From positions 1 to 55,356 of the IMG/VR virus record IMGVR_UViG_3300047652_000066: a stretch of DNA of 55,356 nucleotides, one strand, 5' to 3'. The DNA comes from a virus (lineage: Duplodnaviria; Caudoviricetes). Both the position numbers and the translations under genes were made by a program. Shown here piece by piece: positions 1 through 55,356 of this stretch. The notes below the pieces were generated by a model that saw only the letters and a list, made by a program, of their open reading frames with translations, was not told the origin of the DNA and searched no databases. Position 1 is the first letter of the stretch. Each line of letters starts with the position of its first letter.

Positions 1-264
1 TTATTTCAGTTTATCGCCATGATAAAGCTCGACGAATTTTTCCCATAATTGATCGGTATTTTCCACAAATGCCGGATCTTTTACGATGGTATTGTCGATG
101 GGACAAACCTTTTGGCAGGTCGGCGTATCATAGTGACCGACACATTCCGTGCAGCGAGCCGTGTCAATCTCATAAATATCCGGACCCATACTGATGGCCT
201 GGTTCGGGCACTCTGGTTCGCACATGTCGCAGTTGATGCACTTCTTGGTAATCAATAAAGCCAT
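1..264 (-). CDS. yfhL: YfhL family 2x[4Fe-4S] ferredoxin (host gene)
   Basis: MALLITKKCINCDMCEPECPN...CTECVGHYDTPTCQKVCP: two ferredoxin Cys motifs, typical YfhL sequence. Confidence 0.95.
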   Translation of the reverse strand: MALLITKKCINCDMCEPECPNQAISMGPDIYEIDTARCTECVGHYDTPTCQKVCPIDNTIVKDPAFVENTDQLWEKFVELYHGDKLK

Positions 265-479
265 ATCAATATCTTACGTTTTATTTGCTTATAAATCATC
301 ACGATAATGGGTGATATTATAACACACCATTCCGCACTATATGTATAAAGGCACAGTATAAATTACGTTGAAAAACCTTAGCCAGTAACACAAAATAGCA
401 ACACATAGCGGTTTCTAGCTTCTGATTTACCCCCATGTGCGAGCTTAAGTCACTGGGTGCCGTCAGCTAAGGATTTTTA

Positions 480-1880
480 ATGCCGAGCACAGTAACACAA
501 AGCACCATAAACGCCAATAATGATGAATTTTTAACCGCAACTGAGCGATGGGAGGCTTGCAAACCGCCTTACACAAGCTCGCACATGAAAATCTGTGTTG
601 CTGCCGCTAAAATCATTCTCGCTCATGTTGATAAGCCCAGGCGATCTAAGTATGAAAAAGAAAATTTCCTGCGCATAGATTTTAGCAAAGCCGGCAAGGT
701 GACATTCTACGCTGAATATCCCAAAAAGATGGAGTTGAAAGGTCAGCGACTGGGCGAATGGCCTGAAATGGCTATCCAAATCGCTCGGGAGAAGGCAGCA
801 AGCATTTCGGCGGAAGGACTGCGGGCAGAGTCAGTACACTTTGTATTGAAAAAATATGAGGCTGATTTAGCGGCTAAGGTTGAGCGCCAGAAACTTGGCG
901 AAGATAGCTTTAGAACTTATTGCGCCCGCATCAAACAGATAGAACAGGCTTTTGGTGAGCGTGATGTTTTCAGTGATGTGGATTACCACAAAATTATCGC
1001 CGTTTTGGATCAATGGATTGCCACGAAGTCCAACAATCAGGCGATTGAGTTGTTTGCCGAACTACGCCGCTTATGGAAATATGCGGCACCTCATTTTTGT
1101 AACGGTCGGAACGTCGCCGCCAGTGTCGCAGATGACTATATTTCCTCGCGAGTGCAAAAGCCGACGCCGACTCGGTTGTTTACCGATATCGAATCAATAT
1201 CGGCCCTTTGGTTGAATGTCGCCTCTGCAACCTCAGTGCATCAAAAAAATGCAGTGCGCTTCATGATCATCACCGGGGTACGTCCCGTTAATGTCTGTAA
1301 CCTCAAATGGGATTTTGTCAGTACTGATAAGCAGGAAATTATTTATCCGGCAGGAATGATCGGCATGAGGGGAGCAATGAAAACTCAAAAGGAATTCAGA
1401 CTTCCAATTACACCATGCTTAAAACTTATTTTGGAAGAACAAGCGGCCTGGCGTGATTCTGTCCCAGATTGCAATAAAGAATATGTTTTCTTACAGCCGC
1501 GCGATCCACATTTGCCGTTTGCAAAGCGTTCCTTGGATAAACTAGTCAAGACCTACAGCCCCGAGAATGCGGTTAAAGGCATCCGTCACGATGGCACAAT
1601 TAAAGGGAAGGACGGGGCATTTAATACAATGTGCCGGAAGTTTCTCAAAAGTAATATTATCGCTCAAATGCGTGCACGTGGTTATTCGCGTTCCGATACC
1701 AAAGAAATAAGCCTGTTATGTTTGCACCATTCGAATAAAACACCCGACCCGATGGCGGAGCATTACGATTTTTCTGATGAAATACTTCAAGAAGAAATAA
1801 CGCTCAAGCGCCAGGCATTTGAAGCGCATGAAGCGAGTATATTAACCCAAGTTGCCTTAATCAGGAAAAAGCGTCTTTAA
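480..1880 (+). CDS. int: Tyrosine recombinase / phage integrase
   Basis: Arm-binding-like N-region (LGEWPEMAIQIAREKA), catalytic R in TGVRP, K in MKT, C-terminal LHH...EHY; at the prophage edge. Confidence 0.85.
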   Translation: MPSTVTQSTINANNDEFLTATERWEACKPPYTSSHMKICVAAAKIILAHVDKPRRSKYEKENFLRIDFSKAGKVTFYAEYPKKMELKGQRLGEWPEMAIQIAREKAASISAEGLRAESVHFVLKKYEADLAAKVERQKLGEDSFRTYCARIKQIEQAFGERDVFSDVDYHKIIAVLDQWIATKSNNQAIELFAELRRLWKYAAPHFCNGRNVAASVADDYISSRVQKPTPTRLFTDIESISALWLNVASATSVHQKNAVRFMIITGVRPVNVCNLKWDFVSTDKQEIIYPAGMIGMRGAMKTQKEFRLPITPCLKLILEEQAAWRDSVPDCNKEYVFLQPRDPHLPFAKRSLDKLVKTYSPENAVKGIRHDGTIKGKDGAFNTMCRKFLKSNIIAQMRARGYSRSDTKEISLLCLHHSNKTPDPMAEHYDFSDEILQEEITLKRQAFEAHEASILTQVALIRKKRL

Positions 1881-2092
1881 TAGGTACTTCTGCATTTTTC
1901 TTTAAACGCCAACACATTTTTACGTTCATAGCGGACAAATTTATGGGTAAACCGTATTGGCGCTAAAATTTTTCTATGCCGGTGATTGATGTTCCAGTCA
2001 CGCAGAGTTTTTGTCGTTATTCCTCCCAGAATTTCACATACTTGCTCTGGCGTTAGTAAATCATCGTCATGTTCAGTTTGATTATTAGTCAT
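1877..2092 (-). CDS. Excisionase-like HTH protein
   Basis: LLTPEQVCEILGGITTKTLRDW...VRY, MerR/AlpA-like HTH; next to int. Confidence 0.75.
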   Translation of the reverse strand: MTNNQTEHDDDLLTPEQVCEILGGITTKTLRDWNINHRHRKILAPIRFTHKFVRYERKNVLAFKEKCRSTY

Positions 2093-2358
2093 TTAAATAC
2101 TCCACTAATAAGGCGCATCGGATCACCCAGGATAAAAACCCGGCGGCCAAATCCACCCTGATCTGTTCTGCTCGATTGATCACGCCGCCGGCGCCTGGCA
2201 GCATTCTCCTGGCTGCATACAAGACATGTGCGCCCGTTGACATAGCGCACCTGGCCATGCCCGGGTTTTCTGCATTCCACACCGATAAAGAGTTTGTCTC
2301 CGGCGGCCATAGCTGCGGCATGGTCTGTTTTGAGGCTCGAAATGTCGATGGGCATCAT
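2089..2358 (-). CDS. Hypothetical phage protein, Zn-finger-like
   Basis: ECRKPGH...CLVC motif; overlapping stop/start coupling with neighbours. Confidence 0.6.
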   Translation of the reverse strand: MMPIDISSLKTDHAAAMAAGDKLFIGVECRKPGHGQVRYVNGRTCLVCSQENAARRRRRDQSSRTDQGGFGRRVFILGDPMRLISGVFK

Positions 2359-2750
2359 TCCTCTCCCAGCAAAACTGACAAAATAATGGCCTCAATATTT
2401 ATGGCCATGATATTGACGGTCGCGCCATCCATCCCTTCATACAACCACTGCACAACTGCTTTGGCCGCCCGTTCCGCCCTGTCAGCGTCTGCTGATGTGA
2501 ACAGGGCTGGGATGGCGAATAGCTCCGTATCACCTTTTTCGAAGGCAGCCGGTCCCCAAACGGTGGCATCAGCTCCAGACGCAATATAATCCAGCCCTGA
2601 CTGTTCTATGATTGCGACTGGCTTTTGCTTCAGCCCTGCTTGGGCAAACTGAGCGAGTATCGCCGAAACATCATCGCCTTTTGCAAGTTCAGCCAGCCCA
2701 CCGTTTTCCTGCCAGACGCGCACTGTGGCCAGCAATTCGGAATTAGTCAT
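2355..2750 (-). CDS. Hypothetical phage protein
   Basis: GGGAGG RBS before ATG at 2750; coupled operon. Confidence 0.6.
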   Translation of the reverse strand: MTNSELLATVRVWQENGGLAELAKGDDVSAILAQFAQAGLKQKPVAIIEQSGLDYIASGADATVWGPAAFEKGDTELFAIPALFTSADADRAERAAKAVVQWLYEGMDGATVNIMAINIEAIILSVLLGEE

Positions 2751-3105
2751 CGTTCGCCTCCCGCCATTCGCGCCAATTTTCACGTTCACGATCAATACAC
2801 GATTTGCACACCTCATAAACCGCCCCGCAAGCACCTTCCTCTATATCCCTATGAGCGTAAAGCCTGTCAGCGTGTTTATGGCACCAATCACATCGGCCTG
2901 AATGATCGGCCTCGCTGATTTCCTTGCGGTATTTATCCAGGCATTCTTGGCACATGTCGTAATATTCGCAGCCGAATGAATCGGTTTCGCCCTGAACGCG
3001 AGTAACGGCGGGCCGTTCAGGATGTTTATCACACATAATCTTTTCAGGAATTTCATGGCGTGAGCCCGGCATGGTAGATACCGGCCCGTTGCTAATATCA
3101 GCCAT
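2743..3105 (-). CDS. Cys-rich hypothetical phage protein
   Basis: CDKH, CQEC, CDWC, CKSC motifs; GGAGG RBS before ATG 3105. Confidence 0.65.
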   Translation of the reverse strand: MADISNGPVSTMPGSRHEIPEKIMCDKHPERPAVTRVQGETDSFGCEYYDMCQECLDKYRKEISEADHSGRCDWCHKHADRLYAHRDIEEGACGAVYEVCKSCIDRERENWREWREANDD

Positions 3106-3712
3106 GGTCGCAGTCCTCCGCGCTGGTGGAAGGATTGGCTGGAAGCGGCATCCAATGGGTAATATTGGCGTCATCGATATCACCATTTTGGAAGGTCCAT
3201 TCCCACTTGCCGGTATTTTTCTGGCCAAATGTCTTCCAAAATGAACGCCATGCAATTAAAACGCCTTCTCCACCGCGGTCAAATACGGCAACCATCTGAT
3301 CTTCATCTGGAAGACGATCACTACAAGGAATCCAACTTGTAACGCTAACTGATAAGTTCGTGCGCGCTTCCTCATAAGCTTCAATCATTACCGGCAGCAG
3401 TTCGGCATCCTCACTGGCCCGGGTGATCTTCTGGTTAACATCCAAAAAATCCAGATCCTGATCGCACAAGCTGCTATACATGGCGCCATAGCCAGACCAT
3501 AGCCGTCCGAACGTGCCTTGGTTCCACGCCAGCAACTGCCAGGCGCGCAGCAATAACAGACGTTCATTCCTGGGTAGGTTCGTGATCTTCAATTCGGCCG
3601 CCAGGCAGTCAACGGTGAGCCAGTAGTGATACCGACTATCAACCAACTGCGTGGCCCGATGAACGGCCCAGATCAGGCGCTCATCCTTTTTACTGATCGC
3701 AGCAACTTTCAT
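3098..3712 (-). CDS. DUF551 (Eaa/Ead-like) domain protein
   Basis: WIPCSDRLP...ITHWMPLP signature. Confidence 0.75.
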   Translation of the reverse strand: MKVAAISKKDERLIWAVHRATQLVDSRYHYWLTVDCLAAELKITNLPRNERLLLLRAWQLLAWNQGTFGRLWSGYGAMYSSLCDQDLDFLDVNQKITRASEDAELLPVMIEAYEEARTNLSVSVTSWIPCSDRLPDEDQMVAVFDRGGEGVLIAWRSFWKTFGQKNTGKWEWTFQNGDIDDANITHWMPLPANPSTSAEDCDHG

Positions 3713-4062
3713 GATTTTTCCTCCATGCTGGTGGCCGGAGAAAACATATAGTTGACGGTTTTACCCTGCTTGATTGCGTATATTATTTCTTTCCTTGTAC
3801 TTTCCCCGATATAACCGCCAACATTAATAACAAATATTTCATCGGCTAAATCAATTTTCTGAAAGTGAATAGTGTTGAGATTTTGCTTAATTTCCCCGCT
3901 ATCATTATTATCGCCGGTAAGGAATTTGGCGCCCTGCGGATAATCGGCGTGACCGTTACAACCAAGTCCAATAACAATATGTCCCATTAACGTCAGGTGC
4001 ATGTTTGCTAAATCAAATGCCTGTTGAAAACGAGTTGAACCGCACAGCGTTATTATTGCCAT
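3709..4062 (-). CDS. Nucleoside deoxyribosyltransferase-like (DUF4406-type fold) protein
   Basis: IITLCGSTRF...KIDLADEIFVIN.GGYIGESTRKEIIYA...GK pattern. Confidence 0.55.
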   Translation of the reverse strand: MAIITLCGSTRFQQAFDLANMHLTLMGHIVIGLGCNGHADYPQGAKFLTGDNNDSGEIKQNLNTIHFQKIDLADEIFVINVGGYIGESTRKEIIYAIKQGKTVNYMFSPATSMEEKS

Positions 4063-4064
4063 GA

Positions 4065-4907
4065 TTATTTACCCTCTGCGTTGGTTGAGGGGGCCGCAGC
4101 GAGCATCGCTTGATAGATAACATAAGGACTGTTGCCGCCGGTTTCTTCCATGTATTGACGCGCCGCTGTCGCACCGGCTTGAATCATCGAACGCGTGGCA
4201 GTTATCGGAACAATTTTCCACCCACCCGGCGCCCGGCTTGCCGCTTCAGTCTCCAACGCTCTCCTCTTCCAAATAGCTAAATCCTCGCGCGCACCCTGGT
4301 AGGCGTCGCCATATTCAGATGTCGGCACCCGGCTTGCTGTGGGCTGCAACTCTGTATCAGGGAAGGGCATCCAATGCGTTATCTCTACACTGCGACAAAT
4401 CCGGTCCACAGGAAACTCATCAGGATAGAAAGTGCCATCAGAAACATCAGCAACCCATTGAACACCATCTGCATTTTTAACGATAACGGTGTGTTCATCT
4501 GGCGGCATTCCATCCGAAACTTTTCGCCATCCTATTACTGGCACCCGGCTTGCTGCGGGCGGTCCAGCGTATAACTCCGGGGGATGCGGGAATTCTCTCC
4601 AGTCTTTCGGCAAACGGCCTTCGGCGCATTCATAATCAGCACATATTTCGCAAAGCCAACGGCCGTCTGGAGTGACGAATAATTCATCTCGGCTATGCAC
4701 TGAATCTTCGTCACTGCACATTTCGCAAATGTGCGCGGCTTTGCTCGACGGGAGCGGCTGTGTGGTCAGCGAGGTGAGTGCTGTTTGGTAAACCCTGATT
4801 CTATGATTATTTTCCTCTCTCAGTCCGCCCTCAGGCATTTTGTTTGCGATCGCCATCATCTTGGTGAGCGTGGACCGCGTAAAATCAATCAGTTTTTGCT
4901 TATCCAT
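4065..4907 (-). CDS. Mosaic DUF551-domain protein
   Basis: WRKVSDGMP...ITHWMPFP, two CxxC pairs, GWKIVP module; start moved to ATG 4907 (TAATG coupling). Confidence 0.7.
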   Translation of the reverse strand: MDKQKLIDFTRSTLTKMMAIANKMPEGGLREENNHRIRVYQTALTSLTTQPLPSSKAAHICEMCSDEDSVHSRDELFVTPDGRWLCEICADYECAEGRLPKDWREFPHPPELYAGPPAASRVPVIGWRKVSDGMPPDEHTVIVKNADGVQWVADVSDGTFYPDEFPVDRICRSVEITHWMPFPDTELQPTASRVPTSEYGDAYQGAREDLAIWKRRALETEAASRAPGGWKIVPITATRSMIQAGATAARQYMEETGGNSPYVIYQAMLAAAPSTNAEGK

Positions 4908-5047
4908 TATTTCCACCCCAGCAATAAATGATGAAATATCCATACAATCCCTGTTATAAGGAAATAACCACCAACTGCTGCTAAGATGATGCAGACAATA
5001 AAGAACAGCACCATGCCACGCCAAATATCGTCGCCATTAGTCCACAT
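4907..5047 (-). CDS. Small membrane protein, 46 aa (not in ORF track)
   Basis: MWTNGDDIWRGMVLFFIVCIILAAVGGYFLITGIVWIFHHLLLGWK; fills the gap and its TAA overlaps the next ATG. Confidence 0.6.
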   Translation of the reverse strand: MWTNGDDIWRGMVLFFIVCIILAAVGGYFLITGIVWIFHHLLLGWK

Positions 5048-5717
5048 GGTTTGTTCCTTCATCGCCGTTAGCGCGAAGACAGTCGGTCGCTTTGAAATAG
5101 CCGTTTCGCTTCATGTAGTCCATTACCTGTAACACTAACTTACTGTCGGGATTATGCTTTTTCAGTGAGTGGACTAAACGGCGAATCTGCATCACCAAAT
5201 CGTCCACGGGTTCAGAAATAACCGGCTTCGAAACAACGGCTAACATGGCTGCGTAAATGAGGCTAACATCCAATATATGGACAGAATCAAGCATTGCTTT
5301 CGCCATGATATTGCCCTCGGCTATCATTGTTTCGTCGGCATTTTCTGGCGCGGATTTCCATCCTTTTTGCGTTGCGTTACTGGTGGATGATGGGGCGGAA
5401 ACAGCTTTCATAAAATCCAGCATTGACCCGTAGACAGGAACTTCCATGTGCCAGCAGCCCGGGCCAGCGATTATTGCCCGTCCGGTGCCATCATCGTATT
5501 CATCAACGTGAACTGACCAAGAGTCAGGCAGATGGATCGGGCATGGCCAGCGCAGGGAGCCGTCACCGGACGGGCAAGTGCAGATTGCTGCCGATGAGGC
5601 CGACTCTTGCTCAAACACCTGTGCAGCAATTAACTCTGTACCCAGATCATGAAGACCCAGTACCCGACTCAATGCCGCTTCCAGCGCCTTGGCATCAGCA
5701 AAATACAGTCCGCTCAT
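5037..5717 (-). CDS. Eaa/Ead-like mosaic phage protein
   Basis: CTCPSGDGSLRWPCPIH module and C-terminal IRRLVHSLKKHNPDS module. Confidence 0.65.
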   Translation of the reverse strand: MSGLYFADAKALEAALSRVLGLHDLGTELIAAQVFEQESASSAAICTCPSGDGSLRWPCPIHLPDSWSVHVDEYDDGTGRAIIAGPGCWHMEVPVYGSMLDFMKAVSAPSSTSNATQKGWKSAPENADETMIAEGNIMAKAMLDSVHILDVSLIYAAMLAVVSKPVISEPVDDLVMQIRRLVHSLKKHNPDSKLVLQVMDYMKRNGYFKATDCLRANGDEGTNHVD

Positions 5718-6247
5718 ATTGACACCAGTGTGTCATTGAGCTGATTCCAACGACTTAAGAATTGGCGCTCTGCTTGGGCATGAGTTAGTGGGAAAACAAT
5801 AATATCTGCTGCTGGGATACCATCGAGCATTGGCCAGAACGTCCCAGTGTCGATTTCTAAATCCCGGCGCTCTGTGGCGAGCATGATTAAATCTGCTCGC
5901 TTAACTGCAGCACTCATCTCTTCAGGCAATCCAAATTTTCGGCGGATCACTGCCTCTAAGCGTTTTTCAATTATATGATAGTCGGGCAGCAATTTTTTTA
6001 ATGGGCTGGGAATATCTTTGCAGTAAGCTTCTGCAGCATCATGCAATAACGCTTCGAGGTAAAATTCGGGTGGTACAATCAAGCTGGTCAGATAGGAATG
6101 TTGGGCCACACTGTAAAACCCTGGGCAATGGCCGGCATATCTGCACTCATTTGATAATGCATGTGCAATATCGCTAATGCAGATTGAATCAATATCTGGC
6201 TTAACAAAATCTAAACGCTGACCGCTAAAAGTGGTTATCCAAGTCAT
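5714..6247 (-). CDS. HD-domain 5'-deoxynucleotidase-like protein (YfdR/YfbR-like)
   Basis: DIAHALS..CRY.GH...YSVAQHS...ALLHDAAEAY. Confidence 0.85.
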   Translation of the reverse strand: MTWITTFSGQRLDFVKPDIDSICISDIAHALSNECRYAGHCPGFYSVAQHSYLTSLIVPPEFYLEALLHDAAEAYCKDIPSPLKKLLPDYHIIEKRLEAVIRRKFGLPEEMSAAVKRADLIMLATERRDLEIDTGTFWPMLDGIPAADIIVFPLTHAQAERQFLSRWNQLNDTLVSI

Positions 6248-6370
6248 TTAAGCCGCCTTATTAAACTCTGTTTTTAGGCAAAGCGAATACCTGCCAGAAA
6301 TAGCAATTTTCGCTTTGGATAAATTAAAATTGGGGAGATATTGTATTAACTGAATATCTCCCAGTTATGG

Positions 6371-7198
6371 TTATGCTGAAAATTCCCCGATAAAACTCTC
6401 TACTTCACTACCATCAAACTGGGCTACAAGCAGATCGAGAAATTCAACGGCGATCAGTTCCATCACCGCTTCAAGCTGGACGATCCGCAGCACCAGAATA
6501 GGGGTATCTCCGCCAGTCAGAACACTATAGCGCAGCCGGATCCGGCGCTCAGTCAGGCCCTCAAACGGAATGCATTTAAACTCGAATGCCGCCGGCATAA
6601 TGACTTTGCTTTTCGCCTCAACGCTTTGCATCAGCGAACGCTTGCCGTTAAAGTCATTTTCTTCATGTTCCTGGCTGCTAATTGCTTCAATAGTGATCTG
6701 ACGAACGCCGGCCACAGCTTTTTTGATATCCAGCGATTCACCATCGGCGGTAAAAGCCAACAGGTATTCATTCCAATCTTCCAACCATTCAGCCAAGTCT
6801 TTTTGGGTTTTCTTCTTGCCATCAATTTCCAGCAGCGAAGTAAAAGGCGCAGTTTTTTTCAATTTCAGCCGTGCTGTATTGTCTGCGTGGCCTGGTTCTT
6901 CCAGTGTGCCGAGATTGAATACCGTAACCGCGGCCATATCATCTGCGTTGATAAAGCAGCGCACGCCGGCGCCCGCGTAAACTTTGCAGTAACGGATAAA
7001 ATCGGGAATACTGGTGGTATTCAATTTTCCACGGAACCGATAACGGCCAATGCTTAATGATTCAAGGCTCTGGATTTTCACGCCTTCCGGGATGGCAACG
7101 ACTGGACATTCCACACGAGATAAATCGACCTGCAGGTTATTGGCAAGCGTCATATCCCTGATTTGCGTGATGGCGCTGGCGTCTAAAGTTTGCGACAT
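6371..7198 (-). CDS. DUF2303 / YfdQ family protein
   Basis: RYRFRG.L.T.SI.DF, PGHADNTA.L.LKKTAPF, AEWLEDW. Confidence 0.85.
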   Translation of the reverse strand: MSQTLDASAITQIRDMTLANNLQVDLSRVECPVVAIPEGVKIQSLESLSIGRYRFRGKLNTTSIPDFIRYCKVYAGAGVRCFINADDMAAVTVFNLGTLEEPGHADNTARLKLKKTAPFTSLLEIDGKKKTQKDLAEWLEDWNEYLLAFTADGESLDIKKAVAGVRQITIEAISSQEHEENDFNGKRSLMQSVEAKSKVIMPAAFEFKCIPFEGLTERRIRLRYSVLTGGDTPILVLRIVQLEAVMELIAVEFLDLLVAQFDGSEVESFIGEFSA

Positions 7199-7234
7199 GT
7201 TCTGATCCTTAATTCAATCGGGTTAGAGGTATTA

Positions 7235-7585
7235 CTAGAATTTTCCGGTCGGCTGGCCTTTGATATCGAATAATTGACCTTGGTCTTCTGGCAACATGGT
7301 GAGTTTGCCGCCGCGGTTGACATACATTGGGGTTTCTGTGGTGTCCTCCTCGGACGTTTTTCCTCGCGGAGTGGGAATAACAAAAGTCAATTTATGCGAA
7401 ATTTTTACCCGGTTCTCATCCATCGGGCTGAAACTGAGTTTGATAGTTACTTCGCCTTTTGCCCGCGTTTTCATGACGCCTTTTGCAACGTCATTCAGCA
7501 CTGCAGATAATTTGTTTTCGAAAACCCCAGCGTCCAATTCACCAATAAACTCCGGGATATTCGTTTCGCGATTTGCTTCAGACAT
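7235..7585 (-). CDS. YfdP-like phage protein
   Basis: FIGELDAGVFENK...PTPRGK.SEEDTTETPMYVNRGGKLT; usual partner of YfdQ. Confidence 0.75.
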   Translation of the reverse strand: MSEANRETNIPEFIGELDAGVFENKLSAVLNDVAKGVMKTRAKGEVTIKLSFSPMDENRVKISHKLTFVIPTPRGKTSEEDTTETPMYVNRGGKLTMLPEDQGQLFDIKGQPTGKF

Positions 7586-7603
7586 AGTTACCTCGCGTTA
7601 GCG

Positions 7604-7673
7604 AAAAAAGGCGCCGACCGCAAATCAGAACATTATCTTCACCCCTTTGAGTTGAAGAATCGGCGGCGGCGCC
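7604..7673 (-). terminator. Terminator/attenuator-like GC stem plus U6 before the yfdP-like gene
   Basis: Minus strand GGCGCCGCCGC...GCGGTCGGCGCC-TTTTTT. Confidence 0.5.
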
Positions 7674-7716
7674 AAGGACTTCACACAGCAACTATCACGA
7701 TCCTAACGTGATGAGT

Positions 7717-7853
7717 TTGTGGTGGCCGGCGCTGTGTTATTCCGGCATGCGGTTATTCCAGACTCTCACGGGGATTCATGACACCCCGCCGGACAGCTCT
7801 TTTCCGCAATAGCTGCAATGTCTTTCGCGCATCAGCCTGCGCATTCACCACAA
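7717..7853 (-). ncRNA. C4-like antisense RNA
   Basis: GTGGTGAATGCGCAGGCTGATGCGC...GCCGG(loop)CCGGCCACCAC: closing stem, GGCTGATG loop and final hairpin match the C4 RNA family as I recall it. Confidence 0.75.
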
Positions 7854-7966
7854 TCAAAAAGAGCGAACTTCCCACTTTATGGCGCCATCATTGGGATTGA
7901 TGTCTCTAGGCCGGAAGCTTAGCCTTGCGCCAGTCGGATACGGTTTTGCACGCCCGCGCTCTTTGA

Positions 7967-8475
7967 TTGTGGTGGTCCGTTAACGGGGACCGGCCGGCCT
8001 GTTTTTAAGCCGCACGGGGCATTCTTTGCGCTGGAGGACGGCTCAACAGCGTTCACTGCCGTGACAGGGAGGGTTACTTGCCGTTCACCTTCTCCATAAC
8101 ACACCGGCTAATGCCGGGCGGCCCGTTACGAATCTAATTAGTGCCGACCTTCCAGCCGACGCGGTTCGGATACTCGCACTTACACGGGCATGCGATTTAC
8201 GAACTCCGCGGAATCTATGACAGACGTCGCCGCGGCGGTGGTGTCTGAAAACTCTCTCGCGCTCTCGGGGTATAAGTTGCCACCTAACCTGGGGTGGCGC
8301 GGCACGGTGTGACCGGCGTACATGCACCGGCAGGGTTCACTGGATTTATCAGCGTAAGTGCGGCTTCAGCCGTCTATCACTGCCTCACCTGTTTGCCCCG
8401 CGTTAGCATTCTGGGGTGGCTGGAATCGAACCAGCTGCAGGGTGGATAACCCCAACAATCCCCTGATCACCACAA
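7967..8475 (-). ncRNA. Candidate large structured ncRNA (~510 nt), family unknown
   Basis: Closed by TTGTGGTG/CACCACAA; many long-range helices including crossing ones; tRNA-like T-arm; no credible ORF. Confidence 0.6.
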
Positions 8476-8552
8476 CAGAATGGGCATTGGACGCTAAACA
8501 ACGGGTTGGGTTATGAACCGGCCGTCATTTCAATACCCATGCGGTTGTGTGC

Positions 8553-8657
8553 TCAATCCGGAATTGAAGTTAATAGAGTCAAAGCTCCAGAACCGCCAAT
8601 GACAACGATAATCAGCACAACCCACCATAAACCGGACCAATCAGTACCCCGCTTCAT
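8553..8657 (-). CDS. Small membrane peptide, 34 aa
   Basis: MKRGTDWSGLWWVVLIIVVIGGSGALTLLTSIPD; ATGA overlap with the upstream peptide. Confidence 0.55.
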   Translation of the reverse strand: MKRGTDWSGLWWVVLIIVVIGGSGALTLLTSIPD

Positions 8658-8752
8658 TTCACACTCGCAGCCGATTTGCATAGCGCTGCAACAATCAAAC
8701 CCACGCACGCGCCGACAATTGCACCAATGACAAATGCGATAAATATCGACAT
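8654..8752 (-). CDS. Small membrane peptide, 32 aa
   Basis: MSIFIAFVIGAIVGACVGLIVAALCKSAASVK; GGAGAAAGGA RBS; GxxxG repeats. Confidence 0.6.
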   Translation of the reverse strand: MSIFIAFVIGAIVGACVGLIVAALCKSAASVK

Positions 8753-8882
8753 TTTCCTTTCTCCAATCGGAAGTAGGGTGCCTGGTCGCTTCTCCACCTC
8801 AGGCGGCAGTGGACCCTGCTATTCCCCAACAACAAGGATTCGGTTAATCTGGATATCCCCAACAACAAGAAGAGTAATCAAA

Positions 8883-9389
8883 GTGATCGCTGAATTATCT
8901 GCGGCGCTGTCCGCTCTTAAAGAAACAGCCGGATTGGTAAGGGTAATAAACGAAGCCAAAAATGATGCTGAAGTTAAAGCTGCGACTTTCGAGCTCAACA
9001 ACAAACTTTTAACCCTTCAATCTGAATGCTTTACTCTTGGTGATGCGATCCGAGCGCGTGACGAAAAAGTAAAACTTTTAGAGGCAAAAATTGGCGAATT
9101 TGAAGATTTTAGTAGCCAGACCGATGGATATGTCCTTGATAAACTTGCCTCTGGAACATTTGTATATTCGAAAAAACAAGTAATCGGAGGATCGGAAACG
9201 ACTGTACACCTTTGCCAACGTTGTTTTACCACTCGTGTAATTTCTGTGCTTCAACCAATCGCTGATCCTTTTTACAACCCGCATAATGAAAAATATTATT
9301 TTCAATCAAAGTGTTACAACTGTAATTCTACTTATCCAATGAACCTTTCAAACTATAAACCCTATGATCCCAATGATGATTTTTCCTAG
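8883..9389 (+). CDS. Coiled-coil plus Zn-ribbon moron protein (sieB-like position)
   Basis: GTG start 8883; N-terminal heptads; CQRC and CYNC; antisense to pL. Confidence 0.7.
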   Translation: MIAELSAALSALKETAGLVRVINEAKNDAEVKAATFELNNKLLTLQSECFTLGDAIRARDEKVKLLEAKIGEFEDFSSQTDGYVLDKLASGTFVYSKKQVIGGSETTVHLCQRCFTTRVISVLQPIADPFYNPHNEKYYFQSKCYNCNSTYPMNLSNYKPYDPNDDFS

Positions 9390-9410
9390 GTGTTGGATAT
9401 CCAGATTTTT

Positions 9411-9418
9411 AAAGAGCG
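9411..9418 (-). promoter_or_regulatory. boxA-like antitermination element
   Basis: CGCTCTTT on the minus strand in the pL leader; a second copy near 7858-7865. Confidence 0.55.
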
Positions 9419-9524
9419 AAGCGTCCTTAGGGGCGCTTTTTGTTGCCTAGCGAATCATCCGGTGTTTCGTATGCCGCCGGCAGCTACTGCGTGGGCGTCC
9501 TGCCTGTTCGCTGTTGATGAAATG

Positions 9525-9566
9525 ATATTGCTACTTAAAGTAGTAAAAATCAACTACAAAAAGTAG
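9525..9566 (-). promoter_or_regulatory. pL promoter with two CI operators (CTAC-N5-GTAG at 9531-9543 and 9554-9566)
   Basis: TTGATT-N17-CAATAT overlapping palindromes that recur in the cI-cro gap. Confidence 0.75.
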
Positions 9567-9964
9567 AAAATAATGATGAGAGAGAATAAAAAACATAACA
9601 TATTGATAAATTGAGTTATTAATTTGAACAGGAATTATGGAGAGGTGAAAAGACAATAGTCATTAACGATTTGTAGCGAAACTACATTAACAAATGAAGG
9701 AATGGCAAATCATTTAGTCAAACGCTGTCCATTATCACATCATGAGGCGCAAAGGGTAACCAAGGCCAAATGCGAAAAGTCTTATTTGTTGATGGTGAGT
9801 ATATATACAGTTATTTAATTATCTGATTTAAATACCAATTTTTCCTCATCCATTCAGAATTTGCATATTGAAACAAATTGTGATCCATTATTCTTGTCTA
9901 TCACTACCATTTAGGTAATATTCATGGGAATGATATGCAGGTTGACTCCCTGCGGGAGGTCTTA

Positions 9965-10177
9965 ATGTTCAAATTTGATATGCAAATTGCCCAAAACTAC
10001 GCAGCGTTTTACAACCCAGACGATGGAAAATGCGTATTCGTTGATTCTTTTGATAATCAAGAGTTTGACGTTAGGGTAGGCACACCGAAATATAGTAGGC
10101 GCATTGGAACCATCTACGCCACTTCAGATGAAGATCTTAATCAACAACTTCAATCTTTAACGGCTACTCATGTATGA
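9965..10177 (+). CDS. Small hypothetical protein (possible antitoxin/partner)
   Basis: GGGAGGT RBS; ATGA overlap with the next gene. Confidence 0.65.
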   Translation: MFKFDMQIAQNYAAFYNPDDGKCVFVDSFDNQEFDVRVGTPKYSRRIGTIYATSDEDLNQQLQSLTATHV

Positions 10178-10551
10178 GTGTTACTCATCAAGGAATTCGT
10201 GATTTTGAAGCTGAAATAAATAGTATCCTTGCAGAAGATTGTGTTGAGCTTCGTTTAACATCACATGTTGCCTATGAACGCTTGAACGATCTAAGGAACA
10301 ATCCGGTAATTACCCTTCCTGAGTTAGAAAATTTGTTTCGCACCTTCATAAAGGTTCATCTCACAACCGTGCTTGGCTACCCTGACGGTACAACTTTTAC
10401 CATTAAATGTAATAAAACCAACATTCATCTTCCTTGCTCATTGATCCGTGATGTAATTATTGGGAAGACGTGGGTAATTTTGAGCGTTATTACTATCATG
10501 AGAAAGGCCAATTTTTTATCTCATGATCCAATCATCCTCGAAATCAACTAA
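10174..10551 (+). CDS. Putative RelE/RegB-like (BECR fold) ribonuclease
   Basis: LTSHVAYERLNDLRN...ITLPEL..LF and VITIMRKANF pattern. Confidence 0.45.
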   Translation: MSVTHQGIRDFEAEINSILAEDCVELRLTSHVAYERLNDLRNNPVITLPELENLFRTFIKVHLTTVLGYPDGTTFTIKCNKTNIHLPCSLIRDVIIGKTWVILSVITIMRKANFLSHDPIILEIN

Positions 10552-10699
10552 CGATGGCCTTGCACAAGTTTATTATGCTCATCCCTGGTGGAATCTGCTA
10601 GAGCCATATTCCTGATTCATTGTTAATCATTATCTTATCAACATTTTTCCTGCCTTATGTGGGCTTTTTGTATCTGCTATCCAATCCCTTCCATGAATA

Positions 10700-11380
10700 T
10701 CAAATCCACTCTCTTGCTTCAGCGTCATCAATATGCCTCGATTCCTTGAGGATGCCAGCAACATATTCAATTTTATCAATATCACTACTAGCGATAGTGA
10801 TTGGTCTATGATCTTGATTGATGCTAGAAAACTGATATTGGCCATCACGTTCATAATTAAATATCTTGATCATGTTGTGGCCTTCTTTTGTCCGCACAAA
10901 AACTTCATCCCCTGGCCGCACCCGAGTATTTGGCTCAATTAGAACGTATTCTCCTGATTGAATACGTGGCCACATGCTGTCACCTTTAACCTTAAGGCCA
11001 AAGGCTTCTGGATCATCATTATGGATTTTTAGCCAACCATCTTGTAATTCAGTCATATCAATGGACCCATCCGCACCAAGGATGGCTTCACCGATGACTT
11101 TTACGAGTCCTTTTTTCATTGGCTCAGTATAAGTCATCCCTGTCAGTCCGGGTTTTATGGACTGCATTCCATACTCCAGATATGCCTCTGTTGTATTTAA
11201 GAATGTAGCCATTTTTTCCAAAATTGCTGCCCGCGGCTTAGCGGCGCCTATTGTATAACGGCGAGCCATTTCGTATGTGACACCCGTTTGCTTTGCAAGC
11301 TCGGTCACACTAACTTTTTTATCTGCCATAAGCTCACTAAGACGCTTGGCAAAATCTGAATTTTTTTGATCTTCTACCAT
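10700..11380 (-). CDS. cI: CI-like repressor (HTH plus S24 peptidase)
   Basis: HTH (SVTELAKQTGVTYEMARRY), VKGDSMWP, MIK; divergent from cro; likely start ATG 11380. Confidence 0.92.
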   Translation of the reverse strand: MVEDQKNSDFAKRLSELMADKKVSVTELAKQTGVTYEMARRYTIGAAKPRAAILEKMATFLNTTEAYLEYGMQSIKPGLTGMTYTEPMKKGLVKVIGEAILGADGSIDMTELQDGWLKIHNDDPEAFGLKVKGDSMWPRIQSGEYVLIEPNTRVRPGDEVFVRTKEGHNMIKIFNYERDGQYQFSSINQDHRPITIASSDIDKIEYVAGILKESRHIDDAEAREWI

Positions 11381-11460
11381 AAGTAGAAGATTACCTGTAT
11401 CACACCATCCAGTCATTTCTATTTTCAGTAGTTGTTTTTTGCTACTTAAAGTAGCATTAT
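11370..11460. promoter_or_regulatory. OR operators (11374-11386, 11419-11431, 11442-11454) and pR
   Basis: CTAC-N5-GTAG palindromes (one CTAT variant); TTGTTT-N17-CATTAT. Confidence 0.8.
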
Positions 11461-11487
11461 CCCTCTACGACAGTAGAGGAGCTGCAT

Positions 11488-11751
11488 ATGTCATCTTCAA
11501 ATTTTACTGAATTAGCCATTAAAGCCGCTGGAAAATCACTTTCAGAGGTTGCCCGGAGCTTTGGTTTTAAATCCACTCAGTCAGTAGCCAATTGGATAAT
11601 CAATAATCAAGTCCCTTCTGAACGTGTACTTCAACTTTGTGAATTGGCTGGATGGATCGTTACACCTCATCAATTGAGACCAGATATTTATCCTAACCCC
11701 AGTGATGGACTTCCCAGTGACCATTCAAAGGCTACTGAATCTATTGCTTAG
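11488..11751 (+). CDS. cro: Cro/YdaS-like regulator
   Basis: SLSEVARSFGFKSTQSVANW...VTPHQLRPDIYP. Confidence 0.85.
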   Translation: MSSSNFTELAIKAAGKSLSEVARSFGFKSTQSVANWIINNQVPSERVLQLCELAGWIVTPHQLRPDIYPNPSDGLPSDHSKATESIA

Positions 11752-11779
11752 TTAAAACCACAGAAACAGGGGGTTAACA

Positions 11780-12352
11780 GTGGGTATCGTAAACAAAGCC
11801 ATTAACAAAGCTAAAGACTGGATCGCTGAAAAACAGCCGGATTGGTATGTGAGGGCTGTAAGAAAAACTATCTCCGAACTTCCTGGGGGTTATGAAGAAG
11901 CGCCCACATGGCTGGGCAATAAAATAACCAACGATTCCCTTTTCAACCGATTGCGAACTAATGGCGATCAGCTTTTCCCACTCGGCTGGGCAATCGTCCT
12001 TCAGAAAGCTGGTGGTTCTCACCATATTGCGGATTCAGTCGCGCGCGCATCAGGGGGAGTTTTTGTACCTCTTCCGGACGTTGAGAAAGTTGATAACGCC
12101 GACATAAATCAACGCTTGCTAGAAGCCATTGAGCAAATCACTTCTTATTCACAGCAAATCAGGGAAGCCGTCGAGGATGGAATCATTGAGCCGCACGAAA
12201 GGGCAATTATTGATGATGAACTCTACCGGGTGATCGCGAAATTACAAGAGCACTTAACTCTTGTATACCTCATTTTTTGCCCTGCTGAAAAAGTTGACGC
12301 CCCGGGCTGCAATCCCAGGGCGCCGGCGCCTGCATATCGTGGAGATAACTAA
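11780..12352 (+). CDS. YmfL-family (CII-position) regulator
   Basis: QPDWYV.A..KTI..LPGGYEEA..WL...LFNRLR..GDQ.FPLGWA. Confidence 0.8.
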   Translation: MGIVNKAINKAKDWIAEKQPDWYVRAVRKTISELPGGYEEAPTWLGNKITNDSLFNRLRTNGDQLFPLGWAIVLQKAGGSHHIADSVARASGGVFVPLPDVEKVDNADINQRLLEAIEQITSYSQQIREAVEDGIIEPHERAIIDDELYRVIAKLQEHLTLVYLIFCPAEKVDAPGCNPRAPAPAYRGDN

Positions 12353-12507
12353 CGCATGAACAGTTTACACACTAATCCCCAGGTTACGCAATTCCGCTGC
12401 CTGCCATTCATCGCCGCCCAGGCAGCGCCATTCGATTACCTCCCGGCAGTGGAACGGGCGCAGTTGGAAAACGCTTGGCGGGAACTCAATGAACAGGGGG
12501 CAGCAGC

Positions 12508-12684
12508 GTGGATGAAAATCGTGTCCCTGTGGATCGCCACTACCGCGATCAGTATGGGGTGGCCGTGCACGTCGTTGCATGGGACCCCGAGAAACGACGG
12601 GTCATTTTCTTGCGAGACGGCTACGAACATGAATGCATGCAGCCGGTTGAACAATTCCGGGCGAAGTTCAGGAAAATATCATGA
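12508..12684 (+). CDS. DUF4222 family protein, 58 aa (not in ORF track)
   Basis: GTG start after AGGGGG; DRHYRDQYGVAVHVVAWDPEKRRVIFLRDGYEHECMQPVEQFRAKF; ATGA overlap with O. Confidence 0.75.
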   Translation: MDENRVPVDRHYRDQYGVAVHVVAWDPEKRRVIFLRDGYEHECMQPVEQFRAKFRKIS

Positions 12685-13727
12685 GTAGGATCTTCGAAAT
12701 TGTCCAATCCATGTCGGGGCAGAAGAACAGCATTGTTATTCCATGCCCTTACCTGGCCTTTTTTTCCGGTGACCAGCAGGTATTCGGATTGTCTGCCGTG
12801 CTGAATCAATTGGTTTTTTGGTCCGGCAAATCTTCATTGGAAGATGGATGGTTTTACAAAAGCCACGAAGAACTGTCCAGCGAAATTCCAGGGCTTAGTC
12901 AGGACCAAATCCAGCGCATTGTTAAAAAGCTCAGCCACAAATATTTGTCTGGGATCATTGAGGTTGCCACGCGGAAGGTAAATGGCACTCCAACCAGCCA
13001 TTACCGCATTAATGGTGATGCCCTGATCGCCAAAATATTCCCGCCCGCGCTGGATTCCGCAGAACTGCGGAATGGAAAACGCGAAGCTGCGGAATCAACT
13101 CCGCAGAACTGCGGAATGGAAAACGCAGAAGTGCGGAAACAATGCCGCGAAGCTGCGGAATCCTTTCTCTATACAGATCACTACACAGATCTAAACAAAC
13201 AGATCAAAGATCTTTCGTCGGAGAATTCTGGCGAATCCCCTGACGTGCTTTCTGAAAAAGAATTTTTAAAGGTTCATCCCGATGCTGTGGTTTATAGCCC
13301 CAAAGGCAACAAATGGGGAAACGACGAGGATCTGCGCTGCGCTAAATGGATTTGGGGTCGGATTATCAGGCTCTATGAGAAAGCGGCGGAAACCGATGGT
13401 GAGCTTGTACGACCCAAAGAACCTAACTGGGTAGCCTGGGCGAATGAAGTTCGCTTGATGCGGATGTTGGATAACCGGAATCATCGGCAGATCTGCGAAT
13501 TGTTTGGCCGTGCCAACAAAGACCGGTTCTGGTGCAAAAATATTCTGAGCCCCGCAAAGTTACGTGAAAAATGGGATGAGTTAATCCTAAAACTTTCCAA
13601 CGCTAATGGCGCCTCAGCGCGTCAAATCACCCCGCCAACCGGCCAAACCCCGCCTGGATGTATGAGTGCCGCGGAATTTGTCGCCCAAAATCCGATCCCC
13701 GAAGGAGCATTCGATGATGACGACTGA
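12681..13727 (+). CDS. Replication initiator (O-like)
   Basis: N-terminal wHTH, internal iterons, C-terminal WANEVRLMR...FWCKNILSPAKLREKW. Confidence 0.88.
   Translation: MSRIFEIVQSMSGQKNSIVIPCPYLAFFSGDQQVFGLSAVLNQLVFWSGKSSLEDGWFYKSHEELSSEIPGLSQDQIQRIVKKLSHKYLSGIIEVATRKVNGTPTSHYRINGDALIAKIFPPALDSAELRNGKREAAESTPQNCGMENAEVRKQCREAAESFLYTDHYTDLNKQIKDLSSENSGESPDVLSEKEFLKVHPDAVVYSPKGNKWGNDEDLRCAKWIWGRIIRLYEKAAETDGELVRPKEPNWVAWANEVRLMRMLDNRNHRQICELFGRANKDRFWCKNILSPAKLREKWDELILKLSNANGASARQITPPTGQTPPGCMSAAEFVAQNPIPEGAFDDDD
13055..13212. repeat. Replication origin: five CGC-N-GCGGAA iterons then four AGATC repeats
   Basis: CCGCAGAACTGCGGAA / CGCGAAGCTGCGGAA units at ~22-bp period inside the O gene. 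Confidence 0.8.
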
Positions 13728-14451
13728 TGATTTGCTTGCTCGTCTGACGGCTCTCAAACCTGCCCATGTGCAGCCCCGGTTTAAAACCTTTGAGGAGCTT
13801 ATGGCTTGGCATCGGGAGGAAGAACTAAAAACCTCTCGCGCTGTGATTATCCAGAATCGTCAACGCCGGCTGGAAAAAATTATCGGCAGGTCTGGCATTT
13901 GCCCTCTTCACAAGGACTGCACATTCGCCAATTACATCGTGGAATGTGAAGGGCAGCGCAGGGCATTGAATGCGGCCCGGGTTTACGCAAAGGAATTCGG
14001 CAAATCCCATGGCGGTTTTATTTTCTCCGGTAGCGTTGGAACTGGGAAAAATCATCTGGCCACGGCGATCGCCAAATACCTCATCAAAGGCGGAAAGACC
14101 GCGATGATCATCACTGCCGTGGAATTACTGACCAATTTCCGGGCCACGTTTGACAGAGGTAGTGCAGTCAAAGAAACCACCCTGCTGAAGGATTTTTGCG
14201 GCCTGGATCTGCTGGTGCTTGATGAAATCGGCCTGCAGAAGGGTAGCGAATGGGAAATCAATCTGCTGACGCAAATTGTTGATCGGCGCCAGTTGCAGCT
14301 TAAACCCACCGGGATGCTGACGAACAGCACTGAGGCAGAACTTCTGGCTGTCCTGGGTGAGCGAATCATGGATCGCCAGCTTTCTGGCGGTGTGTGGGTG
14401 GAATTTAACTGGCCCAGCCAGCGGAAAAAGAGCCGGGGGAAAAAGTCATGA
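13714..14451 (+). CDS. DnaC/IstB-like helicase loader
   Basis: Walker A GSVGTGKNH, Walker B LLVLDE. Confidence 0.9.
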   Translation: MMTTDDLLARLTALKPAHVQPRFKTFEELMAWHREEELKTSRAVIIQNRQRRLEKIIGRSGICPLHKDCTFANYIVECEGQRRALNAARVYAKEFGKSHGGFIFSGSVGTGKNHLATAIAKYLIKGGKTAMIITAVELLTNFRATFDRGSAVKETTLLKDFCGLDLLVLDEIGLQKGSEWEINLLTQIVDRRQLQLKPTGMLTNSTEAELLAVLGERIMDRQLSGGVWVEFNWPSQRKKSRGKKS

Positions 14452-14489
14452 AATCATCCAAAGGTGGCCTCAAAAAAGGAGACAGCAGA

Positions 14490-14690
14490 ATGAATATGCC
14501 CTTTTACGAAATCGCCGAAAAGGCGCGTAGCTCTGAAATTGCTGGCCTGCGTGCAGAAGCCCATTCGCTGTGGATTAAGGCCGAGAAACTAGCAAAAAGC
14601 CGGGCCAACGCCGAATGGTCGGCCGCCCGGGCAGATTTTTGCTTTAACTCCCGGTTTGCGCCTTTGCCGGTGCAAGGCGGTGAAGAATGA
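14490..14690 (+). CDS. ANR/PerC-like small regulator
   Basis: AEKA...E.AG...EA..LW.KA...N.EWS..RADFC; alternative start 14448. Confidence 0.65.
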   Translation: MNMPFYEIAEKARSSEIAGLRAEAHSLWIKAEKLAKSRANAEWSAARADFCFNSRFAPLPVQGGEE

Positions 14691-15058
14691 ATATTAACCA
14701 GAAAATCCGCCATCAGTTCATCGACGCCATGTTGCTGGTTCACGGCGTTATTAATCGCAAACATATCTCGGATACGTTTCAGATCGGACCGGCGGCCGCG
14801 TCTAAAGACTTGACCAATTATCGGGAAACATGGGAGGCAGCGGTAAGTTATTCATTCCGCCTCCAGTCAATAGTGGCGACTGATAAATTCAATTCGCGGT
14901 ATTTCACAAGTCCAGTTCATGCGAGACATTTTCTCGCAGTAATCAGCGAGATTTTTGAAGGGCCGCACCTTTGGAAAAGCGGATCTGTCCTTCCTGTCCG
15001 CAATCCCGACTCGTTGGCTGCTGTGAATACAGCAAAAACAGAAAGGGGCGCTGAATAA
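14687..15058 (+). CDS. Stand-alone wHTH resembling the CapW N-terminal domain
   Basis: RHQFIDAMLLVHGVINRKHISDTFQIGPAAASKDLTNY. Confidence 0.55.
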   Translation: MNINQKIRHQFIDAMLLVHGVINRKHISDTFQIGPAAASKDLTNYRETWEAAVSYSFRLQSIVATDKFNSRYFTSPVHARHFLAVISEIFEGPHLWKSGSVLPVRNPDSLAAVNTAKTERGAE

Positions 15059-15059
15059 C

Positions 15060-15851
15060 ATGGCAAAAAATTCTGTAGACGCTTATGGCGCCAGCGGCAA
15101 AACCAACGTTCTGATGTTCGTGCCAGAAAATCTGCATTTGGTCGATGACCCAACTCATCCGCTATATGACGAACGTATTCACTTACCCCTGGACGAGGCT
15201 ATGGTGCTGAACATCATGGACCAGGGAGTTATTGAGCCGATCGTCGTATGGAAAGACAAAGAAACCGGTCTGGTCTGCGTTGTCGATGGTCGCCAGCGCG
15301 TCAAACATGCCATTGAGGCAAATATTCGCCTGCTTCAGGAAGGTAAAGAACCATTGCACGTCCCTGGAGTGGTGCGGATTGGATCGGCTAATCGTATGTC
15401 ACAGGCAATGGTCAGCGCTAATGAAATCAGGCGCGCTGATACTCCACTTGGCCGCGCAAAGAAAATGGCCGACATGCTGTCACGCGGGAATGACGAGGAA
15501 GACCTCGCTCTATTTTTCGGTATTAGCATCCAGACCGTCCTGGCAACACTATCCCTTCTCGAATGCACTCAAGCGGTACAGAACGCCGTTGAATCTGGGC
15601 AGATTACCATCGGCCACGCCCGGCAATTGGCTGATCTCCCTCCAGAAGAACAGCGCGACAAGGTTCAGCAACTTGTCTCGGTAGCCCAAGAGACCAAAGG
15701 TCACGAAAAGGCGAGACGTCAGCGCGCCGTGCTTGGGAATGCCCAACCTCGAATGAAAAGCCGCAAACAAATTTCTATCGCTTTGGCTTCTGCAACCGGT
15801 GAATATGCCGCGGCCCTGCGCTGGGTAATCGGACAGGAGAGCGCAGAATGA
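15060..15851 (+). CDS. ParB/Srx-like protein
   Basis: GVIEPIVV...VVDGRQR plus HTH. Confidence 0.85.
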   Translation: MAKNSVDAYGASGKTNVLMFVPENLHLVDDPTHPLYDERIHLPLDEAMVLNIMDQGVIEPIVVWKDKETGLVCVVDGRQRVKHAIEANIRLLQEGKEPLHVPGVVRIGSANRMSQAMVSANEIRRADTPLGRAKKMADMLSRGNDEEDLALFFGISIQTVLATLSLLECTQAVQNAVESGQITIGHARQLADLPPEEQRDKVQQLVSVAQETKGHEKARRQRAVLGNAQPRMKSRKQISIALASATGEYAAALRWVIGQESAE

Positions 15852-16087
15852 GCAACTACGTTACACCTAAATTTCCCGTGGGAGCACTGATAAAGCGCCT
15901 TGGCAAGACTGGAACAATTCTTAGTTCGGACGTGACTCACAATCACAAGACAGGCGAGCATTACGTAATTTGCTGGGTTAAATGGGATGACAACACCACC
16001 TCAAACCATCATCAGCGCGAACTGGAATGGCTGACGCCGGCACATCCAGTTATGCATGACATTCCAAATATGGGGAATGCCATATGA
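15848..16087 (+). CDS. Hypothetical protein
   Basis: ATGA-coupled on both sides. Confidence 0.6.
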   Translation: MSNYVTPKFPVGALIKRLGKTGTILSSDVTHNHKTGEHYVICWVKWDDNTTSNHHQRELEWLTPAHPVMHDIPNMGNAI

Positions 16088-17142
16088 GCTATCAGCTTTT
16101 TATTGGTGATTGCATCGAATCAATGCAGGCCATGCCGGATCAGTCTGTGAATTGCTGCGTGACAAGTCCACCGTATTACGGTTTACGGGATTATGGTGTT
16201 GAGGGACAAATTGGCCTTGAGCAAACGCCGGAGGCATTCATCGCCCGGCTGGTCGCCGTATTCCGCGAAGTCCGGCGCGTCCTGCACGATGACGGCACGT
16301 TGTGGGTAAATATGGGGGACAGCTACGCAACCACCTCAACGTATAACGCGCCCAGGACATCTGCCGGCGATTTCGGTCGTGTCGCTGGTTCCCGCCAGCC
16401 AGCCGCAAAGATTCCCAACGGACTTAAGGCGAAAGATCTTCTGGGTATTCCCTGGGCGCTGGCCTTTGCCCTGCGCGCGGACGGTTGGTATCTGCGTCAG
16501 GATATCATCTGGCACAAACCTAACCCTATGCCTGAGAGCGTCCGCGACCGCTGCACGAAGGCCCATGAGTATATTTTTCTGCTGAGCAAATCGCCGCAGT
16601 ATTTTTTCGATCATGAAGCTATGAAAGAGCCTGTTCAGTCGGACAAAGGCAACACCAAAAGTTTTCGCGGCGGCGCCTATGTGAACAATTCCACTTTTGA
16701 TAATTCAACTGGTGGAAATCGCACCGTCACCGGCAATACCCGTTCAAGGCGCAATTCGTTCAAACGTGACGGCAGCAAGCGCGCGCAGGTGATTCCCGGC
16801 CAGACCGTAGGCACACACCGCCCGGGCCGGGATGAATCCGCGTGGGATACAGGCATGCGCAACCGACGCGATGTTTGGAGCGTCGCAACACGGGGATATG
16901 CCGGCGCGCATTTCGCCACGTTCCCGCCGGCGCTGATTGAGCCATGCATCCTGGCCGGTTGCCCTGTCGGCGGAACAGTACTGGACCCGTTCGGTGGCAG
17001 CGGTACAACGGCAGGGGTTGCGCTGGTCCATGGTCGCAAAGCAATTTTGTGCGAACTCAACCCGGATTATGCCGCACTGGTACCGGCACGCATCGATCAG
17101 ATTATTGGCTCCAGCGTCAAGCGTAAGGAGGCAGCCGCATGA
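16084..17142 (+). CDS. N4-C/N6-A DNA methyltransferase (beta class)
   Basis: TSPPY, HFATFP, LDPFGGSGTT. Confidence 0.92.
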   Translation: MSYQLFIGDCIESMQAMPDQSVNCCVTSPPYYGLRDYGVEGQIGLEQTPEAFIARLVAVFREVRRVLHDDGTLWVNMGDSYATTSTYNAPRTSAGDFGRVAGSRQPAAKIPNGLKAKDLLGIPWALAFALRADGWYLRQDIIWHKPNPMPESVRDRCTKAHEYIFLLSKSPQYFFDHEAMKEPVQSDKGNTKSFRGGAYVNNSTFDNSTGGNRTVTGNTRSRRNSFKRDGSKRAQVIPGQTVGTHRPGRDESAWDTGMRNRRDVWSVATRGYAGAHFATFPPALIEPCILAGCPVGGTVLDPFGGSGTTAGVALVHGRKAILCELNPDYAALVPARIDQIIGSSVKRKEAAA

Positions 17143-18146
17143 AAATTGATAGCCGCTGCCTGGCGCCGGGCGTGAAAAATGTCGTTTGTGTGTCTGGTGG
17201 CAAAGACAGCTTAGCCACCTGGTTGGTAGCACTGGATGCCGGAGTTGATTGTATCGCAGCGTTTGCCGATACCGGACATGAACATCCGATTACGTTGGCG
17301 TATCTCGATTATCTGGAAAAAGAACTCGGCCCCATTCGGCGCGTAAGGGCTGACTTTACCGACCGTATCGCCGGCAAGCGCAAATTTATTGCCGAAAAAT
17401 GGCCGATATCGCTGGTGGAGGAATGCGGTTTCACGCCGACACGCGCCGATGAAATCATTCAGACCGCACTGGAAATCCTGCACCCTACCGGTATCCCTTT
17501 TCTGGATTTATGCATGTGGAAGGGGCGCTTCCCCTCAAGCAGGCGGAAATTTTGCTCTATTGAACTCAAAAACGAACCTATGCGCCTGCAGGTGATTGAA
17601 CCATTAACGTCTTCAGGCATTGCGGTCGTGAGTTGGCAGGGAGTACGAGCCGAAGAATCGAAGGAGCGAGCAAAACTTTTCCCTTGGGAATCCGGTTTCG
17701 ATATCGGTCCTCGCCTGAGTATTTACCGTCCGATCCTGACATGGAAACCGGCGGATGTCTTCCGCCTGGCGCGCCGGCATGGAATCGAGCCGAATCCCCT
17801 GTACAAAATGGGGTGCAGTCGCGTGGGTTGTATGCCTTGCATTAATGTCCATAAGTCCGAATTAGCAGAAATTTTCAGCCGCTGGCCGGAGGAAATCGCC
17901 CGCGTTGCTGAATGGGAACGGTTGGTAGCAGCATGTAGCCGACGGCAAAATTCCGCTTTTTTCACATCGACCATGGACCCACGTAACTCCGAGACTCGCA
18001 TCGAAGTGATTACCCTCGAATCGCATGGCATCGAGACCTACCGCGATTGGGCCATGACTACCCGTGGTGGCCAGCAATTTGACCTATTGGCCGAAGCCAA
18101 CGATCACAGCGTCTGTAACAGCGTTTATGCGGGGGTGTGCGAATGA
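17139..18146 (+). CDS. PAPS-reductase/DndC-like PP-loop protein
   Basis: SGGKDS, DTGHE, GVRAEES..RA, RVGCMPC. Confidence 0.88.
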   Translation: MKIDSRCLAPGVKNVVCVSGGKDSLATWLVALDAGVDCIAAFADTGHEHPITLAYLDYLEKELGPIRRVRADFTDRIAGKRKFIAEKWPISLVEECGFTPTRADEIIQTALEILHPTGIPFLDLCMWKGRFPSSRRKFCSIELKNEPMRLQVIEPLTSSGIAVVSWQGVRAEESKERAKLFPWESGFDIGPRLSIYRPILTWKPADVFRLARRHGIEPNPLYKMGCSRVGCMPCINVHKSELAEIFSRWPEEIARVAEWERLVAACSRRQNSAFFTSTMDPRNSETRIEVITLESHGIETYRDWAMTTRGGQQFDLLAEANDHSVCNSVYAGVCE

Positions 18147-19015
18147 ACCGATATTGCACCGCACTGACTGCCCTCAAAGCCGCGTCGGCCCACTACCTGA
18201 AAGAAGTAGGGGACCAGTGGTGCACGCCGGACCCTTTGTTTTGGGGCATCAACGCTCTTTATGGCCCGCTGGTGCTGGATTTATTCGCCGACCAGGGCAA
18301 TTCAAAATGCGAATCCTATTACACCGCAGAGGATAACGCGCTTACTCAAGACTGGTCGGCCCGGTTGGTGGAACTTAATGGAGCTGCGTTCGCTAATCCG
18401 CCATATTCTCGTGCCAGTCAGCATGAGGGGCAATACATCACCGGCATGGTTCACATCATGGAGTACACCATGAAGATGCGCGAACTTGGCGGCCGCTATG
18501 TGGTACTCATCAAGGCGGCTACGTCCGAGACATGGTGGCCCGAACAGGCCGACCATATCGCTTTTATCCGAGGCCGCATTGGGTTTGATGTTCCGGTCTG
18601 GTTCAACCCGGCGGATGCACAGCAGGTTCCGACTGGGGCATTTTTTGCCGGGGCGATCGCCGTATTCGATAAAACTTGGACTGGCCCGTCTATGGGGTAC
18701 GTCAACCGTGACGAGTTAATCGCCCACGGCGAAACAGCACTTGCTCAAATGCGGTGGATGGCGCCGAGACTGATACAACAAGTCCCACAACAAAATATTC
18801 CCGAAATTATTCCACTGCCTGACACCGATAATCGCGTATGGCCATCAGAGGTTCGTTTTCTGCTTGACCAGGTTCCTACGGCAGCCAGCCTGCCGGCTGA
18901 GTTGAAAAACAAAATCCTCAATCACATAAATCACATGAAACTTGATGGTTTACCCACGGCCGCGATTATCCGCCAGGCCGCCGTATTGTCAGAATTGATG
19001 GGAGCGCAAGCATGA
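18143..19015 (+). CDS. Phage N6-adenine methyltransferase (Dam-like)
   Basis: DQWCTP, LDLFAD, NPPYS, RGRIGF. Confidence 0.88.
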   Translation: MNRYCTALTALKAASAHYLKEVGDQWCTPDPLFWGINALYGPLVLDLFADQGNSKCESYYTAEDNALTQDWSARLVELNGAAFANPPYSRASQHEGQYITGMVHIMEYTMKMRELGGRYVVLIKAATSETWWPEQADHIAFIRGRIGFDVPVWFNPADAQQVPTGAFFAGAIAVFDKTWTGPSMGYVNRDELIAHGETALAQMRWMAPRLIQQVPQQNIPEIIPLPDTDNRVWPSEVRFLLDQVPTAASLPAELKNKILNHINHMKLDGLPTAAIIRQAAVLSELMGAQA

Positions 19016-21147
19016 GGGAAATTATCGTAGACAATTTTGCCGGTGGTGGCGGGGCGAGTACCGGGATCGAAATGGCGATTGGGCGCAGCGTGGATATAGC
19101 AATCAATCACGACCAAAACGCGATCGATATGCATATGACAAACCACCCCGACACTTTGCATTACTGCGAAAACGTCTTTGACGTTGATCCCGTTGTCGCC
19201 TGCGGCCGCCGGCGGCCGGCTCTGGTTTGGTTCTCGCCTGATTGTCGCCATTTCAGTAAAGCCAAGGGCGCCACGCCCGTGAAAAAGGAAATCAGGGGGC
19301 TGGCCTGGGTCTCTATTCGCTGGGCACTGGATACCCGTTTTCGGGTGGGCGTACTCGAAAACGTTAAAGAATTCAGAACCTGGGGCCCGCTGTTGACCGC
19401 TGCTGATGGTACACATAGACCAGACCCGGCTCGGGCGGGCGAAACGTTCGCTGCATTTGTTGCGATGCTGACGACTGGCATTGCGGCAGATCATCCGGCT
19501 CTAGACGAATGTTGTGAGGTTTTGGGTATCGCATCGGATAGCGACGACCGGCGCCGGCTCATTGCTGGCCTGGGTTATAACGTCGAATTTAGGGAATTGC
19601 GCGCCAGTAAACTGGGAACGCCGACCATCCGCGAACGGTTTTTCATGGTGATGCGCTGCGACGGTCGTCCGATTGTCTGGCCGGCACAAACGCATGGCGA
19701 CAGTAAATCACCTGAAGTTCGAAGCGGCAAACTAAAACCGTATCACACCGCCGCTGAAATCATTGACTGGAATATCCCAAGCCCAAGCATTTTTGAGCGC
19801 AAGAAGGCGCTGGCCGACAATACTTTACGCCGAGTGGCGAAAGGGCTGTGGCGTCATGTCCTGACAAATGCAGAGCCATTCATCGTCGGCGCCGGCGGCT
19901 CGGAATATAGCGGTAAACCGGCTCCAATAGATCAGCCGATCGGGACGCTTACCACGGAAAATCATCGCGCTGTCGTAAATCCGGTACTGGCCCCGTTTTT
20001 GAATGAACACGCCAACGCCAGCAACCAACGGACGATGCCAGCGGATGAGCCTATGCGGACTTTATGTGCTCAGGTCAAAGGAGGGCATTTCTCAGTTGTC
20101 GCGCCGATGTTGGCATCTCTACGCGGCTCCAGTAAAGAACACCCTGGCGGGCAAAGTGTCGAGCAGCCGGTAACCACTATCACCGCCGGTGGAAAGCACC
20201 ATGCGCTCATTGGCGCTGAGCTGGTCACCGCGCACATCCAGCGTGATATGGGTAATAGCGTCGGGCATCGCGCCGACGAACCGCTGGGCACGATAATGGC
20301 TGGCGGTGGCGGAAAAGTGGCGTTGGTCGCCGCCCACTTGGCACATCTGACACACCACGGCGATCGGCCTGGCACAACGCCAGATGATCCGCTGCCAACG
20401 GTAACCGCTGCCCACCGCGGGGAGCAGGCTTTGATTTGTGCCAATCTGGTTGATATGGGCCACGGCGAGGAATGCGGTACCGGCGCCAAACGCTGGAGTG
20501 ATGGCGCGCGTTCTCTGGACACACCGCTTAACACGGTAACCGCCAGCAGCGTACCGAGTGCGCTGGCCTCGGTATATTTTGAACAAGCCAATGGCGGATT
20601 TTACGACGGTGACGGCCACGCAGCCGACGCGCCGATGTCCACAATCACATCGACTGGTAGCAATCAACGGCTGGTAACGGCCTACATGGTTAAATATTAC
20701 AGTTGCGGCGGACAGTCGCAGGGCGTCGATGAGCCGGTGCATACCCTTACAGCCAAAGCGCGAATGGGTGTGGTGCGGGTCATTAATGTGCCGGCCGACT
20801 GTTTGTCTCCTGAGCACCGGGAAAAGGCTCGCCAGTGCGCGGAGCTATTGCACAAGTATTTGCCAGAGCATTTCACGGAACCGGCCGACATTGTTTTGAT
20901 GAGCTATCGCGGCACCTGGTGGGCACTGGTGGATATTACGCTGCGCATGCTGCAACCGCCTGAGCTCTATCGCGCCAATGGTTTCCCGTCGTGGTATGTC
21001 ATTGACCAAGATTACAAAGGCAAAAAATATACGAAAGAGCAGCAAGTCGCGCGCTGCGGCAATGCCGTGCCACCACAGTTCGCCGAGGCGCTGGTGCGGG
21101 CTAATTTGCCGGAACTGTGTGTTGCAAGGGAAGAGGTGGCCGCATGA
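19012..21147 (+). CDS. C5-cytosine DNA methyltransferase with expanded variable region
   Basis: FAGGGG, SPDC, ENV, RERF, GNAV. Confidence 0.92.
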   Translation: MREIIVDNFAGGGGASTGIEMAIGRSVDIAINHDQNAIDMHMTNHPDTLHYCENVFDVDPVVACGRRRPALVWFSPDCRHFSKAKGATPVKKEIRGLAWVSIRWALDTRFRVGVLENVKEFRTWGPLLTAADGTHRPDPARAGETFAAFVAMLTTGIAADHPALDECCEVLGIASDSDDRRRLIAGLGYNVEFRELRASKLGTPTIRERFFMVMRCDGRPIVWPAQTHGDSKSPEVRSGKLKPYHTAAEIIDWNIPSPSIFERKKALADNTLRRVAKGLWRHVLTNAEPFIVGAGGSEYSGKPAPIDQPIGTLTTENHRAVVNPVLAPFLNEHANASNQRTMPADEPMRTLCAQVKGGHFSVVAPMLASLRGSSKEHPGGQSVEQPVTTITAGGKHHALIGAELVTAHIQRDMGNSVGHRADEPLGTIMAGGGGKVALVAAHLAHLTHHGDRPGTTPDDPLPTVTAAHRGEQALICANLVDMGHGEECGTGAKRWSDGARSLDTPLNTVTASSVPSALASVYFEQANGGFYDGDGHAADAPMSTITSTGSNQRLVTAYMVKYYSCGGQSQGVDEPVHTLTAKARMGVVRVINVPADCLSPEHREKARQCAELLHKYLPEHFTEPADIVLMSYRGTWWALVDITLRMLQPPELYRANGFPSWYVIDQDYKGKKYTKEQQVARCGNAVPPQFAEALVRANLPELCVAREEVAA

Positions 21148-21617
21148 GCGACGAATCCGATTTACCACCCGATGACAGCGATAACGTGCTGGTTTTCACA
21201 AAACGGTTTGACGCCAATGCCGACATTAAAGAAATGCGCAATTTCGTAAAAGCGCCAGACGCAAAAAGCAAAAATCGCTGGTGTACTCATCCCAAAATTT
21301 TGGTTGACGATCATTTGCGCCAATTAACCTGCCGACTATGCGGGAAAGTTATCGACCCGTTTGACTGGATCAACTCCGTCACAGATGGAGAGACAAAGGT
21401 CGATTGGGAACTGCAGGGGCTGCGCCAGGAAATTACCGATCACCGCACTGGACTGGAAAAGCTCAAACAGGAGGAATTGAACTGCCGCGCGCGCGTTAAA
21501 ACCCAACAGTTCAAACTTAGCGACCTGAACGCGCAAATCGACAAGGCCAATAAAGAACTGGCGTTCCTGACCGAACGGATCGAGCAAATCAAGGCGCTGA
21601 GAGGTATTGGCAAATGA
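21144..21617 (+). CDS. Zn-finger plus coiled-coil hypothetical protein
   Basis: CTH...CRLC followed by heptads. Confidence 0.65.
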   Translation: MSDESDLPPDDSDNVLVFTKRFDANADIKEMRNFVKAPDAKSKNRWCTHPKILVDDHLRQLTCRLCGKVIDPFDWINSVTDGETKVDWELQGLRQEITDHRTGLEKLKQEELNCRARVKTQQFKLSDLNAQIDKANKELAFLTERIEQIKALRGIGK

Positions 21618-21982
21618 AGCTGATATTGCCATTTCCTCCGAGTGTAAATAGCTATTGGCGTGCCCCGAATAAGGGGACATTGGCCGGCCAACATCTTATC
21701 AGTGCCAATGGCCGCAAATATCGTAACGCTGTATTGGCATCAATCCTTGAGGCACATCGCCGATATCCGGTTCCGCTGGTGGATGAAGTCAGCGTTTCCC
21801 TCGTGTTATCCCCGCCAGATAAACGCCGCCGGGATCTGGACAATTATTTCAAAGCTCTTTTTGACGCTCTCACACACGCAAGAATCTGGAGTGATGACGT
21901 CCAGATAAAACAACTCAATGCTATTTGGGGACCGATCGTGACCGGTGGCAAGGTTGAGATAACGATTGGGGTGATTGTATGA
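21614..21982 (+). CDS. rusA: RusA Holliday junction resolvase
   Basis: LPFPPSVNSYWR, RRRDLDN..K...DAL, DD.QI. Confidence 0.92.
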   Translation: MKLILPFPPSVNSYWRAPNKGTLAGQHLISANGRKYRNAVLASILEAHRRYPVPLVDEVSVSLVLSPPDKRRRDLDNYFKALFDALTHARIWSDDVQIKQLNAIWGPIVTGGKVEITIGVIV

Positions 21983-22986
21983 GAGCCTTGTTAACACCAT
22001 GCCTGCAGCGTGAGTTGGGACTTGTCCTGTTTCGCCCCGGTGGTGAATTGTTTCATCTGTTCACTAGGGGACGAGTGTTAATCAGCAACGAGCCAGATTT
22101 CATGAAATCATTGCCCACCGGCCCGCTGGTGGATGTGCAGCAGACATTAGTTGATGATCCAGCATTAATCGGATTTTTTACTGATGAGCGAGTCATTGCA
22201 GCAGCTGGACATATAGATGGGTTGGAATCCTGGCTGATGCAACATGACACCGGATGCCAGTGGTCAGATAAAGATTTCCATATGACCGAAATGATGTTCA
22301 AGCGTTATGACCTCGGCTCGGTCCGGCTTTGTTGGCATCATGATCATAAATTTCAAGGCTTGGCGATGGATAAATTGGGCGAGATAGCGCGCCGAAATCT
22401 CGCTGAGTGGATCCTCGATATTGTCAGGGTTGCATTTCAATTCCCTGAGCACCACCAAATAACATTACCTGAACTCTGCTGGTGGGCAGCACAGAAAGAC
22501 GTGATCCAAGCTATGCCGGAAGGCCCGGCCAGAAAGATTCTCAAATGGCGCCCATTGGAAATACCGTCGGGCATTATGCGTGAGTCCGATATCGAGCCCA
22601 TTTATTCAGCCACTGACGTGCTTGTGGAGCAGGCAAAACCGGTGCTTGCGCTGGCCATCGACCCTGAGCCGCCAGAGTCGTTCATGCTTCGGCCTAAGCC
22701 TCGCCGGTGGGTGAATGCAAATTATACCCGATGGGTAAAAACACAGCCTTGCGCAGGATGTGGCAATCAGGCCGATGATCCGCACCACATCACTGGCTAC
22801 GGTCTCGGAGGAATGGGAACTAAACCACATGATTTTTTCGTTATACCGTTGTGCCGGCAATGTCACAACGAACTGCATCGCGATACCCGGGCATTCGAGG
22901 TGGAGCATGGTAGTCAATTAGAAATGCTGGTGCGAACTCAAGATAGGGCGCTTGCGCTTGGTGTCATCACCACCGGTAAAAAATAA
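21979..22986 (+). CDS. DUF968 protein
   Basis: MRALLTP..., CAGCG..ADDPHH...LCRQCHNELH. Confidence 0.85.
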   Translation: MRALLTPCLQRELGLVLFRPGGELFHLFTRGRVLISNEPDFMKSLPTGPLVDVQQTLVDDPALIGFFTDERVIAAAGHIDGLESWLMQHDTGCQWSDKDFHMTEMMFKRYDLGSVRLCWHHDHKFQGLAMDKLGEIARRNLAEWILDIVRVAFQFPEHHQITLPELCWWAAQKDVIQAMPEGPARKILKWRPLEIPSGIMRESDIEPIYSATDVLVEQAKPVLALAIDPEPPESFMLRPKPRRWVNANYTRWVKTQPCAGCGNQADDPHHITGYGLGGMGTKPHDFFVIPLCRQCHNELHRDTRAFEVEHGSQLEMLVRTQDRALALGVITTGKK

Positions 22987-23002
22987 AAAGGGGGGGCAGG
23001 CA

Positions 23003-23668
23003 ATGTTAAATTTTGATTATATCCGGGAGCGTGTTGCCACGGCGCTGGCAGATATACGGAGATCAGGAAAAGGACAACTGGCCGCATTCGAAGACTCACC
23101 CATGGCTTATACAGCTCGATATAAGCGCAAGCGGCTGCGGGTAGTCGAGCTTGGCGGTAGGCGGGTGTGTGCAGACACCGATCCTATTTACTGTCCGGAA
23201 ACGCGTAACAGAAAGCAGCCATTCCCACCGATTGACCCAATTACCTATTCGTATAGCTCCTGGCGTCGGGCCATTGGTGAGCTTGAACCACATCAAGAGG
23301 CATGGGTCCGATATTGTTATGGTTATGATTTGGACTATGAATATCAGGTTACTATTTGCCAATTCATATGGGTTGAGTTCCAAAAACGCTTGGTAGGTAA
23401 AAAGGTGACCGAAAAAATGCGTGGTCGCCTGGCGTCATTGGTATGGCTAGCAGCTCAGGAAAGTGCCGGGCATTGGGATATGTTTCGCAATCCGTATACC
23501 AGCAAACGGCTATCTGAGCTGGTGGGGGTAAAGCCTGACAACTGGTCCAAAAACTACAGGCAGCACTGGGAGGAATTAATGCTGTTATGTGCCGAGCTTG
23601 ATGAATCGGCACTTGAAGCGATTTTATCTAAAAGAAGTGATGCACGGTTCAGAAACTTAGCATCATAA
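23003..23668 (+). CDS. Q: Late antiterminator Q
   Basis: SSWRRAI..L...QEAW.RYCY, C-terminal HTH; position before lysis. Confidence 0.8.
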   Translation: MLNFDYIRERVATALADIRRSGKGQLAAFEDSPMAYTARYKRKRLRVVELGGRRVCADTDPIYCPETRNRKQPFPPIDPITYSYSSWRRAIGELEPHQEAWVRYCYGYDLDYEYQVTICQFIWVEFQKRLVGKKVTEKMRGRLASLVWLAAQESAGHWDMFRNPYTSKRLSELVGVKPDNWSKNYRQHWEELMLLCAELDESALEAILSKRSDARFRNLAS

Positions 23669-23671
23669 TGC

Positions 23672-23766
23672 TTGCAAAAGTCAACATTATAGGCGATATT
23701 AAGAGCATATTTGATATTATGTTACATTTGTAAGTGCCAAGAACCTCGCTACGGTGGGGTTTTCTT
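23672..23766 (+). promoter_or_regulatory. Putative pR' late promoter and tR' terminator
   Basis: TTGCAA-N17-GATATT after Q; hairpin AACCTCGC-TACG-GTGGGGTT plus T-run. Confidence 0.5.
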
Positions 23767-23790
23767 CATAAAATTGGTGATTAACAACTA

Positions 23791-24687
23791 ATGAAAATAA
23801 ATGAAGAACTGTTATCACTAAAATTTACGGTAGAAGATTATAAAGAACTTTTAAGTGAGTTTGACTCTGTTGTCTGCGAGTCAATAGCTATAAGTCAGAA
23901 AAGTGCAAACAGGTATGTTGCACCCCATATTGGATATGGTTCTCAAATATTCACTAGATTATGCGCTCATTCACAATGTTTGATCCGCGCAGCTCCACTA
24001 TCTCGGTGGTCCAAGTCAGATTATAATAACTGGGATTTTAGCGAGATAGCCCCGCATGTCAGAGCTATCTTGGAAGGATATCTTTTTTATATGTATTTAT
24101 CTGAGCCGCCTCAAAGTGAAGCCGAATGGCAAAGTAGGTTGTGGGTAATGCATATGAATGATTGTATGAAACGATTGGATTTGATGCAATCTCTTGAGAG
24201 ACAAGAGGATATTTTATTTTTTTCCGGTGAAAAAGAAAAAATAGCCAAAGAGCTTAATAAAAATGAATATTTTATATCCCTCCCCGAAAAGATAAGGAAA
24301 GGATGTATTAGTGGCAAGTTTCTAAAGATTTATAGTAGGGATGAACTTATCATAAAATATAATTTAGATAAGGTGTTTTTTGATAAATATTTCGATCTGT
24401 TATCTCATTATACACATATTTTACCATTCTCTTTTTATGGCCTTGAACCTAATGGAAGAGGTACGGGATTGTTAAATGATGATGATTTAGCATATCTGTG
24501 TTTGGGTCTGTGTGTTGTAAGTGATTTAATGGATAGATGTAATGACCGTGTTGTCGATTTTTTCCCTGACGTTCAAATTTTCAGAAAAGGTAAAAAATCT
24601 ATTTTTTCCCCTGGGCCACGTGAGAATCTTCCTCAATTGAAACGCGAAAGGGAAAATAAGAATGCAAAAAAGAAAAAGAAAAGATGA
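23791..24687 (+). CDS. AT-rich moron, DUF5677-like helical protein
   Basis: RAILE and LSHYTH motifs; low GC; downstream terminator near 24758-24783. Confidence 0.6.
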   Translation: MKINEELLSLKFTVEDYKELLSEFDSVVCESIAISQKSANRYVAPHIGYGSQIFTRLCAHSQCLIRAAPLSRWSKSDYNNWDFSEIAPHVRAILEGYLFYMYLSEPPQSEAEWQSRLWVMHMNDCMKRLDLMQSLERQEDILFFSGEKEKIAKELNKNEYFISLPEKIRKGCISGKFLKIYSRDELIIKYNLDKVFFDKYFDLLSHYTHILPFSFYGLEPNGRGTGLLNDDDLAYLCLGLCVVSDLMDRCNDRVVDFFPDVQIFRKGKKSIFSPGPRENLPQLKRERENKNAKKKKKR

Positions 24688-24921
24688 TTCCTCTCCCTAA
24701 ATCGATGAAAGATGGCACAGTTGACGAGAAAAATAGAATTAACCCTACGATCATACAAGGCCGCACGTAGGTGTGGCTTTTTCTTTGTGAAATGGGCGAC
24801 GGAATAGGTGCGCTAACACCAAAACCGCCATTCGCCTGTATCGGGGATCACAAGCGAACCAAGGCCCACTGCTGATGTGCACACAGCAAAGTGAGCCTAT
24901 CAAAAAGGACGCTTCTGGTCT

Positions 24922-25995
24922 ATGAAAAATACTGTAAATTTACACAGTATCACCCTCATCAACGCCGACTCACTCGATTACATCAAGACCCTCCCTGATA
25001 ACTGCATCGACCTAATAGCCACAGACCCACCGTATTACCGGGTTAAGACATGCGGCTGGGATCGGCAGTGGGATAGCGTTGGAAGCTATTTGGCCTGGTT
25101 GGATGACATGCTGGCGCAGTTTTGGCGCGTACTGAAACCTGCCGGTAGCCTGTATTTATTTTGTGGTTCACGCCTGGCGGCAGATACCGAACTGCTGGTT
25201 CGCCAGCGCTTCGACGTGCTGAATCACATAATCTGGGCAAAACCATCCGGTCCTTGGCGCCGGATGCGTAAAGAGGACTTGCGGGCTTATTTCCCCGCGA
25301 CTGAGCGGATAATCTTTGCTGGCCATTATGGTGCTGAGGGTTTCGCGAAAGGGCAGGTCGGTTACGCAGTAAAATGCCAGGAACTGAAAGCTCGAGTCTT
25401 CAAGCCGCTGATTGATTATTTCCGCAATGCCCGGTCCGGGCTGAATATTTCCGCGACAGAGATCAACGTGGCGACAGGCACCCAGATGTGCTCGCACTGG
25501 TTTTCAGAGAGTCAATGGCAGTTGCCGAACCCCGCGCAGTACGCCGCGTTACAAAAGTTGTTCGCTGATAAGTCGGCCACCATCGGTAAGGTCAGCCCGC
25601 TGGTGGGCCAGCACTCAGGATTGGTGGAACAATATGATGCTCTGAGCAAAACCTATGCCGGGCTAGTGGTGGAATATGACGAGTTGCGCCAGCAGTACCA
25701 GCAGTTGCGCCGGCCGTTCGCAGTTACCGCTGAGGTTCCGTATACCGATGTTTGGGCGTTCCCGCCGGTTCAGTATTACCCGGGCAAACATCCGTGTGAG
25801 AAACCGGCGGATATGATGCGCCATATCATCCAGACCAGCAGCCGGCCCGGTGATATAGTGGCCGATTTTTTTATGGGCTCTGGGTCAACCATCAAAGAAG
25901 CAATAGCGCTGGGGCGTAATTCGATCGGAGTTGAGTTAGAGGAAGAACGATTTCTGCAAACTCAAAAAGAAATCTTAAAGATCAAGCAAGTTTAA
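24922..25995 (+). CDS. N6-A/N4-C DNA methyltransferase
   Basis: TDPPY, HPCEKP, DFFMGSGST. Confidence 0.92.
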   Translation: MKNTVNLHSITLINADSLDYIKTLPDNCIDLIATDPPYYRVKTCGWDRQWDSVGSYLAWLDDMLAQFWRVLKPAGSLYLFCGSRLAADTELLVRQRFDVLNHIIWAKPSGPWRRMRKEDLRAYFPATERIIFAGHYGAEGFAKGQVGYAVKCQELKARVFKPLIDYFRNARSGLNISATEINVATGTQMCSHWFSESQWQLPNPAQYAALQKLFADKSATIGKVSPLVGQHSGLVEQYDALSKTYAGLVVEYDELRQQYQQLRRPFAVTAEVPYTDVWAFPPVQYYPGKHPCEKPADMMRHIIQTSSRPGDIVADFFMGSGSTIKEAIALGRNSIGVELEEERFLQTQKEILKIKQV

Positions 25996-26070
25996 CTTTT
26001 ACTTATTCACCGAATAAGGCTACCGAGTCTGGTGGCCTTTTTTATTCCCACCACATACCGGAGTATCCGG

Positions 26071-26499
26071 ATGAATAACGAGCCTGCTATGGACTGGAAC
26101 ACCCTTGTTTCAACGGTATTCTCAAAGGAAACAGCAATAGGTGGGATTATCTCCGGATTGTTCGGTATTGGTGGATGGGCTGCTATCGGCCGCCGGTTTT
26201 GGTCGAATAACAAAGCTCAGATAGCCAATAACGACAAATGGACTGACACACTGGATAAACAGGCAAACTATATTGACCGCCTGGAGAAAGGGATTGAGGC
26301 CCGTGACGCTGAGATCGAAAAAAAAGACGAATTACTCCGCAAATATTATGAAGATTTAGCAACAACAAAAGCTGAATTGAAGATTATTCAAAACTCGCAA
26401 GAGTATCTAACCCAAAAGGTTGATGAACTGACGAAAGTCAACCAGTCAATGGCCGAAGAGCTTTCACGTTTACGTTCTGAGTTAGGAGCCACGCGATGA
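26071..26499 (+). CDS. TM plus coiled-coil protein, holin/antiholin candidate
   Basis: One N-terminal TM segment; first gene of the lysis cassette. Confidence 0.5.
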   Translation: MNNEPAMDWNTLVSTVFSKETAIGGIISGLFGIGGWAAIGRRFWSNNKAQIANNDKWTDTLDKQANYIDRLEKGIEARDAEIEKKDELLRKYYEDLATTKAELKIIQNSQEYLTQKVDELTKVNQSMAEELSRLRSELGATR

Positions 26500-26744
26500 T
26501 TCACCTTGAATTCAAAAACAGCGACATCACCGTCACTTGGCGAATGATGATTGTGATCCTGTGCGCCGTATTTGGAATTTATCTCGGCGGTGTAACGTCC
26601 GGTTATTTCATGGCTCAGGTTCAATATTCACAGCGTGCCGCAGCACGCGATAAAACGGTAGGGGAAATAAAGCAGCAGGTGGCCCAACTTCCGAACAAGA
26701 CCGCTGACGCGGTGAAGCAAGCAGTACAGGACGATAGCAAATGA
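26496..26744 (+). CDS. Single-TM lysis-cassette protein
   Basis: Hydrophobic MMIVILCAVFGIYLGGV; ATGA-coupled. Confidence 0.55.
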   Translation: MIHLEFKNSDITVTWRMMIVILCAVFGIYLGGVTSGYFMAQVQYSQRAAARDKTVGEIKQQVAQLPNKTADAVKQAVQDDSK

Positions 26745-27286
26745 CGAAAGACGACATTTTTAACTCCATTCTGGGCAGGGAGGGGGGCTACGTCAATAAT
26801 CCGGCCGACGCCGGCGGCCCGACGAATTGGGGCATAACTCAGGTGGTTGCTCGGGCGCATGGTTATACCGGTGATATGAAAATCCTGACACGGGACCAGG
26901 CTGTAGCCATTCTCGCTGCGGATTACTGGACTGGTCCGCGGTTCGATCAGGTCGCAGCGCTATCGTCGGTCATTGCTGTTGAGCTCTGCGATACCGGCGT
27001 CAATATGGGGCCGTCCGTGCCGGCTAAATGGCTGCAACGCTGGCTCACCGCGATGAATGACGGTGGAAAACTTTACCCCGATCTTACTGCTGACGGGCAG
27101 ATCGGCCCGCGCACCATTTCGGCGTTACGCAGTTATCTGGCTGTCCGTGGTAAAGAGGGGGAAGAAGTCTTGCTGGTGGCCCTAAATTGCAGCCAGGGCG
27201 CCCGGTATCTGGAGTTAGCCGAGCAACGGCCGGCGAACGAAGCGTTTCTTTATGGCTGGGCAAAAAATCGAGTGGAGCAATCATGA
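26741..27286 (+). CDS. Endolysin, glycoside hydrolase family 108
   Basis: EGGYVNNPADAGGPTNWGIT, DGQIGPRT, FLYGW..NR. Confidence 0.92.
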   Translation: MTKDDIFNSILGREGGYVNNPADAGGPTNWGITQVVARAHGYTGDMKILTRDQAVAILAADYWTGPRFDQVAALSSVIAVELCDTGVNMGPSVPAKWLQRWLTAMNDGGKLYPDLTADGQIGPRTISALRSYLAVRGKEGEEVLLVALNCSQGARYLELAEQRPANEAFLYGWAKNRVEQS

Positions 27287-27633
27287 AATTCATTTTCTTT
27301 CTGGCCGTTGTACTGGTAGCCATAGTCGCGTTGCTGTTGATTCGAAAATACAGTTCCCTGGAGTTTGTCAGCCACGCCAAATTGCTCTTCAAAACGTGGT
27401 CGGTATGGCTCGCATCAGTAGGATCAGCCATCACTGCATGGGTGCAGTCGTTCCCTGATGACGCCTTAAACGCCTGGAACGCTCTACCGACTGACGTGAA
27501 ATCAATCATTCCTCAGAACTACCTCGGGATGATCGGTGCATTCATGGTTGCCATGGCGGTGATGGCGCAGTTCGTCCGGCAAAATCGATTGGCTGAGCAA
27601 AGGGCAGCAATCGAAAGTAAGGCGGCATCATGA
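27283..27633 (+). CDS. Multi-TM holin-like protein
   Basis: Three hydrophobic segments; KTWSVWL...AWNALP. Confidence 0.55.
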   Translation: MKFIFFLAVVLVAIVALLLIRKYSSLEFVSHAKLLFKTWSVWLASVGSAITAWVQSFPDDALNAWNALPTDVKSIIPQNYLGMIGAFMVAMAVMAQFVRQNRLAEQRAAIESKAAS

Positions 27634-27926
27634 GTTGGATAACAGGATTGTTTTCCGGCGGCTGGCAATTGATTGTCGGCGTTGCCGTGGGCGTGGTTGC
27701 GTTCGCCGGCGCGTATTTCGGCGGTAAGAAAATTGGTTCAACGCAGACCCAGGCAAAAGCCGATGTTGCTGCTGCTGAAAAGGAAGCGGCGCAGGTTCAA
27801 GCAGTCGCAGAAACCCAAGCGAAGAACACCGAGGTGGAGAAAAATGTTCAACAGCAAAATGCTTCCCTTACTGACGATGCTGCTCGTGACAAGTTGCGGA
27901 AGTCAAAGTACAACAGCGACGATTGA
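27630..27926 (+). CDS. i-spanin (Rz-like)
   Basis: N-terminal TM plus Ala/Gln coiled coil. Confidence 0.65.
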   Translation: MSWITGLFSGGWQLIVGVAVGVVAFAGAYFGGKKIGSTQTQAKADVAAAEKEAAQVQAVAETQAKNTEVEKNVQQQNASLTDDAARDKLRKSKYNSDD

Positions 27927-28086
27927 ACCGCAGCCCACTGAAATGGTCGATTCATTGTGTACGCTGGACAGCCCGATCCGCACCCATGGTAGAGATGCTG
28001 ATGTGATGGATATCCGAACTGTTCGGGCTATAAACTCTCACAATGATCTATATGACAAAATTTGTGCTGAAAGGAGAAAACATTAA
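27844..28086 (+). CDS. o-spanin lipoprotein (Rz1-like)
   Basis: Overlaps the i-spanin in another frame; GAGGTGGAG RBS; lipobox LVTSC. Confidence 0.7.
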   Translation: MFNSKMLPLLTMLLVTSCGSQSTTATIEPQPTEMVDSLCTLDSPIRTHGRDADVMDIRTVRAINSHNDLYDKICAERRKH

Positions 28087-28092
28087 ATTTTT

Positions 28093-28138
28093 CTTGTATC
28101 TGCCTAGATACTAATCAAATTGATTTGGCAGATACAAG
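28093..28138. terminator. 12-bp inverted repeat between convergent genes
   Basis: CTTGTATCTGCC...GGCAGATACAAG. Confidence 0.55.
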
Positions 28139-28167
28139 CTGAGTGATTTAAATTTATACAAAATATG

Positions 28168-28776
28168 CTAGATGTTGATAAGGCCATATTCAAAGAGATT
28201 TTTACCTAGATCGCTTATATTAATGCTACTTCCAAAAACATTAATAATTCCTAAGGAAAAAATAAGGCATGTGGTATCACTCCTAATTGCGGTCAAGTTC
28301 TGACCTATACTACTGGGCGATGTCATATATTTTTTTAATGCTTCAAGAGCAGGCACAGAACCGTTATAAACGATTAAGCATAAAGTATCAAATTCATCAA
28401 GAGATAGTTTTTCATCCAAAAGAGAATTAAATAAATTTGCGACTATTCTCGCTTTTATAGGTTTTTCTGAATTGAGCATTATTAAAGAGAAAGTGTCTAA
28501 AAATTCATCTTCTTTTTTGTCAGTTCTGATTTTCTCTATCAAATTTAATGCTTTTTCTTTATCATTATTATATGTGTTAAGGAATGTTTCGATATTTCTT
28601 ATAAGTAGTTTTTCTTGAAAGGTTTTTTTTAAATTCCATGCTTTTACTGCCCAAGTTACAATAGGGATGTTTTCCAATACATCAGAGATATTTTCGATTG
28701 CTAGATCGGTCAATTCAGCGGTGGTTTCTTTATCATTAATCAATGTAGCTTTCAATGAATCTAACCCATTATGCAT
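28168..28776 (-). CDS. AT-rich moron, hypothetical protein
   Basis: 202-aa ORF opposite to late transcription; low GC. Confidence 0.75.
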   Translation of the reverse strand: MHNGLDSLKATLINDKETTAELTDLAIENISDVLENIPIVTWAVKAWNLKKTFQEKLLIRNIETFLNTYNNDKEKALNLIEKIRTDKKEDEFLDTFSLIMLNSEKPIKARIVANLFNSLLDEKLSLDEFDTLCLIVYNGSVPALEALKKYMTSPSSIGQNLTAIRSDTTCLIFSLGIINVFGSSINISDLGKNLFEYGLINI

Positions 28777-28810
28777 TTTCTTAGCCTCTATATTTTAATA
28801 AGGAGCCCAA

Positions 28811-29040
28811 ATGACTATTAGACTTACCAAATCACATTAGATTCAAATGAATCTACTGATAGTATTCAACTATGACACCGCTACTACCTTTGAGGCAATC
28901 TCCTTTGTGAAGGATTCGACACTCAATTGTCGTCTTTTCGTATTGTGGTGCAGTTGAGCATCCAAGGAGCGCAAAGTGATACCCGGACACTAATGCAATG
29001 GAAGAATGGTTAAAATTGCTGGCAATGTTTCAGTTGAGAT
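28811..29040 (+). pseudogene. Degraded DUF2560-like paralog
   Basis: MTIRLTKSH*IQMNLLIVFNYDTATTFEAISFVKD aligns with 29807-30067; internal stops and a frameshift. Confidence 0.75.
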
Positions 29041-29190
29041 AAATTCAGTATTAACAATCACTTAATATGGCATTACAGAAGACGTTAGCACGGTGCCTGT
29101 TACAAGGACGGGGGAGGCCTGTAATTACCCATGAATATTTTCACGCGAGCCTGGCTATGGCTCATCACCAAAGAAACAAAGGAAACGAAA

Positions 29191-29415
29191 ATGAGCGAAC
29201 CCGTAAATGATGGCACCACCGTTGATCATGCAACTGTTGATCTGGCCCCGGTAGTGGATGTGCAAACTGTAAACGAAAACCCCACGCCAGCTCAGGAAGT
29301 CAAAACCGGCGTACAGGACTTCGAAAAAGCCTTCTCGTTTGTTGAGCAAGGTATTGCGATATTGGGCGAAGCCGCAAAAGACGAGCTGAAATCGTTGGTA
29401 ACGAAATACCTATAA
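29191..29415 (+). CDS. Hypothetical phage protein
   Basis: AAGGA RBS; GVQDFEKAFSFVEQGI..LGEAAKDEL..L..KYL. Confidence 0.7.
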   Translation: MSEPVNDGTTVDHATVDLAPVVDVQTVNENPTPAQEVKTGVQDFEKAFSFVEQGIAILGEAAKDELKSLVTKYL

Positions 29416-29468
29416 ATAACATAGTGTTAATTTTAGTCGTCCGGCTATAACCAGGGTGAGGATAATGA

Positions 29469-29681
29469 ATCCGCCAGCACCGCCTGTCTACCGACATAGA
29501 GTTGAAGATGGTTGCTGCATGGGCATCCAAGTTGTCGCCGGAAGATGAAGAAAGTGACGAATGCGTCGAATTGCGCTGCTTCCAACAAGCTGAGCCGCAA
29601 CGTTTGGCTGCTATCGGCAAGACTAATATTCAAACCGGTATTATGGCCTTAGTGCGGGCAGTAGCACAGCCTGCCGTCTAA
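29469..29681 (+). pseudogene. 5'-truncated Acb2 (anti-CBASS sponge)-like gene
   Basis: Frame encodes AEPQRLAAIGKTNIQTGIMALVRAVAQP; upstream stops; only in-frame ATG at 29508 (57 aa). Confidence 0.7.
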
Positions 29682-29806
29682 TCACTGTAAGAGTCTTTCA
29701 CTTTTTGCTGAAGGTTCTAACCATGATTATCTGGATAGAGCTGATTCGAAATTGTGTGTAACCAGTAAGCAACCCTCATTTTTCTCACTTTAGAAGAGAA
29801 CATTCT

Positions 29807-30067
29807 ATGGCAGACATTGAACTCACTCAGGCTCAGCAGATCCGAATTAATCTGCTGGTCACGTTAAACTATGACACCGCGGCAACGTCCGAAGCCATTG
29901 CATTTGTGCAGGATGACCCGCTGAAATATCAACTTTTCGTGCAGCAATATAGCCGGGTGACCACTGAAAGCGAAGTGGTTGCCAGGACGATAAAAGCGGT
30001 GAAAGAATCGCAAGAGTCTCTGGCGCTGTTCGTTATCGAAACGAGCACTTCAACAGCAACAAGTTAG
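29807..30067 (+). CDS. DUF2560 family protein
   Basis: QIRINLL.TLNYDTAA..EAIAFVQD..LKYQLF. Confidence 0.75.
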   Translation: MADIELTQAQQIRINLLVTLNYDTAATSEAIAFVQDDPLKYQLFVQQYSRVTTESEVVARTIKAVKESQESLALFVIETSTSTATS

Positions 30068-30139
30068 TAGGCATTACACCTGGCATTCACTATGTGCCAA
30101 TGATAATGATATCCTCATAAAAAAAGATGAGGATTCATT

Positions 30140-30655
30140 ATGATCTGGTATGTGAATTGGAATGCCGTCTCCGCTATAGGGGAATGGATATCAGCATTAG
30201 CAACAATTGTTGCATTGTTTTATGCGAAAAAGGCATTAAACACTTGGCGTGAACAAGAAAAAACTAAATCTAAAATGGATTTTAAGAAATCCCTAATGCT
30301 TGTTAAAAACGCATTATTACTTATGCCAGATATACTTTCTATGGAAGAACTGGCGCATGCTAGAGCTTCTATTCAAGCAAAATGGGTATTCAAAAATATT
30401 GAACCTATTGAAAGCGTTATTCAGGCAGGCGAGGGGAGCATAGCAGAATTTGAGAGATTACTTTCTGCTTTTGAAAATTGCTCAAATTGCTGGGTTGCAA
30501 CAGAACATTTATTCGACAACAGTCAAATTTATGATAAATGGATGGATTTGAATACTTATTATCAAATGTATCTGGGGGGTAAAACATCAAAGAATGAATT
30601 GTTTGATAGCTTGAATAAGCTTTATTCACAACGCTTTGTTTTTAATCATAAATAA
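30140..30655 (+). CDS. AT-rich moron with N-terminal TM
   Basis: WNAVSAIGEWISALATIVALFYA..AL.TWR.QEK. Confidence 0.75.
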   Translation: MIWYVNWNAVSAIGEWISALATIVALFYAKKALNTWREQEKTKSKMDFKKSLMLVKNALLLMPDILSMEELAHARASIQAKWVFKNIEPIESVIQAGEGSIAEFERLLSAFENCSNCWVATEHLFDNSQIYDKWMDLNTYYQMYLGGKTSKNELFDSLNKLYSQRFVFNHK

Positions 30656-30781
30656 TTTATTCAACTTTCTAGTCATAATGTTCATTACAGGTGGCTTTCA
30701 ACGAGAGCCATCGATAATGCGTAGGCAAAGCCATCAGCGACACCCACAGCCATGCTGGTGGCTTTTTATTTTGGAGGTCCC

Positions 30782-31012
30782 ATGCGTCTGACTGTTCTTG
30801 ATGATGATCCTGGCCGAAAAATTAATCCAATGGTTGAGCGCTATCTTGTTTTTCTGGATGGCAACGAGGTTAAAACGTGCTTTACCGCCGATGACGATAA
30901 GGGGTTGGTTATTTTCGCTGTACGTGATGAAAGCGGACATATTGTTATAGAGGATGGTGAACCCAAGCGCTGTACGTGCCACGGAAAGGTAAAGATCGAG
31001 CAAATTTATTAG
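30782..31012 (+). CDS. Hypothetical phage protein
   Basis: GGAGG RBS; MRLTVLDDDPG...VFLDG.EV..CFTADD. Confidence 0.7.
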   Translation: MRLTVLDDDPGRKINPMVERYLVFLDGNEVKTCFTADDDKGLVIFAVRDESGHIVIEDGEPKRCTCHGKVKIEQIY

Positions 31013-31032
31013 CCTTAATTTTCGGAGATTTT

Positions 31033-32490
31033 ATGCAGGTCACTATTGACGGTGTCCCGTATGCGCCTGTCTGCAATTTGACACATCGGATCGGTATCGC
31101 TATCACCACGCATAACAGACCTGACGTACTCCGAAAATCGCTCGAGCAGCATTTAAAATATTTGCCTACTGGTGCATTTTTGCTGGTGGTCGATGACGGT
31201 TCGCTGCCAACTGCAGCCGTGCCCGATGAAGCACATGTAATTCGTCATGACAAATCGCTGGGTATTGTCGCATCAAAGAATGCCTGCCTTGAAATGCTGA
31301 TCACCGCTGGGTGTGAACATCTGTTCCTATGGGATGATGACGCGTGGCCCATTGCTAATGATTGGCATGTTCCGTACATAGAATCACCTGAACCACATTT
31401 GGCGTATCAATTTCTTGATCTCGCCGGCTCGCGTAAACTTCACGACATAGCGGAACTATATCGCGATGGCCAGCATGTGGCGTATACCGGTCAGCGTGGT
31501 GTCATGCTGTATTACCACCGCAGCGTTATAGAAAAGGTCGGTGGTTTCGATACGATCTACGGGCGAGGGATGTACGAGCATAGTGATCTGGCGCTGCGCA
31601 TTCACAACGCAGGGTTAACGTCATGGGCGTTTGCTGACGTCACCGGCTCAAACAAACTTGTCTATTCACTGGATGAACATGAATCCGTTGAGAGATCGGT
31701 CGCGCGTCCGGAAAGAGAAGAGCAGGTCAAGCGCAACGTCAAAATTCACAACGGGCGACGCGAAGCGGGTTATACCGGATATTCGGAATACCGGCTGCAG
31801 CGCAACGCTGTTATCACCACATTGCTGACCAGCCAACCTGACCCACAACGTGGCACAAAAATGCAGGCGAAACCGGAATCGCTCAGCAAATGGGCGGCAT
31901 CAATCAATGGCGCTGATGCCTTTGTGCTGACGGATGAACTTACGGTGGCGCCCGCCGGCGCAACAATCCGGATTGTTTCGACTATCTGCATGAATGTCTA
32001 TTTCCGCCGCTGGCTGCATATCTATCAGTACCTTCGCGAGCATTCTGAATACCGGCTTGTCTGGTGTACGGACGGGACCGACGTAGAAATGCTCAGCGAA
32101 CCATGGAAGGAAATGGAGTCTGGAAAAATTTATGTGGGCTCTGAGCCGAAAACCTATGCCGATGCCTGGACCTGCGAGAAGCATCCAGAACGGGTTTACC
32201 AGCAGTTCATCGAGCAACACCACAATGAAACGATGCTAAACGCCGGATTACTTGGCGGCGCGCGCGATGACGTGATGGCGTTCGCACATGGCATTGTCCG
32301 ACTGTATTACCGCATCGAAAGCCAGCGGTTCTGGAAAACGGAGCAGGCCGCTGCCGCCGTGGGCGACATGTTGGCATTCGGCATTATCGCTAAAACGTTC
32401 GGTGATCGCATTGTCACTGGTCCAAGTATTCACACTGTTTTTAAAACAGACGGCATCGGTAAGGAGTTTGCCTGGTGGAAACACAAGTAA
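31033..32490 (+). CDS. Glycosyltransferase family 2 with a second GT-A-like domain
   Basis: ITTHNR, VVDDGS, LWDDD, YEHSDL; C-half WCTDGTDV and LNAGLLGG. Confidence 0.85.
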   Translation: MQVTIDGVPYAPVCNLTHRIGIAITTHNRPDVLRKSLEQHLKYLPTGAFLLVVDDGSLPTAAVPDEAHVIRHDKSLGIVASKNACLEMLITAGCEHLFLWDDDAWPIANDWHVPYIESPEPHLAYQFLDLAGSRKLHDIAELYRDGQHVAYTGQRGVMLYYHRSVIEKVGGFDTIYGRGMYEHSDLALRIHNAGLTSWAFADVTGSNKLVYSLDEHESVERSVARPEREEQVKRNVKIHNGRREAGYTGYSEYRLQRNAVITTLLTSQPDPQRGTKMQAKPESLSKWAASINGADAFVLTDELTVAPAGATIRIVSTICMNVYFRRWLHIYQYLREHSEYRLVWCTDGTDVEMLSEPWKEMESGKIYVGSEPKTYADAWTCEKHPERVYQQFIEQHHNETMLNAGLLGGARDDVMAFAHGIVRLYYRIESQRFWKTEQAAAAVGDMLAFGIIAKTFGDRIVTGPSIHTVFKTDGIGKEFAWWKHK

Positions 32491-33065
32491 GATTCGTTGT
32501 GGTGGGACATCATGCACGACGGGCCCAGGCAATCCGCCTGGCTGATTCTCTCGATGCTCACCTGTTGATGGATGAATGCGGCAATGGCGCGAATTGGAAT
32601 CACTGTCGTGCGTTGGTGTGGGCCGCTGGGCAGGATTGCCGAGTTGTGGTGCTTGAGGATGACGCGCTGCCGGTCAATGATTTCTCGACGCTGGTCTGTG
32701 AATGGTTGTCGCGGTTTCCTGACTCACTCATCAGCTTTTATCTTGGCACCGGCCGACCACCGCAATACCAAATGCAGATAGCCGAGCGGTTGATAGTTGC
32801 AGATAAAAACAGAACCGATTACCTCACGTTGCCCCGCCTGATTCATGGGGTTTGTTACAGCGTGCCGCCGCAGCATATCGCCCGGGTGTTAGCGCGATGG
32901 AACACGACCAAAGCAGCGGACTATGCGATTGGTGATGCGTTCGGCTGCAAGATAGTCTATCCCTGTTACTCACTGGTGGATCACGCTGACGGTGAGCCAG
33001 TCGAGACGCATCACGATGGGATGCCCCGAACTGAACGGCGCAGAGCATGGAGGTTATATGGCTAG
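32475..33065 (+). CDS. GT-A-like glycosyltransferase (GT25-like motif)
   Basis: NH..AL...VVVLEDDA, HGVCY, SLVDH; AAGGAG RBS plus GTG. Confidence 0.65.
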   Translation: METQVRFVVVGHHARRAQAIRLADSLDAHLLMDECGNGANWNHCRALVWAAGQDCRVVVLEDDALPVNDFSTLVCEWLSRFPDSLISFYLGTGRPPQYQMQIAERLIVADKNRTDYLTLPRLIHGVCYSVPPQHIARVLARWNTTKAADYAIGDAFGCKIVYPCYSLVDHADGEPVETHHDGMPRTERRRAWRLYG

Positions 33066-33423
33066 ACTGTCCACACTACAATCCAGACTTAAAGTCATCG
33101 ACACGCGTCGAATCAAGCCGCTTTACAGTGAGAATCAGCGTGTCGGCGGCAGCGCAAGAGTAAGTCTGAAGCGCCGTATTTATGTGCGTGACGGCGGACA
33201 TTGCTGCATATGTGATCGAGTCGTTGACTTGCATGATAGCGAGTTGGATCACCGTATCGCGCTCCAGTTTGGCGGGAACAACGCGGAGTCTAATCTCTGG
33301 ACGTTATGCACCGAATGCCATGCAGGTAAATCAGCTCGCGAAGCGGCGACAGGACAGCCCGACGAAGTGGCGATGAAGTGTAGCGCTCCTGTTGGCGAGA
33401 CAAATCACGTCACTATTATTTGA
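33058..33423 (+). CDS. HNH endonuclease (terminase-associated)
   Basis: RDGGHCCIC...DHRI.L..GG.N...NL..LCTECH..K. Confidence 0.9.
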   Translation: MARLSTLQSRLKVIDTRRIKPLYSENQRVGGSARVSLKRRIYVRDGGHCCICDRVVDLHDSELDHRIALQFGGNNAESNLWTLCTECHAGKSAREAATGQPDEVAMKCSAPVGETNHVTII

Positions 33424-33432
33424 GGCCGTTTT

Positions 33433-33645
33433 ATGATTGAAGTTATTGGGCTGATGTTCGCGCTGGCTATCGCATTCGGACTAATGCATGCCAGCCAAGG
33501 CAGTCAGCCAACATTCATGCACGTTCGCGAGAATAGGTGCCTGCATGGGACACCAAGGCGATTAAATGCAAGACTGCTTGGCGGTGGATACCAGCCAACG
33601 AATAATGGCATTTCGACGCATCTACCACCACCAAAACGGCCATAG
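33433..33645 (+). CDS. Hypothetical protein
   Basis: GAGG RBS; N-terminal hydrophobic stretch; GGYQP...PPPK. Confidence 0.5.
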   Translation: MIEVIGLMFALAIAFGLMHASQGSQPTFMHVRENRCLHGTPRRLNARLLGGGYQPTNNGISTHLPPPKRP

Positions 33646-33727
33646 ATAGGTGGGGGGGGATGCATAGGTATAAACATCGATCGGCTCGGACACCGCGCCC
33701 CCTCTCACGCACAGATAATATTCCCGG
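33646..33727. other. Putative cos/packaging region
   Basis: G-run and CACCGCGCCCCC between HNH and terS; positional inference only. Confidence 0.4.
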
Positions 33728-33742
33728 TTGGAGGGTATAAAC

Positions 33743-34228
33743 ATGTTAACAGGACAGAAGCGCAAGTTTGCGGCAGCGCTGATGTCCGGCTCGACTCAGA
33801 CAGCAGCGGCAATCACCGCTGGCTACTCTGTGAAATCGGCGCGTTCCAAAGGTTCGCAGCTGGCAAAGGATCCGGATGTCATCGCGTTTATGAAGAAAAA
33901 ACGGGGTGAAGCTGGTGGTAGTCCAGACGAAAAACAATCAAAGAAAACGATTGAAAATGTTAACACCTCACCGGACGTTCTTGCGCCGGTCAGTGTGGCT
34001 ACCAATCTATATGATGACCCGCTGGAATTTCTGAAATCGGTGATGAACAACTTAAAAGAAGATATCGATACCCGGAAGGATGCCGCCAAAGCGATGCTGC
34101 CTTACATTCATCCCAAAAAAGGAGAAGGTGGAAAAAAGGTTGCTCAAAATGCTGCGGCAAAGGTGGCAGCGAGCAAATTTGGCGCGATGGCACCGCCAAA
34201 GTTAGCAGTGATCAACGGGAAGGGGTAA
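33743..34228 (+). CDS. terS: Terminase small subunit
   Basis: QKRKFA...AAITAGYS.KSA.SKGSQL HTH. Confidence 0.88.
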   Translation: MLTGQKRKFAAALMSGSTQTAAAITAGYSVKSARSKGSQLAKDPDVIAFMKKKRGEAGGSPDEKQSKKTIENVNTSPDVLAPVSVATNLYDDPLEFLKSVMNNLKEDIDTRKDAAKAMLPYIHPKKGEGGKKVAQNAAAKVAASKFGAMAPPKLAVINGKG

Positions 34229-34231
34229 AGC

Positions 34232-35890
34232 ATGACCCAATGGTCCACAGCATGTCGGGATTGGGAGAATCGGCTTATCAAGAATCAGCCAATTATCCCG
34301 CCGCCAATTTTCCCGGAGTTGGCAGATCAAGCACTGGCCATATTCAAAGAGTTGCGCGTTTCAGATTTACCGGGCAAACCGACCTTTGGGGAGTGTTCAG
34401 ATCAGTGGGTTTTTGACTTTGTCAGGGTTATTTTCGGCGGCTACGATGCTGAAACCGGCAACCAGTTAATCCGTGAATATGGTCTGTTGATAAGCAAGAA
34501 GAATACTAAATCAACTATTGCCGCCGGCATCATGATGACTGCGCTGATATTGTGTTGGCGTGAGGATGAGGAACACCTGATCCTGGCGCCCACAAAAGAA
34601 ATAGCAGATAACAGCTTTAAACCGGCTGCAGGGATGATTCGAGCCGATGACGAATTATCGGATATGTTTCAAGTTCAGGATCATATTCGCACCATAACTC
34701 ACCGCGTTACCCGCAGCAGTCTGAAAGTGGTTGCGGCCGACACCGATACCGTTTCGGGTAAGAAATCCGGCCGCGTTCTCATTGATGAATTATGGCTCTT
34801 TGGCAAACGGCCAAACGCTGCGGCGATGTTCATGGAAGCCCTCGGCGGCCAGGTGTCGAGAAATGAGGGATGGGTGATATTCCTTACTACTCAAAGCGAC
34901 GAGCCGCCCGCCGGTGTTTTCAAGGAACATCTGGACTATTGGCGCGCCGTGAGAGATGGGAAGATTTACGACCCGAAGGTATTGGGGATCCTCTACGAAT
35001 ATCCGGACAGTATGGTGGAAGGCAGGGCATATCTGGATCGGGAAAACTTTTATATCACAAACCCCAATATCGACCGTTCTGTCAGTGCGGAATGGATAGA
35101 GGACCAGTTACGTAAAAATCAGGAGAAAACGGACGGCACGCTGCAGCAATTCCTGGCTAAACATCTGAATATCGAAATCGGCCTCAATCTGCGTAGTGAT
35201 CGCTGGGCAGGTGTCGATTTCTGGCAGCAACAGGCTCGCCAGGTAAGTTTTGAAGAAGTCCTGCAACATTCAGAAGTCGTGACTGTGGGTATCGACGGCG
35301 GTGGTCTAGATGATCTGCTGGGACTATCAGTCATAGGCCGAGATAAAAATACCCGCGAATGGATCTGCTGGTGTCACGCCTGGGCCCATGAAATCGCGCT
35401 TCAACGCCGGAAAAGTGAGGCTGCCCGGCTGCATGATTTCGAGCGGGCCGGTGATCTGACCATCGTTAAGCGCGTGGGCCAGGACACAGAGGATATTGCA
35501 CAATATGTCAGCGAAATTTATCAAGCCGATTTGCTCGATAAAATCGGTATTGACCCATCGGGTGTTGGTCAGATACTCGATTCGCTGGTTGAAGTAGGTA
35601 TTCCCGCTGATCTTGTCGTTGGCATCAGTCAGGGTTGGCGACTTGGCGGTGCCATTAAAACCACAGAGCGAAAACTCGCCGAGGGCGTTCTAGTGCATAG
35701 CGGACAACCTCTTATGGCCTGGTGTGTTGGTAACGCCCGGGTTGAACCGAAAGGCAATGCTATTCTCATTACCAAACAGGCTAGTGGTAAGGGGAAAATC
35801 GATCCCCTGATGGCGCTTTTTAATGCAGTTTCGCTCATGGCTCTGAATCCAGAGGCGAAATCGCAAGATGTTCAGATTTTGTTTATATGA
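34232..35890 (+). CDS. terL: Terminase large subunit
   Basis: ISKKNTKST, LIDELW, VGIDGG, KIDP. Confidence 0.93.
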   Translation: MTQWSTACRDWENRLIKNQPIIPPPIFPELADQALAIFKELRVSDLPGKPTFGECSDQWVFDFVRVIFGGYDAETGNQLIREYGLLISKKNTKSTIAAGIMMTALILCWREDEEHLILAPTKEIADNSFKPAAGMIRADDELSDMFQVQDHIRTITHRVTRSSLKVVAADTDTVSGKKSGRVLIDELWLFGKRPNAAAMFMEALGGQVSRNEGWVIFLTTQSDEPPAGVFKEHLDYWRAVRDGKIYDPKVLGILYEYPDSMVEGRAYLDRENFYITNPNIDRSVSAEWIEDQLRKNQEKTDGTLQQFLAKHLNIEIGLNLRSDRWAGVDFWQQQARQVSFEEVLQHSEVVTVGIDGGGLDDLLGLSVIGRDKNTREWICWCHAWAHEIALQRRKSEAARLHDFERAGDLTIVKRVGQDTEDIAQYVSEIYQADLLDKIGIDPSGVGQILDSLVEVGIPADLVVGISQGWRLGGAIKTTERKLAEGVLVHSGQPLMAWCVGNARVEPKGNAILITKQASGKGKIDPLMALFNAVSLMALNPEAKSQDVQILFI

Positions 35891-35907
35891 CAGAACGACT
35901 AATTAAT

Positions 35908-35929
35908 GACCCGCTTCGGCGGGTTTTTT
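35908..35929 (+). terminator. Rho-independent terminator
   Basis: ACCCGC-TTCG-GCGGGT-TTTTT. Confidence 0.75.
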
Positions 35930-35947
35930 CGTATCAGGAGGCGATAA

Positions 35948-37888
35948 ATGACGCTTAAACGCGCATGTGTCCTCATGACAGTCAAGGCCGTGAATGAAGA
36001 CGAGCGGGTTATCACCGGTATTGCGTCAACACCATCGCCTGATCGTGATGGAGACATTATGGAGCCGGATGGGGCAAAAATTCAGAGTGACACCCCATTT
36101 CTTTGGCAACATGACAGTACCCAGCCTATTGGCAGTTGTGCAGTAAAGATGGTGAAGGATGGTCTGCAGATCATCGCCAAATTGGTTGCGCCGACTCCCG
36201 ACATGCCATCCCAACTGGCTGCACGCCTTGATGAAGCATGGTTCTCCATAAAGACAGCTCTGGTGAGTGGGTTGTCTATCGGATTCCGGCCTATCGAATA
36301 TGCATTCATTGATGGTGGTGGCGTCCGGTTTCTATCCTGGGATTTGCTGGAGGTATCTGCGGTAACTATTCCGGCCAATGCCGAATGCACCATCCAGACT
36401 GTTAAATCTTTTGATCGCCAGATTCTCGCCGCGTCCGGCAATAAACATCCGGTGGTCAAAAGTGTCCTCCCTGCTGGCGTTTCAGCAACAAAACCTATTG
36501 AAAATAAAGGATTTAGTATGAACATTGCAGAACAAATCAAAAGTTTTGAGGCGAAACGATCAGCGCTGGCGGCTTCCCTTGACACTATCATGTCCAAGGC
36601 CGGCGACGAGGGTCGTACCCTTGATACTGAAGAGGAAGAACAATACGAACAATACTCGTCGGAAGTTAAATCCGTTGATATACATCTGAAAAGACTCCAT
36701 GAAATGGAATCGGCCCAGGCATTGACGGCTAAACCCGTATCCAAAGTGGCAGGAAATGGCGAAGTGACAACCATTGAAACTCGCGCCCCGGGTATTATTC
36801 GTGCTGAGAAGAAGTTGGATAAGGGGATCGGCTTTGCCCGTTTCGCAAAAGCGCTGGCCGCTGCGCGCGGTAGTCGCAGTGAAGCACTGGAAGTTGCAAA
36901 AGCCTATTATCCGGACGATGCAAAACTCCACCATGTGTTGAAAGCGGCCATAGCTGCTGGTTCAACAACCGATCCCACCTGGGCCGGAAATTTGGTTGAG
37001 TATCAGGAATACACCAGTGATTTTGTGGATTTCTTACGCCCGCAGACCATTATTGGCCGGTTTGGCTTGGGTGGTATTCCCAGTTTGCGCGCTGTTCCCT
37101 TCAATATTCGTATTCCTGCGCAAACATCTGGCGGTTCGGCGAGTTGGGTAGGGGAAGGTAAGCCTAAGCCTCTGACCAAATTCGATTTTGATAATATTAC
37201 GTTCACTTGGGCAAAAGTGGCCACAATCGCTGTGCTTACCGATGAATTGGTACGCTTCTCCAATCCAGCCGCCGATGTGCTTGTTCGTAATGCCCTGGCA
37301 GAAGCCATTATCGCGCGTTTAGATACTGATTTTGTTGATCCCGGGAAAGCTGCCGTTGTCGGTGTTTCTCCTGCATCTATCACGAATGGTATTGACGGTA
37401 TTCCCTCAACTGGCAATCCCGATGATGATGCTACTGCTGCTTTCGATCAGTTTGTTACGGCTGATTTGCAGCCCACAGGTGCAGTATGGCTCATGTCAAG
37501 CACCAACGCTCTGGCACTATCCATGCGGAAAAATGCGCTCGGGCAGAAAGAATATCCGGACATGACCCTGATGGGTGGGACCTTCCAAGGGTTACCCGCT
37601 ATCGTTTCCCAATATGTCAGTAGTCTGTTGGTATTGGTCAACGCGCCCGATATTTATCTGGCGGATGATGGCGGTGTTGCTGTTGATGCTTCGCGCGAAG
37701 CATCCCTGGAGATGGTCGATAACCCGACTCAGGATGGCAATACTGGCACCGGAGCACAAATGGTGTCGATGTTCCAAACCAATAGCGTGGCCATTCGTGC
37801 AGAACGTTGGATCAATTGGAAACGCCGCCGCAACGCTGCCGTGGCGGTTATTACCGGCGTCAATTACAGTTCCCACCAGACCAGCTGA
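35948..37888 (+). CDS. Fused HK97-type prohead protease and major capsid protein
   Basis: LWQH, GLSIGF, LEVSAVTIPAN, then coiled-coil delta domain and HK97 fold (WVGEG.PKP). Confidence 0.92.
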   Translation: MTLKRACVLMTVKAVNEDERVITGIASTPSPDRDGDIMEPDGAKIQSDTPFLWQHDSTQPIGSCAVKMVKDGLQIIAKLVAPTPDMPSQLAARLDEAWFSIKTALVSGLSIGFRPIEYAFIDGGGVRFLSWDLLEVSAVTIPANAECTIQTVKSFDRQILAASGNKHPVVKSVLPAGVSATKPIENKGFSMNIAEQIKSFEAKRSALAASLDTIMSKAGDEGRTLDTEEEEQYEQYSSEVKSVDIHLKRLHEMESAQALTAKPVSKVAGNGEVTTIETRAPGIIRAEKKLDKGIGFARFAKALAAARGSRSEALEVAKAYYPDDAKLHHVLKAAIAAGSTTDPTWAGNLVEYQEYTSDFVDFLRPQTIIGRFGLGGIPSLRAVPFNIRIPAQTSGGSASWVGEGKPKPLTKFDFDNITFTWAKVATIAVLTDELVRFSNPAADVLVRNALAEAIIARLDTDFVDPGKAAVVGVSPASITNGIDGIPSTGNPDDDATAAFDQFVTADLQPTGAVWLMSSTNALALSMRKNALGQKEYPDMTLMGGTFQGLPAIVSQYVSSLLVLVNAPDIYLADDGGVAVDASREASLEMVDNPTQDGNTGTGAQMVSMFQTNSVAIRAERWINWKRRRNAAVAVITGVNYSSHQTS

Positions 37889-37925
37889 TAATCAAATGGA
37901 GGGCGGGGGATACCCCGCCATTTTT

Positions 37926-38105
37926 ATGGCAAATATCAGATATCTGCAGCATACATTTAACGCCTGTCCTGGCAACACAAAAAGGGTTGATGATCGTTGT
38001 GCCCGGGTGCTGGTTTTGCTGGGAAAGGCTGAGTATGCCGATGACGAGCCTCTCCAGGCTCCAGTTCGGCGTGGCAGGGGACGAAAACGTGCGGGGAATG
38101 GCTAA
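37926..38105 (+). CDS. Small head-associated protein
   Basis: MANIRYLQ...ARVLVLLGKAEY; TAATG overlap with portal. Confidence 0.55.
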   Translation: MANIRYLQHTFNACPGNTKRVDDRCARVLVLLGKAEYADDEPLQAPVRRGRGRKRAGNG

Positions 38106-39475
38106 TGTGGAACCCGTTCCGGACAAAAGTAAAGTCGCTTCAGGCACCTGTGGACAATCGGGGTTGGTTTCCAATTGTTATTCATGAGTCATTCGCCGGC
38201 GCCTGGCAGCGCAATATCAAAGTTGATCGGCAGACAGTGCTGGCATATAACGCCGTTTTTGCCTGTATTTCTCTGATTGCCAATGATATTGCAAAAATGC
38301 CTATCCGGCTGATGGGGCAAGATTCAAACGGGATTTGGAAAGAAAATAAAAATGCTACCGGCGCTTCGATATTGCGCCGCCCTAATACTTTTCAGAACCG
38401 GATTCAATTTTATGAATGTTGGCTAAATTCGAAATTGGCATGGGGCAACACCTACATCCTGAAGATACGGGATAGCGCCAATGGGATCTTAGAATTTCGC
38501 ATTCTTGACCCAAATAAAGTAATGCCGCTTGTTTCTGATGATGGCGAAGTTTTCTACCAGATCAGCCCAGACAATATAGCTGGTGTGGAGAAACAAATCA
38601 TTGTACCGGCGCGCGAAATTATCCATGACCGTTTCAATTGCCTATATCATCCACTAATTGGACTATCACCCATTTATGCATGCGGACTATCCGCTATGCA
38701 GGGATACTATATTCAGAAAAATTCTGCTGCCTTCTTCAAGAACGGCGGTAAACCGAGTGGGGTAATCAGGGTTCCCGGAACGATCGACCCGGAGAAGGCG
38801 CGGGAAATCAAAGCGGCCTGGGAAACCAGTTATGGCGGCGAAAATTCAGGTAAAACAGCACTGATATCCGGTGGCGCTGACTATGTACCCATTTCAATGT
38901 CGGCGGTGGATGCGCAAACTGTTGAGCAACTGAAGATGACCGCAGAAATTGTCTGCTCAGTCTTTCATGTCGCTGCCTATAAGGTTGGCGCCGGAACGAT
39001 GCCGACACAAAACAATATTGAGGCATTGGAACTGCAATATTATTCGCAATGTCTCCAGACGCACATCGAATCGATTGAATTGCTGATGAGTGAAGCTTTT
39101 GACCTCGACGTGAACAGTGGCGTTAAGTTCGACGTTGACGTATTGCTGCGGATGGATACCCAGGGCCGCTATGCAACCTATAAAACGGCTGTTGGTAGTG
39201 CTGTAATGTCGCCGAATGAGGCAAGAAAAAAAGAAAATCTTCCGCCGGTACCTGGTGGCGAAAATCCATACCTTCAGCAGCAAAACTATAGCCTGGAAGC
39301 TCTGTCCCGCAGAGACGCAAAAAGCGATCCATTCACTAATACAAGTAATACTCCCGCTCCTGTGGAAACAGGGCAAGATCCTGATGCTGCCGAAGAAAAT
39401 GCTAATAAGGCTCTCAGCGATCATGAACTGTTTGCTGTAAAAGCGATGATGAAAGGACTGACAACCCATGAATGA
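38105..39475 (+). CDS. HK97-family portal protein
   Basis: VFACISLIANDIA.MP, GLSPI, FFKNGG.P.G, SPNEAR..ENLPP. Confidence 0.93.
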   Translation: MWNPFRTKVKSLQAPVDNRGWFPIVIHESFAGAWQRNIKVDRQTVLAYNAVFACISLIANDIAKMPIRLMGQDSNGIWKENKNATGASILRRPNTFQNRIQFYECWLNSKLAWGNTYILKIRDSANGILEFRILDPNKVMPLVSDDGEVFYQISPDNIAGVEKQIIVPAREIIHDRFNCLYHPLIGLSPIYACGLSAMQGYYIQKNSAAFFKNGGKPSGVIRVPGTIDPEKAREIKAAWETSYGGENSGKTALISGGADYVPISMSAVDAQTVEQLKMTAEIVCSVFHVAAYKVGAGTMPTQNNIEALELQYYSQCLQTHIESIELLMSEAFDLDVNSGVKFDVDVLLRMDTQGRYATYKTAVGSAVMSPNEARKKENLPPVPGGENPYLQQQNYSLEALSRRDAKSDPFTNTSNTPAPVETGQDPDAAEENANKALSDHELFAVKAMMKGLTTHE

Positions 39476-40502
39476 ACGCGAATTATCACTGATAAAAGCG
39501 ATTGGTGAGTCTGTCCGTGATCAGTTGCTGCTGGTGGAAAAACGCTTTGATGCTGCATTACAAGCGCATATTAAATCCATCCTAGAAATGAAGGCTGATT
39601 TAGAGCGGTCCATTTCTGAGTCACGTCCAGAACCTTTGCCAGATATCAATGCGTTGGTTTCTAAAGCGGTCGAGACATTACCGGCACCAAAAATGCCGCA
39701 ACTTCCCGATATCGATTCGATAGTCGCTGAAGCCATAGCCAAGTTACCCGCGCCGCAGGATGGCAAGAGTGTTTTGCCGGAGGATGTGCGCCCGATGCTG
39801 CAGGATATGGTGTCTGCCGCGGTGGCGGAAATCCCGGCGCCGGAAAACGGTAAAGATTTCGATCCGGACGCGCTTAAACAGGCTGTGGCCGAAGCTGTGG
39901 CTAAGCTTCCCCTGCCGCAGGATGGCAAGAGTGTTTTGCCGGAGGATGTGCGCCCGATGCTGCAGGATATGGTGTCTGCCGCGGTGACGGAAATCCCCGA
40001 TGTGAAAGAACTGGTAAATGAGGCGGTAAATGAGGCGGTAAATGCCATTCCGGCACCGGAGTCAGGTTCGCCCGGACGTGACGCATTACAAATTGAAATC
40101 CTTCCCTCTATTGATGAATCTAAGAGTTATCCACGCGGATCGTATGCCACCCACAACGGCGGATTGTGGCGCGCCTTTGAGAAAACCCATGAATTACGCG
40201 GTTGGGAATGCCTGGTTGATGGTGTGGCGGCCATTGATGTTGCCCGTGGTGATCAACGTAATTTTACAGTAACAGTCATGCGCTCTAGCGGTGCCAGCGA
40301 AATCAAGGCGTTTGATATTCCGGTACTGATATACCGCGGTGTATTTAAGGCAGATAAAACCTATCAGGCCGGCGACACGGTTACATGGGGCGGTTCGCTC
40401 TGGCATTGCGATGAGCCGACCGCAGATAAACCTGGGGAGATCGGCTCAAAGGGCTGGACGCTGGCAGCGAAGCGCGGGCGCGATGCGAGGAATAAAATAT
40501 GA
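39468..40502 (+). CDS. Head-associated protein with Pro-rich internal repeats
   Basis: (AV.KLP.PQDGKSV) repeats; C-terminal YRGVF...GDTVTWGGSLWHC. Confidence 0.7.
   Translation: MNERELSLIKAIGESVRDQLLLVEKRFDAALQAHIKSILEMKADLERSISESRPEPLPDINALVSKAVETLPAPKMPQLPDIDSIVAEAIAKLPAPQDGKSVLPEDVRPMLQDMVSAAVAEIPAPENGKDFDPDALKQAVAEAVAKLPLPQDGKSVLPEDVRPMLQDMVSAAVTEIPDVKELVNEAVNEAVNAIPAPESGSPGRDALQIEILPSIDESKSYPRGSYATHNGGLWRAFEKTHELRGWECLVDGVAAIDVARGDQRNFTVTVMRSSGASEIKAFDIPVLIYRGVFKADKTYQAGDTVTWGGSLWHCDEPTADKPGEIGSKGWTLAAKRGRDARNKI
39752..39986 (+). repeat. 73-bp exact direct repeat (39752-39824 and 39914-39986)
   Basis: GCCGCAGGATGGCAAGAGTG...GCCGCGGTG twice, offset 162 bp, in frame. Confidence 0.9.
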
Positions 40503-40825
40503 TTCAATTGGTATCTCTTGATGAAGCCAAAATGCATCTGCGCATAGATGACAATTATGGTGATCCTGATCTTCAGGGGAAAATTGACTCCGGGAGCGCG
40601 GCAATCCTCTCTTATATTCAGGGAAGCCGCGATAAGGTTGTTGGTGAAGATGGAATCTTGATACCCGGGGAGCCATTATCTCGCGTGAAAACGGCATTGC
40701 TGGTTTTATTGGGATATCTCGATCGCAATCGTGGAGGGGAAGAAGAGGAAAATCTGAAACAAGGTGAACTCCCTTTCTCAGTGACGATGCTTATCTATGA
40801 TCTCCGCCAACCCACAATTATCTAA
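40499..40825 (+). CDS. Head-tail connector (gp6-like)
   Basis: VSLDEAK.HLRID...A.L.L.G.L..NR. Confidence 0.88.
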   Translation: MIQLVSLDEAKMHLRIDDNYGDPDLQGKIDSGSAAILSYIQGSRDKVVGEDGILIPGEPLSRVKTALLVLLGYLDRNRGGEEEENLKQGELPFSVTMLIYDLRQPTII

Positions 40826-40895
40826 TGGTGAAATATGGCATGCGCAGGATGTGAACGTCGAAAGGCATGGCTGAAAAAGTGGATGAGGATAGCCT

Positions 40896-41096
40896 ATGAA
40901 CGAGCAACTGGTAAACGAGCTGATAGCGGCCCTGAAAGCCGAGACACAAGCAAAGATGGCTCAAACGGAAGCGATAAATCACCTCGCGGAATCCAATGAG
41001 GCATTGTGTGCCGTCATTATCGAATCATTGGCAGAAGATGAACCTGATGCAAAAGAAAAGCCGGGTAATTACCTCAGTGGCAAGGTGAGGGGTTAA
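40896..41096 (+). CDS. Hypothetical protein
   Basis: GAGGA RBS; coiled-coil. Confidence 0.6.
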   Translation: MNEQLVNELIAALKAETQAKMAQTEAINHLAESNEALCAVIIESLAEDEPDAKEKPGNYLSGKVRG

Positions 41097-41098
41097 TC

Positions 41099-41449
41099 AT
41101 GCAGTCCGGAAAGCTGCGCCATCGTATTACACCCCAGAAATTTGTCACAAATCAGGATCCCGAAACTGGAGCGCCCATAAAAACGTGGGTCAATCTGATT
41201 CAAACTACGCCAGACAATGGGATTTGGGCCGAAGTCTATCCGCTTTCGGCCAGGGAATTTATCGCGGCCCAGGCAACGCAGAATGAAATCACAACCCGGA
41301 TCACCATACGCCGACGCGATGATATTACCGCCCAATGTCGTATTTTATTCCGCGGAAAAATTTACAACATCGAAGGCATACTTCCCGATCCTGATAGCGG
41401 GTTGGAATATTTGACGCTTCCATGCTCCGAAGGGGTAAATGATGGCTGA
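41099..41449 (+). CDS. Head closure protein
   Basis: GKLRHRIT...WAEV.PLSAREF.AA. Confidence 0.88.
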   Translation: MQSGKLRHRITPQKFVTNQDPETGAPIKTWVNLIQTTPDNGIWAEVYPLSAREFIAAQATQNEITTRITIRRRDDITAQCRILFRGKIYNIEGILPDPDSGLEYLTLPCSEGVNDG

Positions 41450-41981
41450 TGGTCTAGACATCAATCTTACCGGGCTTGATTCTCTGGTTGCTAAAATGTC
41501 AGCGGCAACAGAGGCGACCCGGAGTCAGGCAGGAAAAAATGCGCTGAGAGCGGCCGCAAACATTATTCGTGACCGAGCCCGAAGTAACGCTCAGCAGGTG
41601 GACAGGCCCCAAACTCGTGAGGCCATTTATAAAAATATTGTGGCCGCTTGGAGCAGCAGAACATTTAGGCAAACGGGCAATCTCGCATTTCGTGTCGGCG
41701 TCATGGGGGGTGCCAGGCACTACGCGCCGACAAAAGAAAACATCCGCAAGGGGCGCGTAGGCAAGATATTTAAAACGAATGGAAATTCGACTAACCCTGG
41801 CGGCGATACGTTCTATTGGCGGTTTCTGGAATTTGGGACGCAACATGCTAAAGCACAGCCTATTTTGCGTCCAGCTATGAACGGCGCCGACATGGACGTA
41901 ATAAACGTTTTCGCCACTGAATTCGAGAAAGCTTTGGATGCGGCGATTACCCAGGGCAATACAGGAGGGAATGCGACGTGA
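41442..41981 (+). CDS. HK97 gp10-like tail protein
   Basis: YWRFLEFGT....AQP.LRPA. Confidence 0.88.
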   Translation: MADGLDINLTGLDSLVAKMSAATEATRSQAGKNALRAAANIIRDRARSNAQQVDRPQTREAIYKNIVAAWSSRTFRQTGNLAFRVGVMGGARHYAPTKENIRKGRVGKIFKTNGNSTNPGGDTFYWRFLEFGTQHAKAQPILRPAMNGADMDVINVFATEFEKALDAAITQGNTGGNAT

Positions 41982-42343
41982 TAGCACCAATCTTCCCCAT
42001 CTGTGCTGCTGATCCTACGGTAAAAAGTCTGCTGGGCGATTCTCCGGTCAGGCTATATCCATTCGATTTGCAGGATGACACGCCTGTTTACCCCTATGCC
42101 GTTTGGCAAAACATTGACGGCATGCCAGAAAATTATTTGGCTCAGCGGTCTGATACAGATCACTTCTCGCTGCAGGTTGATTGCTATGCAAAGACCCCAC
42201 AAGAGGTGATCGCTGTGGCAGAGGCTCTGCGTGATGCCATAGAGGGTTCGGCTTATATCACCCGGTTGGGTGACCAAACCCGTGATCCTGATACGAAGCT
42301 TTATCGATATTCGTTTGATGTAGATTTTATCGTCAAACGCTGA
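41978..42343 (+). CDS. Tail terminator (DUF3168)
   Basis: YPYAVWQ.I.G.PENYL...QVDCYA. Confidence 0.85.
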   Translation: MIAPIFPICAADPTVKSLLGDSPVRLYPFDLQDDTPVYPYAVWQNIDGMPENYLAQRSDTDHFSLQVDCYAKTPQEVIAVAEALRDAIEGSAYITRLGDQTRDPDTKLYRYSFDVDFIVKR

Positions 42344-42403
42344 AATTCCCGTTTTTCCCTCTATGCCGGCCAAGTGCCGGCTTTTTTATGACCGGAGATA
42401 ACC

Positions 42404-42895
42404 ATGTCTGTATTGACACAAGGCACTCAATTTTTTGTCCTCGCAAATGGTCTGATTCAGGAAGTGGAATGCATCACTTCCTTCACCCCTGGCGGTAACC
42501 CGGCAGATCAGATTGAAGATACCTGCTTAAGCGAGAAGAACAGCCGGACCTACAAAAAAGGACTTCGGACACCGGCATCCGCAACGGTGACTCTTAACGC
42601 CGATCCGACCAATGCCAGCCATCTTATGCTGCAGCAACTGGCGGAATCTGACGATGAAACGCTGTTAACGTTTGCTGTCGGCTGGGCAGATGGTGAGTCA
42701 TTACCGACCGTCGGCTCTGGCGAAGGGAATGTTGACGGGCTTACCCTTCCGTCCGATCGCACCTGGTTTGTGTTCAAGGGTTTTGTCACTGACTTCCCGT
42801 TTGATTTTGCGGCCAATGCCGTTGTGGCCACTTCGGCAACAATTCAGCGTTCCGGACAAAGTGTCTGGGTGCCAAAGGCCGAACAAACAAGCTGA
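42404..42895 (+). CDS. Major tail tube protein
   Basis: TQGTQ...ADQIEDTCL...GL.TP. Confidence 0.88.
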   Translation: MSVLTQGTQFFVLANGLIQEVECITSFTPGGNPADQIEDTCLSEKNSRTYKKGLRTPASATVTLNADPTNASHLMLQQLAESDDETLLTFAVGWADGESLPTVGSGEGNVDGLTLPSDRTWFVFKGFVTDFPFDFAANAVVATSATIQRSGQSVWVPKAEQTS

Positions 42896-42937
42896 TCTCC
42901 CCTGGTTTTCTCCCTTCAATAATGAGTCATGCATAAA

Positions 42938-43288
42938 ATGAAATTAACCCTCGAAAGTCTTAAAGAAAAAGGCGCCTTTACCGGGCGCCCGGTAGAAAAG
43001 GAAATTACCTGGAAACAGGGAGATGATGAATTTACCGCCACCGTGTTTATTCGTCCGCTGGGTTACCATTCTGCTAAATCTGACCTGCTGGCATTTGGCG
43101 GGAAAATAGATAACGTTGCCGGCCGTATTGCGGCGTCGGTGTGTGATGAGAATGGACATACGGTGTTTACGCTGGAAGATATCACTGGCGAGGCCGATCC
43201 CGAACGAGGTGCTCTGGACGGTAGCCTAACCATTGCCCTGCTGCTGGCTATTCAGGAGGTCAATGACCTGGGAAAAACGAAACACTAA
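42938..43288 (+). CDS. Tail assembly chaperone (G-like)
   Basis: Between tail tube and tape measure; ends with a slippery site. Confidence 0.85.
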   Translation: MKLTLESLKEKGAFTGRPVEKEITWKQGDDEFTATVFIRPLGYHSAKSDLLAFGGKIDNVAGRIAASVCDENGHTVFTLEDITGEADPERGALDGSLTIALLLAIQEVNDLGKTKH

Positions 43289-43587
43289 CCGCTGAGGACG
43301 AAATTTGGTGCGAGTTAGTGATGAACGGTATCGGCGGTCGTACAATTGCCGAGGCTCAGGAACGGATGAGCTTGCCAGAGTTCAGGATGTGGCTCAAATA
43401 CCGGCAAAAATATGGAAATCTGAATCCCATGATGCGTGTTGAGTGGGGCGCAGCCCTAATATCATCTGTGCTGGCCAATGTCAATCGTGGCAAAAACACC
43501 CCGGCATTCAGCGTGACAGATTTTGCGCCTCACATGGAGGATGCCGCACCGATCTCACTGGAAGAAGCCATGCAGGAATGGAGGTAA
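43270..43587 (+). CDS. -1 frameshift extension (GT-like chaperone)
   Basis: G GGA AAA at 43270-43276; -1 frame open as NETLTAEDEIWCELVMNGIGGRT... Confidence 0.8.
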   Translation, partial: GKNETLTAEDEIWCELVMNGIGGRTIAEAQERMSLPEFRMWLKYRQKYGNLNPMMRVEWGAALISSVLANVNRGKNTPAFSVTDFAPHMEDAAPISLEEAMQEWR

Positions 43588-43685
43588 CAATTTATCAATA
43601 TTATATGATGACTCCATTGGTTTAGCTTCCAATTGTGCATTTCCCGTATTAGGATGTAAAGAAATGTTACCAACGGAGATCAGTG

Positions 43686-44189
43686 ATGAAAAAAATCTAT
43701 TTAATTTATCTTTTTATCTTAACGCTGACTGGCTGTTCACAGATGATTGATGAACAAAATAGAAAAAATCAGAATGAAGTTGATAATATTGTTAATGATT
43801 GCCCAGTACAATCTACAATATCTCAATTGGATAATAAAACAGAAGGTGCATTTGCAGAAAAACTTGATTTTACTGCATTTCAAATAGAACAAATAAGAAA
43901 AACTAATTATTTGAAATATCAAACTCTTATGCTTTATATGGGTACGTTAGATATAACAAATGCTATGAAAAAGCTCTCTCAATGTGAAGTTTCTCAGGAA
44001 ATGCCAATAATTGAATCTGTAAAAAAAGATTTTGAGTCAATGAAATTATTAACAAAAAATCCACAGAAAAAATCTGCTTTGGTAGATGCGTATTCTTCTT
44101 GGCAGACATTTATTAGTTCCGATAAGTCTGAAAGTATACGCGCTAAATATGAAATGGAAAATGCAATAAATCGATACAAAAACATATAA
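43686..44189 (+). CDS. AT-rich lipoprotein moron
   Basis: MKKIYLIYLFILTLTGC lipobox; terminator 44197-44218. Confidence 0.8.
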   Translation: MKKIYLIYLFILTLTGCSQMIDEQNRKNQNEVDNIVNDCPVQSTISQLDNKTEGAFAEKLDFTAFQIEQIRKTNYLKYQTLMLYMGTLDITNAMKKLSQCEVSQEMPIIESVKKDFESMKLLTKNPQKKSALVDAYSSWQTFISSDKSESIRAKYEMENAINRYKNI

Positions 44190-44283
44190 TCAATCGAACC
44201 CGCATACGCGGGTTTTTTATTGTTAATGTAAATCAAAACTATCTTAGAAAAGGTAGCTTTGTTGCATTCATTCTGGAGTTTAT

Positions 44284-47200
44284 ATGGCCAATAGATCGCT
44301 AGGCACGCTGACAATTGACCTGATTGCCAAAACTGGCGGTTTCGTTCAAGGCATGGATCAGGCCGAACGTAAATCACGCAGTTGGCGTACTGCGGTGATG
44401 AATGATATTGGCTTGGCGTCAAAATCCCTTGAAAATATGGAGTTTGTCGCTAAAGATACTGCCAAAGTTCAAGAAACACTCACGAATGCCACTCAGGGCC
44501 AGAAAGCCGCTTTCGCTACATTAATGGGAATAGTGGATAATACCTCTAATTCTTTAGCGGGGTTAGAAGAACGGCAGCGCGCCATTAATACGCTGTTTGG
44601 CATGAATGCAGTCACTACGCAGGAATATTTAAATCTCACCACAGCAACTAATGCTGCAAAAAATAGTCTGGCTGAATACGAAATAGAGCAGCAAAAGTTG
44701 GCCCGGTCTCAGTCTGCGTTGGTATCTCAATTCCAGGCATTACGTAATCAATTGGACCCTACCGCAGTCGCGTTTGAAAAGATCGCAGAACAGCAGAATT
44801 TATTGTCTCAAGCGAAATCATCCGGATTAGTATCATCAGAATATTTTGAGACCTATACCGCTAAAATAAATGAAATGCGGGATGCGCTTGAAAAAAATGC
44901 ATATGCCGCGACAGCCGCAGGACAGGCACAGGCAAAAGCTGCACAGGAAGCGGCAGCGGCTGATAAACAGGCGACAGCCGCTAAAACTTCCTTTATCTCG
45001 AAATTACAAGAACAGATCAACACATTCGGTTTGGCTGGAGAAGAACTTCTCAGATATCAGGCTGCTCAACTTGGCATTACAAAAACTGCCACTCCGTTAA
45101 TCGAAAGTTTCACAAGACTTCAAGCAGAACAAAAAGCAGCAGCCGCAACTGCGGCACTGGAAGCGCAGGCACAACAGGAAGCGGCAGCGGCTGATAAGGC
45201 TTCTGAGGCGGCTAAAGCATCATTAATAGCTACATTAAAACAGCAGGTTGATACTTATGGTATGAGCCGTGCTGAAATGATGGAATACAAAGCAGCTCAG
45301 TTAGGCATAACTGAAAGTACAGCCTCGCTTATAGCGGTAATGAAAGAGCAAGAAAAAGAAACGGCTGCTGCCAGAGAGGCTGCTGCAGAAGCGGCTATGC
45401 AGCAAAAAATGTTGTCGCATGAACAAATGGGTTTCACACAATCGGTCACTGCGCAAGCTGAAGCGATTGGCAAAACCCGTTCTGAGTTTCTGGAATGGAA
45501 AGCGGCACAGTTGGGCGTCTCAGAACAAATGGCCCCTTTCATTGCCAGGATACGCGATCAAGAAAAAGCCATGGCAGGGGGCGCGGTAACGATAGGGCAA
45601 TATAAGGAAGGACTCCGATTATTGCCGATGCAAATCACCGATGTGGTTACCTCGCTTGCCTCAGGCATGCCTGTCTGGTTGATCGCCATCCAGCAAGGCG
45701 GACAGATTAGAGATTCATTCGGTGGTATAGGTAATTCTGCAAAAGCGCTCCTTAGCCTGATCAATCCTGTTACGCTTGGACTTGGCGCTATCGCTGTGGT
45801 AGGTGGGGTGCTGGCAATTGCATTTAAGCAAGGCAGTAGTGAAATGGCTGCCTACAACCAGGCAATCATTACTACCGGGAATTATGCTGGTGTTTCGGCT
45901 GATCAATTAGCTGACATGGCTAAATCAATCAGCTCAAATTTTGGTACCACAGCAAATGCTGCAACAGCTTTGACCACCGCTCTTTCTACCGGGGCGTTTG
46001 ATGGTGGGCAACTAAAGCAAGTGTCGCTGGCGGCTGTAGCGATGCAGGATACGACTGGTAAAGCTATTGACAAAACCATTGCTGAATTTCAGAAATTAGA
46101 ACAAGACCCGGTTAAAGCTTCCGCATCACTAAACGATCAATTTCATTATCTTACGGCCTCGGTATACGAGCAAATCGCCGCATTAGAACGGCATGGAAAT
46201 ACTCAGCAGGCAGCAGCCATTGCTGTCAGCGCTTACGCTACTGCCGAACTGAATGCCGCTAATGATATCAAGAGCAATATGGGCGCGCTTCAAACGGCTT
46301 GGGATGATGTAGCTAAAGCGGCTAAAAGCGCCTGGGACGCCATGTTAAATCTTGGCCGCCCGCAGACTACAACAGATAGGATAAAGGATGCTACTGACAA
46401 AGTTAACAATCTAAAGCAAAGCCTGGATGGATTAAATTCTATCGATACCTCTCAGGGCGGCATGCTTACAGGTGGCGTTGCTAACGCTAGGGCGAGGATC
46501 CAAGAGCAATTGACTGCTGCGCAAGCTGAATTGCAACAGGCTTTAGTTGATAATCAGCGAGATACCCGCAGGGCGGGTGTTAATCAGGTTCAGCAATATT
46601 ATAATGACAAAGCAATTGATTCTCAGACTAAACTTAACGCCTTAGTGCAGAAAGATTTAACAAATGCAGAATTACGGGCTCAGGAACAGAAGAAATTAAC
46701 TGATTATCTTGCTACTGGCGCAAAACTCCAGGATGGAATGACCGAAGCTCAGGCCCGTCAAAATATTAATGATAAATATAAAGATCCCGCACCTTCCAAA
46801 CTCGAAAATGCATTTACGTCTACTGAACAGGCATATAATAAACAGATTGCCCTAATTGATACAACTGGCAAGAAAAGTGTAGTTGTAACACAACTTCAAA
46901 AACTAAATTCAGATATTGCCACAGGAAAACTTGTTGGATTAAATGATGTTCAGAAGAAGCATCTTGAACAATTGGCCGAAGAAGTTGATCGGCTAAATGC
47001 CATTAGAAGGGCAAATCTGGAAAATATCAAAGTTACGGATTTTGCGGCTAATCTTCAAAAGGAAAATAATAACGCTAAACAATCTCTTAATGTAGGGATG
47101 ATAGGTTCTTATGACGGAGACCAAGAAAAAGATAGAATGAAGGAAGTGCTTGATATTCAGCAAGATTATATAAATAAACAGGCAGATATCCAAAAACAAT

Positions 47201-48006
47201 ATGAGATATCAGGAGATAAAGATTTATATGATAAAGAGACGGAAGAACTTAATAAGTCATTATCTGATAGATTAAAGATTCAGCAAGATCATTATAAAAA
47301 GGTTGATGAACTTCAAAGTAAAGGGACTGCTGGATTTATATCCGGCCTTTCGACCCAAATGGAAGCATCGATAGATCTTTATAGCAATATGCAGCATGTT
47401 GGAGCTCAGGCATTTAGTAGTTTGACAGATATGGTTATTCAATGGGCGGAAACAGGGAAATTAAATGCTAAAGATTTTGCGGGGACTTTTCTAGAATCTG
47501 TTGGATCTGCTTTATTATCCTATGCTGCGGCACAGGTCGCGATGGCTGGGCTTGAGGCATTTACCTCGATGGTTGGTGTTCCATTCGTTGGGCCAACAAT
47601 AGCGGGTCCAGCAGCCATTGCAGCAGCAGCGGCCGCCGGTGTCCTGGCGTTAGGAGTTGGTGCCGCCCTTAAAGGACAGGCCCATGATGGTATTGATTCA
47701 GTACCCGAAACCGGTACATGGTTGTTGCAGAAAGGCGAACGGGTGGTTACTTCACAAACCTCTGCCAAGTTGGATGCAACGCTGAACCGTGTAAATAAAG
47801 ACACGAATTCTGGGAATGTTGGAAATATTACATTCAACAATTCATTTAGTGGCAAACCAGATGACGCGACATTGCTTGCAATCCAGAATAGCCAGCGTCA
47901 ATCAGAGCGTCGCATCAGAGATCAATTGACGTCTGATGTGATTAATCCTCAAGGGCAATTTGGTAATGCGCTTAAAGGTTATTATTCTAGGACGCGAAAA
48001 ACTTAA
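44284..48006 (+). CDS. Tail tape measure protein
   Basis: 1240 aa Ala/Gln-rich; Q.TD.VTSLASG...QQGGQI.D.FGG. Confidence 0.93.
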   Translation: MANRSLGTLTIDLIAKTGGFVQGMDQAERKSRSWRTAVMNDIGLASKSLENMEFVAKDTAKVQETLTNATQGQKAAFATLMGIVDNTSNSLAGLEERQRAINTLFGMNAVTTQEYLNLTTATNAAKNSLAEYEIEQQKLARSQSALVSQFQALRNQLDPTAVAFEKIAEQQNLLSQAKSSGLVSSEYFETYTAKINEMRDALEKNAYAATAAGQAQAKAAQEAAAADKQATAAKTSFISKLQEQINTFGLAGEELLRYQAAQLGITKTATPLIESFTRLQAEQKAAAATAALEAQAQQEAAAADKASEAAKASLIATLKQQVDTYGMSRAEMMEYKAAQLGITESTASLIAVMKEQEKETAAAREAAAEAAMQQKMLSHEQMGFTQSVTAQAEAIGKTRSEFLEWKAAQLGVSEQMAPFIARIRDQEKAMAGGAVTIGQYKEGLRLLPMQITDVVTSLASGMPVWLIAIQQGGQIRDSFGGIGNSAKALLSLINPVTLGLGAIAVVGGVLAIAFKQGSSEMAAYNQAIITTGNYAGVSADQLADMAKSISSNFGTTANAATALTTALSTGAFDGGQLKQVSLAAVAMQDTTGKAIDKTIAEFQKLEQDPVKASASLNDQFHYLTASVYEQIAALERHGNTQQAAAIAVSAYATAELNAANDIKSNMGALQTAWDDVAKAAKSAWDAMLNLGRPQTTTDRIKDATDKVNNLKQSLDGLNSIDTSQGGMLTGGVANARARIQEQLTAAQAELQQALVDNQRDTRRAGVNQVQQYYNDKAIDSQTKLNALVQKDLTNAELRAQEQKKLTDYLATGAKLQDGMTEAQARQNINDKYKDPAPSKLENAFTSTEQAYNKQIALIDTTGKKSVVVTQLQKLNSDIATGKLVGLNDVQKKHLEQLAEEVDRLNAIRRANLENIKVTDFAANLQKENNNAKQSLNVGMIGSYDGDQEKDRMKEVLDIQQDYINKQADIQKQYEISGDKDLYDKETEELNKSLSDRLKIQQDHYKKVDELQSKGTAGFISGLSTQMEASIDLYSNMQHVGAQAFSSLTDMVIQWAETGKLNAKDFAGTFLESVGSALLSYAAAQVAMAGLEAFTSMVGVPFVGPTIAGPAAIAAAAAAGVLALGVGAALKGQAHDGIDSVPETGTWLLQKGERVVTSQTSAKLDATLNRVNKDTNSGNVGNITFNNSFSGKPDDATLLAIQNSQRQSERRIRDQLTSDVINPQGQFGNALKGYYSRTRKT

Positions 48007-48026
48007 ATCCTGCGTAGGGAAATGTA

Positions 48027-48500
48027 ATGGCTATTTCTACCAGCATAAATTATCCCGATAAATATTTGCCTATACCGTTACAGGATGGTTTCGGCTACAA
48101 ACCGGTAAGTCCGATGTTACGCACTCAGCTAACATCAGGTCGGGCTAGACAACGCCGCTTATACACATCCACACCGACGCAAGCTGATGTATCTTGGTTA
48201 TTCAATGAGGGCCAATCCCAATTATTCGAAGCTTGGTATCGAGAAACTATTTCTGATGGCGCGGCCTGGTTCAACATGAAGATACGGGCACCGACTGGAA
48301 TATATGATCGGGTCTGTCGGTTTACCGATATCTATGAAGGACCGACTTTAACGGGTGGAAAATATTGGCAGTACAGCGCAACGCTTGAACTATGGGAACG
48401 ACCTTTAGTTATGCCTGGGTATGCTGATGCAGCTCCGGGATTTGTGGTGCAGCAGGATATCTTTGATCTGGCAATGAATAGGGAGTGGCCAAAAGCATGA
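48027..48500 (+). CDS. Distal/minor tail protein
   Basis: RTQL.SGRARQRR.Y...FEAWY...DGAAWF. Confidence 0.75.
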   Translation: MAISTSINYPDKYLPIPLQDGFGYKPVSPMLRTQLTSGRARQRRLYTSTPTQADVSWLFNEGQSQLFEAWYRETISDGAAWFNMKIRAPTGIYDRVCRFTDIYEGPTLTGGKYWQYSATLELWERPLVMPGYADAAPGFVVQQDIFDLAMNREWPKA

Positions 48501-48979
48501 CGGTACTCAACAGACTTTATGCCAGCAGCGGATCAGAGGCTATTATCGAAACCCTGCAAATTGTCGTGGGCAGTAATACATATTGGCTGACAAAAGGCTG
48601 GGACGACATTACCGCTAAACTCGAAGATGGCACTACCCATACGTTTACCGCATGTGGTATCGATATTGCGCTGCCAGCCAGGAATGCCGATGGTACACAA
48701 GATTTGAAATTTGCTATCTGTAATATCGATGGGACGGTTTCAACCGCTATTCGCAATGCCCTGGATGCTTTGAGCACTGCGAGAATAACCTACAGAAATT
48801 TTATCTCAACTGATCTGACGGCACCTGCATCTAAACCTTTTACTTTGACAATCAAATCCGGCTATTGGACAGCAACCGAAGTCCAGTTAACCGCTGGATA
48901 TATGAATTTTCTTGATACGGCGTGGCCGCGCTACCGCTATACGCTGCCAGAACATCCCGGGCTGCGTTACATCAGTTAA
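48497..48979 (+). CDS. DUF1833 minor tail protein
   Basis: LNRLYASSG...I.LPA...G.QDL.F...PGL.Y. Confidence 0.8.
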   Translation: MTVLNRLYASSGSEAIIETLQIVVGSNTYWLTKGWDDITAKLEDGTTHTFTACGIDIALPARNADGTQDLKFAICNIDGTVSTAIRNALDALSTARITYRNFISTDLTAPASKPFTLTIKSGYWTATEVQLTAGYMNFLDTAWPRYRYTLPEHPGLRYIS

Positions 48980-48988
48980 GGGCTTTCA

Positions 48989-49369
48989 ATGATCAATCCT
49001 GATAAATACCTGACTGTCACTTGGCAGATGGGTGGACGAGTCTTTCCTGTACTTGATTGTTATGGGTTAGTCCATGAAATTCGCCGGGATCTTGAATTAC
49101 CAGAATGGCCGGCCTTCGAGGGCATTATCAAAGAAGGCGAGGCCATGAATAAAGCGTGCAATGATTTCAGACCAAATGTAGTTAGCTGCCAGCCTGAAGA
49201 GGGCGCCGTTGCCGCCTGCTATACCGGCAGAATGATAGGCCATCTTGGAATCGTCGTTTTAATTGAAAGGCAGCTTTGTGTTGCTGAGTGCAACCCGCGA
49301 AAAAACGTGACCTTTTTGCCTCTCCAACGATTTGAACGTCAGTATTTCAAAGTGGAGTATTACCATTGA
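48989..49369 (+). CDS. NlpC/P60-like tail assembly protein
   Basis: GGR..P.LDCYGLV...H.GIV. Confidence 0.75.
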   Translation: MINPDKYLTVTWQMGGRVFPVLDCYGLVHEIRRDLELPEWPAFEGIIKEGEAMNKACNDFRPNVVSCQPEEGAVAACYTGRMIGHLGIVVLIERQLCVAECNPRKNVTFLPLQRFERQYFKVEYYH

Positions 49370-52122
49370 CCATTCGTATTTATCCCTCGCGTCTACCAGG
49401 CGAACCGCTGGAAACGCACGAACATGAATCGATGACGCTGGACCAGTGGTTTACTCAGAATGTCCGCAATTACCGGAATGACATGGTTCATCCCGTAGTA
49501 GCAGTTGTGAACGGGCGAAGTATACCGCCGGCGGAATGGCCACTTTGCCATATCGAGCCAGATAACGATGTCCGTTTATATCCTGTACCCGCTGGCATCG
49601 CTGCTGTACCGGCATGGGCTGTTTGGACCGCTATTGCTGTTACTGTCGCTGCTGCAGCGTATTCTATCTATATGATGAGCCAGATCAGTACTGGCAGCTA
49701 TTCATCCAGCACCGGTGCTTCATTAGATCTTAACCCGGCTAAAGCCAATACGGCAAAGCTTGGGGATCCAATTAGAGAAGTATTCGGACGCCGTAAAATT
49801 TATCCCGATTATCTTATGCAGCCGGTTGGGCGCTTTGATCCCAATAATCCCGAGAACTACATGGTACAAATGCTCATCAGCCTCGGGGTGGGAAATTTCT
49901 CTTTTTCGGCTGGCGACATCAGGGTAGGAGATACCCCTATCAACTCCCTCGGTGGTGACTTCAATTATGCTGTCTATGGCCCGGGTGCAAACGTGGCCGG
50001 CGACGAACGCAGCGAAAACTGGTTCACTTCGACAGAAGTGGGCGGAGCTTCTTCTAGTTCTGGTTTGGATATGGGCACAACCTCACCTGATACTGATGCT
50101 ATCTTGGCGGACTCCTTATCTGTTGCTGGGGACTCAGTGACATTTAATGGGCTGGATGTCGACGATAATGATAATAGCGATCCTGATGACAATAAATTGC
50201 CAGGATCATGGGTCGTCGGGGCAACTGTAAATCTGATTATCCCGGATAATATTTTGGTTTCAGTCGAGGGACAATATAATCGATTCACCAGCGACAATTT
50301 GATGGAGTTAGCTGCATTCGTTGGCATGCCGGTGACGCTCAGCTACAACGGCGTAAATTACTATCTGGTTGTTGCCTCGTACACACCTCATAGCGAAACC
50401 ACGGACCCTAGTTCGGGTGAGGTGACTATTACTACCGCCAGTTTAACTTTGGCATATAACAGTGCAACAGGAACGGCATTTTACGGCGTTCCTGCCGGCA
50501 CTCAACGTGTTGCCATATCTTACCTTAGTTATGAATATCGGCTTTTGACCGTTGACGGTACGACAGTGACTGTTTCCCGTCTGGTTAATGGCGCAATTGA
50601 TGAAACCTGGCCTGGCTTTTCTTCGCGCACTGCATTGGATTTCTCTGCGTCCGGAATCAATGGCAATGATGCATGGCTTGGACCATTCCTTGCGTGTCCC
50701 GAAAATGAAACAGTTGATTGTTTCGAAGTAAATTTCTCCTATCCAAACGGACTTTGTGGTTTTGACAGTAAAGGTAACAAGCAGATCAGGCATACCGGCG
50801 TTGATGTTCAATATCGGGTTTATGGCTCCGGTGGAGATTGGCAGATTGCATCATTTCAATATGCAGAAAAAAATGTCAACGGTTTGGGATTTACCCAGCG
50901 CATTTATCTGTCAACACCTGGGCTGGTTGAAGTCAGGGTAAGGCGCCAGAATGAGCAGGGAAGCAATAATTCACGCGACAATGCTTATTGGCAATCCCTG
51001 TGTGGCAGGCTAGCCACTCGTCCTGCATCCTATGCCGACATCACGACCATGGCGGTCAGCGTAGTCACTGGTGGAAAACTGGCGGCACAATCCGATAGGC
51101 GTATCAATGTCGTGGCTACCCGCAACTATGACACTGGCGGTGACCGCACTATCAGCGGTGCTTTTTATCACGTTGCCCGCAGTCTGGGATTTAGCGACAG
51201 TCAGATAGACAGGGCGACGATTGACGCTCTCGAATCAAACATGTGGTCACCGCGGGGCGAATATTTTGATTACTCAGCTGAGAGCGACAGCACAACAGCG
51301 TTGGATATATTGCAAAAAATAACAAACTCCGGGATGGGATATTGCCTTCTGACCGATGGGTTGCTTTCAGCTGGCCGAGAAGGGGTGAAAGGTTGGGTTG
51401 GAGTGATTACGCCGCAGGAAACCACGGAAGAAATGCAGACAGCGTTTAAAGCTCCATCGGAGGATGATTATGATGGAGTAGATGTGACCTACATCAACGG
51501 CACAACATGGGCAGAAGAAACCGTCCAATGCCGAATGCCTGGTAACCCGACGCCGCGAAAAATCGAAGCCTATACGCTTGATGGCGTCCTTGATCAGAAC
51601 CGCGCATATCGCATAGGCATGCGCCGGCTGATGGGCTATTACTATCAACGTCTGACACACACAGCCAGTATGGAACTGGATCCGCTCTGTTATCAGTACA
51701 TGGATCGCCTGGTACTTACCGATGATATCCCAGGCAATCAGACCATAAGTTGCCTTATTATAGGTAGTGAAATCAACGGCAATATCACCACACTGCATGT
51801 TAGTGAGCCTCTCGACTGGTCGTTTCCAAATCCGCGGGTACTCGTTCGCTTGCAAGATGGTGTTGCCAGCGAGTTGTTTATACCAACACGTATCGATGAC
51901 CATACCCTGACAGTTCCCCAAGCGATACAGTTTTATGAAAACAATGATCCATACATCGAACCTCCGCGGTTGATTTTCTGCAGCTCGGCACGGGTTGGTT
52001 ATGATGGCCTGGCGACGGAAATTGCGCCTTCTTCTGACGGGACCAGCCAAGTCACCTGTGCACAATATGACGTGCGAAAATATCAATATGACGATGCCGT
52101 TTATCCCGGCAACGTAAGTTAA
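49366..52122 (+). CDS. Tail tip / host-specificity protein (J-like)
   Basis: N.AKLGDPIREVFG, AYRIGMRR; position; terminator 52125-52148. Confidence 0.85.
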   Translation: MTIRIYPSRLPGEPLETHEHESMTLDQWFTQNVRNYRNDMVHPVVAVVNGRSIPPAEWPLCHIEPDNDVRLYPVPAGIAAVPAWAVWTAIAVTVAAAAYSIYMMSQISTGSYSSSTGASLDLNPAKANTAKLGDPIREVFGRRKIYPDYLMQPVGRFDPNNPENYMVQMLISLGVGNFSFSAGDIRVGDTPINSLGGDFNYAVYGPGANVAGDERSENWFTSTEVGGASSSSGLDMGTTSPDTDAILADSLSVAGDSVTFNGLDVDDNDNSDPDDNKLPGSWVVGATVNLIIPDNILVSVEGQYNRFTSDNLMELAAFVGMPVTLSYNGVNYYLVVASYTPHSETTDPSSGEVTITTASLTLAYNSATGTAFYGVPAGTQRVAISYLSYEYRLLTVDGTTVTVSRLVNGAIDETWPGFSSRTALDFSASGINGNDAWLGPFLACPENETVDCFEVNFSYPNGLCGFDSKGNKQIRHTGVDVQYRVYGSGGDWQIASFQYAEKNVNGLGFTQRIYLSTPGLVEVRVRRQNEQGSNNSRDNAYWQSLCGRLATRPASYADITTMAVSVVTGGKLAAQSDRRINVVATRNYDTGGDRTISGAFYHVARSLGFSDSQIDRATIDALESNMWSPRGEYFDYSAESDSTTALDILQKITNSGMGYCLLTDGLLSAGREGVKGWVGVITPQETTEEMQTAFKAPSEDDYDGVDVTYINGTTWAEETVQCRMPGNPTPRKIEAYTLDGVLDQNRAYRIGMRRLMGYYYQRLTHTASMELDPLCYQYMDRLVLTDDIPGNQTISCLIIGSEINGNITTLHVSEPLDWSFPNPRVLVRLQDGVASELFIPTRIDDHTLTVPQAIQFYENNDPYIEPPRLIFCSSARVGYDGLATEIAPSSDGTSQVTCAQYDVRKYQYDDAVYPGNVS

Positions 52123-52163
52123 CCAAACCTGCCTCGGCGGGTTTTTTTATTTCTGGAGTATTC

Positions 52164-53960
52164 ATGGCCACTTACAATACCGGCAATGCGCTGGGATCTA
52201 CCGATGCGCGTGATTTGAGCGATAACGCTCAAAATTTGGACAAGGCCGTAAATGGGACGGATGAAAAATGGACGGATCGTTTAGGTAGGCAACGAGCTGC
52301 ACTTGTAGCCATAGACAATGTTATTTCATCTTTAGATGTCGCTAATTTTACATTTGACAGTAAAGAACTCGGTTTGGCAGCTACCACATCGGGACAATAT
52401 TTCCGTGTCCCCCAAGGAGCGGATGCGGATATCTCATTTATTTATTATAAAAATTCAAATGGTCAAGCTGAAAGTGTTGCTGTTCTATCTGGCAAAGCAG
52501 CTGTGGATGCTGTGGCCGCTGACATAGCCAATCTCACAGAAACCATTGATGATGATGCCAATATCGTAAATGCCATGGGTGGTTTCATAGATTTAAAAGG
52601 ACAATTGGCGCTTTATTTCAATCAACTGGGCCAGGTAGTTCTTGGCGAAAATAATGTCAATGTTAATGAATCATTAAAAACTTTGTTTGTCAATATCAAT
52701 TCAAATTTGGATTCAATCAATACCATTCTGACTAGGATATTATTTTTATCACAACAAGATACGGATGAACTTTGGGGTGTTATAGATAACGCAAATATGT
52801 CACCTATTTACTTAACAACTGACGGCTACGTTATCATTAATACCATCAATGTGTTTTCTGAAATTACATCCATATTATCAAGATTTTCTAATTATGATGC
52901 CTTGTATTTCTCTTCTGATGAATATGTGCAAAAGGGAGGGATGATAAGTGACGATGGTAAATTATTATTCTATTTTAATGATAATGGAGAGTTGATTCTT
53001 GGTGATGGGGATCTTAACGTCACGCAATTTATCAAAGATGGTGGCATTTCTAACGCAATAATCACTCAACTAACAGCCACCATTAATAAATATACCGAAG
53101 GAAATATTGCTGTGTCCGGATGGGGTGATTCCTTGATGGCAGGGGCCGGGTCTGGCCCACAAGGTGGGATTATGGAACAGTTGCAGGTTGAGTTCCCATC
53201 CGTGCCCATGTACAAATTCGCCGTTGGCGGACAGGGCTCCATGGACATAGCAACACGTCAGGGCGGATATTATAACTTTTTGACACTCGACGGGAATGCT
53301 ATACCTGCAACCGTTACGCCTGTTACCGTTACGGCTTGCACGCAAACTCCGATTACAAGTCAAGGCCCAAGTATTGGTTCGGATAAAGCAATGATAGGAA
53401 GTTTAAAAGGAATCCAAGGAAAGCTTATTGCTACATTCGATGCTGATGGAAATCGTCTGACATTAACCTTTACAAGGACAACCGCGGGCGACACGGTTGT
53501 TGTGGAACCCGTTACACCTTTTATTATTCCGCCAACTGAAAGAGATTATGATATATGTATCTTCCAGTACGGTAGGAATGATGTTAAAAAAGATGGCGCT
53601 AAAGCTATTATAATGGATGCTTTGGCTGCTTCTATTGCTAAGCTCAAAGCGTTGAATAAAAAATTTCTCATTAATTCTGTATTGCAAGACACGGCAGATC
53701 ACATAGGAACTACAATCTATTCTGTAATTCTTGATATTAATAATTCTTTAAAGATGACATATCCAGAAGAATATGTTGAGACAAGAATGGCATTGATACG
53801 TGCATATGACCCAACTAATGCACAGGACGTAATCGATGTTGGCAATGATGTAACGCCATCCTCGTTGCGAAGCGATACCACACATTTAAACAGCGCTGGC
53901 TATCGGATAGTCATGCTTGAAGACAAAAAAGCTCTTATCCAACGAGGGTTATTATCATGA
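52164..53960 (+). CDS. Tailspike with C-terminal SGNH hydrolase
   Basis: Anchor YNTGN.LGS.D.RDL.DNA.NLD; blocks WGDSL, GG, GRND, DTTH. Confidence 0.82.
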   Translation: MATYNTGNALGSTDARDLSDNAQNLDKAVNGTDEKWTDRLGRQRAALVAIDNVISSLDVANFTFDSKELGLAATTSGQYFRVPQGADADISFIYYKNSNGQAESVAVLSGKAAVDAVAADIANLTETIDDDANIVNAMGGFIDLKGQLALYFNQLGQVVLGENNVNVNESLKTLFVNINSNLDSINTILTRILFLSQQDTDELWGVIDNANMSPIYLTTDGYVIINTINVFSEITSILSRFSNYDALYFSSDEYVQKGGMISDDGKLLFYFNDNGELILGDGDLNVTQFIKDGGISNAIITQLTATINKYTEGNIAVSGWGDSLMAGAGSGPQGGIMEQLQVEFPSVPMYKFAVGGQGSMDIATRQGGYYNFLTLDGNAIPATVTPVTVTACTQTPITSQGPSIGSDKAMIGSLKGIQGKLIATFDADGNRLTLTFTRTTAGDTVVVEPVTPFIIPPTERDYDICIFQYGRNDVKKDGAKAIIMDALAASIAKLKALNKKFLINSVLQDTADHIGTTIYSVILDINNSLKMTYPEEYVETRMALIRAYDPTNAQDVIDVGNDVTPSSLRSDTTHLNSAGYRIVMLEDKKALIQRGLLS

Positions 53961-54772
53961 GTAATACATTTTTCAGAGTCGCCACCACCTTCAATAACCC
54001 CAATTTGACGAAATTGTCTAGGGATTTGATTATCAATGACGATACGCGATTTGTTTTAGATTTTGGAAAAGCTTACTGCTATCCTGCGCAAGTCGATCCT
54101 ATTCCATCGGGAACAAATCTGCCCAGCTTGGTAGACGGATCTGGTAATGCGCAGACGTTGACGGCCGCCGGAACAAGCATTAACTTTATACAGGCCGAAA
54201 GCGCGATTAAGCTCAATCCCTTGCAACCCGGAAACGGAGTCAATTGCCTCGTCAAACTTCCACCTGCTGCGATTTTTACCGGGACAACAAAAGGCTTCCT
54301 GATTGTTTGTTGGTTTACGCAACACACCCCAGCAACTTTATCTGATAATAATGTTGTATTGGGATATGCATTCCAAAATGGCACTTATTGCCAGTATTTG
54401 ATACAGCATAAAGCGAGCACCAATATTTACATTATCCGTTGCAATGGCGCAACTGTTGCAGATCTCGTTCCAGCGCCAGCTGAAGGAGCTCTCGTTCAAT
54501 TTGCTATCAGCTATAACTATGCAGATGGAAGAGCTGACTTTTATAGGAATGGCACTTTGGTCGGTGGAACGAATACCCATACCGGAGCTCTGAACGATCC
54601 TTTAGCAGGAAATGCAAACCAGATTCCTTCCCTTGGCATTGCAGGCGCATTTACACAAGGATGGGACGGTAAAGTCAAACGCGTATGGGCTGATGAATCT
54701 GCAAATACAAATCACGCCGCTAGGGTGCTGGCTGATTACAATGCCAATCTTAGCCGTTTGTCTGCTGCGTAA
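53957..54772 (+). CDS. LamG/ConA-like beta-sandwich spike partner
   Basis: FAISY...FYRNG.LVG...LG...WDG.V; ATGA-coupled to the spike. Confidence 0.6.
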   Translation: MSNTFFRVATTFNNPNLTKLSRDLIINDDTRFVLDFGKAYCYPAQVDPIPSGTNLPSLVDGSGNAQTLTAAGTSINFIQAESAIKLNPLQPGNGVNCLVKLPPAAIFTGTTKGFLIVCWFTQHTPATLSDNNVVLGYAFQNGTYCQYLIQHKASTNIYIIRCNGATVADLVPAPAEGALVQFAISYNYADGRADFYRNGTLVGGTNTHTGALNDPLAGNANQIPSLGIAGAFTQGWDGKVKRVWADESANTNHAARVLADYNANLSRLSAA

Positions 54773-55001
54773 GCAGCCGTGCCCGTAATTATAAAGCCAT
54801 AGTTTTTCGTCTAAAAAAGGGCCATCGCTGGCCCGCAAAGAGATTCCCGACAGGGAGCCGTAAGATAGCGGGCATGTACGCCGCTGGCAACTCGGTTGCT
54901 CTGGATTGCGGGACCGCCGCAAAATTTAATCTCTCCATGTCTCAATGAATTGCATTTATTTCTCGTTTCGCTCCTTCACAAATCCTACCTGAAGGCATAG
55001 C

Positions 55002-55017
55002 CTGTATGCATATACAG
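55002..55017. promoter_or_regulatory. LexA (SOS) box
   Basis: CTGTATGCATATACAG (CTGT-N8-ACAG), overlapping a minus-strand TTGATG...TACTGT promoter. Confidence 0.75.
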
Positions 55018-55098
55018 TAGTTTGTATATGACCATGCATCAAAGCTTCCTCTCGCAGGAAGTTTTGCTCTTATCGACAGCACCATCTGGAGGTAGGCT

Positions 55099-55356
55099 AT
55101 GCCAACATCAGTTACCGGCGTGATCCCAACAGCCGAAGAATTCAATGATCTCGTGACTCAAGAAGAATTAACAGCCGCTATTGATAATCTATCAAGTGAA
55201 CTTTCAGCGTCTAGCGGTGGTACGCTCATTGGCACCACTGCTGGTACCGTGGAAGAGCGGTTTGTGGAGAATGAAGAAAGAACAGTGCATATTTTGGCAC
55301 CTAGTGCCACCGACCCTACAACAGCAAGCGAGGGCGATCAGTATTTCAACACGACT
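55099..55356 (+). CDS. Partial ORF, probable second tailspike/fiber
   Basis: GGAGGT RBS; MPTSVTG...L...GGTLIG...GTVEE...GDQYFNT; open to the window end. Confidence 0.6.
   Translation, partial: MPTSVTGVIPTAEEFNDLVTQEELTAAIDNLSSELSASSGGTLIGTTAGTVEERFVENEERTVHILAPSATDPTTASEGDQYFNTT

Follow-up and report, generated by a model that had tools for sequence, protein, structure and literature searches.

A phage noncoding region is a mosaic of three cassettes, one of them a predicted pseudoknotted RNA

The noncoding RNAs GOLLD and ROOL, both represented in Rfam, are phage-associated and sometimes stand beside tRNAs; the antisense RNAs of the C4, IsrK and P4 CI type are excised by RNase P; and the tRNA cluster of phage T4 contains 'species 1 and 2', small stable RNAs that are co-transcribed with the tRNAs and released by tRNA-processing enzymes. 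Lambdoid prophages carry short noncoding genes such as STnc100, Pas and AgvB/AsxR which, as described in a preprint (bioRxiv 10.64898/2026.05.13.724894), are often neighbours of tRNAs and STnc100, lie close to Q, holin and other late genes, act by base pairing, and are reshuffled by recombination. In HK022, a lambdoid phage lacking a dedicated antiterminator protein, the put RNA is outlined in PMC9378689 as two stem-loops and a short triplex that span ~70 nt just downstream of PL or PR. Such RNAs bind the beta' zinc-binding domain of RNA polymerase and suppress termination. Among the RNA anti-CRISPRs, which are solitary repeat units, the activity of RacrIF1 is reported to require an intact repeat stem with a basal C-G pair (PMC10651486).

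The window considered here is the whole 55,356-nt stretch of a phage sequence (IMG/VR record IMGVR_UViG_3300047652_000066), in which an integrase and early-left genes on the minus strand are followed by repressor, cro-like and cII-like genes. An initial annotation had described positions 7967-8475 as one ornate RNA of ~510 nt, read from the plus strand. We find instead that this region is a mosaic of three noncoding cassettes, A, X and B (Table 1), which are separately present in other genomes, and this distribution already contradicts the single-molecule model. The cassettes have sharp borders, retain 74-98% identity across genera, and assort independently among enterobacterial prophages and ~90 kb phage-plasmids, where they lie among genuine tRNA genes or replace them. 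As had been noted, the region is rich in G+C (58.7%) and holds no credible open reading frame: the longest encode 80, 61, 52 and 51 aa, and none keeps within the cassette borders, the 80-aa frame at 8085-8327 straddling the border between A and X.

Table 1. Features of the cassette region and its neighbours (positions in the window).
Feature	Position	Strand	Description
Left-neighbour long hairpin	7846-7974	-	arms 7846-7865 / 7957-7974 around ~90 nt; from blast and sequence inspection
Cassette A	7975-8136	- (favoured by context)	predicted conserved, multiply pseudoknotted RNA, ~160 nt
Helix H1	7974-7978 / 7987-7991		cassette A
Helix P2	7993-7996 / 8039-8042		cassette A
Helix e	8013-8017 / 8059-8063		cassette A
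Helix P3	8028-8033 / 8047-8052		cassette A
Helix c	8068-8073 / 8090-8095		cassette A
Helix a	8080-8084 / 8118-8122		cassette A
Helix d	8104-8108 / 8113-8117		cassette A
Helix b	8097-8100 / 8125-8128		cassette A
I-F repeat-like segment	8051-8068	+	resembles first 17 bases of type I-F CRISPR repeat; within cassette A
Cassette X	8137-8277	-	independent small-RNA unit, ~140 nt
Cassette B	8255-8552	-	multi-stem element, ~300 nt
Closing stem of B	near 8309-8314 / 8465-8470	-	
tRNA-like minihelix of B	T-arm 8419-8435, acceptor strands 8412-8418 / 8448-8454	-	
Basal hairpin of B	arms 8471-8489 / 8531-8549	-	long
Two overlapping small hydrophobic ORFs	8654-8797, 8553-8657	-	upstream of array, outside the RNA elements; from ORF list and sequence

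The separate occurrence of the cassettes is best documented for A, which, when ascertained with two motifs, is present without the remainder of the stretch at 98 loci in 91 distinct contexts. None of these loci matches the window past 8158, except for a 37-nt piece (8299-8335) in two of them, L113 and L118. Cassette B is found without A at three loci (L070, L071 and L072) that share 8253/8257-8552, and in L071 and L072 the two hydrophobic ORFs are also missing, so that the conserved leader piece 8778-8812 adjoins B directly. Cassette X stands alone in one metagenome contig, L140, which matches 8137-8277 at 98.6% identity over 141 nt but shares neither of the flanking sequences; as read from its sequence in the window's minus sense, a TTGACA-type promoter is followed by X, a G+C hairpin and a run of T, and X is thus a unit running from promoter to terminator. 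No other homologue of X was found, and an exact-pattern scan of viral contigs gave no match.

Comparative analysis presents cassette A as a new structured RNA of ~160 nt with eight predicted helices and three pseudoknot crossings (P2 with e, c with a, and a with b). It is undescribed, and it is common to many enterobacterial prophages and phage-plasmids. In an alignment of 51 distinct type-1 sequences, 96.4% of the cells of its 33 pairs are paired as against 85.9% in shuffles (0/500), both-sided changes are seen in 14 pairs, and slid controls are paired at no more than 48%. For P2, a register-anchored test took the place of a contiguous-complement test: 17 of 20 testable combinations are complementary, with eight distinct triplet pairs, as against 0/332 in the swapped control, whereas the simpler test had given a modest result (runs of at least 4 bp in 19 of 33 own pairs versus 33% of swapped pairs). 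Hairpin d occurs in 32 distinct forms, each predicted to fold as a hairpin; their lengths range from 18 to 37 nt and do not change by multiples of three. The suspicion of real pseudoknots in a conserved RNA is thus borne out for cassette A and not for the long-range pairs that had been proposed; even the one such pair that falls within A (8032-8036/8092-8096) is at odds with covariation, which places 8090-8095 opposite 8068-8073. Codon-type conservation, which had been named among the observations that would speak against an RNA, is not seen. A protein-coding gene was rejected on the grounds that variation in A is compensatory in its helices and that no reading frame with codon-type variation is conserved, as was a small ORF behind a GGAGG in A, the end and length of which shift with the indels of hairpin d. 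By the measure of covariation, A is as well supported as many curated RNA families, and it has no Rfam entry. A fold so elaborate and so conserved would imply that the RNA is catalytic or that it specifically binds a protein or another RNA.

Cassettes B and X, with three homologues for most of B and one for X, have too few for a real covariation test. The consensus fold of B, from four sequences, has 87 pairs of which 12 are changed on both sides, and the z-scores of the folds are -1.11 for B and +0.32 for X. The T-arm of B, whose canonical T-loop is readable only on the minus strand, gives a weak match to the Rfam tmRNA model (E = 5.7), but B has a T-arm and acceptor strands only and is not a full tRNA. 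ARAGORN and the Rfam tRNA model find no tRNA in the window, and no cloverleaf with an anticodon arm; an exact-pattern scan of viral contigs for the tRNA-like part of B gave no match.

The claim of novelty stands as far as Rfam 15 is concerned. At gathering score no family matches the window, and at E <= 10 the T-arm match of B is the only one between 7400 and 9000. In a blastn search of 50,697 phage records, the best 30 of 39 matches include none to 7967-8475, a relative's cassette A used as a second query matched no phage record, and openly accessible literature, searched by string, yielded nothing on cassette A. The proposed likeness to GOLLD and ROOL finds no backing in size or in Rfam matches: these RNAs share with the cassettes their noncoding nature, their association with phages and their occasional position beside tRNAs, but they are single conserved units of several hundred nucleotides, in contrast to the ~160, 140 and 300 nt of cassettes that assort independently. 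Nor does Rfam recognise the C4 RNA that had been placed next to the region. Small processed phage RNAs with an acceptor-like closing stem are a feature common to the C4, IsrK and P4 CI type, yet the Rfam models C4, c4-a1b1 and isrK match nothing in the window, the left neighbour included, and nothing at the corresponding site of a P1-like phage (L068) or of mEp460 (L069), the latter with true isrK (67 bits) and C4 (40.3 bits) matches elsewhere in its genome. T4 species 1 and 2, compared by description, may be the nearest precedent for the order 'tRNA, then structured RNA', albeit from a different type of phage.

How, then, might such cassettes work? We lean, by a small measure, towards an array whose transcript is processed into stable small RNAs with a role in trans, the structured cassettes being carried in an early-left leader on the minus strand. 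An untranslated stretch of ~1 kb (7586-8552) lies on that strand upstream of the early-left genes of a lambdoid prophage, and in it an inverted-repeat hairpin and then A, X and B follow one another as self-contained structured-RNA cassettes. Minus-strand transcription of the array would start at the early-left promoter or at promoters of the cassettes themselves, and host tRNA- and duplex-processing nucleases would cut it at the tRNA-like elements and long stems to yield separate stable small RNAs. While the data show the mosaic build, the structure of A, its co-orientation with tRNAs and the stand-alone promoter-to-terminator unit of X, we infer the processing, the action in trans and the strand of A.

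For the strand, it is the context that favours minus, so that the sense is probably the opposite of the one originally assigned. Cassette A is co-oriented with tRNAs: ARAGORN finds 20 of them no more than 1.5 kb away (in 16 of the 91 contexts), every one on the window's minus sense, and canonical T-loops are readable only in that sense. In L118, again in the minus sense, a repressor-like ORF is followed by a terminator and by a TTGACA-17-TAGATT promoter that reads into the array. The known prophage sRNA STnc100 (Rfam RF02076), which has no match in the window, occurs in the same arrays and in the same sense in L024 (48.1 bits) and in L068, where its 34.4 bits fall short of the gathering score. 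For the window's own array no promoter is convincing by eye, the only minus-strand promoter-like site being at 9663-9634.

It is possible, if rather unlikely, that A is instead made from the plus strand, as an antisense or convergent RNA inside the minus-strand array. In the alignment, 196 of 1683 cells are G.U on the plus strand, and hence A.C mismatches on the minus strand, while the reverse holds in only 25, and only the plus-strand reading lets three helix-end positions alternate between G.U and Watson-Crick pairing (the outer pair of P3, G.U 35 and A-U 15; the inner pair of helix c, G.U 34 and G-C 16; and a pair of helix a, U.G 47 with one A-U). The structure was, however, drawn with the plus strand in view, and a minus-strand consensus fold made without that bias scores equally well (-29.6 versus -31.2 kcal/mol for the two strands) and has more positions that alternate between wobble and Watson-Crick pairs (13 versus 7 on the plus strand). 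Because the two strands give equally good consensus folds, we dropped the asymmetry of G.U and A.C as a decisive test; base-pair statistics cannot settle the strand of A. Against the plus strand is also the position of A in L041, L010 and L013, where it abuts the 3' ends of minus-sense tRNAs within 2 nt and so leaves no room for convergent termination, and there is no promoter-like site on the plus strand either in the window (7500-9270) or upstream of the array in L118.

We regard as unlikely a second alternative, in which the cassettes act in cis, the leader modifying RNA polymerase or forming switchable terminators to control read-through into the early-left genes, much as put does; antitermination that otherwise depends on a protein would here be achieved by RNA alone. 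What makes it attractive is that in L118 and L004, where no antiterminator gene was identified, the array is flanked directly by a pL-like promoter on one side and by the first early-left ORF on the other, and that hairpin d with a U-rich run, in the minus sense, scored as terminator-like both in the window and in L118. The U-rich run also forms a strand of helix b, which covaries, and pseudoknot formation could therefore mask it. RNAs of the put type are described as acting in cis and without protein just downstream of PL (PMC9378689), and A in these two loci is likewise a structured RNA directly downstream of an early-left promoter. Yet put as described there has no pseudoknots in its two stem-loops of ~70 nt, in contrast to the ~160 nt, eight helices and three crossings of A, and A is also found far from any immunity region, in the tRNA regions of ~90-kb phage-plasmids, and is missing in the close relatives L070-L072. 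That X is a stand-alone unit in L140, and that no phage record matches A among the best 30 of 39 blastn matches, also sits poorly with control in cis.

If an array of processed, trans-acting RNAs is the correct picture, the described prophage sRNA cassettes are a natural comparison. Like A, X and B they are short, noncoding, prophage-carried, reshuffled and near tRNAs, and STnc100 itself is present in the arrays of L024 and L068; they differ in that A, X and B occupy an early-left leader or the tRNA regions of phage-plasmids, and in that A is far more structured, a comparison made for Pas with its description only. The early-left leaders and phage-plasmid tRNA regions of well-studied temperate enterobacterial phages contain unannotated, reshuffling structured RNA cassettes. 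Should these be processed stable RNAs, they would form a noncoding counterpart of 'moron' genes, and would be a place to seek RNA-based counter-defence or transcription control.

An intriguing feature of A in this respect, spotted after the fact, is the likeness of 8051-8068 to the start of a type I-F CRISPR repeat. Set against the Serratia I-F consensus printed in PMC9981886, it has 13 identical bases, one extra base and four further matches; read on the minus strand, it would be the complement of the repeat start. It is tempting to speculate, but doubtful, that A represents a new functional RNA class that rides with phage tRNAs, a structured anti-CRISPR with a built-in copy or complement of the I-F repeat start. 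Were this so, its compact triple-pseudoknot fold might cleave itself or capture a host defence or transcription protein and, unlike simple repeat mimics, might for example pair with pre-crRNA repeats or offer a switchable Cas6f site. The simpler notion that A is an RNA anti-CRISPR against type I-F, either a repeat mimic (plus strand) or an 'anti-repeat' that pairs with pre-crRNA repeats (minus strand), strikes us as very unlikely. Solitary repeat mimics in phages are described as proven inhibitors (PMC10651486), A has a phage-borne noncoding segment resembling the I-F repeat as they do, its match to a published enterobacterial repeat extending over the first 17 bases apart from a single insertion, and two of five cassette-A host genomes contain I-F arrays with that repeat start; the other three have no I-F repeat. 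The repeat's own hairpin, which Cas6f requires, is probably not retained in A: the basal pairs could form, but the stem has a central G.G mismatch (G.A in Pantoea-type members), and covariation places the two halves in other helices, e and c, where they pair with compensatory changes. Moreover, in other members of the family the first repeat-like bases vary jointly with their P3 partners, which argues for selection on P3 and not on the likeness to the repeat.

Just as improbable is that the region is functionless debris of decayed tRNAs or has a role at the level of DNA, as an attachment site, an origin or a set of protein-binding repeats. The T-arm and acceptor of B do resemble a tRNA fragment, true tRNAs occupy equivalent positions in relatives, and the folds of X and B are no better than those of shuffled sequences; but crossing helices with many compensatory changes would be unexpected for DNA sites or decay, the cassettes have sharp borders and 74-98% identity across genera, and the integrase and likely attachment region are 6 kb from the stretch.

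The single plus-strand RNA of ~510 nt, closed by GTGGTG and CACCAC and with long-range pairs joining its 5' third to its 3' third, retains hardly any probability, since six of its eight proposed pairs span cassette borders and link cassettes that occur separately elsewhere (at 98, 3 and 1 loci), so that they cannot be conserved, and since 8090-8095 covaries with a partner other than the one proposed. All eight listed complements do exist as perfect Watson-Crick matches, and the want of a credible ORF also agrees with this model. Long helices are slightly enriched over 100 dinucleotide shuffles (at least 9 bp, 2 versus 0.4, reached by 4 of 100; at least 8 bp, 4 versus 1.6, reached by 7 of 100), but counts of those of at least 6 bp (24 versus 25.0 +/- 4.9) and at least 7 bp (8 versus 6.4) are at chance, and the minimum free energy is unexceptional on the plus strand (z = -1.29; 11 of 100 shuffles fold equally well) and on the minus strand (z = -1.21; 13 of 100). 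In G+C-rich DNA, a list of perfect complements is thus no evidence of structure, and comparative data can overturn a proposed fold yet reveal a real one. The closing motifs lie at 7969-7974 and 8468-8473, not at the ends originally given, and belong to two different conserved hairpins: CACCAC is supplied by cassette B, and GTGGTG terminates the right arm of the inverted repeat 7846-7865 / 7957-7974. Three sites reported as GTGAAC (at 8051, 8083 and 8335) are there, but read GTTCAC on the plus strand, GTGAAC being the minus-strand sequence.

That inverted repeat is part of the left neighbour, and the two travel together in relatives. One metatranscriptome among public RNA runs contained 5% of the sampled words, and a single contig from it covers 7853-7979 with three differences, the sole piece of the region seen in an RNA library; with adapter remnants at both ends, it is a short insert from a relative that gives no strand and could be DNA carry-over. 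A boxA-like element in the conserved arm sequence was considered and rejected, as relatives retain the stem with quite different, unrelated arm sequences. In one of them, L030, a complete tRNA lies within the loop of the stem.

The window has a lambdoid layout, and from its gene order the stretch 7967-8475 belongs to the early-left leader (coordinates are collected in the table; L-numbers denote relatives in other genomes or contigs). This leader consists of independently assorting structured cassettes, A, X and B, which in relatives are interleaved with tRNA genes or replaced by them. With two exact-motif scans of IMG/VR and one of species-representative genomes, the tally for cassette A rose to 98 loci, themselves partial, in 91 distinct contexts, family members being ascertained through two exact motifs; none of the 98 resembles the window past 8158 except for a 37-nt piece in L113 and L118 that matches 8299-8335. 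Relatives of 7939-8137 alone occur in 10 plasmid records (~90 kb, non-mobilizable; Pantoea, Leclercia, Enterobacter), and 6 of 5426 E. coli genomes hold relatives of the same segment. Cassette B, as 8253/8257-8552, is common to three loci (L070-L072) recovered by a motif search from the right part, all of them without A, and L070 has 693 unrelated bases in place of 7975-8254. The only match to cassette X, in a search with a motif from the middle of the stretch, was a metagenome contig (L140) with 98.6% identity and neither flank.

Features of the window and of related loci
Feature	Position or locus	Strand
Integrase	480-1880	+
Early-left genes, run of them	up to 7585	-
Untranslated stretch	7586-8552	
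Inverted-repeat hairpin, left neighbour	7846-7974	
Cassette A	7975-8136	
A, helix H1	7974-7978/7987-7991	
A, helix P2	7993-7996/8039-8042	
A, helix e	8013-8017/8059-8063	
A, helix P3	8028-8033/8047-8052	
A, helix c	8068-8073/8090-8095	
A, helix a	8080-8084/8118-8122	
A, helix b	8097-8100/8125-8128	
A, hairpin d	8104-8108/8113-8117	
Cassette X	8137-8277	
Cassette B	8255-8552	
Two small hydrophobic ORFs	8553-8797	-
Further genes between small ORFs and repressor		+
CI-type repressor	10700-11416	-
cro-like and cII-like genes		+
Second type of A	L004, L012, L014-L016, L018, L020, L031, L033-L036, L046, L050, L051, L053, L055, L066, L107	
tRNA-Stop	L006 1379-1462	
tRNA-Stop	L025 2765-2848	
tRNA-Stop	L039 6031-6114	
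tRNA-Stop	L063 6290-6373	
tRNA-Stop	L049, ~540 nt from cassette A	

The evidence that cassette A is a real, new family of pseudoknotted RNA is good. Covariation among collected homologues, a check proposed in the initial annotation, is evident in an alignment of 51 distinct window-type sequences from 75 loci, from which a second type with just the 5' half in common was left out, as were six chance motif matches (L056, L058, L060-L062, L064). In the six helices with a clean alignment, which comprise 33 pairs and 1683 cells, standard pairs fill 96.4% of cells as against 85.9 ± 0.5% with partners shuffled, and changes on both sides affect 14 pairs and 180 cells as against 58, neither value being reached in 500 shuffles; sliding the partners by 1-3 columns lowers pairing to 37-48%. 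One measure runs contrary, as further pair types number 24 versus 27.3, with 498 of 500 shuffles at least as high. The seventh helix, P2, was tested in fixed register, three bases after an invariant CGG against three before an invariant CG/CT, leaving aside 13 Pantoea-type combinations that have no anchor: the triplets are complementary in 17 of 20 testable combinations, with eight different triplet pairs; after swapping of partners, none of 332 is complementary. The window's own P2 fails this triplet rule, yet has a 4-bp match. Hairpin d, the eighth element, spans 18-37 nt in 32 versions. Since P2 crosses e, c crosses a, and a crosses b, the fold is multiply pseudoknotted. The earlier claim of a pseudoknotted RNA thus holds for pseudoknots within A, but not for the sole pair it had placed there (8032-8036/8092-8096), as the family pairs 8090-8095 with the other strand of helix c, with two compensatory switches. 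A blastn search of 50,697 phage records returned no cassette A among the best 30 of 39 matches listed, nor did a search with a relative's A, and six sequence strings from A are absent from the papers of the searched literature.

Base-pair statistics do not decide the strand of A. On the + strand, G.U pairs account for 196 cells, and at three helix ends the pair switches between G.U and Watson-Crick, counts that rest on a structure drawn on that strand; unbiased consensus folds give -31.2 kcal/mol for minus versus -29.6 for plus, with 13 versus 7 wobble/Watson-Crick alternations. Context makes the minus strand the probable one. The 20 tRNAs lying no more than 1.5 kb from A, spread over 16 of the 91 contexts, all have minus sense, three abutting A within 2 nt, and the tRNA-like pieces have canonical T-loops in that sense only. 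Of minus sense, too, are a repressor-like ORF, a terminator and a TTGACA-17-TAGATT promoter pointing into the array of L118, a TTGACA-type promoter and a hairpin with a T-run on either side of cassette X in L140, and STnc100 in the arrays of two relatives. Upstream of A, neither the window nor L118 has a promoter-like site on the + strand, and an origin of A on the + strand is doubtful.

Cassette X, within which the proposed stem 8174-8178/8191-8195 of the initial annotation falls, has one homologue and a fold no better than shuffles (z +0.32). Cassette B has three, and its minus-strand consensus fold contains 87 pairs, 12 of them changed on both sides; the arms of its long basal hairpin differ among relatives with complementarity kept, and it includes a T-arm and acceptor minihelix that has neither D nor anticodon arm. 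Long hairpins with conserved feet and variable arms recur along the arrays, and one in L030 encloses a whole tRNA.

On the likeliest reading, minus-strand transcription of the array would give a transcript that tRNA-processing enzymes cut at its tRNA-like elements, with a duplex-specific nuclease cutting the long stems, and the products would be stable small RNAs acting in trans, a noncoding accessory cargo. Rather unlikely is a cis-acting leader controlling read-through: in minus sense, hairpin d and the U-rich strand of helix b scored as a terminator, so that a pseudoknot-versus-terminator switch is conceivable; elsewhere (L140) cassette X has its own promoter and terminator. An anti-CRISPR role, the boldest of the readings, would be suggested by 8051-8068, which, one inserted base aside, is identical to the opening 17 bases of a type I-F repeat published for enterobacteria (PMC9981886); of five host genomes with A, two have I-F arrays with that repeat start. 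RacrIF1 needs a stem base pair of the repeat (PMC10651486), and this pair could form in A. However, the repeat stem in A has a central mismatch, both halves of the segment covary with other partners, and in other members its first bases change in step with their P3 partners; such a role seems very improbable. So does a reading of the cassettes as debris or a DNA-level element, set beside the covariation in A.

Least credible of all is the proposal of the initial annotation, one ornate ~510-nt RNA spanning 7967-8475, which is refuted as posed and replaced by a mosaic RNA array, its parts being found apart in other genomes. The region is indeed GC-rich (58.7% G+C), overlapping ORFs are all ≤80 aa, in keeping with the claim of no credible ORF, and all eight listed segment pairs are perfect Watson-Crick complements. 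These segments are what base composition gives: compared with 100 shuffles that keep dinucleotide content, there are 24 helices of at least 6 bp versus 25.0 ± 4.9, and 8 of at least 7 bp versus 6.4, with mild enrichment of the longest only (at least 8 bp, 4 versus 1.6, reached by 7 shuffles; at least 9 bp, 2 versus 0.4, reached by 4). Neither strand is predicted to fold with unusual energy (z -1.29 and -1.21), and six of the eight pairs link different cassettes and therefore cannot be conserved. The supposed closure GTGGTG...CACCAC exists as motifs (7969-7974, 8468-8473), but in two separate elements: the first ends the right arm of the inverted repeat 7846-7865/7957-7974, which belongs to and travels with the left neighbour, and the second lies at the foot of hairpins within B. 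Three GTGAAC motifs are there, reading GTTCAC on the + strand, the sense that had been assumed. Rfam 15 at gathering score has no match in the whole window; at E ≤ 10 the sole match in 7400-9000 is T-arm-like (tmRNA model, 8393-8435, minus strand), and ARAGORN calls no tRNA in the window. Nor does Rfam recognize the alleged neighbouring C4 RNA, either here or at the homologous place in a P1-like phage and mEp460, in the latter of which genuine isrK and C4 matches lie ~2.4 kb away. Likeness to GOLLD and ROOL finds support in neither size nor model match.

The closest known kinds include the stable RNAs of the T4 tRNA cluster. Others are prophage sRNA cassettes adjoining tRNAs and STnc100 (bioRxiv 10.64898/2026.05.13.724894), the put RNAs of HK022, near in placement (PMC9378689), and Racr, near by its repeat-like segment (PMC10651486). 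None of these kinds is known to have sequence or architecture in common with A.

Of the public RNA runs, one alone contains part of the region, a wetland metatranscriptome available as contigs. It yields a single contig of 158 nt, with adapter remnants at each end, that spans 7853-7979 with three differences; an RNA library thus contained a short insert across the inverted-repeat hairpin. This hints weakly at a stable hairpin RNA in a relative; the contig gives neither strand nor level and could be DNA carry-over.

Several further observations concern the arrays. The second type of A keeps the 5' half (H1, P2, e, P3) with a different 3' half, an arrangement that points to two domains within A itself. 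Directly right of A in L002, L008 and L006 lies a minus-sense tRNA-like sequence with D-arm, T-arm and CCA end and, by eye, seemingly too few bases for an anticodon arm; ARAGORN calls no tRNA there in L002 or L008, whereas in the corresponding position of L010 and L013 it calls a tRNA-Phe of 73 nt. In Pantoea-type phage-plasmids it calls a 'tRNA-Stop' with anticodon tta in the same minus-sense array as A, possibly an ochre suppressor. The minus-sense motif GGCAGUGA (+ strand TCACTGCC) occurs in A (8057-8064), in B (8376-8383) and in a third kind of cassette (L118, ~5712-5726; L113, L138, L139). A small hairpin recurs at cassette borders (L118 5676-5700; flanks of L004, L015, L030 and L041; a degenerate copy at window 8140-8160), with a 4-5 bp G+C stem that varies in a compensatory way, a loop reading TCTTTC on the + strand and GAAAGA on the minus, and then TGTCA. 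It may be punctuation or a putative protein-binding site, and presumably resembles the boxB hairpins of N utilisation.

The 'C4-like' neighbour, 7696-7860, matches no Rfam family and may be one more such cassette. It is conserved in P1-like phages (79-96% identity over 77-152 nt), beside tRNA-Thr and tRNA-Asn, and in Stx-converting phages and mEp460 between repressor and early-left genes; its P1-like counterpart is partly annotated on the other strand as the lipoprotein gene plp, an annotation that may perhaps deserve a second look. The two small ORFs (47 aa, and 34 aa from an ATG at 8657) overlap by a stop-start ATGA, are kept in L070 and missing from L071 and L072, and may represent an insert in the leader that encodes small membrane proteins. 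In the divergent region between these ORFs and one on the + strand (8883-9389), a 14-base sequence is repeated directly and exactly (8823-8836, 8856-8869), and the two copies look like operator sites. Just downstream of the copies in minus sense, 8778-8812 is conserved at array heads in L071, L072 and L133.
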